Shown: in pieces, positions 1 to 11,372 of the stretch | Layout of the letters: every line of letters begins with the position of its first letter | How positions within the stretch are numbered: the first letter of the stretch is position 1 | Source of the DNA: a virus | Lineage: Duplodnaviria; Heunggongvirae; Uroviricota; Caudoviricetes | Strand: one strand, 5' to 3' | Length of the DNA: 11,372 nucleotides | IMG/VR virus record: IMGVR_UViG_2778261165_000014 | Span: 1-11,372 of that record | Notes under the pieces: generated by a model | Database searches by the model: none | Told to the model about the DNA's origin: nothing | What the model saw: the letters and a program-made list of their open reading frames with translations, nothing else | Made by a program: the position numbers and the translations under genes

Positions 1-17
1 GCCAGATATTGAATGGC

Positions 18-425
18 CTACGCCTCCGGCAGTTCAGGCCAGATGACATCCGGCGCGGTGCTGGTATCAGTAGCTGTCACCGCGTCAATGTAATCCAGCA
101 CAGCGTTAAGGCGGGTTGTTTCTGCCTGCGTCAGTTTACGTCCGGCCTGCAATTTCAGCTGAATCAGACTGATGGAAGCCATAGCAGCATCAATCAGATG
201 CTGTTTCATTAATTCAGATGCTGCAACCAATTCATCATGAGTTGGTTGTGCGGGTTCTGCCAGTACAGGCAGTCCGTTACTGTCTGCCGTAATATTCTTT
301 CCTGCCTCCTGACCAGCAATAAGTGCGTCATATACTTCATCACTGATTTCTACTGCGTCACCGGGTATATAAGAGGATATATCGGAGTTATAAAGAGCAA
401 TCGGAGCAGATGTAAAATATTTCAT
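18..425 (-). CDS. Tail fiber assembly chaperone (Tfa-like)
   Basis: Minus-strand ORF immediately downstream of the tail-fiber gene. The C-terminus ends ...DVIWPELPEA, matching my recollection of the conserved Tfa C-terminal motif. Preferred start is the second ATG (425..423), which has GGAGA 5 nt upstream; the ORF-track start at 437 abuts the upstream TAA and has no SD. Confidence 0.7.
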   Translation of the reverse strand: MKYFTSAPIALYNSDISSYIPGDAVEISDEVYDALIAGQEAGKNITADSNGLPVLAEPAQPTHDELVAASELMKQHLIDAAMASISLIQLKLQAGRKLTQAETTRLNAVLDYIDAVTATDTSTAPDVIWPELPEA

Positions 426-437
426 TGTTTTCTCCAT

Positions 438-1181
438 TTACCAGCCAATTGCCAGCCAACACCATGTTGCAGGTGATGATTCACTGCCTGTACTCATATT
501 TTGCCCTATCCATGATGCTGATGTTCTTCCTGGAATATAGAACCGAACATTCGATAAATCCGTAGACGCTGTCGCAAAGTCATGCGCAAAAATCGCAATA
601 CACGCATTTGGAAATGCGGATGGGAAGGTAATAACACCATTTCTTGCTGAGCTGGATATCTGAGATGCCTGAATAATAAACTCCATGTTAACGCCGTTAA
701 TAACTACCGGGATTTTTGCTGTCAACGTATTACCGTTAATGACAAGTGCAGCGGCAGACATTTTTGCCGCTTCCCCCAAACCAAGGTATGAAAGAATATC
801 TTTCCACCCGGTACCATTGCTGTTTGGATCAGATAGATTTCCTTCTGTTGTATTAATGAATATTCTTTCCCCATCGTCCGATATGAGCATCGCCCCAGAC
901 GGATATCCAGAAATCTCCGAAGCAAATTCAGAATCAAAAGTGTTCAGCGCCCCGGTGCTCGACCATCTCCCCAGAGCAGAAAGTTCGTATAAAATTTGGT
1001 TCATATCCTGGCCTTTTGGCGGCAAACCGCCAGCAGATTTCAGGATCATTGTTATTGGAGGGAACCCCTGTTCATACGATGCTGAGTTATCACCTGCAGG
1101 GGTGGTTGGCAATATTGCCACTCTCTGTCCATTAACTCCAAATGGCTTAGGTTGTTTTTTAGGTGAGTCAGAACGATTCAT
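438..1181 (-). CDS. Tail fiber protein (short, 247 aa)
   Basis: ORF sits between a baseplate-associated gene and the Tfa-like chaperone. AGGA lies 7 nt upstream of the ATG at 1181. The protein is Gly/Ser/Thr/Asn-rich, as fibers typically are. Function is inferred from synteny, not from a recognised domain. Confidence 0.6.
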   Translation of the reverse strand: MNRSDSPKKQPKPFGVNGQRVAILPTTPAGDNSASYEQGFPPITMILKSAGGLPPKGQDMNQILYELSALGRWSSTGALNTFDSEFASEISGYPSGAMLISDDGERIFINTTEGNLSDPNSNGTGWKDILSYLGLGEAAKMSAAALVINGNTLTAKIPVVINGVNMEFIIQASQISSSARNGVITFPSAFPNACIAIFAHDFATASTDLSNVRFYIPGRTSASWIGQNMSTGSESSPATWCWLAIGW

Positions 1182-1183
1182 GC

Positions 1184-1822
1184 TTAATTCCTATAAAATG
1201 TGCCGTCATTAAATGGATATGCATCTGTAGCAAAACCAAAGTATGGGCTTACAATTTGTTTGATATTTACCTGAACTCCACTTGGTACAGGAGTCACATC
1301 GTAATTTGTTAAAATCGATTCTTCGTAGGGAGCAAGTGAGAACTCAAAATTTATACCAATGGTCATATCTCTGTAATTGACACAATATGCTCTGCCTCGT
1401 TGATAAAAAAGTATTTTAAGAAATTTATTTATATCAGGAATGGTTGCCACACTGATGTTAGTAAAAGCCTTGCAGAGTATTAATGTTCTGTAAGCATCAT
1501 CCCCAAGCCTGACATTCGTTGTTTCCTGAATGCCGACGTAAAACGGAGAATTATTAAATGGTGCCGGGTAATCAGTACTCCCATCATCTGCTTCGCTAAA
1601 TCCAAATGAATCGCTATCTATTGGCGCAACAATATATCTGCTTATGCCAACAATTTTCCCCCACATATCAAGCCCGAATGTTTCGCAGGTAGTTAAATCC
1701 CATACCTTTTTAATGAATTCCTCTGTGAAATCATCAAGACTCACTGCCTGGTTAAATGTGTCTATGATGGACAATAATTTCTTACTTGCTGAGTATTGGG
1801 TAAGTATTGTGTCTTCCCACAT
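1184..1822 (-). CDS. Baseplate or tail-fiber-associated structural protein (occupies the position of Mu gp48-like proteins)
   Basis: 212-aa ORF tightly packed between the baseplate J-like gene (stop 1833-1835) and the tail fiber gene. Family assignment is positional only. Confidence 0.55.
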   Translation of the reverse strand: MWEDTILTQYSASKKLLSIIDTFNQAVSLDDFTEEFIKKVWDLTTCETFGLDMWGKIVGISRYIVAPIDSDSFGFSEADDGSTDYPAPFNNSPFYVGIQETTNVRLGDDAYRTLILCKAFTNISVATIPDINKFLKILFYQRGRAYCVNYRDMTIGINFEFSLAPYEESILTNYDVTPVPSGVQVNIKQIVSPYFGFATDAYPFNDGTFYRN

Positions 1823-1832
1823 GCCTCACCCC

Positions 1833-3062
1833 TCACGATAGAATTACGGTAATATCTGATTCCTGAATTGTCGGAACCTGGTCGATACCCATTGTTATTG
1901 CTGGCCCATAGGCTGATCCATCAATGGAGACTTCAAGCGATAAAATCCCAACGGTGTCAGGTGATATTGAAATAACCGGAGCATAATACTTACCGGCGTT
2001 AATGGTAGAGCCTATCCTTGCCTTCCCGATCCCCTCATAACCACCATTGAAAACTGATACGATCATGCTTTTCACTTGTGATGTGATATCACTAGGTGGA
2101 TTAAGAGAGCTATCCAGCTCAACGCTAAAATAAACCCTCGTCGGAGTTGCTTTTTGCCACTGCATTACATAGGAAGGGTATGGAGGTAGATAGTTAACAT
2201 TGTCGTAAACCGTGTACGAGGTATCTCCGTTCAGATTTGCTCCAGGGTTGTACGTCTGGAAAATTGACTCCGCTACATCCTCATCAGTTCCACCATACAC
2301 ACAGATGTAAATAGAGTGCGCCACCACAGGGAAGTTAGTAGCTCCCTGATTTACTGTGGCTGCAGTTCTGTTTGACCATACATAGGCATCCAGCACACCA
2401 TTCGTAGCCAGCAAGGCAGATAGTGTCGATGCGTCCTGATTACGGCTATTTCTCGCGACCGACTGCTTGCGACGTGTTTCAAATGCAATACGTGATTCAA
2501 CATCAACGCCAACAACGCCTGGGCTCGCGTTTGTGATCGCATCCCATCCAGATACTGCACGGTAAATCTGATTTAATGCACCTGCTGCACAGGGTATTGG
2601 TCCGGTTGTGTTATTTACAAACTGAACATCAATGCTTCCTGATGCTGGTATTGTTGCGATGTCGATAGACCGGTAAATATATCCATTGGTATCAATGGCT
2701 GTGCTTCCCGCGGGGATTGTCGTTCCGACCTGACCAATGCATGTTGCTGTAACAACTGTCCCCTGAGCAGCGATCCGTTCCATAAAGTAAATCCGGCCAA
2801 TCCCGTCCTGGAATCTGCCAGTTGAGAAGTCAGGGTTAATTTGATTAAACAAACAAAGAAGTTTGTCGTATTCCTGAGCAATAATTTCAGTGTCAGACTG
2901 TGCGATCTGCCCTTGCGGTGAACTCAGTGATTGACTAGCACCACCGCCAAGAGCCGTTGACATGTCTGTAAGTCTTCCCGCCAGCACATCCGCTATGTCG
3001 GGAACTGAAAGACCGTTTTCAGTGATGGTTACATCAGGAACAGCCGTATTTAATATCGTCAT
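1833..3062 (-). CDS. Baseplate J-like protein (gp47/gpJ family)
   Basis: 409-aa ORF. Its start overlaps the upstream gene's stop as ATGA (3062/3059). Size and position after a GP46-like gene and before the fiber genes fit the baseplate J family; the assignment is by recollection of that family, not by search. Confidence 0.7.
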   Translation of the reverse strand: MTILNTAVPDVTITENGLSVPDIADVLAGRLTDMSTALGGGASQSLSSPQGQIAQSDTEIIAQEYDKLLCLFNQINPDFSTGRFQDGIGRIYFMERIAAQGTVVTATCIGQVGTTIPAGSTAIDTNGYIYRSIDIATIPASGSIDVQFVNNTTGPIPCAAGALNQIYRAVSGWDAITNASPGVVGVDVESRIAFETRRKQSVARNSRNQDASTLSALLATNGVLDAYVWSNRTAATVNQGATNFPVVAHSIYICVYGGTDEDVAESIFQTYNPGANLNGDTSYTVYDNVNYLPPYPSYVMQWQKATPTRVYFSVELDSSLNPPSDITSQVKSMIVSVFNGGYEGIGKARIGSTINAGKYYAPVISISPDTVGILSLEVSIDGSAYGPAITMGIDQVPTIQESDITVILS

Positions 3063-3418
3063 AAGGTGGCCTGTGCAATATTACCATTGATATCTGTAAC
3101 GCGGATTGTGCCGCGAGTTGTGCGTGTATTCTTGTCAAAGAAAACTGATGCCAGAGCATCCTCAACAACGGGTAATTTGAGTGCTTCAGCCTGCATTTTC
3201 TGAGCAATAAAACCAGGAGATGGTCGCCTGCCAAGAACTTCTGCCTTCCATGGGATCCCAAGTGTATTGTCGTAATAACACTCTCCTGAAAACACCAGGC
3301 ATGCACTGGCGACATCCTGAGCAACAGAATATGATTCTTCTGCGATCGCCAGATTGCCATTTCCGTCAAGCGTCAAGTCCCACGTAGATGTGTCCAGTTG
3401 CATAGTTCTGTATGTCAT
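3059..3418 (-). CDS. Phage GP46-family baseplate protein (small)
   Basis: 119-aa ORF with N-terminal ...TWDLTLDGNGNLAIAEE..., resembling the D-L-x-L-x-x-D-G-D-L opening I recall for Mu gp46-like proteins. ATGA overlap with the upstream gene at 3415-3418. Confidence 0.6.
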   Translation of the reverse strand: MTYRTMQLDTSTWDLTLDGNGNLAIAEESYSVAQDVASACLVFSGECYYDNTLGIPWKAEVLGRRPSPGFIAQKMQAEALKLPVVEDALASVFFDKNTRTTRGTIRVTDINGNIAQATL

Positions 3419-4107
3419 GTCGGTTTATCCGTTGCATTGGAATTTATTGTTGCCCCACCACTTTGTACACCTGAAACAGAATGTTTGTGATTGTTATAAT
3501 TGTCCCTTAAATTTTTAACAGTAGATGACTGTGAACTTGCGTTATCCTGAATATCACCGCTAACTTTAAGTAAAGGAGTATTCATGTTGACTCCATCAGG
3601 AGCATCAATATTTAACGATGAACATTTAATATTTAGTGGGTTAGGCGTGGTTATGTTTATTGCACCATCAGCAAATTCAATGAATTGAGTAGGTGCAATA
3701 TTTAATACCCCACCAAGATAAATTGCATCAGATTTACTGTGTCGCCTTTTGCTTCCAGGTACTGATTCTTTACGATTTTTTCTTACCAGTGATGTGTCTT
3801 TGTCACATATCGCAATCAGACCAATATCACCCGCCACAGGGTCCATAATTACAGCGCTGTTTCCTCTTTGCAACCGCCATACGGGAAGGTCATATAAAAC
3901 CGAGTTAGAAATCATTTTTCCTGTACGGTCTGTTCTGGTTAGTAAAGGAAGAGCGTCAACAACTAAATCCGGTGCTTTCCCCCTGACTTCCTGAACTCTC
4001 GCTAACTCAATGAAGAAATATCCAGACATCATCATCTCAAAAATATATTCCTGAGATTGAGCCTCACTTACCTGAGCAGGCGTTGGAGTAAATAGTTGCT
4101 TATCCAT
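3415..4107 (-). CDS. Baseplate assembly/spike protein (gpV / Mu gp45-like)
   Basis: The ORF track gives 3415..4200, but that overlaps the upstream gene by 101 nt. The internal ATG at 4107 (MDKQLFTPT...) reduces the overlap to 8 nt and is my preferred start; its SD is weak. Function is inferred from position and size. Confidence 0.55.
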   Translation of the reverse strand: MDKQLFTPTPAQVSEAQSQEYIFEMMMSGYFFIELARVQEVRGKAPDLVVDALPLLTRTDRTGKMISNSVLYDLPVWRLQRGNSAVIMDPVAGDIGLIAICDKDTSLVRKNRKESVPGSKRRHSKSDAIYLGGVLNIAPTQFIEFADGAINITTPNPLNIKCSSLNIDAPDGVNMNTPLLKVSGDIQDNASSQSSTVKNLRDNYNNHKHSVSGVQSGGATINSNATDKPT

Positions 4108-5089
4108 TATTCTGTTGCGCCTCTGCTCTTTGTTCCGCTGTTCTGGCGGCAATACATATTGAGTGCCATGAACCATTTGGCATCCATGATGATAACTCAT
4201 GCCGAACGGAGGTTAACTTATACCTTCCGCTTGCATGTGGTAGTCCTGTTTTGATATCCACATATCTTCCAATGCAAAGGAGAGATGAATATTGCGTCTG
4301 AAACATCAGTCCCCCATTTGAAAATACAGGATATCCAACAAGTCCGTATTCTCTGGATATAAACGGAATTACATCGTCTCTGTTTTTTTCTGAAGGCCAG
4401 AACTCTACTTTTGTCGGTGGCGTAGCTGACATCGCCAGTCCATAATCTGAACAGACCCTATAAAGTTGCTCAAAAACACTTCCTTCAAAATGCGGACTTC
4501 CTGATGTTGTCATCCCTTTTACATTATTAAACACAGCTTCATAACCTGCACTTGCACAAATGGATGAGATGACATCTTCAACACTTTGCGCCCCCTGCGC
4601 TGTAAACGGGCTTGCTGGCATGTTCTGTAAATCAACATTAGAAGAGGCTGTTATCATCAGACTGCTTTCAGGAGCAGAATTCATGTTTGCTATTGATGAA
4701 AGCATCGTGCCGGAGAAAACAAGAGAATCATCAGCAAATACCTCAACATTTAACTTCTGACCTTCCCCAACAATACCATCAGCCTTCCCTGATATATCAG
4801 CAAGTCTTTCAATTCCTAACCCGTAAAGAGATATATCAGCCTGAGCACCTCCACGACCGGTAACAAAGTTCAGGGATACTGTTGACTTAACATTTCTGAT
4901 GGAGATTTTATTGTTTCCATTTTTATCAAATGCTGATGATTCATTCGTGAAGTCAAACCGAAGACTGTGATTTTTATACAAGCTCGTTTTCCTCGATGTA
5001 ATACAGCAAGTAACGGCTACCCAATCCTTCCCATCGCGGGTCCGATTCCCCATCATTATCAATGAAAATAAGGTCTCCCTTAAATCCAA
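4100..5089 (-). CDS. Baseplate hub-like protein (gpD / Mu gp44-like position); start ambiguous
   Basis: 329-aa ORF from the ATG at 5089 overlaps the upstream 100-aa ORF by about 116 nt. An alternative TTG start at 4981..4979 has GAGGA 8 nt upstream and would overlap by only 8 nt. Function is positional inference. Confidence 0.55.
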   Translation of the reverse strand: MDLRETLFSLIMMGNRTRDGKDWVAVTCCITSRKTSLYKNHSLRFDFTNESSAFDKNGNNKISIRNVKSTVSLNFVTGRGGAQADISLYGLGIERLADISGKADGIVGEGQKLNVEVFADDSLVFSGTMLSSIANMNSAPESSLMITASSNVDLQNMPASPFTAQGAQSVEDVISSICASAGYEAVFNNVKGMTTSGSPHFEGSVFEQLYRVCSDYGLAMSATPPTKVEFWPSEKNRDDVIPFISREYGLVGYPVFSNGGLMFQTQYSSLLCIGRYVDIKTGLPHASGRYKLTSVRHELSSWMPNGSWHSICIAARTAEQRAEAQQNNG

Positions 5090-5276
5090 GGTATGAATAT
5101 CTTACCATCTTATTCCCATGCAGACATGGAACGCCCTGCATAATTGGGACTTCATTAACAGTTAAATCCATGTACATAAAACTCTGTCGCTGAACAATTT
5201 TTATATTACATTGCTGACCAGCCAGACTTACCGAAATGGACTGAGATTTGCTGGGAAGAACAGATACTGTAATCAT
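4974..5276 (-). CDS. Hypothetical small tail/baseplate-associated protein (100 aa)
   Basis: ORF whose ATG (5276..5274) overlaps the upstream gene's stop as ATGA, suggesting translational coupling within the late operon. No recognisable motif. Confidence 0.5.
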   Translation of the reverse strand: MITVSVLPSKSQSISVSLAGQQCNIKIVQRQSFMYMDLTVNEVPIMQGVPCLHGNKMVRYSYLGFKGDLIFIDNDGESDPRWEGLGSRYLLYYIEENELV

Positions 5277-6088
5277 GTACTCGCCTTAACTATATTTTTT
5301 GCAATATCTTCCGCTTTTTTTGTTGCGCTGTTTGTGACTTCGAGTATTGGTTTGGATACCGTATCAAGAGCACTCTGAAATTCAGTCTTGATTGTGTCGG
5401 AGATTTTTCCAGTGATTTCGCCAACAGATGACTTCAGTGATGACCATGATTTACTTAGCTCATCGACAGTAGATTCCCTGGCTCCGCCATTGGTTATTTG
5501 CGGATCAACTCCTACATCTCCCTGCGACTTATTGTTATCCGTTGGCTTCTGTTCTGACTGAGATCCGGAGAGGATAACCTCCATTTGCTGAATGACCTCC
5601 TGAAAATCAAGATAAACCGTCAGAAGAGTCACCCCCTTTTGAGAGTTAACTTCGTAATAGTGGTCAACAAGGTCGAAACTCTCCAGAGTTTCCTTCGGCG
5701 TTTCAATATCGTATGTTTTTGCAGAGGACAGCATCGTTTTGATTGTGTTCAGCGTGCTGTTCTGGCTTGTGAATGTGAGATCGAAAATATTCGGGATGTT
5801 GCCGGAAAAACCAGTAAGACCATTTACGATGATTGCACATCTTACTCTGGCGGGTTCTTTAACTTTGTTGATGGACTGGTATTTCCCTTTCTCCACCGGA
5901 GCGTTTGTTATTTGCGCCCTTCCGCTTGGCTGTACGGATGCCATACCACTGAACTCAAGAGCAACCTCGCCAGTTTCCCTGTCACGAATCACATACTGGG
6001 GATGCAGAACGCTGTCGATGATCGAAAGCGGAGAGCCACCACCGATAGCATTGAATATGTCTGCTGTGTTTAAATCGATTATGCCCAT
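5273..6088 (-). CDS. Phage tail/baseplate structural protein (271 aa), first gene after the ant terminator
   Basis: ATG at 6088 with GGAGA 4 nt upstream. Lies immediately downstream of the hairpins that follow ant and upstream of the baseplate genes. Function is positional. Confidence 0.65.
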   Translation of the reverse strand: MGIIDLNTADIFNAIGGGSPLSIIDSVLHPQYVIRDRETGEVALEFSGMASVQPSGRAQITNAPVEKGKYQSINKVKEPARVRCAIIVNGLTGFSGNIPNIFDLTFTSQNSTLNTIKTMLSSAKTYDIETPKETLESFDLVDHYYEVNSQKGVTLLTVYLDFQEVIQQMEVILSGSQSEQKPTDNNKSQGDVGVDPQITNGGARESTVDELSKSWSSLKSSVGEITGKISDTIKTEFQSALDTVSKPILEVTNSATKKAEDIAKNIVKAST

Positions 6089-6098
6089 CTACTCTCCA

Positions 6099-6166
6099 TT
6101 AAACAAAAACCCAGCCGAAGCTGGGTTGTTGCGTTTGTTCTTGACCTGCACTTTTCGTGCAGGTGG
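6099..6166 (-). terminator. Tandem hairpins downstream of ant; the second is an intrinsic-terminator candidate
   Basis: Hairpin 1: acctgcac (6144-6151) pairs with gtgcaggt (6157-6164), 5-nt loop. Hairpin 2: aacccagc (6108-6115) pairs with gctgggtt (6120-6127), loop cgaa. On the minus-strand RNA hairpin 2 is followed by UUUUUGUUUAA (reverse complement of 6099-6109). Confidence 0.5.
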
Positions 6167-7027
6167 TTAAAATGGTTGTAAGCCTTTCAGCCCTGCGGCA
6201 TCCTCCAGACTTTTCTTAACGCTTGCAGTTACGGAATAGCAATCTGCAATTCTTCCGCAAAATCTGGTCGCAACCGGAGAGCCAAGCAATCGCAAAGCGG
6301 GTTCCATTTCGTCTCTCCATATTCTGTACATGGCATCAAGATGAATGCACGCCGAGTTCAGGTTATGAACATTCATCCTCCAATCAAAACAACTCATCTC
6401 ATTATGTTTCGACTTGCCGATGAATTCGCCTTCAAGTGGAACTCGAGCTGCAAGTGACAGTGCTTCGGTAAACTGCTCCTCACGGATTTCTTTGTATGAA
6501 CATCCAAAATGAGATTTCAGTGACGACCACATGGTGATCATCGCCTTCGCCTGTTTTTCTTTTGGCAGAGACTGACCGCGACTCATGACAAGTTGTTTAA
6601 TGGCTTCCTGCTGTTCAGTGGTGATTTTACCCGGCAATGCCTTTTTAGCTTTGCGCGGGTTAACCACATGGCCTTTAGTCCAGTACTCGTAGAGCACATC
6701 GTCACACTCTTCCTGATAGTGGATTACATTGTCGCGGATTTCAGGGCGGACTTTGTTAGGGCTGATGGTTTGCAACCAGCCATTCAGTTTACGTAAAGCA
6801 AGGCAAATCATGGTCTGCACGCCGCCAACTGAAGGTATTGCGATTTCCACAATACCTTTAGCAAATCTTTGTTTTAACTTTGTAAACTGTGAAGCCCAAT
6901 CCATACCCATTCCCTCAACGATAGGTTTCATTGGGGTGTACGGTTCGCCGTTGTGATTGACAACATAAAGCTCTGCGCCGTGAAATGGCACGTTGATAGT
7001 AGATACCGCTGTTGCTATACTTTTCAT
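6167..7027 (-). CDS. ant: Antirepressor (Ant-like)
   Basis: 286-aa ORF directly downstream of an Arc-like gene and divergent from an Mnt-like gene, which is the P22 immI arrangement. Size is close to P22 Ant (about 300 aa as I recall). GAGGA lies 9 nt upstream of the ATG at 7027. Confidence 0.75.
   Translation of the reverse strand: MKSIATAVSTINVPFHGAELYVVNHNGEPYTPMKPIVEGMGMDWASQFTKLKQRFAKGIVEIAIPSVGGVQTMICLALRKLNGWLQTISPNKVRPEIRDNVIHYQEECDDVLYEYWTKGHVVNPRKAKKALPGKITTEQQEAIKQLVMSRGQSLPKEKQAKAMITMWSSLKSHFGCSYKEIREEQFTEALSLAARVPLEGEFIGKSKHNEMSCFDWRMNVHNLNSACIHLDAMYRIWRDEMEPALRLLGSPVATRFCGRIADCYSVTASVKKSLEDAAGLKGLQPF
6993..7021 (+). promoter_or_regulatory. Candidate sigma70 promoter for the sar-like antisense RNA (TTGATA-17-TATACT)
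   Basis: -35 TTGATA at 6993-6998, a 17-nt spacer, and -10 TATACT at 7016-7021 on the plus strand, inside the 5' end of ant and pointing toward arc. Confidence 0.5.
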
Positions 7028-7097
7028 GTCAGTTTTTCCTCAATACTTACTGGCGATTTAAGCCCTAGATACTCGCAATATCTGGGGCTTTACTCAT
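7028..7097 (+). ncRNA. sar: Candidate sar-like small antisense RNA (about 70 nt) complementary to the ant ribosome-binding region
   Basis: The predicted start just after the -10 box lies opposite the ant start codon and SD. The plus-strand hairpin agccctagata (7061-7071) / tatctggggct (7079-7089) has an 11-bp stem with one G-U pair and a 7-nt loop, followed by T-rich ttactcattct (7090-7100). Length and position match what I recall of P22 sar (68-69 nt). Confidence 0.5.
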
Positions 7098-7240
7098 TCT
7101 GGACAAACAATCCCGTCCTTAGCTACCGACTCCTTAAGCCTCCTCAACACCTCATTGCTGAATGACCGATCATCCTTTTTCGCTGACTGCTCCAAAGCTT
7201 TTTCGAGCCATTCTGGCATCCTTAACGTTTTTACTTTCAT
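7094..7240 (-). CDS. arc: Arc-like ribbon-helix-helix repressor (48 aa)
   Basis: Not in the ORF track because it is under 60 aa. Manual translation gives MKVKTLRMPEWLEKALEQSAKKDDRSFSNEVLRRLKESVAKDGIVCPE, with AGGAG 5 nt upstream of the ATG at 7240..7238. The LRMPEW and RSFSNEV segments resemble the P22 Arc strand and helix regions as I recall them. Confidence 0.7.
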   Translation of the reverse strand: MKVKTLRMPEWLEKALEQSAKKDDRSFSNEVLRRLKESVAKDGIVCPE

Positions 7241-7253
7241 TTTCGCTCCTTTG

Positions 7254-7270
7254 GTATGCGGTACGCATAC
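7254..7270. promoter_or_regulatory. 17-bp palindromic operator candidate (GTATGCG-gta-CGCATAC) over the predicted start of the arc-ant transcript
   Basis: Perfect 7-bp inverted arms read directly from the sequence. It lies immediately downstream of the predicted -10 of the arc-ant promoter, the geometry expected for an Mnt-type operator. Confidence 0.5.
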
Positions 7271-7299
7271 ATAGTATGTAGGTACGCATTGATAGTCAA
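7271..7299 (-). promoter_or_regulatory. Candidate promoter for arc-ant (Pant-like; TTGACT-17-TACTAT)
   Basis: On the minus strand, -35 TTGACT is the reverse complement of 7294-7299 and -10 TACTAT is the reverse complement of 7271-7276, with a 17-nt spacer. A GGTACGCAT direct repeat (7261-7269 and 7281-7289) and the palindrome ATTGAtagTCAAT (7288-7300) overlap it. Confidence 0.5.
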
Positions 7300-7317
7300 T
7301 AGATACCTACATATCCT
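7289..7317 (+). promoter_or_regulatory. Candidate divergent promoter for the mnt-like gene (TTGATA-17-TATCCT)
   Basis: -35 TTGATA at 7289-7294 overlaps, back to back, the -35 of the arc-ant promoter inside the palindrome. The -10 candidate TATCCT at 7312-7317 is weaker. Confidence 0.3.
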
Positions 7318-7345
7318 GTGGTAAAAAATTATTCAGGATATGCTG

Positions 7346-7588
7346 ATGTCTGAACGCAGGTACAAGAACCCACAAGTTAATCTTCGACTTCCTGTGGAGA
7401 TAAAGGATCGCCTAACCGCGTTAGCTGAGGAGAATGGCAGATCTTTAAATGCAGAAATGGTTGCAGCTCTAAGTGCATGGGCAGGAGAAAATAAACATGT
7501 TCACTCGCTTAGCCTTTCTTCCTTAACCGAAAGATTAATAGCTCTTGAGAGAGAGGTTGCAGCCATTAAGGAAGCAAACATCAAGTAA
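7346..7588 (+). CDS. mnt: Mnt-like ribbon-helix-helix repressor
   Basis: The ORF track starts at 7340; the second ATG at 7346 has AGGA 7 nt upstream. The N-terminus ...PQVNLRLPVEIKDRLTALAEENGRSLNAEMV... shows the Arc/Mnt family pattern, and the C-terminus LTERLIALEREVAAIKEANIK looks like a coiled coil, which Mnt uses to tetramerise. Divergent from arc-ant. Confidence 0.7.
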   Translation: MSERRYKNPQVNLRLPVEIKDRLTALAEENGRSLNAEMVAALSAWAGENKHVHSLSLSSLTERLIALEREVAAIKEANIK

Positions 7589-7611
7589 GAAGACGATATT
7601 ACGAGGTTGCT

Positions 7612-8079
7612 ATGGCATGTCTTAGCAAGGAAGAAAATGAAATCATCAATGTAGAATTTAAAAAAACATCAGCAGATGAGTTGTTGATAATCAAGAAATT
7701 AATTATCGATGTTAAGAACCATAAAGGGCTATACCAAGATGTCGTAAAGCATGGTCAAAACCTGTACAACTCAAAGAATAACATCATTCAAGAAACCGGA
7801 CTTAGCGAAAAGATATCTGGTCGTCTTGCTATGATCCTTTGGTCTATCACTAATCCTGAGGTTGAGGCGGCACGCCGATTAAAGATTAAGATCACTGAGG
7901 CAACGTGGGTGTTTGAGGATTTCCTATGTAAACATCCCAGTCACCGCAATCTCAATGGCAAAAAGTACTCTATTCGTAAAGGAATCAGGATCGGTTTTTT
8001 CAAGCACATCCACCCAGGACAACTTGTAGGGTGTGGATGTTTATCTAGACCCATAATTCCAGGGTTAAAAAACTCTTGA
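7612..8079 (+). CDS. Hypothetical protein (155 aa), unrecognised, in an AT-rich cargo island
   Basis: ATG at 7612, 23 nt after the mnt-like stop, with an SD-like acgagg upstream. Hand count of a 100-nt sample (7612-7711) gives about 29% GC, against about 49% for a sample in the baseplate J gene (2401-2500). The C-terminal region has a Cys/His cluster (C106, H108, H111, H132, H134, C141, C143). Confidence 0.55.
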   Translation: MACLSKEENEIINVEFKKTSADELLIIKKLIIDVKNHKGLYQDVVKHGQNLYNSKNNIIQETGLSEKISGRLAMILWSITNPEVEAARRLKIKITEATWVFEDFLCKHPSHRNLNGKKYSIRKGIRIGFFKHIHPGQLVGCGCLSRPIIPGLKNS

Positions 8080-8088
8080 TAGTAGTAA

Positions 8089-8328
8089 TTAATTTCCATC
8101 AAGGGCAGCAAGCAGCGAAGTGCGCAACTCTTCTTGAGTCATTTTCAACTCTCCGCTCTTTGCTTGCCGGCGAAGATCATCGACCACCATTTTGGTGAAT
8201 TCTGTAGGGGTAATCTCACTCTCGATAGAGACCTCTCTCCCGAGAAGCAATGATATCCCACCCCAAATTAGGCTAAAGGCATTACCAATATTTTTTAACG
8301 ATGGAGTGTAAACGATGGAAAGTTTCAT
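8089..8328 (-). CDS. Possible small protein (up to 79 aa, or about 53 aa from TTG at 8250), antisense to the start of the 116-aa plus-strand ORF; uncertain
   Basis: This is the C-terminal part of the 161-aa minus-strand ORF in the track. It has a hydrophobic stretch (IGNAFSLIWGGISLLLG) followed by a charged tail (...EFTKMVVDDLRRQAKSGELKMTQEELRTSLLAALDGN). The plus strand has no ORF of 60 aa or more across 8080-8314. SDs are weak. Confidence 0.25.
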   Translation of the reverse strand: MKLSIVYTPSLKNIGNAFSLIWGGISLLLGREVSIESEITPTEFTKMVVDDLRRQAKSGELKMTQEELRTSLLAALDGN

Positions 8329-8665
8329 TTTTACCGTCCGACAAGAAGATGTTGAATCATTAAACGAAGCAATGCAAACATGGGGGCTAGAACATAAGCC
8401 ACATGTAACACTAGCATTCGACAGCTCGTCTCCACCAGAGTGGGTGCAAGTAATTGTTAACGGAATAACAAGCCCTGCGGCAATGAATTGTTTATCTGCT
8501 GCAATTGGATATTTCGTCGCCAGAAACAAGGGGAAAAAGCTAGAGATACAAACTAACGACGGGAAAAGATTCATCGCTGAAGGGTTTAATCATCGTGAAA
8601 TAAGCGCCTTACTGAGCGAATGTCAAGATCATATCGTTGTCAATAATGATGACAAGCCCACCTGA
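8315..8665 (+). CDS. Hypothetical protein (116 aa), unrecognised
   Basis: ATG at 8315 with GGAG 8 nt upstream (8303-8306). Same orientation as the mnt-like gene and the neighbouring cargo ORFs. The sequence looks like a soluble protein; no motif recognised. Confidence 0.5.
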   Translation: MESFIFTVRQEDVESLNEAMQTWGLEHKPHVTLAFDSSSPPEWVQVIVNGITSPAAMNCLSAAIGYFVARNKGKKLEIQTNDGKRFIAEGFNHREISALLSECQDHIVVNNDDKPT

Positions 8666-8729
8666 GTAGGCATTGCGTGTTTTTTCTTCATTTAATGGGC
8701 AATTGAAATAACCAATACGGATCTCTAAA

Positions 8730-9131
8730 ATGAACATCTTAAAATCTACCATCTCAATCCTCTTTCTGCTAAGCCCTTCCGTGTGCTTCTCGTCTGGCGG
8801 CCTTACTTCACATCAAGTTTTAGTGGATTGCAACAGAGCTTCATCGTCCTTGGTTAGCTCCTATGAAAAGAACGTTCCATTGCAGGAGTCCAAAAGGATG
8901 GACCTCATACAGACAATATCCCGCGTATGCCAAGGTGCATACCAAAACGCTTACGATGGCATGCAGTATGAGGACATTGAAAGAGAGGTTTTATCAAGCG
9001 CCAAAAAACAAAAGAAAAATCTTCAAGGAGAAAGCAAAAAAAATACCGAGAACAGAACCGGACTAGTTCTTTCCGCCATTCAGGTAGGGTATTACATATA
9101 CCATAATGGCGGTCTTGATAATAAAAAATAA
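8730..9131 (+). CDS. Hypothetical secreted or membrane-associated protein (133 aa) with N-terminal signal peptide
   Basis: The N-terminus MNILKSTISILFLLSPSVCFSSGG has a basic n-region and hydrophobic core typical of a Sec signal. The C-terminal part is Lys-rich and contains a second hydrophobic stretch (GLVLSAIQVGYYIY). Its 3' end converges on the tape-measure gene with a 20-nt gap. Confidence 0.6.
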   Translation: MNILKSTISILFLLSPSVCFSSGGLTSHQVLVDCNRASSSLVSSYEKNVPLQESKRMDLIQTISRVCQGAYQNAYDGMQYEDIEREVLSSAKKQKKNLQGESKKNTENRTGLVLSAIQVGYYIYHNGGLDNKK

Positions 9132-9151
9132 TCGTCATTATGACATGATCG

Positions 9152-10969
9152 TTAAGGTGTTACACCACTAGAAAATGCCGCGTTTGTTGACACCCGGCTA
9201 ACTTGCTGATTGACACTTCTGGTAAGAGCATCAACTGTTGTCGGGTTACTGTTAACAACAACCGTGCCAATAGTTGTACTGCTGCTACGACTGTTGTCAA
9301 TTTTTGATGTTGTCTGGCTTGGTGTTGAAGCGATGCGTTGCTGCTGCTGATAGTAAGCCAGCGTCTCGTTTTCTTTTGCATTAAGAGCTGCGCGAATCTT
9401 TGGTACATATTCTCGCGTTTCTTTCGGCAGGGTGTTCCAGTATTTGGATGATGGTGAATCAAACCCGGTACTGGATATGTATTTTAACTTTTTGTCTACA
9501 TTGCCCATCCCCCAGTTGTAAGCCATCAGCGCATGGTTAACATTGCCTTTATAGTGCTTTAGCAAATCCCTCATGAACCTTTCAGCAGCAGCGCGAGATT
9601 TCACTTCATCAAGACGCTCATCAATCCCATCCCCGACCTTTAACCCGTACGCTATGGCAGTATCCTTCATGAGCTGATACGGACCAACAGCACCTTTCGG
9701 GCTGTAAAGTTTTTTACCACCACTCGATTCCACCTCACGAATGGCATCAAGAAGAGAATCCATGCTTACAGGCTTTACTCCGTCAGGGAGAGGGATATCT
9801 GGCTGAATGTTATTGCCATAAATCTCATCTCCCCTACGCCCAAAATCGGTGTCAAACCCCATGCTGCGCATGGTATCTCCAAGTTCACGCTTAGAGTAAT
9901 CAAACGATCCTTTAGCTGCACCCTCAATGTTTTCCCTGTCATTGTAGAGGTACAAACCATATGCTATTAACCCAGCCAACCATGGAGGAAGGGCACCGCC
10001 TGTAAGTTTGCTTCCTACATATGCTGCTGCCAATAGTTTCAGAGCCTCTTCCGCACCACCAACTGCCTTTGTGAATTGCTTCGTCATATTCCCGGCGTCA
10101 TTGAAAAAGCCAATGATGTCGCCATGATGTTTCTCAATCCAGGAACCAAAAGCCTTCATCCCGTCAATAACGTCTGGAGCGAATGCCATGGCTAAATTTT
10201 GCTTTAATCGGGAAAACTCTGAATCAAGTTGCCCAAGAGTGGCAGCAACCTTCTCCTGCTCTTTTACCTGCTGTGCGGTAATACGGGATTTCTTTGTTTC
10301 TGAATCGACAAGCTGCTTAAGTTCCCCTGATTTTATTTTAGCGGCATCTGTCGGATCGAACCCTGATGCAGCCATCACCTGCATCAGGTTTTCTTGAGAA
10401 TGAGTCTTGCCATAGCGAGAAAACTCAGCAAGAGCCTTGTTTGGGTCGCCGAGCTTATTGATATCTAATCCGGTACGAGCTCCAAGAATCAGCAAATTTT
10501 GGGCAGCGCCAGTAAGCCCTCCCATAACAGTCGGATCGGCAATATTTGCCAAAGCCATTCTGGCATTCCCAGAAGATGAAATGAACGAGTCACCGTTAAG
10601 ACCAGCCTGGCGAAATCCCCGCTGAACACCAAACATCTTATTAACATCAGAGCCGAAAAACTTGGCCTGTTGGCTGGCCCTCACAATTTCGTTGGCAGTA
10701 GATGTAAAAAGTTGCTTGATTCCATACAACCCTGCGCCAATTCCCAAAAATCCAGCGGCTGCTGTTGTCACGTTGCGGAAAGCTGAAACAGCGGTTTTAC
10801 CGAACCTCTCCATTTCCTTCCGCCGTTTTTCAAGTTCCTTTAGCCTTTCCTTCTCAGCCCTGGAAAGATCTTTGTTTAATTTACTAACTTCATCTTTTAC
10901 TTTCCGTTTTCCATTCAGGAATTCATCGGCCTTAATTGTGACCTTGTAGGCCAACTCATTGATAATCAT
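9152..10969 (-). CDS. Tape-measure-like protein with C-terminal SLT lytic transglycosylase domain
   Basis: 605-aa ORF. The N-terminus has a charged coiled-coil-like stretch (KRKVKDEVSKLNKDLSRAEKERLKELEKRRKEMERF) and Gly-rich hydrophobic segments. Around aa 400-515 (nt 9425-9772) it carries family-1 SLT motifs: E-S (E414, codon 9728-9730), GAVGPYQLM, and AYNWG. GGAG lies 5 nt upstream of the ATG at 10969. Confidence 0.7.
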   Translation of the reverse strand: MIINELAYKVTIKADEFLNGKRKVKDEVSKLNKDLSRAEKERLKELEKRRKEMERFGKTAVSAFRNVTTAAAGFLGIGAGLYGIKQLFTSTANEIVRASQQAKFFGSDVNKMFGVQRGFRQAGLNGDSFISSSGNARMALANIADPTVMGGLTGAAQNLLILGARTGLDINKLGDPNKALAEFSRYGKTHSQENLMQVMAASGFDPTDAAKIKSGELKQLVDSETKKSRITAQQVKEQEKVAATLGQLDSEFSRLKQNLAMAFAPDVIDGMKAFGSWIEKHHGDIIGFFNDAGNMTKQFTKAVGGAEEALKLLAAAYVGSKLTGGALPPWLAGLIAYGLYLYNDRENIEGAAKGSFDYSKRELGDTMRSMGFDTDFGRRGDEIYGNNIQPDIPLPDGVKPVSMDSLLDAIREVESSGGKKLYSPKGAVGPYQLMKDTAIAYGLKVGDGIDERLDEVKSRAAAERFMRDLLKHYKGNVNHALMAYNWGMGNVDKKLKYISSTGFDSPSSKYWNTLPKETREYVPKIRAALNAKENETLAYYQQQQRIASTPSQTTSKIDNSRSSSTTIGTVVVNSNPTTVDALTRSVNQQVSRVSTNAAFSSGVTP

Positions 10970-11205
10970 CGCTGCTCCTGATGTTTATTCCAGACCCGCT
11001 TGTTAAATGATTCCACCGAGATAATTTCCAGCAGGTTATACATATCACGAACAGATAACCGTTCCTGCAAATCGGTATAAGTGGCTTTTCCTGAACAGAT
11101 AATGGCGTTCATTGATGGTGTGACGTTTACGGGGCTAACGAGTTTTGCCGGAAGAGTCTCCTCCTCCATGAACGGGTACTTCACTCTCCGGCGATCGTTA
11201 AAAAA
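10966..11205 (-). CDS. -1 frame extension (T-like) of the tail assembly chaperone, predicted to be expressed by programmed frameshifting as a G-T-type fusion
   Basis: This reading frame opens right after a stop at 11206-11208 and runs to 10966, overlapping the tape-measure ATG as ATGA. It has no convincing start or SD of its own (the track's start at 11184 is GTG; the first ATG at 11170 lacks an SD). The slippery heptamer UUUUUUA lies at 11205..11199 on the minus-strand mRNA. Confidence 0.55.
   Translation of the reverse strand, partial: FFNDRRRVKYPFMEEETLPAKLVSPVNVTPSMNAIICSGKATYTDLQERLSVRDMYNLLEIISVESFNKRVWNKHQEQR
11147..11205 (-). other. Programmed -1 ribosomal frameshift signal: slippery heptamer U UUU UUA plus downstream hairpin
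   Basis: On the mRNA the zero-frame codons are GAU UUU UUA (11207..11199). After a 6-nt spacer (ACGAUC), GCCGGAGAG (11192..11184) can pair with CUCUUCCGGC (11156..11147), giving a 9-bp GC-rich stem with one bulged U and a 27-nt loop. Confidence 0.5.
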
Positions 11206-11372
11206 TCAAAATTGACTTTAAATACCTTATCCATTACCTGACGAATGGTTGATACCTCTTCAAAGTCGACAGGCTTCACGGTTCGCACCTGTCTGCTGCC
11301 TTCGTGTGTAATCACAATTTGCACAGTTGACATCAGGCGATCACGAAGTTTTCTGGCGACTTCCGGCGATGC
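11181..11372 (-). CDS. Tail assembly chaperone (G-like), 3' portion; 5' end lies outside the window
   Basis: Open frame from the window edge to TGA at 11183..11181, translated manually as ...ASPEVARKLRDRLMSTVQIVITHEGSRQVRTVKPVDFEEVSTIRQVMDKVFKVNFDFLTIAGE. It sits immediately upstream of the tape-measure gene and contains the slippery site near its 3' end. Confidence 0.55.
   Translation of the reverse strand, partial: ASPEVARKLRDRLMSTVQIVITHEGSRQVRTVKPVDFEEVSTIRQVMDKVFKVNFDFLTIAGE

Follow-up and report, generated by a model that had tools for sequence, protein, structure and literature searches.

A P22-like immI cassette of the CUS-3/SEN22 type between tape-measure-like and baseplate genes of a lambdoid Escherichia coli prophage

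Introduction

In phage P22, the secondary immunity region (immI) contains two small ribbon-helix-helix (RHH) repressors and an antirepressor. The maintenance repressor Mnt is encoded divergently from Arc, which is co-transcribed with ant; an antisense RNA runs across the ant ribosome-binding site from a promoter within ant, and a terminator follows ant. The region lies in the late operon, co-oriented with it, between gene 16 and the tailspike gene, and lysogen-expressed cargo stands downstream of mnt. Such 'ant morons' in late operons have been described as a fast-changing feature (PMC2629481). P22-like phages of the genus Lederbergvirus, such as CUS-3 and SEN22 of E. coli and Salmonella, also carry an 'ant moron'. 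In the P22-like E. coli phage Kapi1, described as having a 'similar but not identical' mnt-arc-ant locus, mnt expression was undetectable in lysogens (PMC12922286); this locus is taken here from its description and may belong to a subtype other than the one analyzed below. Among myoviruses, the Edwardsiella phages Edno5 and GF-2 (Gofduovirus) have an mnt/arc-ant arrangement between the lytic tail/tape-measure protein gene and gp24/gp25, and the Edno5 paper names this region ImmI (PMC6372524).

Here, we analyzed a window of 11,372 nucleotides (positions 1 to 11,372 of IMG/VR record IMGVR_UViG_2778261165_000014), in which an initial annotation had read positions 6167-7588 as the full architecture of P22 immI, embedded in a tail-baseplate operon and providing a second layer of immunity.

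Results

The three ORFs, encoding an Ant-like, a 48-aa Arc-like and an Mnt-like protein, lie where the initial annotation had placed them, and their order and orientation agree with the annotated immI of P22 (NC_002371). The alignments that it had proposed were run by BLASTP against the P22 proteins and gave 31% identity to Arc (6e-06), 44% to Mnt over the RHH part (P22 Mnt residues 5-36; 5e-11) and 40% to Ant over 220 aa (2e-40). Neither of the outcomes that it had named as refuting was seen: the 48-aa and 80-aa products are both RHH proteins of the Arc family, and the 286-aa product carries the P22_AR_N domain. Two parts beyond those listed in the annotation were also found, namely an intrinsic terminator after ant and an antisense RNA of the sar type, preceded by a Psar-like promoter. 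Each element of the annotated P22 region has a counterpart in the layout here (mnt, predicted Pmnt/Pant and candidate operators, arc, sar, Psar, ant, terminator and the next late gene), and arc and ant are co-oriented with the late genes, inside the late operon.

The ant gene (6167..7027, minus strand; 286 aa) was assigned to the antirepressor family from its ORF and from Pfam, PHROG and BLASTP matches. Residues 12-121 match P22_AR_N (PF10547) with 149.9 bits (cut-off 30.7; 3.9e-44), and the PHROG matches phrog_524 and phrog_245, both Ant, reach 1e-74 and 1e-67. Homology to P22 Ant runs to about residue 213, and the final 75 or so residues are unrelated to it; a Pfam search at E<=1 gave no match to P22_AR_C (PF10548). 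The target of this Ant may therefore differ from that of P22 Ant. At the DNA level, the N-terminal two-thirds of the gene are about 88% identical to the ant genes of Stx phages. The PDB sequence search returned no solved structural relative of Ant. In 56 of the 80 closest Ant loci, a P22 gp9-type tailspike N-terminus is encoded downstream.

The arc-like gene (7094..7240, minus strand) directly precedes ant in the same orientation and has an AAGGAG Shine-Dalgarno sequence. Its 48-aa RHH product matches Pfam Arc with 25.1 bits (cut-off 20.4) and, weakly, Arc in the PDB, and copies that are 100% identical occur in many P22-like IMG/VR contigs.

On the other side of the spacer, the mnt-like gene (7346..7588, plus strand) encodes an RHH domain of the Arc family, joined by a linker to a C-terminal helix. 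The ORF spans 7340-7588 (82 aa), and the start at ATG 7346 (80 aa) is likelier than the alternative at 7340, because it lies 7 nt past a CAGGAT Shine-Dalgarno sequence, is the choice of PGAP and gives a protein that begins as its homologues do (MSERRYK/MSDRKYK). The product matches Pfam Arc with 41 bits and belongs to phrog_795, the PHROG also used for P22 mnt. However, its RHH domain is nearer to Arc than to Mnt in the PDB searches (3e-06 and 7e-05, respectively), and the tetramerization domain Repressor_Mnt (PF11423) gave no Pfam match at E<=1, in contrast to the P22-type mnt of CUS-3, which matches PF11423 with 56.3 bits. For these two reasons, the Mnt-like protein is not orthologous to P22 Mnt. 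Its DNA-reading strand, QVNLRLP, compares with QFNLRWP in P22 Arc and HFNFRMP in P22 Mnt, and thus carries the Arc-type Q/N/R reading residues. The initial annotation had proposed a coiled-coil C-terminus, which is confirmed only in part. A helix at residues 57-79 is indeed predicted by a single-sequence AF2 model (pLDDT about 72-84), and a 3-4-3-4 hydrophobic spacing can be read from the C-terminal sequence, but the helix is a generic one that does not match Repressor_Mnt. The overall pLDDT of this model is moderate (71.7), and as a monomer it leaves the β-ribbon and the oligomer unmodelled.

The spacer between arc and ant is filled exactly by a match to the Rfam family sar (RF00262) on the plus strand (7028..7094), which extends over model positions 1-68 of 68 with 28.7 bits, below the gathering score of 43 (E 0.0066). 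A nearly identical copy in a related locus (L024) scores 29.3 bits, and the P22-like sar of CUS-3 scores 84.6 bits. The predicted fold has a minimum free energy of -24.3 kcal/mol (z -5.4) and consists of two stable hairpins, as in P22 sar: a 5' hairpin complementary to the Shine-Dalgarno sequence and start of ant, and a 12-bp terminator hairpin. Among 14 distinct spacers, 94.5% of the cells pair, compared with 29-46% when the partners are slid, compensatory changes occur at 7 of the 17 pairs, and the covariation score was reached by none of 500 shuffles. G-U pairs are found only on the antisense strand. A Psar-like promoter (6993..7021, plus strand) was predicted by a promoter scan within the first ant codons (TTGATA-17-TATACT, 10/12, with a TG upstream of the -10 hexamer); the same sequence is present in CUS-3, and in P22, the annotated Psar (15097-15125) occupies the corresponding position.

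The 99-nt spacer between arc and mnt (7241-7339) had been called palindrome-rich, and it is the most inverted-repeat-rich stretch of its length in the window, ranking in the top 0.2-0.4% of 1128 windows and reached by none of 2000 shuffles. It holds two dyads and two predicted promoters. Dyad A (7254..7270; GTATGCG-gta-CGCATAC, 17 bp) lies over the predicted start of Pant and is the positional analogue of P22 Omnt. Dyad B (7275..7313) has outer arms TATGTAGGTA/TACCTACATA and an inner palindrome, ATTGAtagTCAAT, which makes up both -35 hexamers. The promoter scan placed Pant at 7271..7299 on the minus strand (TTGACT-17-TACTAT, 9/12) and Pmnt at 7289..7317 on the plus strand (TTGATA-17-TATCCT, 9/12), back-to-back with each other. 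About 45 CUS-3-type loci have conserved promoter hexamers and dyads, keeping both hexamers of Pant and showing an invariant Pmnt stretch; the dyads are perfect in the window but imperfect in most relatives. A fully overlapping Pant/Pmnt pair as in P22 was also sought by eye, and the back-to-back pair was retained because the best plus-strand candidate matched only 3/6 and 4/6. Since the P22 promoters overlap and those predicted here do not, the logic of the circuit may differ from that of P22. When repressors were paired with dyads from their reading strands among immI variants in 80 IMG/VR loci, the result leaned opposite to the positional analogy without being decisive.

Downstream of ant, a terminator scan identified an intrinsic terminator (6108..6127, minus strand) with an 8-bp GC-rich stem followed by TTTTGTTT, and the next late gene begins 20 nt further on, at 6088; P22 likewise has an annotated ant terminator at the corresponding place. 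A second hairpin, ACCTGCAC-gaaaa-GTGCAGGT (6144..6164, minus strand), can be read from the sequence 3 nt past the ant stop codon. The other Rfam matches (rsmX, mir-2558 and snoRNAs) were sub-threshold and due to these hairpins or to the operator palindrome, and were rejected; the spurious rsmX match covers the second hairpin and the terminator together.

The placement between tape-measure and baseplate genes also holds. Upstream in the late direction is a tape-measure-like gene (9152..10969, minus strand; 605 aa, Pfam SLT 72 bits), and downstream are a Dit-like tail/baseplate gene (5273..6088, minus strand; 271 aa), a baseplate plug gene (Pam3_gp18; 4974-5276) and, beyond it, baseplate J and DUF2612 genes. 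Between mnt and the tape-measure-like gene, cargo ORFs of 155, 116 and 133/77 aa (7612..9131, plus strand) are co-oriented with mnt and, by analogy with P22 mnt-orf59a-sieA, probably form an mnt operon expressed in the lysogen. Pfam, PADLOC and NCBIfam gave no assignment for these ORFs, and neither PADLOC nor NCBIfam yielded a useful match for the cassette itself. The 155-aa protein contains a MuF-like motif. The host element is a lambdoid prophage of E. coli integrated between torT and torS, with a contractile, Gofduovirus-like tail of the myovirus type. It carries CI-like (WP_000762769.1), Cro-like, CII, CIII and Q genes, as well as three further antirepressor-like genes. Since the CI/Cro/CII region is separate from the cassette, the second immunity layer that had been proposed is a reasonable inference.

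Compared with P22 immI, the window shares the divergent RHH repressor, the RHH Arc gene joined to ant, the antisense RNA that spans the ant ribosome-binding site and is read from a promoter within ant, the terminator, the co-oriented late-operon position and the cargo downstream of mnt. The flanks differ, as do the dyad sequences and the arrangement of the promoters, and the window proteins depart from P22 in an Ant lacking P22_AR_C and in an Mnt-like protein that has no Mnt tetramerization domain and reads DNA with Arc-type residues. The closest relative is the 'ant moron' of CUS-3 and SEN22, which is of the same subtype. The DNA of the regulatory part shares 78-88% identity with both (88% for ant to mnt in CUS-3 and 82% for sar to mnt in SEN22), the operator region is nearly identical, and both repressors have the same reading strands as in the window. 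CUS-3 differs in that a further ORF of 67 aa separates arc from sar, in having a second mnt of the P22 type, and in the Ant C-terminus, its P22-like sar and its podovirus context.

The same slot is occupied in the published myoviruses GF-2 and Edno5, so that the novelty first claimed for this placement was overstated. Their gp24/gp25 are 66-68% identical to the 271-aa and plug proteins of the window (66% for gp24 and the 271-aa protein), and the 605-aa protein shares 33% identity with the 'lytic tail protein' of GF-2. In contrast, the cassette proteins are not orthologous: the Arc and Mnt of these phages are 36-44% identical to those of the window over the RHH part only (34-52 aa), GF-2 Ant is 21% identical and Edno5 Ant gives no BLAST match. 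In GF-2, arc overlaps ant and therefore leaves no room for a sar spacer. In some sister E. coli prophages, the slot holds a CI/LexA-like repressor (HTH_3 and Peptidase_S24) that faces ant. As in the window, their ant encodes P22_AR_N and has a small ORF upstream, but their Ant proteins carry P22_AR_C (99.8 bits), unlike that of the window. A repressor of this autocleavable S24 type in place of an RHH protein would suggest a different input for de-repression.

Discussion

The cassette is real but is an ordinary copy of immI, in an arrangement that has already been annotated and described in related phages. Most probably, it is an intact P22-type secondary immunity cassette ('ant moron') of the CUS-3/SEN22 subtype that works as in P22. 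This reading draws on the homology of the three proteins, the layout, the structured and covarying antisense element, the palindromes, the terminator and the presence of CI, Cro and Q genes elsewhere in the prophage, all of which are directly observed. From these we infer each binding and regulatory step, including which repressor takes which dyad. In the lysogen, the Mnt-like repressor would be expressed from Pmnt, probably along with the downstream cargo ORFs, and would sit on a dyad in 7241-7339 and hold Pant off, so that no antirepressor is made. Upon infection or loss of the Mnt-like protein, Pant would fire and produce Arc and Ant. Ant may then bind and inactivate a CI-type repressor, either that of its own prophage or that of a co-resident lambdoid prophage, and Arc would subsequently turn Pant off. 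The sar RNA, transcribed from its promoter in the 5' end of ant, would pair with the ant ribosome-binding site and block translation. Late in the cycle, Q-modified transcripts may pass the cassette together with the ant terminator and continue into the baseplate genes. The undetectable mnt expression in Kapi1 lysogens speaks against this model, although the Kapi1 locus may be of another subtype.

A serious, if doubtful, possibility is that the cassette is a rewired homologue of immI, in which dyad B, over both -35 hexamers, is the site of the Mnt-like protein, which would therefore regulate itself, and dyad A, at the start of Pant, is that of the Arc-like protein. Such a switch would be unlike that of P22; for example, Mnt would not stimulate its own promoter. 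The Arc-like reading strand of the Mnt-like protein, the back-to-back promoters and the missing PF11423 all point in this direction, and so does one immI variant (L029), which pairs the Mnt strand QFNVRMP with the dyad AGTAGTAC-G-GTACTAT, resembling the GTAGGTA arms of dyad B. The argument is, however, one of motif resemblance, dyad A fits Omnt by position, and the arms of dyad B lie 28 bp apart from centre to centre, a distance unusual for an RHH dimer of dimers.

It is rather unlikely that Ant spares its own repressor and instead acts in trans on other lambdoid prophages or has another role, such as tuning late read-through into the baseplate genes. Several lambdoid repressors are targets of P22 Ant itself, and the conservation of the whole apparatus (two repressors, sar and the terminator) speaks for strict control of a powerful antirepressor. 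Such alternatives would nevertheless accord with the non-P22 C-terminus of Ant and with the N-terminal part shared with Stx phages, and the three other antirepressor-like genes may make the cassette Ant redundant. For another role, there is a precedent in a review passage suggesting that the P22 ant moron modulates tailspike expression (PMC2629481).

We consider it improbable that the prophage is defective and the cassette in it a decaying remnant without function. In three sister prophages (L005, L091 and L095), the same slot does hold ant pseudogenes or fragments, the ant of SEN22 is broken by a transposon, and PGAP marks one tail protein gene close to the end of the prophage as partial. In the window, however, the ORFs, Shine-Dalgarno sequences, promoter hexamers, dyads, sar and terminator are all intact. 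A toxin-antitoxin or partition module formed by the two RHH proteins, to which weak RelB-like, ParD-like, FitA-like and TraY matches and the phrog_795 label 'partition protein ATPase' might point, is highly improbable and was rejected, since the label is a misnomer that P22 mnt itself bears in RefSeq, toxin and ATPase genes are absent, PADLOC finds nothing and the neighbouring gene is a strong Ant match.

Returning to the P22-type cassette, a broader and only tentative proposal takes three things together. First, the space that separates tape-measure from Dit-like genes in this tail lineage may be reserved as a fast-evolving 'antirepressor socket' in which the same ant is plugged into interchangeable guards (RHH Mnt-like, S24 autocleavable CI/LexA-like or other RHH types); different guards would then bring different induction inputs. 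Second, the present subtype may have a rewired circuit, with Arc-type reading residues and a non-Mnt oligomerization helix acting on back-to-back promoters. Third, the cargo ORFs, including the 155-aa protein, may serve exclusion or defence in the lysogen.

Beyond annotation, the significance of the locus is small. It indicates that a complete immI cassette, antisense RNA included, is transferred as one piece between podoviruses and myovirus-tailed lambdoid phages, landing at an equivalent point after the last internal or tape-measure protein gene and before the distal tail genes. For the prophage, it predicts that induction is under a second layer of control, that lambdoid prophages in the same cell may be cross-induced and that the lysogen expresses a set of small genes. 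The subtype is also a handy natural variant for studying the evolution of RHH operator specificity and circuit layout, with three useful departures, namely an Arc-type reading head at the Mnt position, a different oligomerization helix and back-to-back promoters.

Gene content of the cassette

The initial annotation read the region 6167-7588 as a P22 immI-like switch, and this reading is supported: the gene families, the layout and the palindromes are as claimed. All three of its ORFs are present, namely ant (6167-7027, minus strand, 286 aa), the arc-like gene (7094-7240, minus strand, 48 aa) and the divergent mnt-like gene (7340-7588, plus strand, 82 aa). ATG 7346 (80 aa) is more likely the true mnt start than 7340, because it lies 7 nt past a CAGGAT Shine-Dalgarno, PGAP chose it in the identical E. 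coli record and homologues open with MSERRYK or MSDRKYK. Pfam, PHROG and alignment to P22 also uphold the proposed Arc, Mnt and Ant assignments. Ant matched Pfam P22_AR_N with 149.9 bits and the PHROG Ant families at 1e-67 to 1e-74, and over residues 1-213 shares 40% identity with P22 Ant; its last ~75 residues are not P22-type. The 48-aa protein lies above the Pfam Arc threshold (25.1 bits vs 20.4) and shares 31% identity with P22 Arc. The Mnt-like protein scored 41 bits against Pfam Arc, falls into phrog_795 and has 44% identity to P22 Mnt in the ribbon-helix-helix (RHH) core.

The latter protein is Mnt-like by position and architecture and is not an orthologue of Mnt, since its reading strand QVNLRLP carries the Arc-type Q/N/R triad (P22 Arc, QFNLRWP; P22 Mnt, HFNFRMP), its best PDB matches are Arc rather than Mnt, and a Pfam search found no Mnt tetramerisation domain in it. 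A structure model predicted a C-terminal helix at residues 57-79, and heptad-like spacing could be read from its sequence. Residues 5-42 also match a 79-residue "Arc family DNA-binding protein" of recent deposition (PDB 9pio, chain G; E 1.9e-5), about as strongly as the protein matches Arc and Mnt. RefSeq phage records spread the label "partition protein ATPase" to Mnt-type RHH repressors (P22 mnt, Edno5 gp21 and SEN22_18, phrog_795), which is misleading for DNA-binding proteins of 80-90 aa.

Predicted promoters and operators

A palindrome-rich region between the facing repressors had also been claimed, and the 99-bp spacer (7241-7339) is indeed richer in inverted repeats than the rest of the window (top 0.2-0.4% of 1128 windows; reached by 0 of 2000 shuffles). 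A consensus scan placed the predicted Pant (TTGACT-17-TACTAT, 7299..7271, minus strand) and Pmnt (TTGATA-17-TATCCT, 7289-7317, plus strand) back-to-back, with the palindrome ATTGAtagTCAAT making up both -35 hexamers; the hexamers are conserved in ~45 related loci. Dyad A (GTATGCG-gta-CGCATAC, 7254-7270) lies over the predicted Pant start, the place occupied by Omnt in P22, and dyad B (7275-7313), with outer arms of 10 bp, spans both -35 hexamers. By position, dyad A looks like the counterpart of Omnt and dyad B like that of Oarc. Against this positional reading stand the Arc-type strand of the Mnt-like protein, its PDB hits to Arc, and another immI variant in which a Mnt with QFNVRMP adjoins a dyad that is similar to the arms of dyad B.

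A perfect 9-bp inverted repeat (CATATCCTG ... CAGGATATG, 7310-7318/7334-7342) with a 15-nt A/T-rich spacer covers the mnt Shine-Dalgarno and the 7340 ATG with its right arm; for it to be included in the mnt mRNA, transcription would have to begin upstream of the start predicted for Pmnt. Second in the window for palindrome content is a 13-nt inverted repeat with a 7-nt loop (AACCCTGATGCAG/CTGCATCAGGTTT, 10359-10391) inside the tape-measure-like gene.

A sar-type antisense RNA and a terminator

The cassette is more complete than first described, as sar and a terminator can be added. The Rfam sar model matched the 66-nt arc-ant spacer (7028-7094, plus strand) over all 68 positions with 28.7 bits (E 0.0066), short of the gathering score of 43. 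Within the opening codons of ant there is a promoter-like site with an extended -10 (TTGATA-17-TGcTATACT, 6993-7021), whose predicted start is at ~7028; in P22, Psar is annotated at the equivalent position. Folding of the RNA gave the two hairpins seen in P22 sar (-24.3 kcal/mol, z = -5.4), of which the 5' one is complementary to the Shine-Dalgarno and start codon of ant. In an alignment of 14 distinct arc-ant spacers (P22, the window and IMG/VR loci), 94.5% of cells were pairing, vs 29-46% with the partners slid; compensatory changes occurred in 7 of 17 pairs, and the observed covariation score was reached by no shuffle. Several pairs are G-U on the antisense (plus) strand only, and thus the structure belongs to the antisense transcript. 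With Rfam scores of 84.6 bits for the P22-like phage CUS-3 and 29.3 bits for a copy close to that of the window (L024), the predicted sar of the window is a diverged variant with a conserved structure.

After ant, a hairpin read from the sequence (6144-6164, minus strand) is followed by a canonical intrinsic terminator found by terminator scan (6127..6108, then TTTTGTTT, minus strand), 20 nt before the next late gene, as in P22. We infer all mechanistic steps of the switch by homology to P22. In an IMG/VR locus of other context that has a related ant (L072), strong Rfam matches to C4 antisense RNA (77.7 bits), its a1/b1 targets and isrK at 6759-6957 (minus strand) are separated by ~3 kb from the ant, which is sar-positive (44.8 bits), so that one contig carries two different antisense-RNA immunity elements.

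Relatives of the cassette

Among 50,697 phage records, only CUS-3 (88% DNA identity over ant to mnt) and the P22-like Salmonella phage SEN22 (82% over sar-arc-operator-mnt) matched this subtype, and the operator region of CUS-3 is nearly base-for-base the same. The lack of P22_AR_C, the non-Mnt C-terminus, the Arc-type reading head and the predicted back-to-back promoters are common to all three. CUS-3 was said to be without arc in the 2008 ε34 paper; contrary to this, it has an unannotated 46-aa Arc-family ORF (4878-5018 of locus L003, minus strand; Pfam Arc 33.8 bits). Unlike the window, CUS-3 has, on the same locus, a Cys-rich 67-aa ORF (4678-4881, minus strand) inserted between arc and sar, and two mnt genes (5124-5381 and 5405-5653, plus strand), one window-type and one P22-type with the Mnt tetramerisation domain (PF11423). 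Many P22-like contigs have a copy of the 48-aa Arc at 100% identity, and ant genes of Stx phages share ~88% DNA identity with central ant (6414-6934, ~residues 32-205). Across the 80 IMG/VR loci whose Ant proteins are closest, ant is followed by a P22 gp9-type tailspike N-terminus in 56 and by the 271-aa Dit-like protein of the window in four (L010, L012, L046 and L085); the other 20 are in different or truncated contexts.

Position in the tail operon

A prophage located between torT and torS in E. coli Z1323CEC0001 matches the window with 99.9% identity. Its integrase/excisionase, CIII, Kil, CI-like, Cro-like, CII, replication, nin, Q and lysis genes are followed by head genes and a contractile tail module (DUF3383 sheath, tube, chaperones, 605-aa SLT-domain tape-measure-like protein, Dit-like, Pam3_gp18 plug, baseplate J, DUF2612 and fibre genes). 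The proposed embedding within a tail-baseplate operon was confirmed, the cassette and ~1.5 kb of small ORFs sitting exactly between the tape-measure-like gene and the Dit-like and baseplate genes. Since arc-ant point the same way as the late genes, a late transcript has to run antisense across the mnt operon and pass the ant terminator. Late transcription in P22 meets this layout between genes 16 and 9, and an antitermination (Q) gene is present in the prophage.

This slot is hypervariable among the 21 of 5,426 complete E. coli genomes that carry the tail module. In sister prophages it holds, among other things, the arc of the window with another Ant, ant pseudogenes, RHH pairs of other kinds or, without ant, P63C-domain or Panacea-domain genes; L004 and L090 also have a Panacea-domain gene there. 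In two of them (L004 3715-4524; L094 7378-8019), an HTH_3 + Peptidase_S24 (CI/LexA-like) protein, not an RHH one, takes the mnt position and faces a 57-aa ORF and an Ant with P22_AR_N and P22_AR_C, which suggests that a cleavable repressor may guard ant there. In a Klebsiella relative, the tape-measure/Dit-like junction is free of any insert.

By baseplate J identity, the nearest isolated relatives of the tail module are Vibrio phage IKEMa6-1 (72%) and Edwardsiella phages Edno5 and GF-2 (66-67%). In both Edwardsiella phages, a Mnt-like RHH gene faces an Arc-like gene and then ant in the same slot, between a lytic tail protein and gp24/gp25 (66-68% identical to the flanks of the window), but the cassette proteins are only distant relatives; slot and layout are therefore conserved and alleles exchanged. 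Placement in a tail operon is not new. RefSeq labels these Edwardsiella genes as Ant and Arc-like repressors, and according to the Edno5 paper that genome has, as P22 does, an ImmI region comprising Ant, Mnt and Arc (PMC6372524). In P22-like phages the "ant moron" was already defined as a late-operon insert of unusually high flux, with ten types in sixteen genomes (Villafane et al. 2008, PMC2629481), and the PGAP labels of the three cassette genes in the E. coli record are already correct. The cassette adds a copy to these described systems and should surprise specialists little.

Downstream of mnt, small ORFs of 155, 116 and 133/77 aa (7612-9131, plus strand), grouped with a region at 8089-8328 (minus strand), received no Pfam, PADLOC or NCBIfam assignment. 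Residues 108-153 at the C-terminus of the 155-aa protein (...HPGQLVGCGC...) match the MuF/SPP1-gp7-like head morphogenesis family phrog_324 (5e-9), the match of the 116-aa protein is phrog_12509, and the 133-aa ORF starts with a stretch resembling a signal peptide. If they follow the example of P22 mnt-orf59a-sieA, these ORFs would be expressed in the lysogen. Three more antirepressor-like genes lie in the same prophage outside the window (L001 41988-43471; L089 12966-13589): a KilAC-domain antirepressor, a nin-region protein with a P22AR C-terminal domain and, near xis/int, a member of the AntA/AntB family.

Follow-up and report, generated by a model that had tools for sequence, protein, structure and literature searches.

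The stretch of viral DNA that we analyzed (11,372 nt, hereafter the window) carries, where an antirepressor gene (ant) meets an arc-like repressor gene, a sequence that we interpret as a diverged homologue of the sar antisense RNA of phage P22, which would act in cis to repress the translation of Ant. We give this interpretation a probability of about 0.82. P22 sar is an RNA of 68–69 nt that represses the translation of Ant by pairing with the ant mRNA, and its mechanism has been understood since 1987. The predicted RNA of the window has a similar size (approximately 67–70 nt) and is encoded on the plus strand at positions 7028–7094, as located by the Rfam family RF00262, by a covariance model of our own, and by analogy with P22.

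The element lies in a module of the P22 immI type. According to Pfam and to BLASTP comparisons with the P22 proteins, mnt, arc, and ant are present in the P22 order and orientation. The ant gene (6167–7027, minus strand) encodes an antirepressor of 286 residues that includes the P22_AR_N domain (PF10547, E = 3.9e-44) and is 40% identical to P22 Ant; arc (7094–7240, minus strand) encodes a ribbon-helix-helix repressor of 48 residues (Pfam Arc, PF03869; "Arc family DNA-binding protein" in RefSeq) with 31% identity to P22 Arc; and the mnt-like gene (7340–7588, plus strand; RefSeq start at 7346) encodes a repressor of 82 residues that shares 44% identity with P22 Mnt over the N-terminus. By consensus scanning only, we located a Pant-like promoter (TTGACT-17-TACTAT; 7271–7299, minus strand) that would drive arc and ant and occupies the position of P22 Pant, as well as an overlapping Pmnt-like promoter (TTGATA-17-TATCCT; 7289–7317, plus strand). 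An 18-nt inverted repeat at 7275–7313 spans both consensus sites. Directly after ant, the terminator scan revealed a bidirectional intrinsic terminator (6108–6127, both strands); on the minus strand, its stem (AACCCAGC/GCTGGGTT) is followed by TTTTGTTT.

The flanking minus-strand genes encode a baseplate J/wedge protein, a baseplate hub protein, a DUF2612 protein, and a lytic tail or tape-measure-like protein (9152–10969). Farther out in the prophage are a gene for a DUF3383 protein, at the position of the would-be tail sheath, and a major capsid gene. Because the flanking genes encode a contractile-tail baseplate, the host phage is, as judged from its gene content, a contractile-tail, myovirus-like E. 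coli prophage and not a P22-like podovirus, in agreement with a preliminary description of this DNA, which had placed the element in a distinct phage background. The immI module has the tape-measure-like gene on one side and the baseplate genes on the other, and arc and ant share the direction of transcription of the tail genes that flank the module. The region 6900–7350 is 100% identical to an E. coli chromosomal prophage located beside torT (NZ_CP148507) and 99.6–100% identical across four E. coli genomes, and the arc–ant junction was matched at least in part in 275 of 5,426 complete E. coli genomes. When the prophage backbone was searched against a collection of sequenced phages, no close relative was found, the sole match being a tail-fibre-assembly fragment.

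The preliminary description had proposed a near-consensus promoter, TTGATA-17-TATACT, inside the 5′ end of ant. The promoter scan placed it within ant codons 3–12, on the plus strand, with a −35 hexamer TTGATA at 6993–6998 (5/6 of the consensus), a 17-nt spacer, and an extended −10 element TG-c-TATACT at 7013–7021 (5/6 plus TGn; TG at 7013–7014, TATACT at 7016–7021), which is the reverse complement of ant codons 3–5. The position and the sequence of the promoter (10/12 consensus matches) were therefore upheld, but its quality is not above chance in the window, where we counted three such sites, compared with an expectation of 1.65 ± 1.36; at least three were also present in 53 of 200 shuffles. 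Given a start 7 nt past the −10 box, +1 would be G7028, which adjoins the ant ATG (7027–7025). When aligned with each other, the window and P22 have the same −10 region, TTGCTATACT, and the same sequence TTCATGT around the start codon, and the −35 hexamer of the window is closer to the consensus than that of P22 (5/6, TTGATA, versus 3/6, GTGTTA). Furthermore, TTGATA at a 17-bp spacing is common to all the relatives that share the window's type of Ant N-terminus.

Folding of the predicted RNA revealed two stem-loops. Stem-loop 1 (7028–7054), which was absent from the preliminary description, has a 6-bp stem (GUCAGU/ACUGGC) and a loop of 15 nt. Inspection of the sequence showed that this loop contains an anti-Shine-Dalgarno motif, UCCUC (7037–7041), opposite the ant Shine-Dalgarno sequence GAGGA, and the relatives keep a UUCC/CUCC motif in the same loop. 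Stem-loop 2 (7060–7090) is a G+C-rich hairpin of the terminator type, in which 7060–7071 pairs with 7079–7090, including one G·U pair, around the 7-nt loop CUCGCAA (−16.6 kcal/mol). It begins 32 nt past +1 and corresponds to the 11-bp hairpin that had been noticed about 35 nt downstream of the promoter, with the stem now defined as 12 bp. The fold of the region 7028–7100 has an energy of −24.3 kcal/mol (z = −5.6), and none of 200 shuffles was as good.

The T-rich tract that had been reported after this hairpin proved to be weak. The U-rich tail, UACUCAUUCU (7091–7100), overlaps the arc stop codon (7096–7094). For a canonical intrinsic terminator we required a G+C-rich stem with a U tract (at least 5 U in 8) immediately after it; the stem of the window is good, but the tail UUUACUCAUUCU is too U-poor, and the terminator scan did not call the site. 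Since there is no canonical U tract and the site does not pass the scan, the 3′ end of the predicted RNA and the efficiency of termination are uncertain. By analogy with P22, where the annotated sar terminator has a tail as U-poor as that of the window, we infer that the RNA extends from G7028 to 7094–7097. The proposal that the hairpin could terminate transcription only on the plus strand was sustained, given that on the minus strand it is not followed by a T run (UAAAUCGCC) and the fold is weaker (−17.8 versus −24.3 kcal/mol).

The Rfam search at the gathering threshold (43 bits for RF00262, sar) gave no match in the window, and the RefSeq annotation of the locus includes no RNA feature. When the region 6850–7400 was searched permissively, the best match was RF00262 at 7028–7094 on the plus strand, which covers the complete model (positions 1–68 of 68) with 28.7 bits and E = 0.0011. 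Among the relatives, the RF00262 scores form a continuous series that descends from P22 (97.8 bits) and CUS-3 (84.6) through the loci L033 (53.4), L028 (51.4), L051 (41.2), L047 (36.4), and L008 (29.3) to L043 (28.6). Because of this continuum, the shortfall of the window can be ascribed to a narrow seed: as far as sequences can tell, the score below the cut-off reflects the narrow Rfam seed and not another architecture, and the window is at the diverged end of one family.

The comparison with the P22 record supports the same idea. There, sar (15021..15090) and Psar (15097..15125) are annotated beside an ant gene whose ATG is at 15091 and an arc gene that ends at 15022, and the geometry of the window relative to arc and ant reproduces this annotation base for base. 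The resemblance to P22 sar in size and placement, which the preliminary description had pointed out, is thus backed by a full-length, although sub-threshold, RF00262 match and by the same annotated geometry. Three features of a sar element were found, namely, antisense placement at the ant ribosome-binding site, a predicted promoter inside ant, and two stem-loops with an anti-Shine-Dalgarno loop. Both P22 sar and the predicted RNA of the window are antisense to the ribosome-binding site of ant and to the arc–ant spacer, beginning next to the ant ATG and finishing at the arc stop codon; both are about 68 nt long and consist of two stem-loops, with the anti-Shine-Dalgarno motif in loop 1 and a G+C-rich hairpin at the 3′ end; and both have their promoter within the first ant codons, with an identical −10 region. 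The P22 module is also embedded in the late operon, with arc and ant co-directional with the late genes. In contrast, fewer than two thirds of the bases of the window RNA are identical to P22 sar in the pairwise alignment, the sequence of stem 2 differs by three fully compensatory pair changes, and its loop is the 7-nt CUCGCAA instead of UACC. The partner proteins are also far from those of P22 (40% for Ant, 31% for Arc, and 44% for the N-terminus of Mnt), and the host is myovirus-like in one case and a podovirus in the other.

To obtain a set of relatives, we used the Arc protein of the window as a query, which yielded 80 viral contig loci and three genome loci (Yersinia, Chimaeribacter, and Pantoea), the latter being too few to describe a taxonomic range. 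A covariance model made from seven sequences and comprising 17 base pairs gave exactly one full-length match in each of 84 sources (the window, P22, SEN22, CUS-3, and the 80 viral loci). All of these matches are on the strand antisense to arc and end where the next large gene has its start codon, abutting the antirepressor start. The model also matched the Yersinia, Chimaeribacter, and Pantoea loci and phage TL-2011b, and scored the window itself with 86.5 bits at 7028–7100. The RNA sequence of the window was also present in the viral contigs L006 and L007. The loci L054–L077 were considered as possibly devoid of sar, but this was rejected, as the covariance model finds the element about 190 nt farther away, after an extra small ORF. 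A match at the P22 late promoter/tR′ (L001:4888–4953, 19.4 bits) was likewise rejected as a copy of sar, since it represents a hairpin resemblance only.

Across 41 distinct sequences, 99.4% of the pair cells are standard, and compensatory changes, with both sides changed, occur in 12 of the 17 pairs; these counts rest on an alignment fitted to the covariance model. Such changes were detected in all five modelled pairs of stem 1 and in 7 of the 12 pairs of stem 2, whose cells are paired in 100% of the cases. As controls, we verified that none of 500 shuffles reached any of the five measures of covariation, and that pairing dropped to only 30–48% when the partners were shifted by 1–3 columns. 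RNAalifold recovered the same two helices from the model-based alignment, and single-sequence folding gave two hairpins starting from nucleotide 1 in 26/26 unique sequences. A plain MAFFT alignment of these 26 unique RNAs analyzed with RNAalifold showed only seven of the stem 2 pairs and placed stem 1 out of register; the covariance-model alignment was used instead. A clear example of covariation was provided by the L008 group, whose Arc is identical to that of the window and whose stem 2 differs by four substitutions that correspond to two compensatory pairs (U·G to G·U and A-U to C-G), none of them disruptive. The covariance and folding comparison across homologues, suggested in the preliminary description as a check, indicates that both hairpins have been kept by compensatory changes among these 41 distinct relatives.

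Mosaic, compensated variation of the stem-loops was seen even between phages with identical Arc. Variation that is faster in the stem-loops than in the background would hint at selection for specificity, but we did not detect such a signal, since 6 of 73 RNA positions (counted by hand) distinguish the window from L008, which is similar to the divergence of approximately 7.5% in the surrounding region.

The hairpins could also belong to the arc–ant mRNA, encoded on the minus strand, and act between the two genes in, for instance, processing, stabilisation, or attenuation, in which case the plus-strand promoter would be a chance by-product of the A/T-rich codons at the start of ant. This is consistent with the fact that the promoter match alone is not significant in the window, that a complementary hairpin also forms on the minus strand (the −17.8 kcal/mol mentioned above), and that our covariance model gave weak, hairpin-only matches on the opposite strand (16–20 bits). 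However, a G·U pair on one strand corresponds to an A·C mismatch on the complementary strand, and we counted 126 G·U cells and only 1 A·C cell on the sar strand, so that nearly all the G·U pairs would be mismatches in the mRNA. Moreover, the fold of the sar strand was more stable than that of its complement in 26/26 sequences, by 5–17 kcal/mol, and the 10 nt past stem 2 contain on average 4.9 T on the sar strand versus 2.6 on the opposite strand; as described for the window, the minus strand lacks a T run after the hairpin. Given that the G·U asymmetry, the stability, and the T content all favour the sar strand, the comparison of sequences indicates that the structure is selected in the plus-strand RNA and not in the arc–ant mRNA.

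The conservation of the promoter bears on the same question. The hexamer TAnnnT was present in all 49 distinct upstream contexts, with the TGn extension in 43 of them. In 42 of the 49 contexts, the hexamer ends 6 nt before the modelled start of the RNA; in the remaining seven this distance is 7 or 9 nt, seemingly because the model alignment stops at a different base. Read on the opposite strand, the hexamer corresponds to ant codons 3–4, and a bias was observed at these codons. Codon 4 is always NTA (ATA 21, GTA 8, and TTA 5, with no other synonym), whereas in the same genes ATA, GTA, and TTA represent 9%, 26%, and 17% of the Ile, Val, and Leu codons, respectively. When codon 3 encodes serine, it is always AGY, versus 27% elsewhere in these genes. 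In L049, the start codon is one codon closer, yet the spacing between the −10 box and the RNA stem is unchanged. According to Pfam, the N-terminal domains of the proteins encoded downstream are of three kinds (P22_AR_N, Bro-N, and KilA-N), and every one of these proteins starts with M-x-S/I/T-I/V/L-A. A/T-rich rare codons are common right after start codons for other reasons, and this habit could explain part of the bias. Nevertheless, the constant register that these codons keep with the RNA speaks for a constraint imposed by the promoter on the ant codons. The fixed distance between the −10 box and the RNA, maintained despite changes in the amino acids or in the codon register, would not be expected from an mRNA element with a fortuitous promoter, and we consider that explanation very unlikely.

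Taken together, the comparisons presented above demonstrate, at the level of sequence, the homology of the element with sar, the conservation of its structure and of its promoter, and the strand that carries it. The production of the RNA, its 3′ end, and the repression of translation are extrapolated from P22 and would proceed as follows. A strong sigma-70 promoter within ant codons 3–12 would fire on the plus strand from G7028, producing an untranslated RNA of about 67–70 nt that would be halted at the hairpin 7060–7090. This RNA would be fully complementary to the arc–ant spacer and the ant ribosome-binding site, a perfect complementarity that exists by construction, as the RNA is encoded in cis, and the anti-Shine-Dalgarno motif UCCUC would be exposed in loop 1. 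Pairing of the RNA with the ant mRNA would block the binding of the ribosome, and less antirepressor would be made. The effect should be greatest on transcripts that are beyond the control of Arc and Mnt at Pant, namely, those reading through from the surrounding late (tail) operon. Because arc and ant are co-directional with the tail genes, late transcripts would extend across ant whether or not Arc or Mnt is acting; the need for sar would then be the same as in P22, which favours cis-antisense repression of ant translation.

In P22, sar binds the ant mRNA and represses the synthesis of Ant (PMC11016777, PMC3134472); the primary work (Liao et al. 1987; Wu et al. 1987; Schaefer & McClure 1997) is cited in PMC2629481. 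Transcription of both arc and ant has been attributed to PLATE in addition to Pant (PMC12111858), and the same article, citing Wu et al. 1987, states that sar inhibits translation from the late-promoter (PLATE) transcript. The sources differ in the target, as the text of PMC12111858 names arc as the gene that is blocked, whereas PMC11016777 refers to the ant mRNA. As a point against our interpretation, an RNA-seq study of P22 reported a sar species of 104 nt (PMC13397905).

Another possibility is that the promoter is real and works mainly by transcriptional interference, with polymerases from the Psar-like promoter colliding with, or occluding, those that started at the Pant-like promoter (at a distance of about 235 bp) or in the late operon, and with the RNA playing a minor role. 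The near-consensus promoter is indeed convergent with the Pant-like promoter (7299..7271, minus strand), and the weak U tract would permit read-through into arc. Nonetheless, the strong, strand-specific conservation of the RNA structure and the exposed anti-Shine-Dalgarno motif would be needless for interference alone, and in P22 the RNA binds the ant mRNA (cited in PMC11016777). For these reasons, a mechanism based mainly on interference seems improbable to us.

We also considered that the prophage or its immI module could be defective, and that the sar-like sequence could be an inherited relic that is no longer expressed or needed. The Ant protein of the window is shorter than that of most relatives (286 versus 307–309 residues) and has no match to P22_AR_C, and the prophage adjoins pseudogenised tail-fibre fragments. 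However, the promoter is nearer to the consensus than that of P22 (−35 of 5/6 versus 3/6), both stems are intact, and the ant, arc, and mnt reading frames are all open. In addition, the identical RNA sequence found in the viral contigs L006 and L007 and the 99.6–100% identity of the region 6900–7350 across the four E. coli genomes argue against decay, and we give little credence to the idea of an inactive relic. The reading that we favour is still that of a sar homologue that would repress ant translation.

Copies of sar in epsilon34, CUS-3, SEN22, and UAB_Phi20 belong to the same cassette, which combines sar with ant and one or more repressor genes and occurs as a mobile "ant moron" in late operons (PMC2629481, PMC12111858), and the arc–ant stretch of SEN22 is 87% identical to the window. 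These phages are Lederbergvirus podoviruses in which the module is beside the tailspike gene, whereas in the window it is located between the tape-measure-like and baseplate genes. A more distant parallel is provided by OOP of lambda and P22, which acts against cII/c1, and by P22 a23, which acts against gene 23; like sar, they are short antisense RNAs with a constitutive promoter and a terminator hairpin that damp a lysis-lysogeny regulator (PMC5415839; a23 is annotated in the P22 record). However, the overlap of OOP with its target is at the 3′ end of the latter, and OOP acts via mRNA decay (PMC5415839), whereas the element of the window covers the ribosome-binding site, as sar does, and has no sequence relationship with OOP or a23.

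That arc, sar, and ant are components of immI and form a mobile "ant moron" in P22-like phages was already known (PMC2629481). The mechanism is also already known, and our results add little to it; what is new is a diverged member of the sar family, its myovirus-type host, and its absence from annotation. Since standard annotation (the Rfam cut-off and RefSeq) misses this RNA, the E. coli prophages in which an antirepressor is under antisense control are more numerous than annotated. The sequence comparison also suggests that the immI cassette, including the RNA, works outside the P22-like podoviruses and with several types of antirepressor domains. The element also represents a clear case in which a promoter that lies within a gene dictates rare codons and the N-terminal peptide in proteins with no other relationship, and the comparative alignment could directly seed a broader Rfam family.

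Beyond this, we speculate, with considerable doubt, that the sar family may be far wider than RF00262 and may travel as a portable cassette whose junction lies a few codons inside the antirepressor. If so, Ant proteins with P22_AR_N, Bro-N, or KilA-N domains would all start with M-x-S/I/T-I/V/L-A because these codons constitute the −10 box of the antisense promoter. A further possibility within this tentative proposal is that the compensated mosaic of stem-loops reflects trans-acting specificities. If this were true, the sar RNA of a resident prophage could silence the ant gene of superinfecting relatives with the same RNA type only, which would represent an immunity specificity at the RNA level.

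The antirepressors encoded in the window (6167-7027) and in four related viral contig loci (L031, L051, L054 and L045) share the N-terminus M-x-S/I/T-I/V/L-A, and the proteins that begin in this way span three Pfam N-terminal domains, P22_AR_N, Bro-N and KilA-N. The codons for this shared start double as the −10 box of the antisense promoter, which suggests that the cassette's mosaic junction falls within the antirepressor gene. At 286 aa, the Ant protein of the window is shorter than most of its relatives (307-309 aa), and the P22_AR_C domain is absent from it. Judged by eye, its C-terminal part (6167-6600) is similar to that of the Bro-N-type protein of the related locus L033, a likeness that suggests domain shuffling.

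In about 25 loci (L057:1638-1841, and similarly L054-L077), the arc-like gene is separated from the sar element, the predicted antisense RNA, by an ORF for a cysteine-rich protein of 67 aa (MSKECCFCG...CSDC...); the 3' tail of sar in these loci overlaps the end of this ORF, not arc. The covariance model of sar also gave a weak match in P22 (L001:4888-4953; 19.4 bits, E = 0.027), in the late promoter/tR' region. This match falls on the short late leader RNA and its terminator, and it was attributed to the general likeness among hairpin-plus-tail elements.

Between arc and mnt, two divergent and overlapping promoter-like sites were observed within 7271-7317: TTGACT-17-TACTAT on the minus strand, pointing to arc, and TTGATA-17-TATCCT on the plus strand, pointing to mnt. 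An 18-nt inverted repeat (7275-7292/7296-7313, 83% complementary) extends across both sites. This region looks like a putative Pant/Pmnt pair with its operator, in an arrangement like that of P22, although its sequence differs from that of P22. There is also a perfect 9-nt inverted repeat (7310-7318/7334-7342, CATATCCTG/CAGGATATG), whose second arm overlaps the first mnt ATG (7340); the start annotated in RefSeq is the second ATG (7346). This repeat could be a second operator or, alternatively, an mRNA hairpin masking the first ATG.

A contractile-tail prophage carries the immI module as an insertion among its clustered tail and baseplate genes (flanks, 1-6100 and 8089-11372), and no close relative of this backbone was found in the phage collection, the sole match being a 200-bp tail-fibre-assembly fragment. 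About 40 nt downstream of the ant stop codon there is a strong intrinsic terminator, bidirectional (AACCCAGC-TTCG-GCTGGGTT, 6108-6127, both strands) and with T runs on either side; late transcription would need to pass it to reach the baseplate genes, presumably by antitermination. Downstream of mnt lie three plus-strand ORFs (7612-8079, 8315-8665 and 8730-9131) with only weak PHROG matches. Their position corresponds to that of sieA/orf59a in P22, and they may represent moron cargo, such as exclusion genes.

What the first reader, a model, noticed from the sequence alone, without database searches (positions are those of the whole stretch)
7612..9131. AT-rich cargo island of unrecognised small genes at the sieA-equivalent position of an immI-like module
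Three plus-strand ORFs (155, 116 and 133 aa), and possibly a small antisense ORF, lie directly downstream of the Mnt-like repressor gene and antisense to the late operon. A hand-counted 100-nt sample here is about 29% GC, against about 49% in the flanking structural genes, which suggests separate acquisition. I recognise none of the proteins. One has a signal peptide and one a Cys/His cluster. In P22 the region next to mnt carries the superinfection-exclusion gene sieA (from memory of the P22 map), and cargo slots of this kind in phage late regions often carry defence genes. This is my best candidate for an undescribed exclusion or anti-phage system. The function is a hypothesis only.
Basis: partly seen in the sequence, partly recalled or inferred. 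Interest (0 to 1): 0.8.

Follow-up and report, generated by a model that had tools for sequence, protein, structure and literature searches.

The report
Mosaic prophage cargo slot, three modules
The interval is a real, variable cargo slot in the tail region of an E. coli prophage, holding four small genes in three independently mobile modules, one of them a distant, protease-less relative of a known pore-forming anti-phage effector (EACC1).

Summary
The three plus-strand ORFs are real genes (dN/dS 0.09-0.32). A fourth gene, ORFm, lies antisense at 8089-8328. All sit between an ant-arc-mnt module and the tape-measure (TMP) gene, antisense to the late operon. The "AT-rich island" claim fails: GC is 41.0% against 43.8% for the window, with only one 100-nt dip to 26%.

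This is not one system. Homology breakpoints at about 8082/8089 and 8672/8673 define three modules that occur separately in related prophages.
- ORF1 is a stand-alone, divergent MuF (head-morphogenesis) domain that travels with mnt.
- ORFm/ORF2 is a divergent, 5'-overlapping gene pair. ORF2 is a remote EACC1 homologue. EACC1 is a latent pore-forming defence effector normally cut by a partner caspase. No protease is adjacent here. ORFm always lies on the late-operon strand, as the Tab/anti-Tab and Tai/Ati counter-defence genes do.
- ORF3 is a secreted, two-cysteine, four-helix protein with no structural neighbour. Its position beside the TMP stop codon holds at least six unrelated secreted two-Cys protein families in relatives.

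In relatives the slot ranges from empty (12 nt) to 4.4 kb, and also carries Panacea toxin-antitoxin and P63C genes. A lysogen-expressed anti-phage role is plausible, but it is inferred, not shown.

The parts
6167..7027 (-). ant: antirepressor (context, immI module)
   Evidence: PF10547 P22_AR_N E=3.9e-44. PGAP: phage antirepressor N-terminal domain protein.
7028..7094 (+). sar-like antisense RNA candidate in the arc-ant intercistronic gap (context)
   Evidence: Rfam RF00262 sar, 28.7 bits, below the gathering score of 43, E=0.0047, full model length.
7094..7240 (-). arc: 48-aa Arc repressor (context)
   Evidence: PF03869 E=1.6e-5.
7260..7313 (.). Putative Arc/Mnt operators in the divergent promoter region
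   Evidence: Tandem 21-nt direct repeat (7260-7280 and 7281-7301) and an 18-nt inverted repeat (7275-7292 / 7296-7313). The function is inferred.
7340..7588 (+). mnt-like ribbon-helix-helix repressor, first gene of the plus-strand unit
   Evidence: PF03869 Arc E=1.7e-10. 85% DNA identity to the CUS-3 mnt region.
7612..8079 (+). ORF1, 155 aa: stand-alone divergent MuF (SPP1 gp7 / Mu F) domain with invariant C106, H108, H111, C141 and C143. It forms module 1 together with mnt.
   Evidence: - phrog_324 'head morphogenesis' E=5e-9, matched by all 14 family members.
- tblastn matches to head-morphogenesis genes of 27 phage records.
- 23% identity over 109 aa (E=4e-11), and hhalign 95.6% probability, to the prophage's own PF04233-positive minor head protein.
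- dN/dS 0.18-0.32.
- Same 24-nt spacing after mnt in L002 and L020-23, and overlapping with mnt in L009.
- Homology with L020/L021 ends at 8082.
8089..8328 (-). ORFm, 79 aa: small conserved partner of ORF2, on the late-operon strand. Its start overlaps the ORF2 start by 14 nt.
   Evidence: - PGAP CDS WP_047085298.1.
- dN/dS 0.08-0.11 outside the overlap, with codon position 2 the least variable.
- Homologous ORF next to every ORF2-type gene in the window, L018/19, L010-12, L013-15, L037 and L038.
- No family match in Pfam, NCBIfam or PHROGs, and no tblastn match in phage records.
8315..8665 (+). ORF2, 116 aa: remote EACC1-like protein (candidate latent membrane effector), with no protease partner.
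   Evidence: - The family profile finds only 19 proteins among 1.84 billion representatives, including P0048 at E=2.7e-5.
- P0048 matches PF19953 EACC1 at 36.9 bits, above the gathering score of 23.6.
- 9 of 16 family members hit EACC1 at E up to 5; in the six seen individually the matched stretch is in the same register.
- hhalign of the ORF2 family against P0048: 96% probability, E=2.8e-9, 77 columns.
- BLASTP of ORF2 against P0048: 30% identity over 74 aa, E=3e-8.
- dN/dS 0.09-0.13.
- The cassette 8098-8671 is shared with Salmonella locus L018.
8673..8729 (+). Upstream leader of the ORF3 module; the module joint lies at 8672/8673.
   Evidence: Homology with L003, which has ORF3 but not ORF1 or ORF2, starts at 8673. 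Homology with L018, which has ORF2 but not ORF3, ends at 8671.
8730..9131 (+). ORF3, 133 aa: secreted four-helix-bundle protein with two invariant mature-region cysteines (C34, C67), convergent with the TMP gene (20-nt gap).
   Evidence: - Full-length conservation including the signal peptide in 10 sequences from E. coli, Salmonella, Pectobacterium and Yersinia.
- dN/dS 0.10 against Pectobacterium (L016); 0.27 against the near-identical E. coli L003, where only two sites differ.
- AlphaFold2 mean pLDDT 83, pTM 0.74; helices 27-46, 53-75, 80-95 and 100-126.
- No significant structural match.
- Always adjacent to the 3' end of the SLT/TMP gene.
9152..10969 (-). Tape-measure / lytic tail protein with a C-terminal SLT transglycosylase domain (context; right border of the slot)
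   Evidence: PF01464 SLT E=3.8e-20 at residues 402-498. phrog_2013 'lytic tail protein' E=2e-191.

Best explanation
Interval 7612-9131 is a hypervariable cargo ('moron') slot of a lambdoid prophage with an E217-type contractile tail. It lies between the tape-measure gene and the ant-arc-mnt immunity module. It holds four real genes in three separately exchangeable modules.

Shown:
- Module 1: ORF1 is an orphan, divergent MuF-domain protein that travels directly behind mnt.
- Module 2: ORFm and ORF2 are a conserved divergent pair whose 5' ends overlap. ORF2 is a remote homologue of EACC1. In published systems EACC1 is an autoinhibited monomer that forms membrane pores after cleavage by a partner caspase-like protease. 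No protease gene accompanies ORF2 or its prophage relatives.
- Module 3: ORF3 is a secreted, two-cysteine, four-helix protein of a new fold family. It sits at a position beside the TMP stop codon that relatives fill with unrelated secreted two-Cys proteins.

Inferred mechanism: these are lysogen-expressed protective functions.
- ORF2 would be made from the prophage as a latent membrane-permeabilising (abortive-infection) effector. An infection-borne signal, most simply a proteolytic cut, would activate it.
- ORFm lies on the Q-antiterminated late-operon strand. It would be made only during the prophage's own lytic growth and would neutralise ORF2. The same late transcript would run antisense across ORF2. 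This is the logic shown experimentally for Tab/anti-Tab and Tai/Ati.
- ORF3 would act in the periplasm on injection by related phages, possibly on their TMP/SLT protein.
- ORF1 would be co-transcribed with mnt in the lysogen and would act as a decoy MuF domain that disturbs head assembly of invading phages that use MuF.
For: - Gene reality: dN/dS is 0.08-0.32 for all four genes.
- Modularity: homology breakpoints lie at 8082/8089 and 8671/8673. ORF1 occurs without ORF2 or ORF3 in L002, L008, L020-23, L004-7 and L009. ORFm-ORF2 occurs without ORF1 in L010-15, L018-19, L037 and L038. ORF3 occurs alone in L003 and L016.
- Slot variability: 12 nt to 4.4 kb. Other cargo includes Panacea TA, P63C and a LexA-like repressor.
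- ORF1 is a MuF domain.
- ORF2 is EACC1-like. EACC1 biology comes from bioRxiv 10.1101/2025.11.14.688446 and PMC7159879.
- Lysogen-type positions of relatives: the bona fide EACC1 P0048 lies directly after cI, in the rex position. P0049 lies antisense between Q and the lysis genes. P0043 lies beside an Arc/Mnt gene.
- Orientation: in the tail-operon contexts (the window, L010-15, L018/19, L038) ORF2-type genes are antisense to the late genes and ORFm is on the late strand; the short L037 contig has the same gene pattern.
- Precedents: the same architecture was shown experimentally for tab/atab (PMC10884400) and tai/ati (PMC11364771).
- ORF3: signal peptide, two invariant Cys and a confident helical model. 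At least six unrelated secreted two-Cys families occupy the same position.
Against: - No experiment, and no expression data for this prophage.
- ORF2 itself does not reach any Pfam or NCBIfam threshold. The EACC1 link is transitive, and the ORF2 model was poor (pLDDT 52).
- The defining protease partner of EACC1 systems is absent, so the activation route is unknown. ORF2 may have a different role.
- No conserved sigma-70-like promoters were found for ORF2 or ORFm across homologues.
- ORF3 has no structural or sequence neighbour of known function. Its link to the TMP is positional only.
- ORF1 as a decoy is pure inference.
- PADLOC gives no match for any of the proteins.
Confidence: 0.6

Rival explanations
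1. The three or four genes form one integrated, undescribed exclusion system acquired as a single AT-rich island.
For: They are contiguous, mostly on the same strand, and lie downstream of mnt. The complete set is 98.9-99.8% identical in four E. coli genomes.
Against: Each module occurs without the others in related prophages, with sharp homology breakpoints. GC is 41.0% against 43.8%, which is not a compositional island.
Confidence: 0.04
2. ORFm/ORF2 is an addiction (toxin-antitoxin-like) or lysis-timing module that serves prophage maintenance or release, not defence against other phages.
For: It is a conserved two-gene cassette with a putative membrane-active member. Panacea toxin-antitoxin pairs occupy the same slot in sister prophages.
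Against: - The genes are divergent with overlapping 5' ends, not a co-directional operon.
- Neither protein has a DNA-binding antitoxin domain.
- The published role of EACC1 is anti-phage cell death.
- Relatives sit at classic lysogen-expressed exclusion positions.
Confidence: 0.15
3. The cargo genes are lysogenic-conversion or fitness factors unrelated to phages. For example, ORF3 and the other secreted two-Cys proteins could be envelope or host-interaction factors.
For: Secreted small proteins at moron positions often serve the host. ORF3 has no detectable link to any defence family. An O-antigen acyltransferase sits next to an ORF1 homologue in L009.
Against: Unrelated secreted families repeatedly replace one another at a single position beside the injection-machinery gene. 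That is the pattern expected of an arms-race locus. Known defence cargo shares the slot (Panacea TA). A gene with a precomputed BstA_C match lies near the ORF1 homologue in Edwardsiella, though a fresh Pfam scan did not reproduce it.
Confidence: 0.2
4. ORF1 serves the prophage's own biology: a second MuF-type virion or assembly protein, or an accessory regulator of the immI switch.
For: It is homologous to the phage's own minor head protein. It is tightly linked to mnt.
Against: - It lies 11 kb from the portal/MuF genes, on the strand opposite the late operon, whereas 85-87% of muf genes lie near portal or terminase genes (PMC5576092).
- It is absent from 11 of the 16 closely related E. coli prophages.
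- Sister prophages with mnt lack it.
Confidence: 0.12

Closest known systems
EACC1 (Pfam PF19953), the effector of the two-gene EACC1-caspase conflict system (Kaur et al. 2020; Evans et al. 2025 preprint)
   Same: - Size of about 110-125 aa.
- An N-terminal alpha+beta part, then a conserved hydrophobic helix rich in small residues (TSPAAMNCLSAAIGYF), then RN.GKK and two beta strands.
- Profile-level homology through a Pfam-validated member.
- An invariant Asp-Ser (LAFDS, D36) lies just before the helix. This is roughly where the published protein is cut (Asp49); the correspondence is inferred.
   Different: - ORF2 does not reach the Pfam threshold itself.
- No caspase-like or other protease gene is adjacent in any of the contexts examined.
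- It is encoded in prophages, antisense to late genes or behind a repressor.
- It has a different conserved partner, the 58-79-aa ORFm.
- Its hosts are enterobacteria, whereas EACC1 is mainly found in actinobacteria and other multicellular bacteria.
Tab/anti-Tab (P. aeruginosa phage JBD26) and Tai/Ati (phi80, PICIs): a prophage defence gene paired with a late-expressed counter-defence gene
   Same: The defence-type gene lies on the strand opposite the late operon. A small partner lies on the late-operon strand, giving a non-contiguous-operon layout. ORF2 and ORFm have this layout in all six lineages examined.
   Different: Sequence similarity was not tested. Tab and Tai block tail assembly, whereas ORF2 is predicted to be a membrane effector. 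ORFm and ORF2 overlap head-to-head by 14 nt.
MuF / SPP1 gp7 / Phage_Mu_F (PF04233) minor head proteins
   Same: ORF1 residues 45-152 align with the whole PF04233 region of the prophage's own MuF protein. The H...G...PG...CxC signature is retained.
   Different: - No direct Pfam match.
- Only 155 aa, lacking the roughly 110-aa N-terminal part.
- It lies behind mnt, antisense to the late operon, and not after the portal gene.
- It has extra invariant Cys and His residues.
- It is rare and dispensable among sister prophages.
P22 sieA, and other tail-region or periplasmic exclusion genes such as HK97 gp15, TP-J34 Ltp and T4 Spackle (the last three are cited from my own knowledge)
   Same: The position matches: in P22, sieA lies between the genes for the DNA-delivery machinery and mnt. 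ORF3 is a small exported protein encoded next to the injection-machinery gene.

Membership tests
EACC1 (PF19953), for ORF2 | Match to the Pfam model at or above the gathering score | tested here: not met
   ORF2 has no EACC1 match even at E up to 5, and no NCBIfam match.
EACC1 (PF19953), for ORF2 | Homology to a validated member by profile methods | tested here: met
   - The ORF2 family profile finds P0048 at E=2.7e-5 among 1.84e9 proteins.
- P0048 scores 36.9 bits against a gathering score of 23.6.
- hhalign gives 96% probability, E=2.8e-9.
- 9 of 16 relatives hit EACC1 at E up to 5; the six seen individually match in the same register.
EACC1 (PF19953), for ORF2 | One conserved TM-like helix with a patch of small residues, flanked by alpha+beta elements | tested here: inconclusive
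   The helix TSPAAMNCLSAAIGYFVA is conserved. Its hydropathy is only 1.37 over a 19-residue window. The AlphaFold2 secondary structure fits but has low confidence (pLDDT 52).
EACC1 (PF19953), for ORF2 | Adjacent 3' gene for a caspase-like (or other) protease | tested here: not met
   No protease domain lies within about 5 kb in the window or in L010-15, L018-19 or L037-40. L035/36 have only the S24 autoprotease domain of cI.
EACC1 (PF19953), for ORF2 | Cleavage-dependent oligomerisation into membrane pores | not testable with these tools
   This needs toxicity, cleavage and liposome assays.
MuF / Phage_Mu_F (PF04233), for ORF1 | Match to the Pfam model at or above the gathering score | tested here: not met
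   No PF04233 hit for ORF1 or for any of its 13 relatives at E up to 1.
MuF / Phage_Mu_F (PF04233), for ORF1 | Homology to validated MuF proteins and retention of the C-terminal H/G/PG/CxC signature | tested here: met
   - phrog_324 is matched by 14 of 14 members.
- hhalign gives 95.6% probability against the prophage's PF04233-positive protein.
- The signature residues are aligned.
MuF / Phage_Mu_F (PF04233), for ORF1 | Gene in the packaging module, immediately downstream of the portal gene | tested here: not met
   ORF1 follows mnt, about 11 kb from the portal/MuF genes and on the opposite strand. The criterion comes from PMC5576092.
P22 SieA-type exclusion protein | Inner-membrane protein of about 162 aa with three TM segments | tested here: not met
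   The best 19-residue hydropathy is 0.72 for ORF1, 1.32 for ORFm, 1.37 for ORF2 and 0.74 for mature ORF3. SieA features are from PMC10883804.
P22 SieA-type exclusion protein | Located between the DNA-delivery genes and mnt | tested here: met
   The window order is TMP(SLT) - cargo - mnt. In P22, sieA, orf59a and mnt are contiguous.
T4 Spackle-like periplasmic inhibitor of a tail lysozyme, for ORF3 | Small exported helical protein with a disulfide | tested here: met
   Signal peptide, invariant C34 and C67, and a four-helix model with pLDDT 83.
T4 Spackle-like periplasmic inhibitor of a tail lysozyme, for ORF3 | Fold or sequence similarity to Spackle | tested here: not met
- No Foldseek match has E of 0.001 or less.
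- Spackle is not in the lists shown.
- The PDB profile search finds nothing relevant.
Tab/anti-Tab and Tai/Ati type defence plus counter-defence pair, for ORF2/ORFm | Defence gene antisense to the late operon, counter-defence gene on the late-operon strand | tested here: met
   This orientation holds in the six lineages examined. The architecture is described.
Tab/anti-Tab and Tai/Ati type defence plus counter-defence pair, for ORF2/ORFm | Sequence homology to Tab, Tai or their antidotes | not tested
   No reference sequences were at hand. PADLOC 2023 has no such models and gave no match.
Type II toxin-antitoxin, for ORFm/ORF2 | Co-directional bicistronic operon with a DNA-binding antitoxin | tested here: not met
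   The genes are divergent with a 14-nt head-to-head overlap. Neither has an RHH or HTH domain.

The most novel reading that the evidence does not exclude
ORFm/ORF2 represents an undescribed, protease-less branch of EACC1 effectors that temperate phages carry at lysogen-expressed positions: behind cI, beside mnt, or antisense inside late operons. In this reading the latent pore former is triggered directly by a component of the invading phage, for example its prohead or another phage protease. A small antidote on the late-operon strand spares the resident phage during its own lytic cycle. Together they would be a compact two-gene abortive-infection system with built-in self-immunity.
Probability: 0.2. 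Interest if true: 0.8.

Novelty: new variant of a known kind. Interest (0 to 1): 0.6.

Why it matters
Prophage cargo slots are a main source of new anti-phage functions.

This slot gives three separately testable leads.
- An EACC1-like effector that lacks the protease thought to define such systems, paired with a small partner on the late-operon strand. If it is functional, EACC1-type pore formers could be licensed by something other than a dedicated caspase. That would extend the 'defence plus late-expressed self-immunity' layout to a membrane effector.
- A position beside the tape-measure gene where unrelated secreted two-cysteine proteins replace one another. This suggests an arms race in the periplasm over DNA injection.
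- A lysogen-linked orphan MuF domain, which may be a decoy for head assembly.

The work also corrects annotation. PGAP truncates ORF3 and so loses its signal peptide. ORF1 is unannotated in one genome. A 161-aa antisense ORF is spurious.

Tried and rejected
- Composition as evidence of acquisition: rejected. The island is 41.0% GC against 43.8%.
- The 161-aa antisense ORF (8089-8574) as a gene: rejected. It is highly 'conserved' in translation (91% in Salmonella) only because its wobble positions coincide with those of ORF2. It is interrupted by stop codons in Yersinia and L013.
- Direct family searches: Pfam, NCBIfam, PADLOC and PDB-sequence searches of the four proteins gave nothing significant. 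The only hits were the two PHROG matches, phrog_324 for ORF1 and phrog_12509 (unknown function) for ORF2.
- tblastn against 50,697 phage records: no match for ORF2, ORF3 or ORFm.
- Structure route for ORF2: failed, with pLDDT 52 from a shallow alignment.
- ORF3 against the other secreted proteins at the same position: BLASTP shows no similarity beyond two family pairs (ORF3 with L010, and L008 with L011), so there are several separate families.
- Conserved promoters or terminators for the cassette: none are shared between homologues. The hairpins in the ORF1/ORFm and ORF3/TMP gaps are no better than shuffled sequence.
- Genome-contig scan with the TMP: only 10 loci, of which 6 were useful.
Full report

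**Checking the observation.**
- The three plus-strand ORFs exist exactly as described. All are under purifying selection, with dN/dS 0.09-0.32 against homologues in other genera and mostly third-position changes.
- A fourth gene, ORFm at 8089-8328(-), is real. PGAP calls it. Its dN/dS is about 0.1 outside the overlap with ORF2. A homologous ORF accompanies every ORF2-type gene in six lineages.
- The longer 161-aa antisense ORF is an artefact of a frame that shares wobble positions with ORF2. Its translation looks conserved, but it is broken by stop codons in Yersinia and in L013.
- The AT-richness claim is wrong. The island is 41.0% GC, the window 43.8% and the flanks 43-46%. Only one 100-nt dip to 26% exists, at 7626-7725.

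**One island or several modules?** DNA comparison with related loci gives sharp breakpoints.
- The arc-mnt-ORF1 stretch is shared with L002, L020 and L021 up to 8082.
- The ORFm-ORF2 cassette (8098-8671) is shared with Salmonella locus L018.
- The ORF3 block starts at 8673 in L003.
- Each module occurs without the others.
- The interval between the TMP gene and the next structural gene is 12 nt in distant relatives (L013, L014) and up to 4.4 kb elsewhere.
- Sister E. coli prophages hold Panacea toxin-antitoxin pairs, a P63C gene, a LexA-like repressor or a different secreted protein there.
- Among 5426 complete E. coli genomes, 16 carry this TMP, 5 carry ORF1, 4 carry ORFm-ORF2 and 9 carry ORF3.

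The 'cargo slot' idea is therefore well supported, and the 'single system' idea is not.

**ORF1.**
- All 14 family members match phrog_324 (head morphogenesis).
- tblastn finds SPP1-gp7/MuF genes in 27 phage records.
- Residues 45-152 align with the PF04233 region of the prophage's own minor head protein: BLASTP E=4e-11 and hhalign 95.6% probability.
- The H/G/PG/CxC signature is kept. C106, H108, H111, C141 and C143 are invariant, which suggests a metal site.
- It fails the Pfam threshold. It also fails the usual genomic criterion, since muf genes normally follow the portal gene (PMC5576092).
- Instead it follows mnt. The gap is the same 24 nt in L002 and L020-23, and the two genes overlap in L009.
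- I infer that it is co-transcribed with mnt in the lysogen and acts as a decoy for MuF-dependent head assembly. The prophage's own lytic cycle would be spared because Arc and antisense late transcription shut the mnt promoter. That last step rests on knowledge of P22 immI. This part is speculative.

**ORF2 and ORFm.**
- ORF2 has no direct family match. Its family is tiny: 9 clusters at 90% identity and 19 proteins among 1.84 billion representatives.
- One of those 19, P0048, is a bona fide Pfam EACC1 at 36.9 bits against a gathering score of 23.6.
- Nine of 16 relatives give EACC1 matches at E up to 5; in the six seen individually the register is the same.
- hhalign between the close ORF2 family and P0048 gives 96% probability over 77 columns. 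Plain BLASTP gives E=3e-8.
- EACC1 was defined as the constant component of a two-gene EACC1-caspase conflict system (PMC7159879). It was recently shown to be an autoinhibited monomer that forms membrane pores once a partner protease removes its N-terminal part (bioRxiv 10.1101/2025.11.14.688446).
- ORF2 shares the layout, including an invariant LAFDS motif just before the conserved small-residue helix.
- No protease gene is nearby in any context.
- These prophage forms sit at lysogen-expressed positions instead. P0048 lies directly behind cI, in the rex position. P0049 lies antisense between Q and the lysis genes. P0043 lies beside an Arc/Mnt gene. ORF2 itself and P0039 lie antisense in tail operons.
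- The small partner ORFm is always on the late-operon strand, head-to-head with ORF2. It persists even where the ORF2 allele has been swapped for one only 31% identical (L037).
- This is the architecture shown experimentally for tab/anti-tab and tai/ati. There the defence gene is constitutive from the prophage and the antidote is transcribed with the late genes.
- I therefore propose that ORF2 is a latent abortive-infection membrane effector and ORFm is its late-expressed neutraliser. The trigger is unknown; a proteolytic cut by an infection-borne protease is the simplest guess.

**ORF3.**
- The full 133-aa form, including its signal peptide, is conserved in E. coli, Salmonella, Pectobacterium and Yersinia. 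PGAP's 77-aa call therefore truncates it.
- AlphaFold2 gives a confident four-helix bundle (pLDDT 83) with two invariant cysteines.
- The gene always abuts the stop codon of the SLT/TMP gene, even in a Pectobacterium element of different make-up.
- At the same position relatives carry at least five other, mutually unrelated, exported two-Cys proteins of 114-255 aa.
- This replacement pattern next to the injection-machinery gene suggests periplasmic exclusion factors. The inference is positional only.

**Verdict.** The genes, their position and their variability hold up, but the composition claim does not. This is a defence-type cargo slot, but a mosaic of three modules. Two of the 'unrecognised' proteins belong to known superfamilies. 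The most interesting element is the protease-less EACC1-like gene with its partner on the late-operon strand, which is a new variant of a known kind.

Noticed in passing
window 7028-7094 (+): A sub-threshold Rfam match to sar RNA (28.7 bits, gathering score 43, E=0.0047, full model length). It lies exactly in the arc-ant intercistronic gap on the opposite strand, as sar does in P22.
   Followed up: no
window 7260-7313: A tandem 21-nt direct repeat (GGTACGCAT...) and an 18-nt inverted repeat between arc and mnt. These are probably Arc/Mnt operators of the divergent promoters.
   Followed up: no
window 8089-8574 (-): A 161-aa antisense ORF whose translation is 91% 'conserved' in Salmonella. It is spurious: it shares third-codon positions with ORF2 and is interrupted by stop codons in Yersinia and L013. 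Only its last 79 codons (ORFm) form a gene.
   Followed up: yes
3' end of the TMP gene: window 8730-9131; L008 6541-7005; L011 6416-6886; L012 6416-6895; L041 5025-5498; L024 9846-10337; L026 9837-10604; L007 6479-6823: At least six mutually unrelated families of small exported proteins occupy the position next to the stop codon of the SLT/tape-measure gene. Each has a signal peptide and two to four mature-region cysteines.
   Followed up: partly
L035 5001-5378 and L036 2478-2855; L039 4814-5194: A Pfam-validated EACC1 gene sits directly downstream of a lambdoid cI repressor, in the rexAB position, followed by a 134-aa protein with an N-terminal TM segment. Another EACC1-like gene lies antisense between Q and the lysis genes. 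Neither has a protease nearby.
   Followed up: partly
L004-L007 (Edwardsiella) and L016 (Pectobacterium): ORF1 or ORF3 homologues lie next to an SLT/TMP-like gene in elements that otherwise carry a DUF927-Toprim primase and, in Edwardsiella, SSB, terminase small-subunit fragments and a gene with a precomputed BstA_C match (not reproduced in a fresh Pfam scan). They lack the tail operon. These may be prophage remnants or satellites.
   Followed up: no
L001 21899-22132 (window 8898-9131); L002 6602-7069: Annotation problems in RefSeq. ORF3 is called as a 77-aa protein starting at an internal Met, which loses the conserved signal peptide. The ORF1 homologue of strain TW10590 is not annotated at all.
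   Followed up: yes
L002 7075-7120 (matches window about 8090-8137): Strain TW10590 retains about 48 nt of the 3' end of ORFm after ORF1, followed by an antirepressor fragment and a P63C gene. This is a scar showing that the ORFm-ORF2 cassette was replaced there.
   Followed up: partly
L037 1201-1215: Beside an ORFm homologue (71% identical), only the first few codons of an ORF2-type start remain. The functional EACC1-like gene 180 nt away is a different allele (31% identical). The effector has been exchanged while the partner was kept.
   Followed up: partly
L008 9998-10486; L010 11647-12147; L018 7388-7873; L042 10382-10882: HNH endonuclease genes are inserted at different points of the tail operon in related prophages, which is another sign of frequent insertion in this operon.
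   Followed up: no

Follow-up and report, generated by a model that had tools for sequence, protein, structure and literature searches.

What does a prophage gain from a small protein encoded, against the direction of its late genes, immediately beside its tape-measure gene? The question is raised by an open reading frame (ORF) of 133 codons at 8730–9131 on the plus strand of the window (the whole stretch of viral DNA that was analysed, 11,372 nucleotides). The ORF closes an island (6167–9131) that separates the tape-measure gene (9152–10969) from the next tail gene, which is Dit-like (5273–6088). The points to settle are whether the frame is a gene and where it starts, whether the product leaves the cytoplasm, how it is placed in related prophages, and which function is the most probable for it.

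The frame runs from an ATG to a TAA stop at 9129–9131, and its N-terminus reads MNILKSTISILFLLSPSVCFSSGG; in both respects the description given in an earlier note on this DNA proved accurate. Judged from comparative sequence evidence, the ORF is a genuine gene and more than a chance frame, because homologues are present in five genera and the coding sequence is under purifying selection. A codon-level comparison of seven loci gave a pooled pN/pS of 0.27, and the pairwise dN/dS values lie between 0.08 and 0.39. When the frame is divided into parts, pN/pS is 0.39 for the signal peptide described below, 0.11 for residues 23–56 and 0.33 from residue 57 onwards, which places the strongest constraint within the ORF at residues 23–56 (same seven loci).

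The constraint on residues 23–56 matters because the RefSeq/PGAP product, WP_047085296.1, begins only at Met57 and is annotated as a protein of 77 residues (window 8898–9131). This 77-residue form is the commonest record of the family, being present on 511 contigs, and it is without the signal peptide, the first helix of the predicted fold and Cys34, which is one of two conserved cysteines. If the annotation were right, the real product would be a cytoplasmic protein starting at Met57 and the frame upstream of it would be open by chance. Besides the database record itself, the ribosome-binding sequence lends some weight to the short start: the Shine–Dalgarno sequence before the long start is weak in the window (GGA at 8719–8721, plus strand, 8 nt ahead of the ATG at 8730). 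Homologues, however, have good Shine–Dalgarno sequences (GGAG or AAGGAG) ahead of the long start, and the full frame with its signal peptide is kept at 37–56% identity in Yersinia and metagenomic relatives. The part that the short form discards is the most constrained part of the ORF, and in a protein starting at Met57 the predicted bundle would be missing helix 1 and Cys34. We regard the short product as extremely unlikely. The predominance of the truncated 77-residue form in RefSeq is a systematic annotation error, and it hides the exported nature of the protein.

Residues 1–21 (8730–8792, plus strand) form a predicted type I Sec signal peptide with predicted cleavage after C19-F20-S21. The call was made from a rule-based n/h/c architecture together with Kyte–Doolittle hydropathy. 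The n-region carries Lys5, the h-region extends over residues 6–18 (about 13 residues, with a best 15-residue Kyte–Doolittle window of 1.81), Pro16 lies ahead of the site, and C-F-S occupies positions −3 to −1; the rule-based test for a type I Sec signal found a charged n-region, an h-region within the range of 7–15 residues and small residues at −3 and −1. In distant homologues the corresponding sequences, with the residue following the site in parentheses, are MKNKLKLITLLFIASITSSSLA (A), MKIKVMATLIVSLSSPMACFA (D) and MNFKVIASAVITLCVSMPSMA (S); the three regions are kept while the sequence has changed. The aligned sites are AXA-like, with SLA before A in Yersinia, and CFA before D and SMA before S in metagenomic relatives. 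The architecture of the signal peptide therefore survives sequence turnover in all three homologues (P0012, P0013 and P0014). In the AlphaFold2 model, residues 1–22 are disordered (pLDDT below 50). The Sec-type N-terminal signal that the earlier note had claimed is thus upheld both by the n/h/c analysis and by its retention in divergent homologues, and the 133-residue protein is very probably exported, as far as its sequence allows this to be judged.

The cysteine at the end of the signal peptide invites comparison with lipoproteins, and the earlier note had cited Cor- and Llp-type proteins as precedents. A lipobox ([LVI][ASTVI][GAS]C) was not found at the end of the signal peptide, where P-S-V precedes C19, and C19 is itself not conserved, the Yersinia homologue P0012 having Ser at that position. 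Because C19 is not conserved and no lipobox precedes it, the protein is not a lipoprotein, and a kinship with the Cor, Llp or Ltp types is not supported. The wider form of this idea is a bitopic or anchored membrane protein, held by an uncleaved N-terminal anchor and a C-terminal hydrophobic segment, or else a lipoprotein of the Cor/Llp/Ltp type. The N-terminus is indeed hydrophobic, and the stretch GLVLSAIQVGYYIY lies close to the C-terminus; a second hydrophobic segment had been pointed out there before. Yet the h-region is only about 13 residues long and contains a proline, and the best 19-residue Kyte–Doolittle mean reaches 0.58 in the C-terminal segment, compared with 1.62 in the signal peptide. 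In the AlphaFold2 model the C-terminal segment is helix 4 (residues 101–126, pLDDT 85–96) of a confidently modelled bundle and spans no membrane, so that as a membrane element the second hydrophobic segment is not supported. With the lipobox missing as well, a membrane-anchored protein of either kind is very unlikely.

Cleavage at the predicted site would leave a mature protein of about 112 residues (8793–9128, plus strand), with a computed mass of 12.5 kDa and a computed pI of 8.9. AlphaFold2 predicts a four-helix bundle for it, with helices at residues 27–46, 53–75, 80–95 and 101–126; the model, based on an alignment of ten sequences, has a mean pLDDT of 82 and a pTM of 0.73, with core blocks at 91–97. 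Two cysteines are kept in every one of the 12 aligned family members: Cys34 in helix 1 (codon at 8829–8831, plus strand) and Cys67 in helix 2 (codon at 8928–8930, plus strand). Both lie at similar distances from the loop between helices 1 and 2, which is consistent with a periplasmic disulfide, and export together with the antiparallel register of the two modelled helices suggests that a C34–C67 disulfide is probably formed. The Lys-rich region mentioned in the earlier note is present, with seven Lys among the 14 residues 91–104 (AKKQKKNLQGESKK). The Lys-rich variable segment as a whole (residues 91–105; 9000–9044, plus strand) runs from the end of helix 3 across the connecting loop into the beginning of helix 4. 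No other part of the alignment varies as much, and P0014 and locus L023 have a shorter version of it. Three polar or aromatic stretches are conserved, namely LTSHQ at the mature N-terminus, DGMQYEDIER at the turn between helices 2 and 3, and YIYHNGG at the C-terminus. From the topology of the model, these three stretches would share one end of the bundle and make up a candidate interaction surface.

The family to which this protein belongs is small. A search of 5.8 billion proteins returned 11 homologues at 67–100% identity, two of which are fragments, and an exhaustive HMM search of 1.84 billion representative proteins returned only four clusters, three of them more distant, without reaching any distant annotated relative. 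The more distant members have 37–52% identity, and across prophages the identity within the family ranges from 37 to 92%. The source names are Escherichia coli, Salmonella enterica, Citrobacter, Pectobacterium carotovorum, Yersinia enterocolitica and Y. aldovae, and every record carries the name 'hypothetical protein'. Pfam, PHROGs, NCBIfam and PADLOC gave no credible family match, in agreement with the earlier description of the protein as unrecognised. The sole PADLOC line, SspC (E = 0.012, 11 bits), was treated as noise. A tblastn search against 50,697 phage genomes gave no match at E ≤ 0.01, and a scan of species-representative genomes gave no confirmed locus. The profile search of the PDB produced only two weak matches to M11L and one chance match; M11L, a poxvirus Bcl-2-like protein (E = 0.0017 over 57 helical residues), was judged to be a chance helical match. 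Foldseek comparison of the AlphaFold2 fold with the PDB and BFVD gave no match at E ≤ 0.001. The mature N-terminus has an LTxxQ-like motif (LTSHQ), as in CpxP and Spy, and the likeness to these proteins is confined to the five residues of the motif. Membership of the CpxP/Spy family (LTXXQ, PF07813) was rejected: Pfam gave no match, and hhalign gave probabilities of 0.3% and 0.1% against CpxP and Spy sequences. Together with its homologues, the protein makes up a narrow orphan family of exported four-helix proteins.

The minus strand of the window carries all its structural genes. The island begins, next to the Dit-like gene, with an ant antirepressor gene (6167–7027, minus strand; P22_AR_N, 3.9e-44; phrog_524, 1.9e-74) and an arc-like repressor gene (7094–7240, minus strand; Pfam Arc, 1.6e-5). 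These are followed by an mnt-like repressor gene of the Arc family (7340–7588, plus strand; Pfam Arc, 1.7e-10), which is the first gene of a plus-strand unit that ends with the 133-codon ORF; divergent promoter-like sites lie near it at 7271–7317. Within this unit, a 155-residue ORF (7612–8079, plus strand; phrog_324, 5.1e-9, over residues 108–153) has a C-terminal motif resembling that of minor head proteins. Its homologues occur in loci L012–L014, L017–L022 and L024, and in several Yersinia-type loci they lie upstream of the 133-residue protein gene. The next ORF, of 116 residues (8315–8665, plus strand; phrog_12509), is variable cargo: it accompanies the 133-residue protein gene only in L001 and L018, and a phrog_12509 member is found elsewhere in L004. 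On the far side of the ORF, with a gap of 20 bp and in convergent orientation, lies the gene for the tape-measure or lytic tail protein (9152–10969, minus strand; phrog_2013, 2.3e-191), which has a C-terminal SLT lytic-transglycosylase domain (residues 402–498; Pfam SLT, 3.8e-20). The setting was described beforehand as a cargo island adjoining immunity genes. The first part of that description is confirmed, the gene being variable prophage cargo beside an immI-type regulatory module; the second part is right in that the arc/ant and mnt genes of such a module are nearby, but they are not the primary repressor.

Wherever a locus extends far enough for the neighbour to be seen, the gene and the SLT tape-measure gene converge, with 4–38 bp between the gene and the tape-measure stop codon. 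This arrangement is seen in six gene-called contexts (L002, L004, L006, L007, L008 and the Yersinia loci L011–L014), and the tblastn matches in L009, L015, L017–L020, L022 and L023 agree with it. It is held across five genera, down to about 31% tape-measure identity (Yersinia), and is kept even in a rearranged Pectobacterium element without the rest of the tail module. The gene is directed opposite to the late operon and comes after an mnt-like gene in most full-length loci. The genes that separate it from the Dit-like gene, on the other hand, change freely between loci: there are none in L007, where it is the sole insert, a YafO toxin pair in L008, a pRha gene in L009, mnt only (plus arc/ant) in L011, and an mnt-like gene and/or one or two other ORFs in L002, L006, L012–L014 and the window.

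Complete E. coli genomes that carry the tape-measure gene at 96–99% identity differ in whether they have the gene at all, with nine of the 16 having it and seven not. The slot in these seven is taken by another signal-peptide protein or by a P63C-domain gene. In E423 and EC16 it holds WP_052922733.1, a protein of 157 residues that begins with a signal peptide and whose gene lies 2 bp from the tape-measure stop, and in TW10590 it holds the P63C-domain gene. WP_052922733.1 was considered as a diverged homologue and rejected on comparison, the two proteins being unrelated. The nearest cultured relatives are the Edwardsiella phages GF-2 and Edno5 (Gofduovirus), with 30–33% tape-measure identity. 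They share the layout of tape-measure gene, cargo, mnt, arc, ant and Dit; their cargo includes small membrane proteins, and the 133-residue family is absent from it. The gene is therefore present or absent among otherwise near-identical phage genomes and sits between conserved genes, which is one mark of a moron. We class it as a moron-type accessory gene; the prophage that carries it is a temperate myovirus related to the Edwardsiella Gofduovirus phages. That its product is an exported accessory protein we consider highly likely.

An alignment of the upstream regions of E. coli, Salmonella, Yersinia and metagenomic loci revealed a conserved promoter-like block (8672–8709, plus strand), which in relatives reads ATTGCGTGTT ... 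TAATGGGTAAAAT. It lies about 28 nt ahead of the ATG; its −35 element is poor, and the −10-like hexamer is degraded in the window (CAATTG). Alignment and folding also located a GC-rich hairpin (8656–8671, minus strand) that overlaps the stop codon of the 116-residue ORF. Its folding energy is −12.2 kcal/mol on the minus strand (z −3.1) and −7.5 kcal/mol on the plus strand (z −0.3), so that in the window it is stable on the minus strand only. The hairpin is kept in relatives, with an A-run on one side and a T-rich run on the other. Hairpin and downstream block look like a terminator followed by a promoter, resembling the arrangement in P22 between orf59a and sieA. A strict terminator scan of 7000–9300 found none, neither between mnt and the ORF nor after the ORF, and in the lineage of the window the gene may be expressed by read-through from the mnt promoter. 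Production of the protein in the lysogen is expected, because transcription of the gene opposes that of the late operon and comes from the mnt side, possibly also from a promoter of its own.

The same arrangement bears on the idea that the protein serves the phage's own lytic cycle, either as a periplasmic modulator of lysis timing or as a protection from lysis from without by progeny tails. Such a role would suit an exported protein linked to a peptidoglycan-degrading tail protein, and the T4 protein Spackle, which is discussed below, also affects lysis inhibition (PMC7677548). The gene, however, runs counter to the late operon on the mnt side, the side that the P22 prophage expresses, and the lysis cassette is elsewhere in the prophage. 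Lytic growth can also do without the gene: seven of the 16 E. coli prophages that share a near-identical tail gene lack it, as do the cultured relatives. A lytic-cycle role is accordingly improbable.

A role directed at other phages is suggested by synteny and by analogy with known systems. We propose superinfection exclusion tentatively, as the most likely of the roles considered and a real possibility that falls somewhat short of being probable. The closest parallel in gene order is that of P22, which runs 16, sieA (convergent, 22 bp), orf59a, mnt, arc, ant, 9; gene 16 is the immediate neighbour of sieA. The window reads SLT tape-measure (minus strand), 133-residue ORF (plus strand) ... mnt (plus strand), arc (minus strand), ant (minus strand). 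Both sieA and the present gene are convergent to the last gene for an envelope-ejected protein, at a distance of about 20 bp, and in both cases an arc/ant/mnt immI module has the gene at the far end of its mnt side. The prophage expresses SieA, which resides in the inner membrane and blocks DNA injection, and mutations that escape it map to the ejection proteins gp16 and gp20 (PMC10883804). The likeness extends to the variability of the slot: several unrelated SieA sequence types fill the same position in related phages (PMC10883804), and here alternative exported proteins occupy it. By analogy, this mirror-image synteny plausibly strengthens the exclusion reading.

The parallel is one of position. 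[quoted passage not shown] P22 is a podovirus with ejection proteins; the present prophage is a myovirus with a tape-measure protein. Homology to SieA was found neither by tblastn at E ≤ 0.01 against the 50,697 phage genomes, which include P22, nor as a PHROG match, and the Pfam, PHROG, NCBIfam and PADLOC searches gave no homology to known exclusion proteins in general. Adjacency to the tape-measure gene could also be no more than a recombination junction at the 3' end of that gene.

If the protein does act in exclusion, the following course of events may be envisaged. Transcription would start on the mnt side of the immI-like arc/ant/mnt module, and possibly also at a separate promoter, and would run counter to the late operon. 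A cleavable Sec signal peptide (residues 1–21) would send the product to the periplasm, where the presumed cleavage would release about 112 residues that may fold into a small soluble four-helix bundle stapled by the C34–C67 disulfide. There the protein would hinder related phages that arrive at the cell from delivering their genomes. Most likely it would do so by binding a component of the tail tip or the tape-measure protein, perhaps the SLT domain, or else a host factor that this component needs.

The most specific form of this proposal is a Spackle-like periplasmic inhibitor of the tape-measure SLT domain, with which the lysogen would disarm the peptidoglycan-cutting activity of sibling phages. 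T4 Spackle (gp61.3) is a periplasmic helical bundle of 75 residues in its mature form, has a disulfide and inhibits the tail lysozyme gp5, a precedent for phage exclusion by a protein of this build (PMC7677548). Small size, a cleaved signal peptide, an all-helical bundle and a single cysteine pair are common to Spackle and, as predictions, to the present protein; Spackle acts on a peptidoglycan-degrading domain of the tail, and here the neighbouring gene encodes a tail SLT domain. Spackle, in contrast, is the product of an early gene of a virulent phage and is unlinked to gene 5, and the enzyme to be inhibited here would be a lytic transglycosylase and not a T4-type lysozyme. Neither sequence nor fold kinship to Spackle emerged from tblastn against phage genomes, the PDB profile search or Foldseek. 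The divergence of the protein also does not follow that of the SLT domain: other tape-measure segments correlate with the protein about as well as the SLT domain does (r = 0.53), so that no specific co-variation with the SLT domain is detected relative to those segments. Between L007 and L023 the SLT domains are 84% identical and the proteins 47%, while between the window and L002 the proteins are 80% identical and the SLT domains 53%. Inhibition of the SLT domain is an unlikely special case.

Superinfection exclusion through other envelope proteins offers further points of comparison. Sim, made by the temperate enterobacterial myovirus P1, is an exclusion protein whose signal peptide is processed and which is directed to the periplasm, where it blocks infection after adsorption; it differs in being about twice the size of the 133-residue protein. 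Ltp of phage TP-J34, a helical protein, has the tape-measure protein as its target. It is an exclusion lipoprotein exposed on the cell surface (PMC3952083). The HK97 moron product gp15, whose gene lies beside the tape-measure gene, blocks genome entry (PMC3594210). Ltp and gp15 are both prophage-expressed envelope proteins that block genome injection, the role proposed here. HK97 gp15, of the YebO family, is a small inner-membrane protein whereas our protein has no membrane span, and Ltp is a lipoprotein of Gram-positive phages whereas our protein has no lipobox. The PHROG search gave no homology to either.

The main rival to exclusion is a benefit to the host. Many morons for exported proteins are fitness factors, and virulence factors are also found among them. 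The protein could accordingly be a lysogenic-conversion or host-fitness factor: a periplasmic immunity protein or inhibitor directed against peptidoglycan-targeting toxins (T6SS effectors or colicins), a modulator of envelope stress, or a virulence factor. A small exported helical protein with a conserved cysteine pair would be suited to such tasks, its LTSHQ motif has a CpxP/Spy-like position at the mature N-terminus, and the hot spot also carries toxin–antitoxin-like or defence-like genes (YafO in L008 and a Panacea-domain protein in E423 and EC16). Beyond this motif, however, the hhalign and Pfam results given above do not connect the protein with CpxP or Spy, and the PDB comparisons revealed no sequence or fold match to any immunity protein. 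Moreover, the family is found only beside one phage tape-measure gene, in hosts that range from plant pathogens to enteric bacteria. Association with a single phage tail module across hosts of such different lifestyles favours a phage-directed over a host-niche role. A host-fitness function seems rather doubtful.

Taken together, the analysis at present delivers a well-defined orphan family with a testable hypothesis, and not a demonstrated mechanism. If exclusion is the true function, temperate myoviruses of Enterobacterales would have in this family a new, non-homologous group of superinfection-exclusion proteins that act in the periplasm. The layout known from P22 would then extend to a different virion type, and the protein could help to find out how tape-measure/SLT proteins get across the periplasm. 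If the SLT domain itself were the target, the protein would be a proteinaceous inhibitor of a tail lytic transglycosylase made by a temperate phage, drawn from a fold family without known relatives and kept beside the gene of its target.

In the databases, the protein encoded at 8730-9131 on the plus strand is known mainly in a shortened form. The sole product annotated by RefSeq/PGAP is a protein of 77 residues that starts at Met57 (WP_047085296.1; window positions 8898-9131), and this form, carried by 511 contigs, is the most frequent record of the protein. Both the signal peptide and residues 23-56, which are the most constrained part of the 133-residue product (pN/pS of 0.11), are missing from it.

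Upstream of the gene, a GC hairpin (GCCCAC ctga GTAGGC; 8656-8671, minus strand) overlaps the stop codon of the preceding 116-residue ORF. It is predicted to be stable when the minus strand is folded (-12.2 kcal/mol, z of -3.1) and not stable when the plus strand is folded. The same hairpin, flanked by an A-run and a T-run, lies 5' of the gene in loci of Salmonella and Yersinia, and another GC hairpin followed by seven T residues is in place in L007, a further locus bearing the gene. The hairpin has the look of a terminator, either late-direction or bidirectional, and its position is comparable to that of the P22 mnt terminator, which precedes the sieA promoter. It is followed at 8672-8709, approximately 28 nt 5' of the start codon, by a promoter-like block (ATTGCGTGTT ... 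TAATGGGTAAAAT in the relatives) that is kept across genera. The block has a poor -35 element, and its -10-like hexamer is altered to CAATTG in the window and to TAATTG in L017, another locus bearing the gene.

The 116-residue ORF (8315-8665, plus strand) is itself overlapped by an ORF of 161 residues on the minus strand (8089-8574). PGAP calls genes on both strands, namely an 80-residue gene at 8089-8328 on the minus strand and the plus-strand gene. Of the two overlapping ORFs, only the plus-strand 116-residue product has a match to phrog_12509; no family matches were found for the 161-residue ORF. In the 155-residue ORF that precedes this pair (7612-8079, plus strand), the C-terminal motif HPGQLVGCGCLSRP matches the terminal part of minor head proteins labelled 'head morphogenesis' (phrog_324, 5.1e-9). 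This ORF is located in the mnt-side operon rather than in the head module. Its homologues lie immediately upstream of the signal-peptide gene in the Yersinia loci L012-L014 and were also detected by tblastn in L019-L022 and in TW10590, the last of which is without that gene. Further upstream, the interval between the arc-like and mnt-like genes (7241-7339) contains overlapping divergent promoter-like sites (7289-7317 on the plus strand and 7299-7271 on the minus strand) that resemble the Pant/Pmnt arrangement of P22.

Window positions 6100-9200, which span the island, are 100% identical to NZ_CP148507.1, whereas identity to that sequence falls to 98.5% in the stretch from 8700 through the adjoining tape-measure gene (9152-10969). 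Across the loci, the identities of the SLT domain, the remainder of the tape-measure protein and the signal-peptide protein are discordant, which is indicative of recombination inside the tape-measure gene and in its surroundings. In Pectobacterium carotovorum (L004; GCA_023507825.1) the gene is retained together with an intact 594-residue SLT tape-measure gene in a rearranged element without the remaining tail module, where the pair is neighboured by a primase (Toprim/DUF927) gene and a phrog_12509 gene.

The sibling prophages of Escherichia coli E423 and EC16 (L025 and L026), with tape-measure genes that are 96-98% identical, have WP_052922733.1 in the slot of the 8730-9131 gene (4025-4498 in both loci). 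This unrelated 157-residue protein also has an N-terminal signal peptide (VEQVIKVTAIAIILLTMSPITATA, followed by KK), and 2 bp separate the end of its gene from the tape-measure stop codon. The slot beside this stop codon may serve more generally as a location for exported cargo proteins. Among the other cargo of the island in relatives are a YafO-toxin gene and its partner ORF (L008, 1199-2223), a Panacea-domain protein with its partner (L025, 2730-3597) and a P63C-domain protein (L024, 3318-4286). The island behaves like a hot spot where genes of accessory or defence type are gathered.

Follow-up and report, generated by a model that had tools for sequence, protein, structure and literature searches.

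The tail assembly chaperone (TAC) gene that precedes the tape-measure gene in this viral sequence very probably undergoes a programmed −1 frameshift of the G/GT type at a U_UUU_UUA slippery heptamer. We infer the slippage from sequence anatomy, family assignment, gene order and conservation at the nucleotide and protein levels, all of which were observed directly. G/GT-type frameshifting is conserved in long-tailed dsDNA phages (PMC5009743), and the locus showed four features of that class, namely its position, a −1 overlap without a conserved start of its own, a conserved slippery site and a TAC family upstream. The chaperone frameshift proposed in the preliminary description of this DNA is supported by gene order, by family assignment (PHROG 1932) between tube and tape-measure genes, and by strong comparative evidence, comprising synonymous-site constraint, a conserved −1 peptide and a relative in which the two frames appear fused.

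Organization of the locus

The window, i.e. the whole stretch of DNA analysed, is 11,372 nt long, and all features of the frameshift locus lie on its minus strand:

11181..11372, minus strand: partial TAC gene, zero frame, from translation; interrupted by the window edge
11205-11199, minus strand: slippery heptamer U_UUU_UUA, in X_XXY_YYZ register with the zero-frame codons GAU-UUU-UUA
11193..11198, minus strand: 6-nt spacer ACGAUC between heptamer and hairpin, from sequence and alignment
11147..11192, minus strand: candidate stimulatory hairpin with a 9-bp G+C-rich stem, one bulged U and a 27-nt loop
10966..11205, minus strand: −1 frame extension ("T-like" domain), 79 codons including the two heptamer codons
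9152..10969, minus strand: tape-measure/lytic tail protein gene, 605 aa, with a C-terminal SLT transglycosylase domain

The last 63 codons of the TAC gene are in the window (…VMDKVFKVNFDFLTIAGE, stop TGA 11183-11181), and the zero frame near the stop reads AAT TTT GAT (11207-05) TTT (11204-02) TTA (11201-11199) ACG ATC GCC GGA GAG TGA (11183-81). The −1 frame is closed by a TGA at 11208-11206, then open from 11205 to the TGA at 10968-10966 (FFNDRRRVKYPFMEEETLPAKL…HQEQR), so that the heptamer sits exactly where this frame opens, as had been claimed. The stop of the −1 ORF overlaps the tape-measure ATG (10969-10967) as ATGA (10969-10966), which agrees with the earlier statement that the −1 frame ends at the tape-measure start; an AGGAG lies 5 nt 5' of that ATG. 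The hairpin arms are GCCGGAGAG on the 5' side (11192-11184) and CTC-T-TCCGGC on the 3' side (11156-11147), and the loop includes the zero-frame stop of the TAC gene and the Shine-Dalgarno-like GGAGGAGGAG. On re-reading the sequence, all coordinates given in the preliminary description for the heptamer, frames, stem and stops were correct.

Gene identities and genomic neighbourhood

The upstream ORF was assigned over its full length to PHROG 1932, "tail assembly chaperone" (E = 1.1e-51). The −1 ORF belonged to a PHROG of its own (3976, function unknown; E = 1.5e-15), and the conceptual fusion matched PHROGs 18181 and 4774 across the junction. Sequence-profile searches of Pfam, NCBIfam and PDB with the chaperone and T domain returned only Pfam PF21822 (Phage_TAC_15) for the TAC, at 20.2 bits and hence under the 22-bit cut-off. 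NCBIfam had no model for either the TAC or the T domain, which accounts for the "hypothetical" labels in the records. The 605-aa protein contained a Pfam SLT domain (E = 3.8e-20) and matched PHROG 2013, "lytic tail protein" (E = 2e-191), while its N-terminal 350 residues also matched the tape-measure PHROGs 9570 and 2276.

At >=99% identity, this DNA recurred in 20 of 5426 complete E. coli genomes, each time in a chromosomal prophage. In relatives the full-length TAC gene has 135 codons, as in the E. coli STEC299 copy (L001:8785-9192), where a neck terminator, a DUF3383 sheath, a 144-aa tube protein of the E217_Gp32 family and the 135-aa TAC are followed by a 67-aa "hypothetical protein", an SLT-domain protein and then baseplate genes. 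The order sheath, tube, TAC, −1 ORF and SLT-containing tape measure was found in this E. coli locus, in a metagenome contig (L002) and in phage Edno5; the window carries its last three members (TAC, −1 ORF and tape measure). The nearest cultured phages were the Edwardsiella phages Edno5 and GF-2 (Gofduovirus, 64-65% identity) and Vibrio phage IKEMa6-1. The records of the cultured relatives list the chaperone and, separately, a small hypothetical protein, and RefSeq and GenBank records of relatives give two hypothetical proteins; slippage is annotated in neither.

Conservation of the slippery heptamer

With 9 copies of TTTTTTA in the window for 3.85 expected, the heptamer alone is not rare there, and a 79-codon open frame has a chance probability of ~0.02, i.e. 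(61/64)^79. Heptamer, open frame and hairpin are each within the reach of chance; the case rests on the relatives, where both the heptamer and the −1 ORF are conserved beyond chance expectation. A total of 95 related loci were compared (15 from GTDB genomes and 80 from IMG/VR), with TAC identities of 53-100%.

With three exceptions, namely TTTTTTG (L073), ATTTTTA (L034) and an in-frame T9 fusion (L002), the 95 loci had the heptamer at an unchanged position and in an unchanged frame; three other loci, overlooked by the first motif filter, carry TTTTTTA too. Among 80 distinct TAC-T regions, 78 had TTTTTTA in the same frame and one more had TTTTTTG, and the distance from the heptamer to the zero-frame stop was 15 nt in 79.

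Constraint at synonymous sites was confined to the heptamer, and neighbouring codons varied freely. In the 77 distinct sequences, the slip-site Phe codon was TTT in every case (TTT:TTC 77:0), compared with 43:34, 42:32 and 32:45 for three other nearby invariant Phe codons. The slip-site Leu was encoded by TTA in 76 sequences and by TTG in one, whereas another Leu column was mostly CTG; the Asp codon before the slip site was GAT at 57:0, against 32:45 and 55:22 in other Asp columns. These sequences are related and not independent samples, and the counts overstate the number of evolutionary events; still, the contrast between the heptamer and its flanking codons on the same tree is unambiguous.

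The −1 reading frame and its possible starts

Across 80 distinct relatives, the extension was 75-79 aa long and in the −1 register in all 80, usually with a stop that overlaps the start of the next gene, the tape measure, as ATGA or GTGA. The −1 peptide was conserved from codon 5 (RRRVKYPF), i.e. 5' of the ATG chosen by annotators. In −1-frame codons 9-12, between the zero-frame stop and this ATG, column entropy was 0.21, 0.50 and 1.09 bits at the three codon positions, a coding signature in a stretch that gene models treat as intergenic.

Two possible starts exist in the window: GTG 11184-11182, which forms GTGA with the zero-frame stop, and ATG 11169-11167, five codons later, which is the start used by PGAP in a relative's record. 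Either might allow some independent initiation, and the −1 ORF could accordingly be a separate small gene beside which the heptamer is incidental, translated by termination-reinitiation at the GTGA (GTG 11184-82/TGA 11183-81) or from ATG 11169-67. GTGA overlaps are a common coupling arrangement, and PGAP and other callers annotate a 67-72-aa hypothetical protein here. Several lines of evidence nevertheless make a separate gene unlikely. The spacing from GGAG is 1 nt for the GTG and 16 nt for the ATG, unusable as a Shine-Dalgarno distance in both cases. Of 74 distinct sequences, 29 had the ATG and only 16 the GTG, most relatives lacking the latter because their chaperone stop is TAA, giving GTA; 25 of the 74 had no ATG, GTG or TTG within codons 3-30. 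Gene callers placed the start of the −1 ORF at no fewer than five different positions (at least 5; lengths of 48, 58, 65-67 and 71-73 aa). Furthermore, conservation with −1-frame periodicity extends to RRRV and KYPF, upstream of the two starts, constraint on the heptamer at synonymous sites would serve no purpose in an independent gene, and one relative has the two frames as a single ORF (see next section). The earlier statement that the −1 frame has no credible start thus probably holds in the sense of non-conserved starts with poor Shine-Dalgarno spacing, and not in the sense of absent start codons.

A fused relative and the nature of the probable slippage

In a metagenomic relative, P0028 (L002:4001-4633), the predicted fusion occurs as a single 210-aa ORF. 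It aligned end-to-end with the predicted fusion of the window at 52% identity and 100% coverage, with FKLNFSFFFNRRRVEYPF aligned with FKVNFDFLNDRRRVKYPF at the junction. Its DNA has a T9 run at the slip site, which could reflect true variation or an assembly error in the homopolymer; whichever its origin, the two reading frames form one collinear protein according to this alignment. The AlphaFold2 model of P0028 was of low confidence (mean pLDDT 60.4), and a Foldseek search of the PDB with it gave nothing at E <= 0.001; the HK97 chaperone 2ob9 ranked 14th with a TM score of 0.46 on the target and a probability of 0.2, for a model of pLDDT ~60.

As a separate observation on distant relatives, the T-like domain of Klebsiella ST15-VIM1phi2.1 is also in the −1 frame, with only GCU_UUU_GUA at the equivalent position, which is suggestive.

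A long product with the junction ...NFDFF-NDRRRV could also arise by transcriptional slippage, with RNA polymerase inserting an extra U within the U6 run so that part of the mRNAs would carry the T frame. The slip site is homopolymeric (T6), and T9-length runs are known to slip during transcription, so the T9 variant with fused frames in one metagenomic relative keeps this very unlikely mechanism from being negligible. Six U, however, is shorter than the runs that give appreciable slippage of bacterial RNA polymerase. The run was never longer in the 94 other loci and its register to the zero frame was fixed, while the seventh base was A in 76 of 77 sequences (TTA, not TTG), a pattern that tandem re-pairing of tRNAs fits better. 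Transcriptional slippage is reviewed in PMC5009743.

That heptamer, −1 frame and hairpin coincide by chance in a non-functional, non-coding region is scarcely credible, for all the frequency of TTTTTTA in the window, the probability of the open frame given above and the unremarkable z of the hairpin, and is contradicted by the comparative data, in which the length, protein sequence and third-position wobble of the −1 ORF are kept down to 53% TAC identity, the ORF has its own PHROG family and the heptamer is invariant at synonymous sites.

The downstream hairpin

The 9-bp stem described earlier at 6 nt downstream of the heptamer is present, with one bulged U, but its stability is only modest. 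In frameshift signals of the HIV-1 gag-pol or dnaX type, a stable structure backed by conservation and covariation is expected 5-9 nt from the heptamer. Over 69 nt the fold was -19.3 kcal/mol compared to -18.3 ± 3.0 for shuffles (z = -0.34), and over a tighter 58-nt stretch z was -1.59; the window hairpin is therefore not clearly more stable than shuffled sequence. The stem was found in 34 of 54 distinct junctions, an enterobacterial subclade that includes the window and in which it is on average more stable than shuffles (mean z = -2.4), whereas the other junctions, mostly more distant, kept the heptamer with no comparable structure (mean z = -0.75). RNAalifold predicted no structure on all 54 distinct junctions, and family-wide covariation at the stem was no better than in slid controls.

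Within the subclade, 92% of cells were paired, and compensatory changes were seen at three pairs (11 cells; slid controls, 0-1), for a set that was itself selected for pairing. In one such pair, AGA→AGG accompanies ACU→ACC, and neither change alters the T-frame peptide. With a subset picked for its pairing and coding sequence in both arms, this covariation is suggestive only.

The preliminary description went further and considered the stimulatory element to be pinpointed. As a firm claim this was given up, in view of the shuffle z, RNAalifold and family-wide covariation, none of which was supportive: stability is weak, the stem is missing from distant relatives and covariation is confined to the subclade. 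That the hairpin stimulates frameshifting is possible but somewhat doubtful. Tentatively, it might be a clade-specific stimulator added to an ancestral slippery site that works without structure, with the enterobacterial subclade carrying a stimulator and the deeper branches none. If true, the family would offer natural pairs with and without the hairpin for studying how the long:short chaperone ratio is tuned. From its distribution in the sequences, the hairpin is not required across the family, and downstream structures have been described as uncommon at phage chaperone frameshift sites (PMC3091744).

Upstream of the heptamer, no conserved Shine-Dalgarno-like element at stimulatory spacing was found in the aligned relatives. 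The only candidate, AAGG ~21 nt upstream, varies with Lys codon choice in relatives and was rejected as a stimulator.

Predicted products and comparison with known systems

Under the frameshift reading, the 135-aa short chaperone would come from the majority of ribosomes, which stay in the zero frame as far as TGA 11183-11181. In a smaller fraction, a pause would leave the P-site tRNA-Phe paired with UUU (11204-02) and the A-site tRNA-Leu with UUA (11201-11199), from which both would move back by one base, in the 5' direction, to pair with UUU-UUU. Reading would then resume in the −1 frame at AAC (11199-97) and continue for 77 more codons to TGA 10968-66. The predicted long form would share the N-terminal 130 residues and comprise 207 aa (130 + 77 residues after the slip), with the junction ...NFDF(L/F)-NDRRRVKYPF.... 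Since tandem slippage leaves tRNA-Leu at the junction, the main form would be ...NFDFL-NDRRRV, and a minor FF-ND product would result if the P-site tRNA slipped alone. The junction peptide given earlier, NFDFF-NDRRRVKYPF, would thus be the minor form, as at the HIV site; at the HIV-1 site, 70-80% of junctions carry Leu and 20-30% Phe (PMC5009743). Shifting at U_UUU_UUA is weak in E. coli, where A_AAA_AAG is far more prone to it (PMC5009743), and a low efficiency would agree with the low long:short ratio required in lambda. In the enterobacterial subclade, the G+C-rich hairpin beginning 6 nt past the heptamer may increase slippage.

If the roles resemble those in lambda gpG/gpGT and P2 gpE/gpE+E', the N-terminal part common to both forms would coat the tape-measure protein and the −1-encoded domain would recruit the tube protein, both chaperone forms being assembly factors missing from the finished virion. 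As in lambda (Levin, Hendrix & Casjens 1993; Xu, Hendrix & Duda 2004, 2013, 2014; summarised in PMC5009743), two overlapping ORFs lie between the major tail and tape-measure genes, and two products with a common N-terminus and a low long:short ratio are expected. In the G/GT class, short and long products occur in a fixed ratio and tail assembly depends on both; for this family, the natural single-ORF fusion in one relative lends this indirect support only. Lambda G and T have no detectable sequence similarity to this TAC and T domain, the lambda site is G_GGA_AAG instead of U_UUU_UUA, and, unlike lambda, the virus here has a contractile tail (DUF3383 sheath, E217_Gp32-type tube) and possibly a subclade hairpin.

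Phage P2, likewise contractile-tailed, temperate and enterobacterial, has a U6-run −1 shift between tube and tape-measure genes (at TTTTTTG; Christie et al. 2002, as described in PMC3091744). The P2 heptamer was also found in one locus of the family studied here (L073); otherwise the seventh base is A, compared to G in P2. The protein families differ, as do the sizes (E 91 aa and E+E' 142 aa, versus 135 and, as predicted, 207 aa here), and P2 and its relatives have no downstream structure (PMC3091744).

The HIV-1 gag-pol site has the identical U_UUU_UUA followed by a G+C-rich stem-loop, and a mixed Leu/Phe junction is likewise expected here. As translation here is bacterial and the genes and origin are unrelated, the analogy is one of mechanism only, and compared with HIV-1 the hairpin here, with its 27-nt loop and bulge, is a candidate stimulator only. 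The gamma/tau site of E. coli dnaX similarly combines a bacterial −1 frameshift, a heptamer, a short spacer and a stem-loop; it differs in its A_AAA_AAG heptamer, far more shift-prone in E. coli, and in its upstream Shine-Dalgarno-like stimulator.

A predicted TAC-N/TAC-NC −1 frameshift has been described for the Pakpunavirus and Andersonviridae myophages in the phage Adele paper (PMC12846349). There too, the downstream ORF is routinely annotated as a separate hypothetical protein, and the argument is alike, resting on a −1 frame that no allele interrupts and on a poly-T motif conserved at the 3' end of TAC-N. Those phages belong to another lineage and have another TAC family, and their motif is GTTTTT, not a canonical X_XXY_YYZ.

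Significance for the prophage family

The locus is very probably an ordinary, so far unannotated example of the well-known −1 frameshift in phage tail assembly chaperones, and the same situation and argument have already been published for the Pakpunavirus myophages (PMC12846349). It leaves current views of tail assembly and of frameshifting as they are. The long chaperone form was missing from every public record examined (20 complete E. coli genomes, the Edwardsiella phages Edno5 and GF-2, and many metagenomic contigs), where the −1 ORF was called as a 48-73-aa hypothetical protein with inconsistent starts. The main value of the finding is one of annotation, as a single correct product of 207 aa, as predicted, would replace an orphan ORF in this prophage family, and the recorded bacterial recoding sites would gain a well-conserved U_UUU_UUA example.

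Annotation of the −1 ORF and of the tape-measure gene

The −1 ORF (minus strand, 11205-10966), the proposed extension of the tail assembly chaperone into its long form, is represented in public protein databases by entries P0121-P0162, which are all labelled 'hypothetical protein' and carry no Pfam domain. Its length depends on the gene caller (48, 58, 65-67 or 71-73 aa), and disagreement of this kind is typical of a missed frameshift. Database names for the protein of the tape-measure gene (9152-10969, minus strand), which has a C-terminal SLT lytic transglycosylase domain at residues 402-498, are 'lytic tail protein', 'endolysin' and 'transglycosylase', and not tape measure.

A cargo block resembling P22 immI occupies 6167-9131, with this gene on one side and the baseplate genes on the other, and contains the following features:

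6167-7027, minus: antirepressor Ant
7340-7588, plus: Arc-like ribbon-helix-helix protein
7612-8079, plus: ORF without database match
8089-8574, minus: ORF without database match, overlapping 8315-8665
8315-8665, plus: ORF without database match, overlapping 8089-8574
8730-9131, plus: ORF without database match, with a signal-peptide-like N-terminus

The four matchless ORFs were searched against Pfam, PHROGs, PADLOC and NCBIfam. Among 5426 complete E. coli genomes, only 4 contained the entire 2.1-kb stretch. The related prophage of E. coli STEC299 possessed other genes at the equivalent position, so the block looks like a variable hotspot within the tail module. At the head-gene end of the STEC299 prophage, beyond the window (L001:1-1022), an IS100 transposase gene adjoins a gene of the anti-CBASS Acb1 family.

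Sequence context and natural variants of the proposed slip site

Inside the loop of the candidate hairpin downstream of the TTTTTTA heptamer, a triple Shine-Dalgarno-like motif, GGAGGAGGAG, was observed at 11157-11166 (minus strand), 33-42 nt downstream of the heptamer. In the T frame (that of the −1 ORF) it reads as Glu-Glu-Glu codons and, as relatives have GAAGAGGA at this site, it probably represents acidic codons only.

A distant relative with about 29% identity, Klebsiella phage ST15-VIM1phi2.1 (L099:2951-3160), likewise encoded the T-like domain (ISGKMATLHELDTVYSVQDMWWLIE…) in the −1 frame of its chaperone gene, and the site equivalent to the heptamer was only a non-canonical GCU_UUU_GUA. 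In a relative on metagenome contig ERZ28575314 scaffold_1438 (L002:4385-4402), a T9 run replaces TTTTTTA, and the chaperone and T domain form one fused 210-aa ORF (P0028). This run reflects either an assembly error in the homopolymer or a variant that makes the long form by default; such a variant could still produce the short form through transcriptional slippage. Two other related loci carried altered heptamers: A_TTT_TTA (L034:1884-1890), in which the position of P-site re-pairing is mismatched, and T_TTT_TTG (L073:1890-1896), a P2-type site. Both would be of use as natural comparators of frameshifting efficiency.
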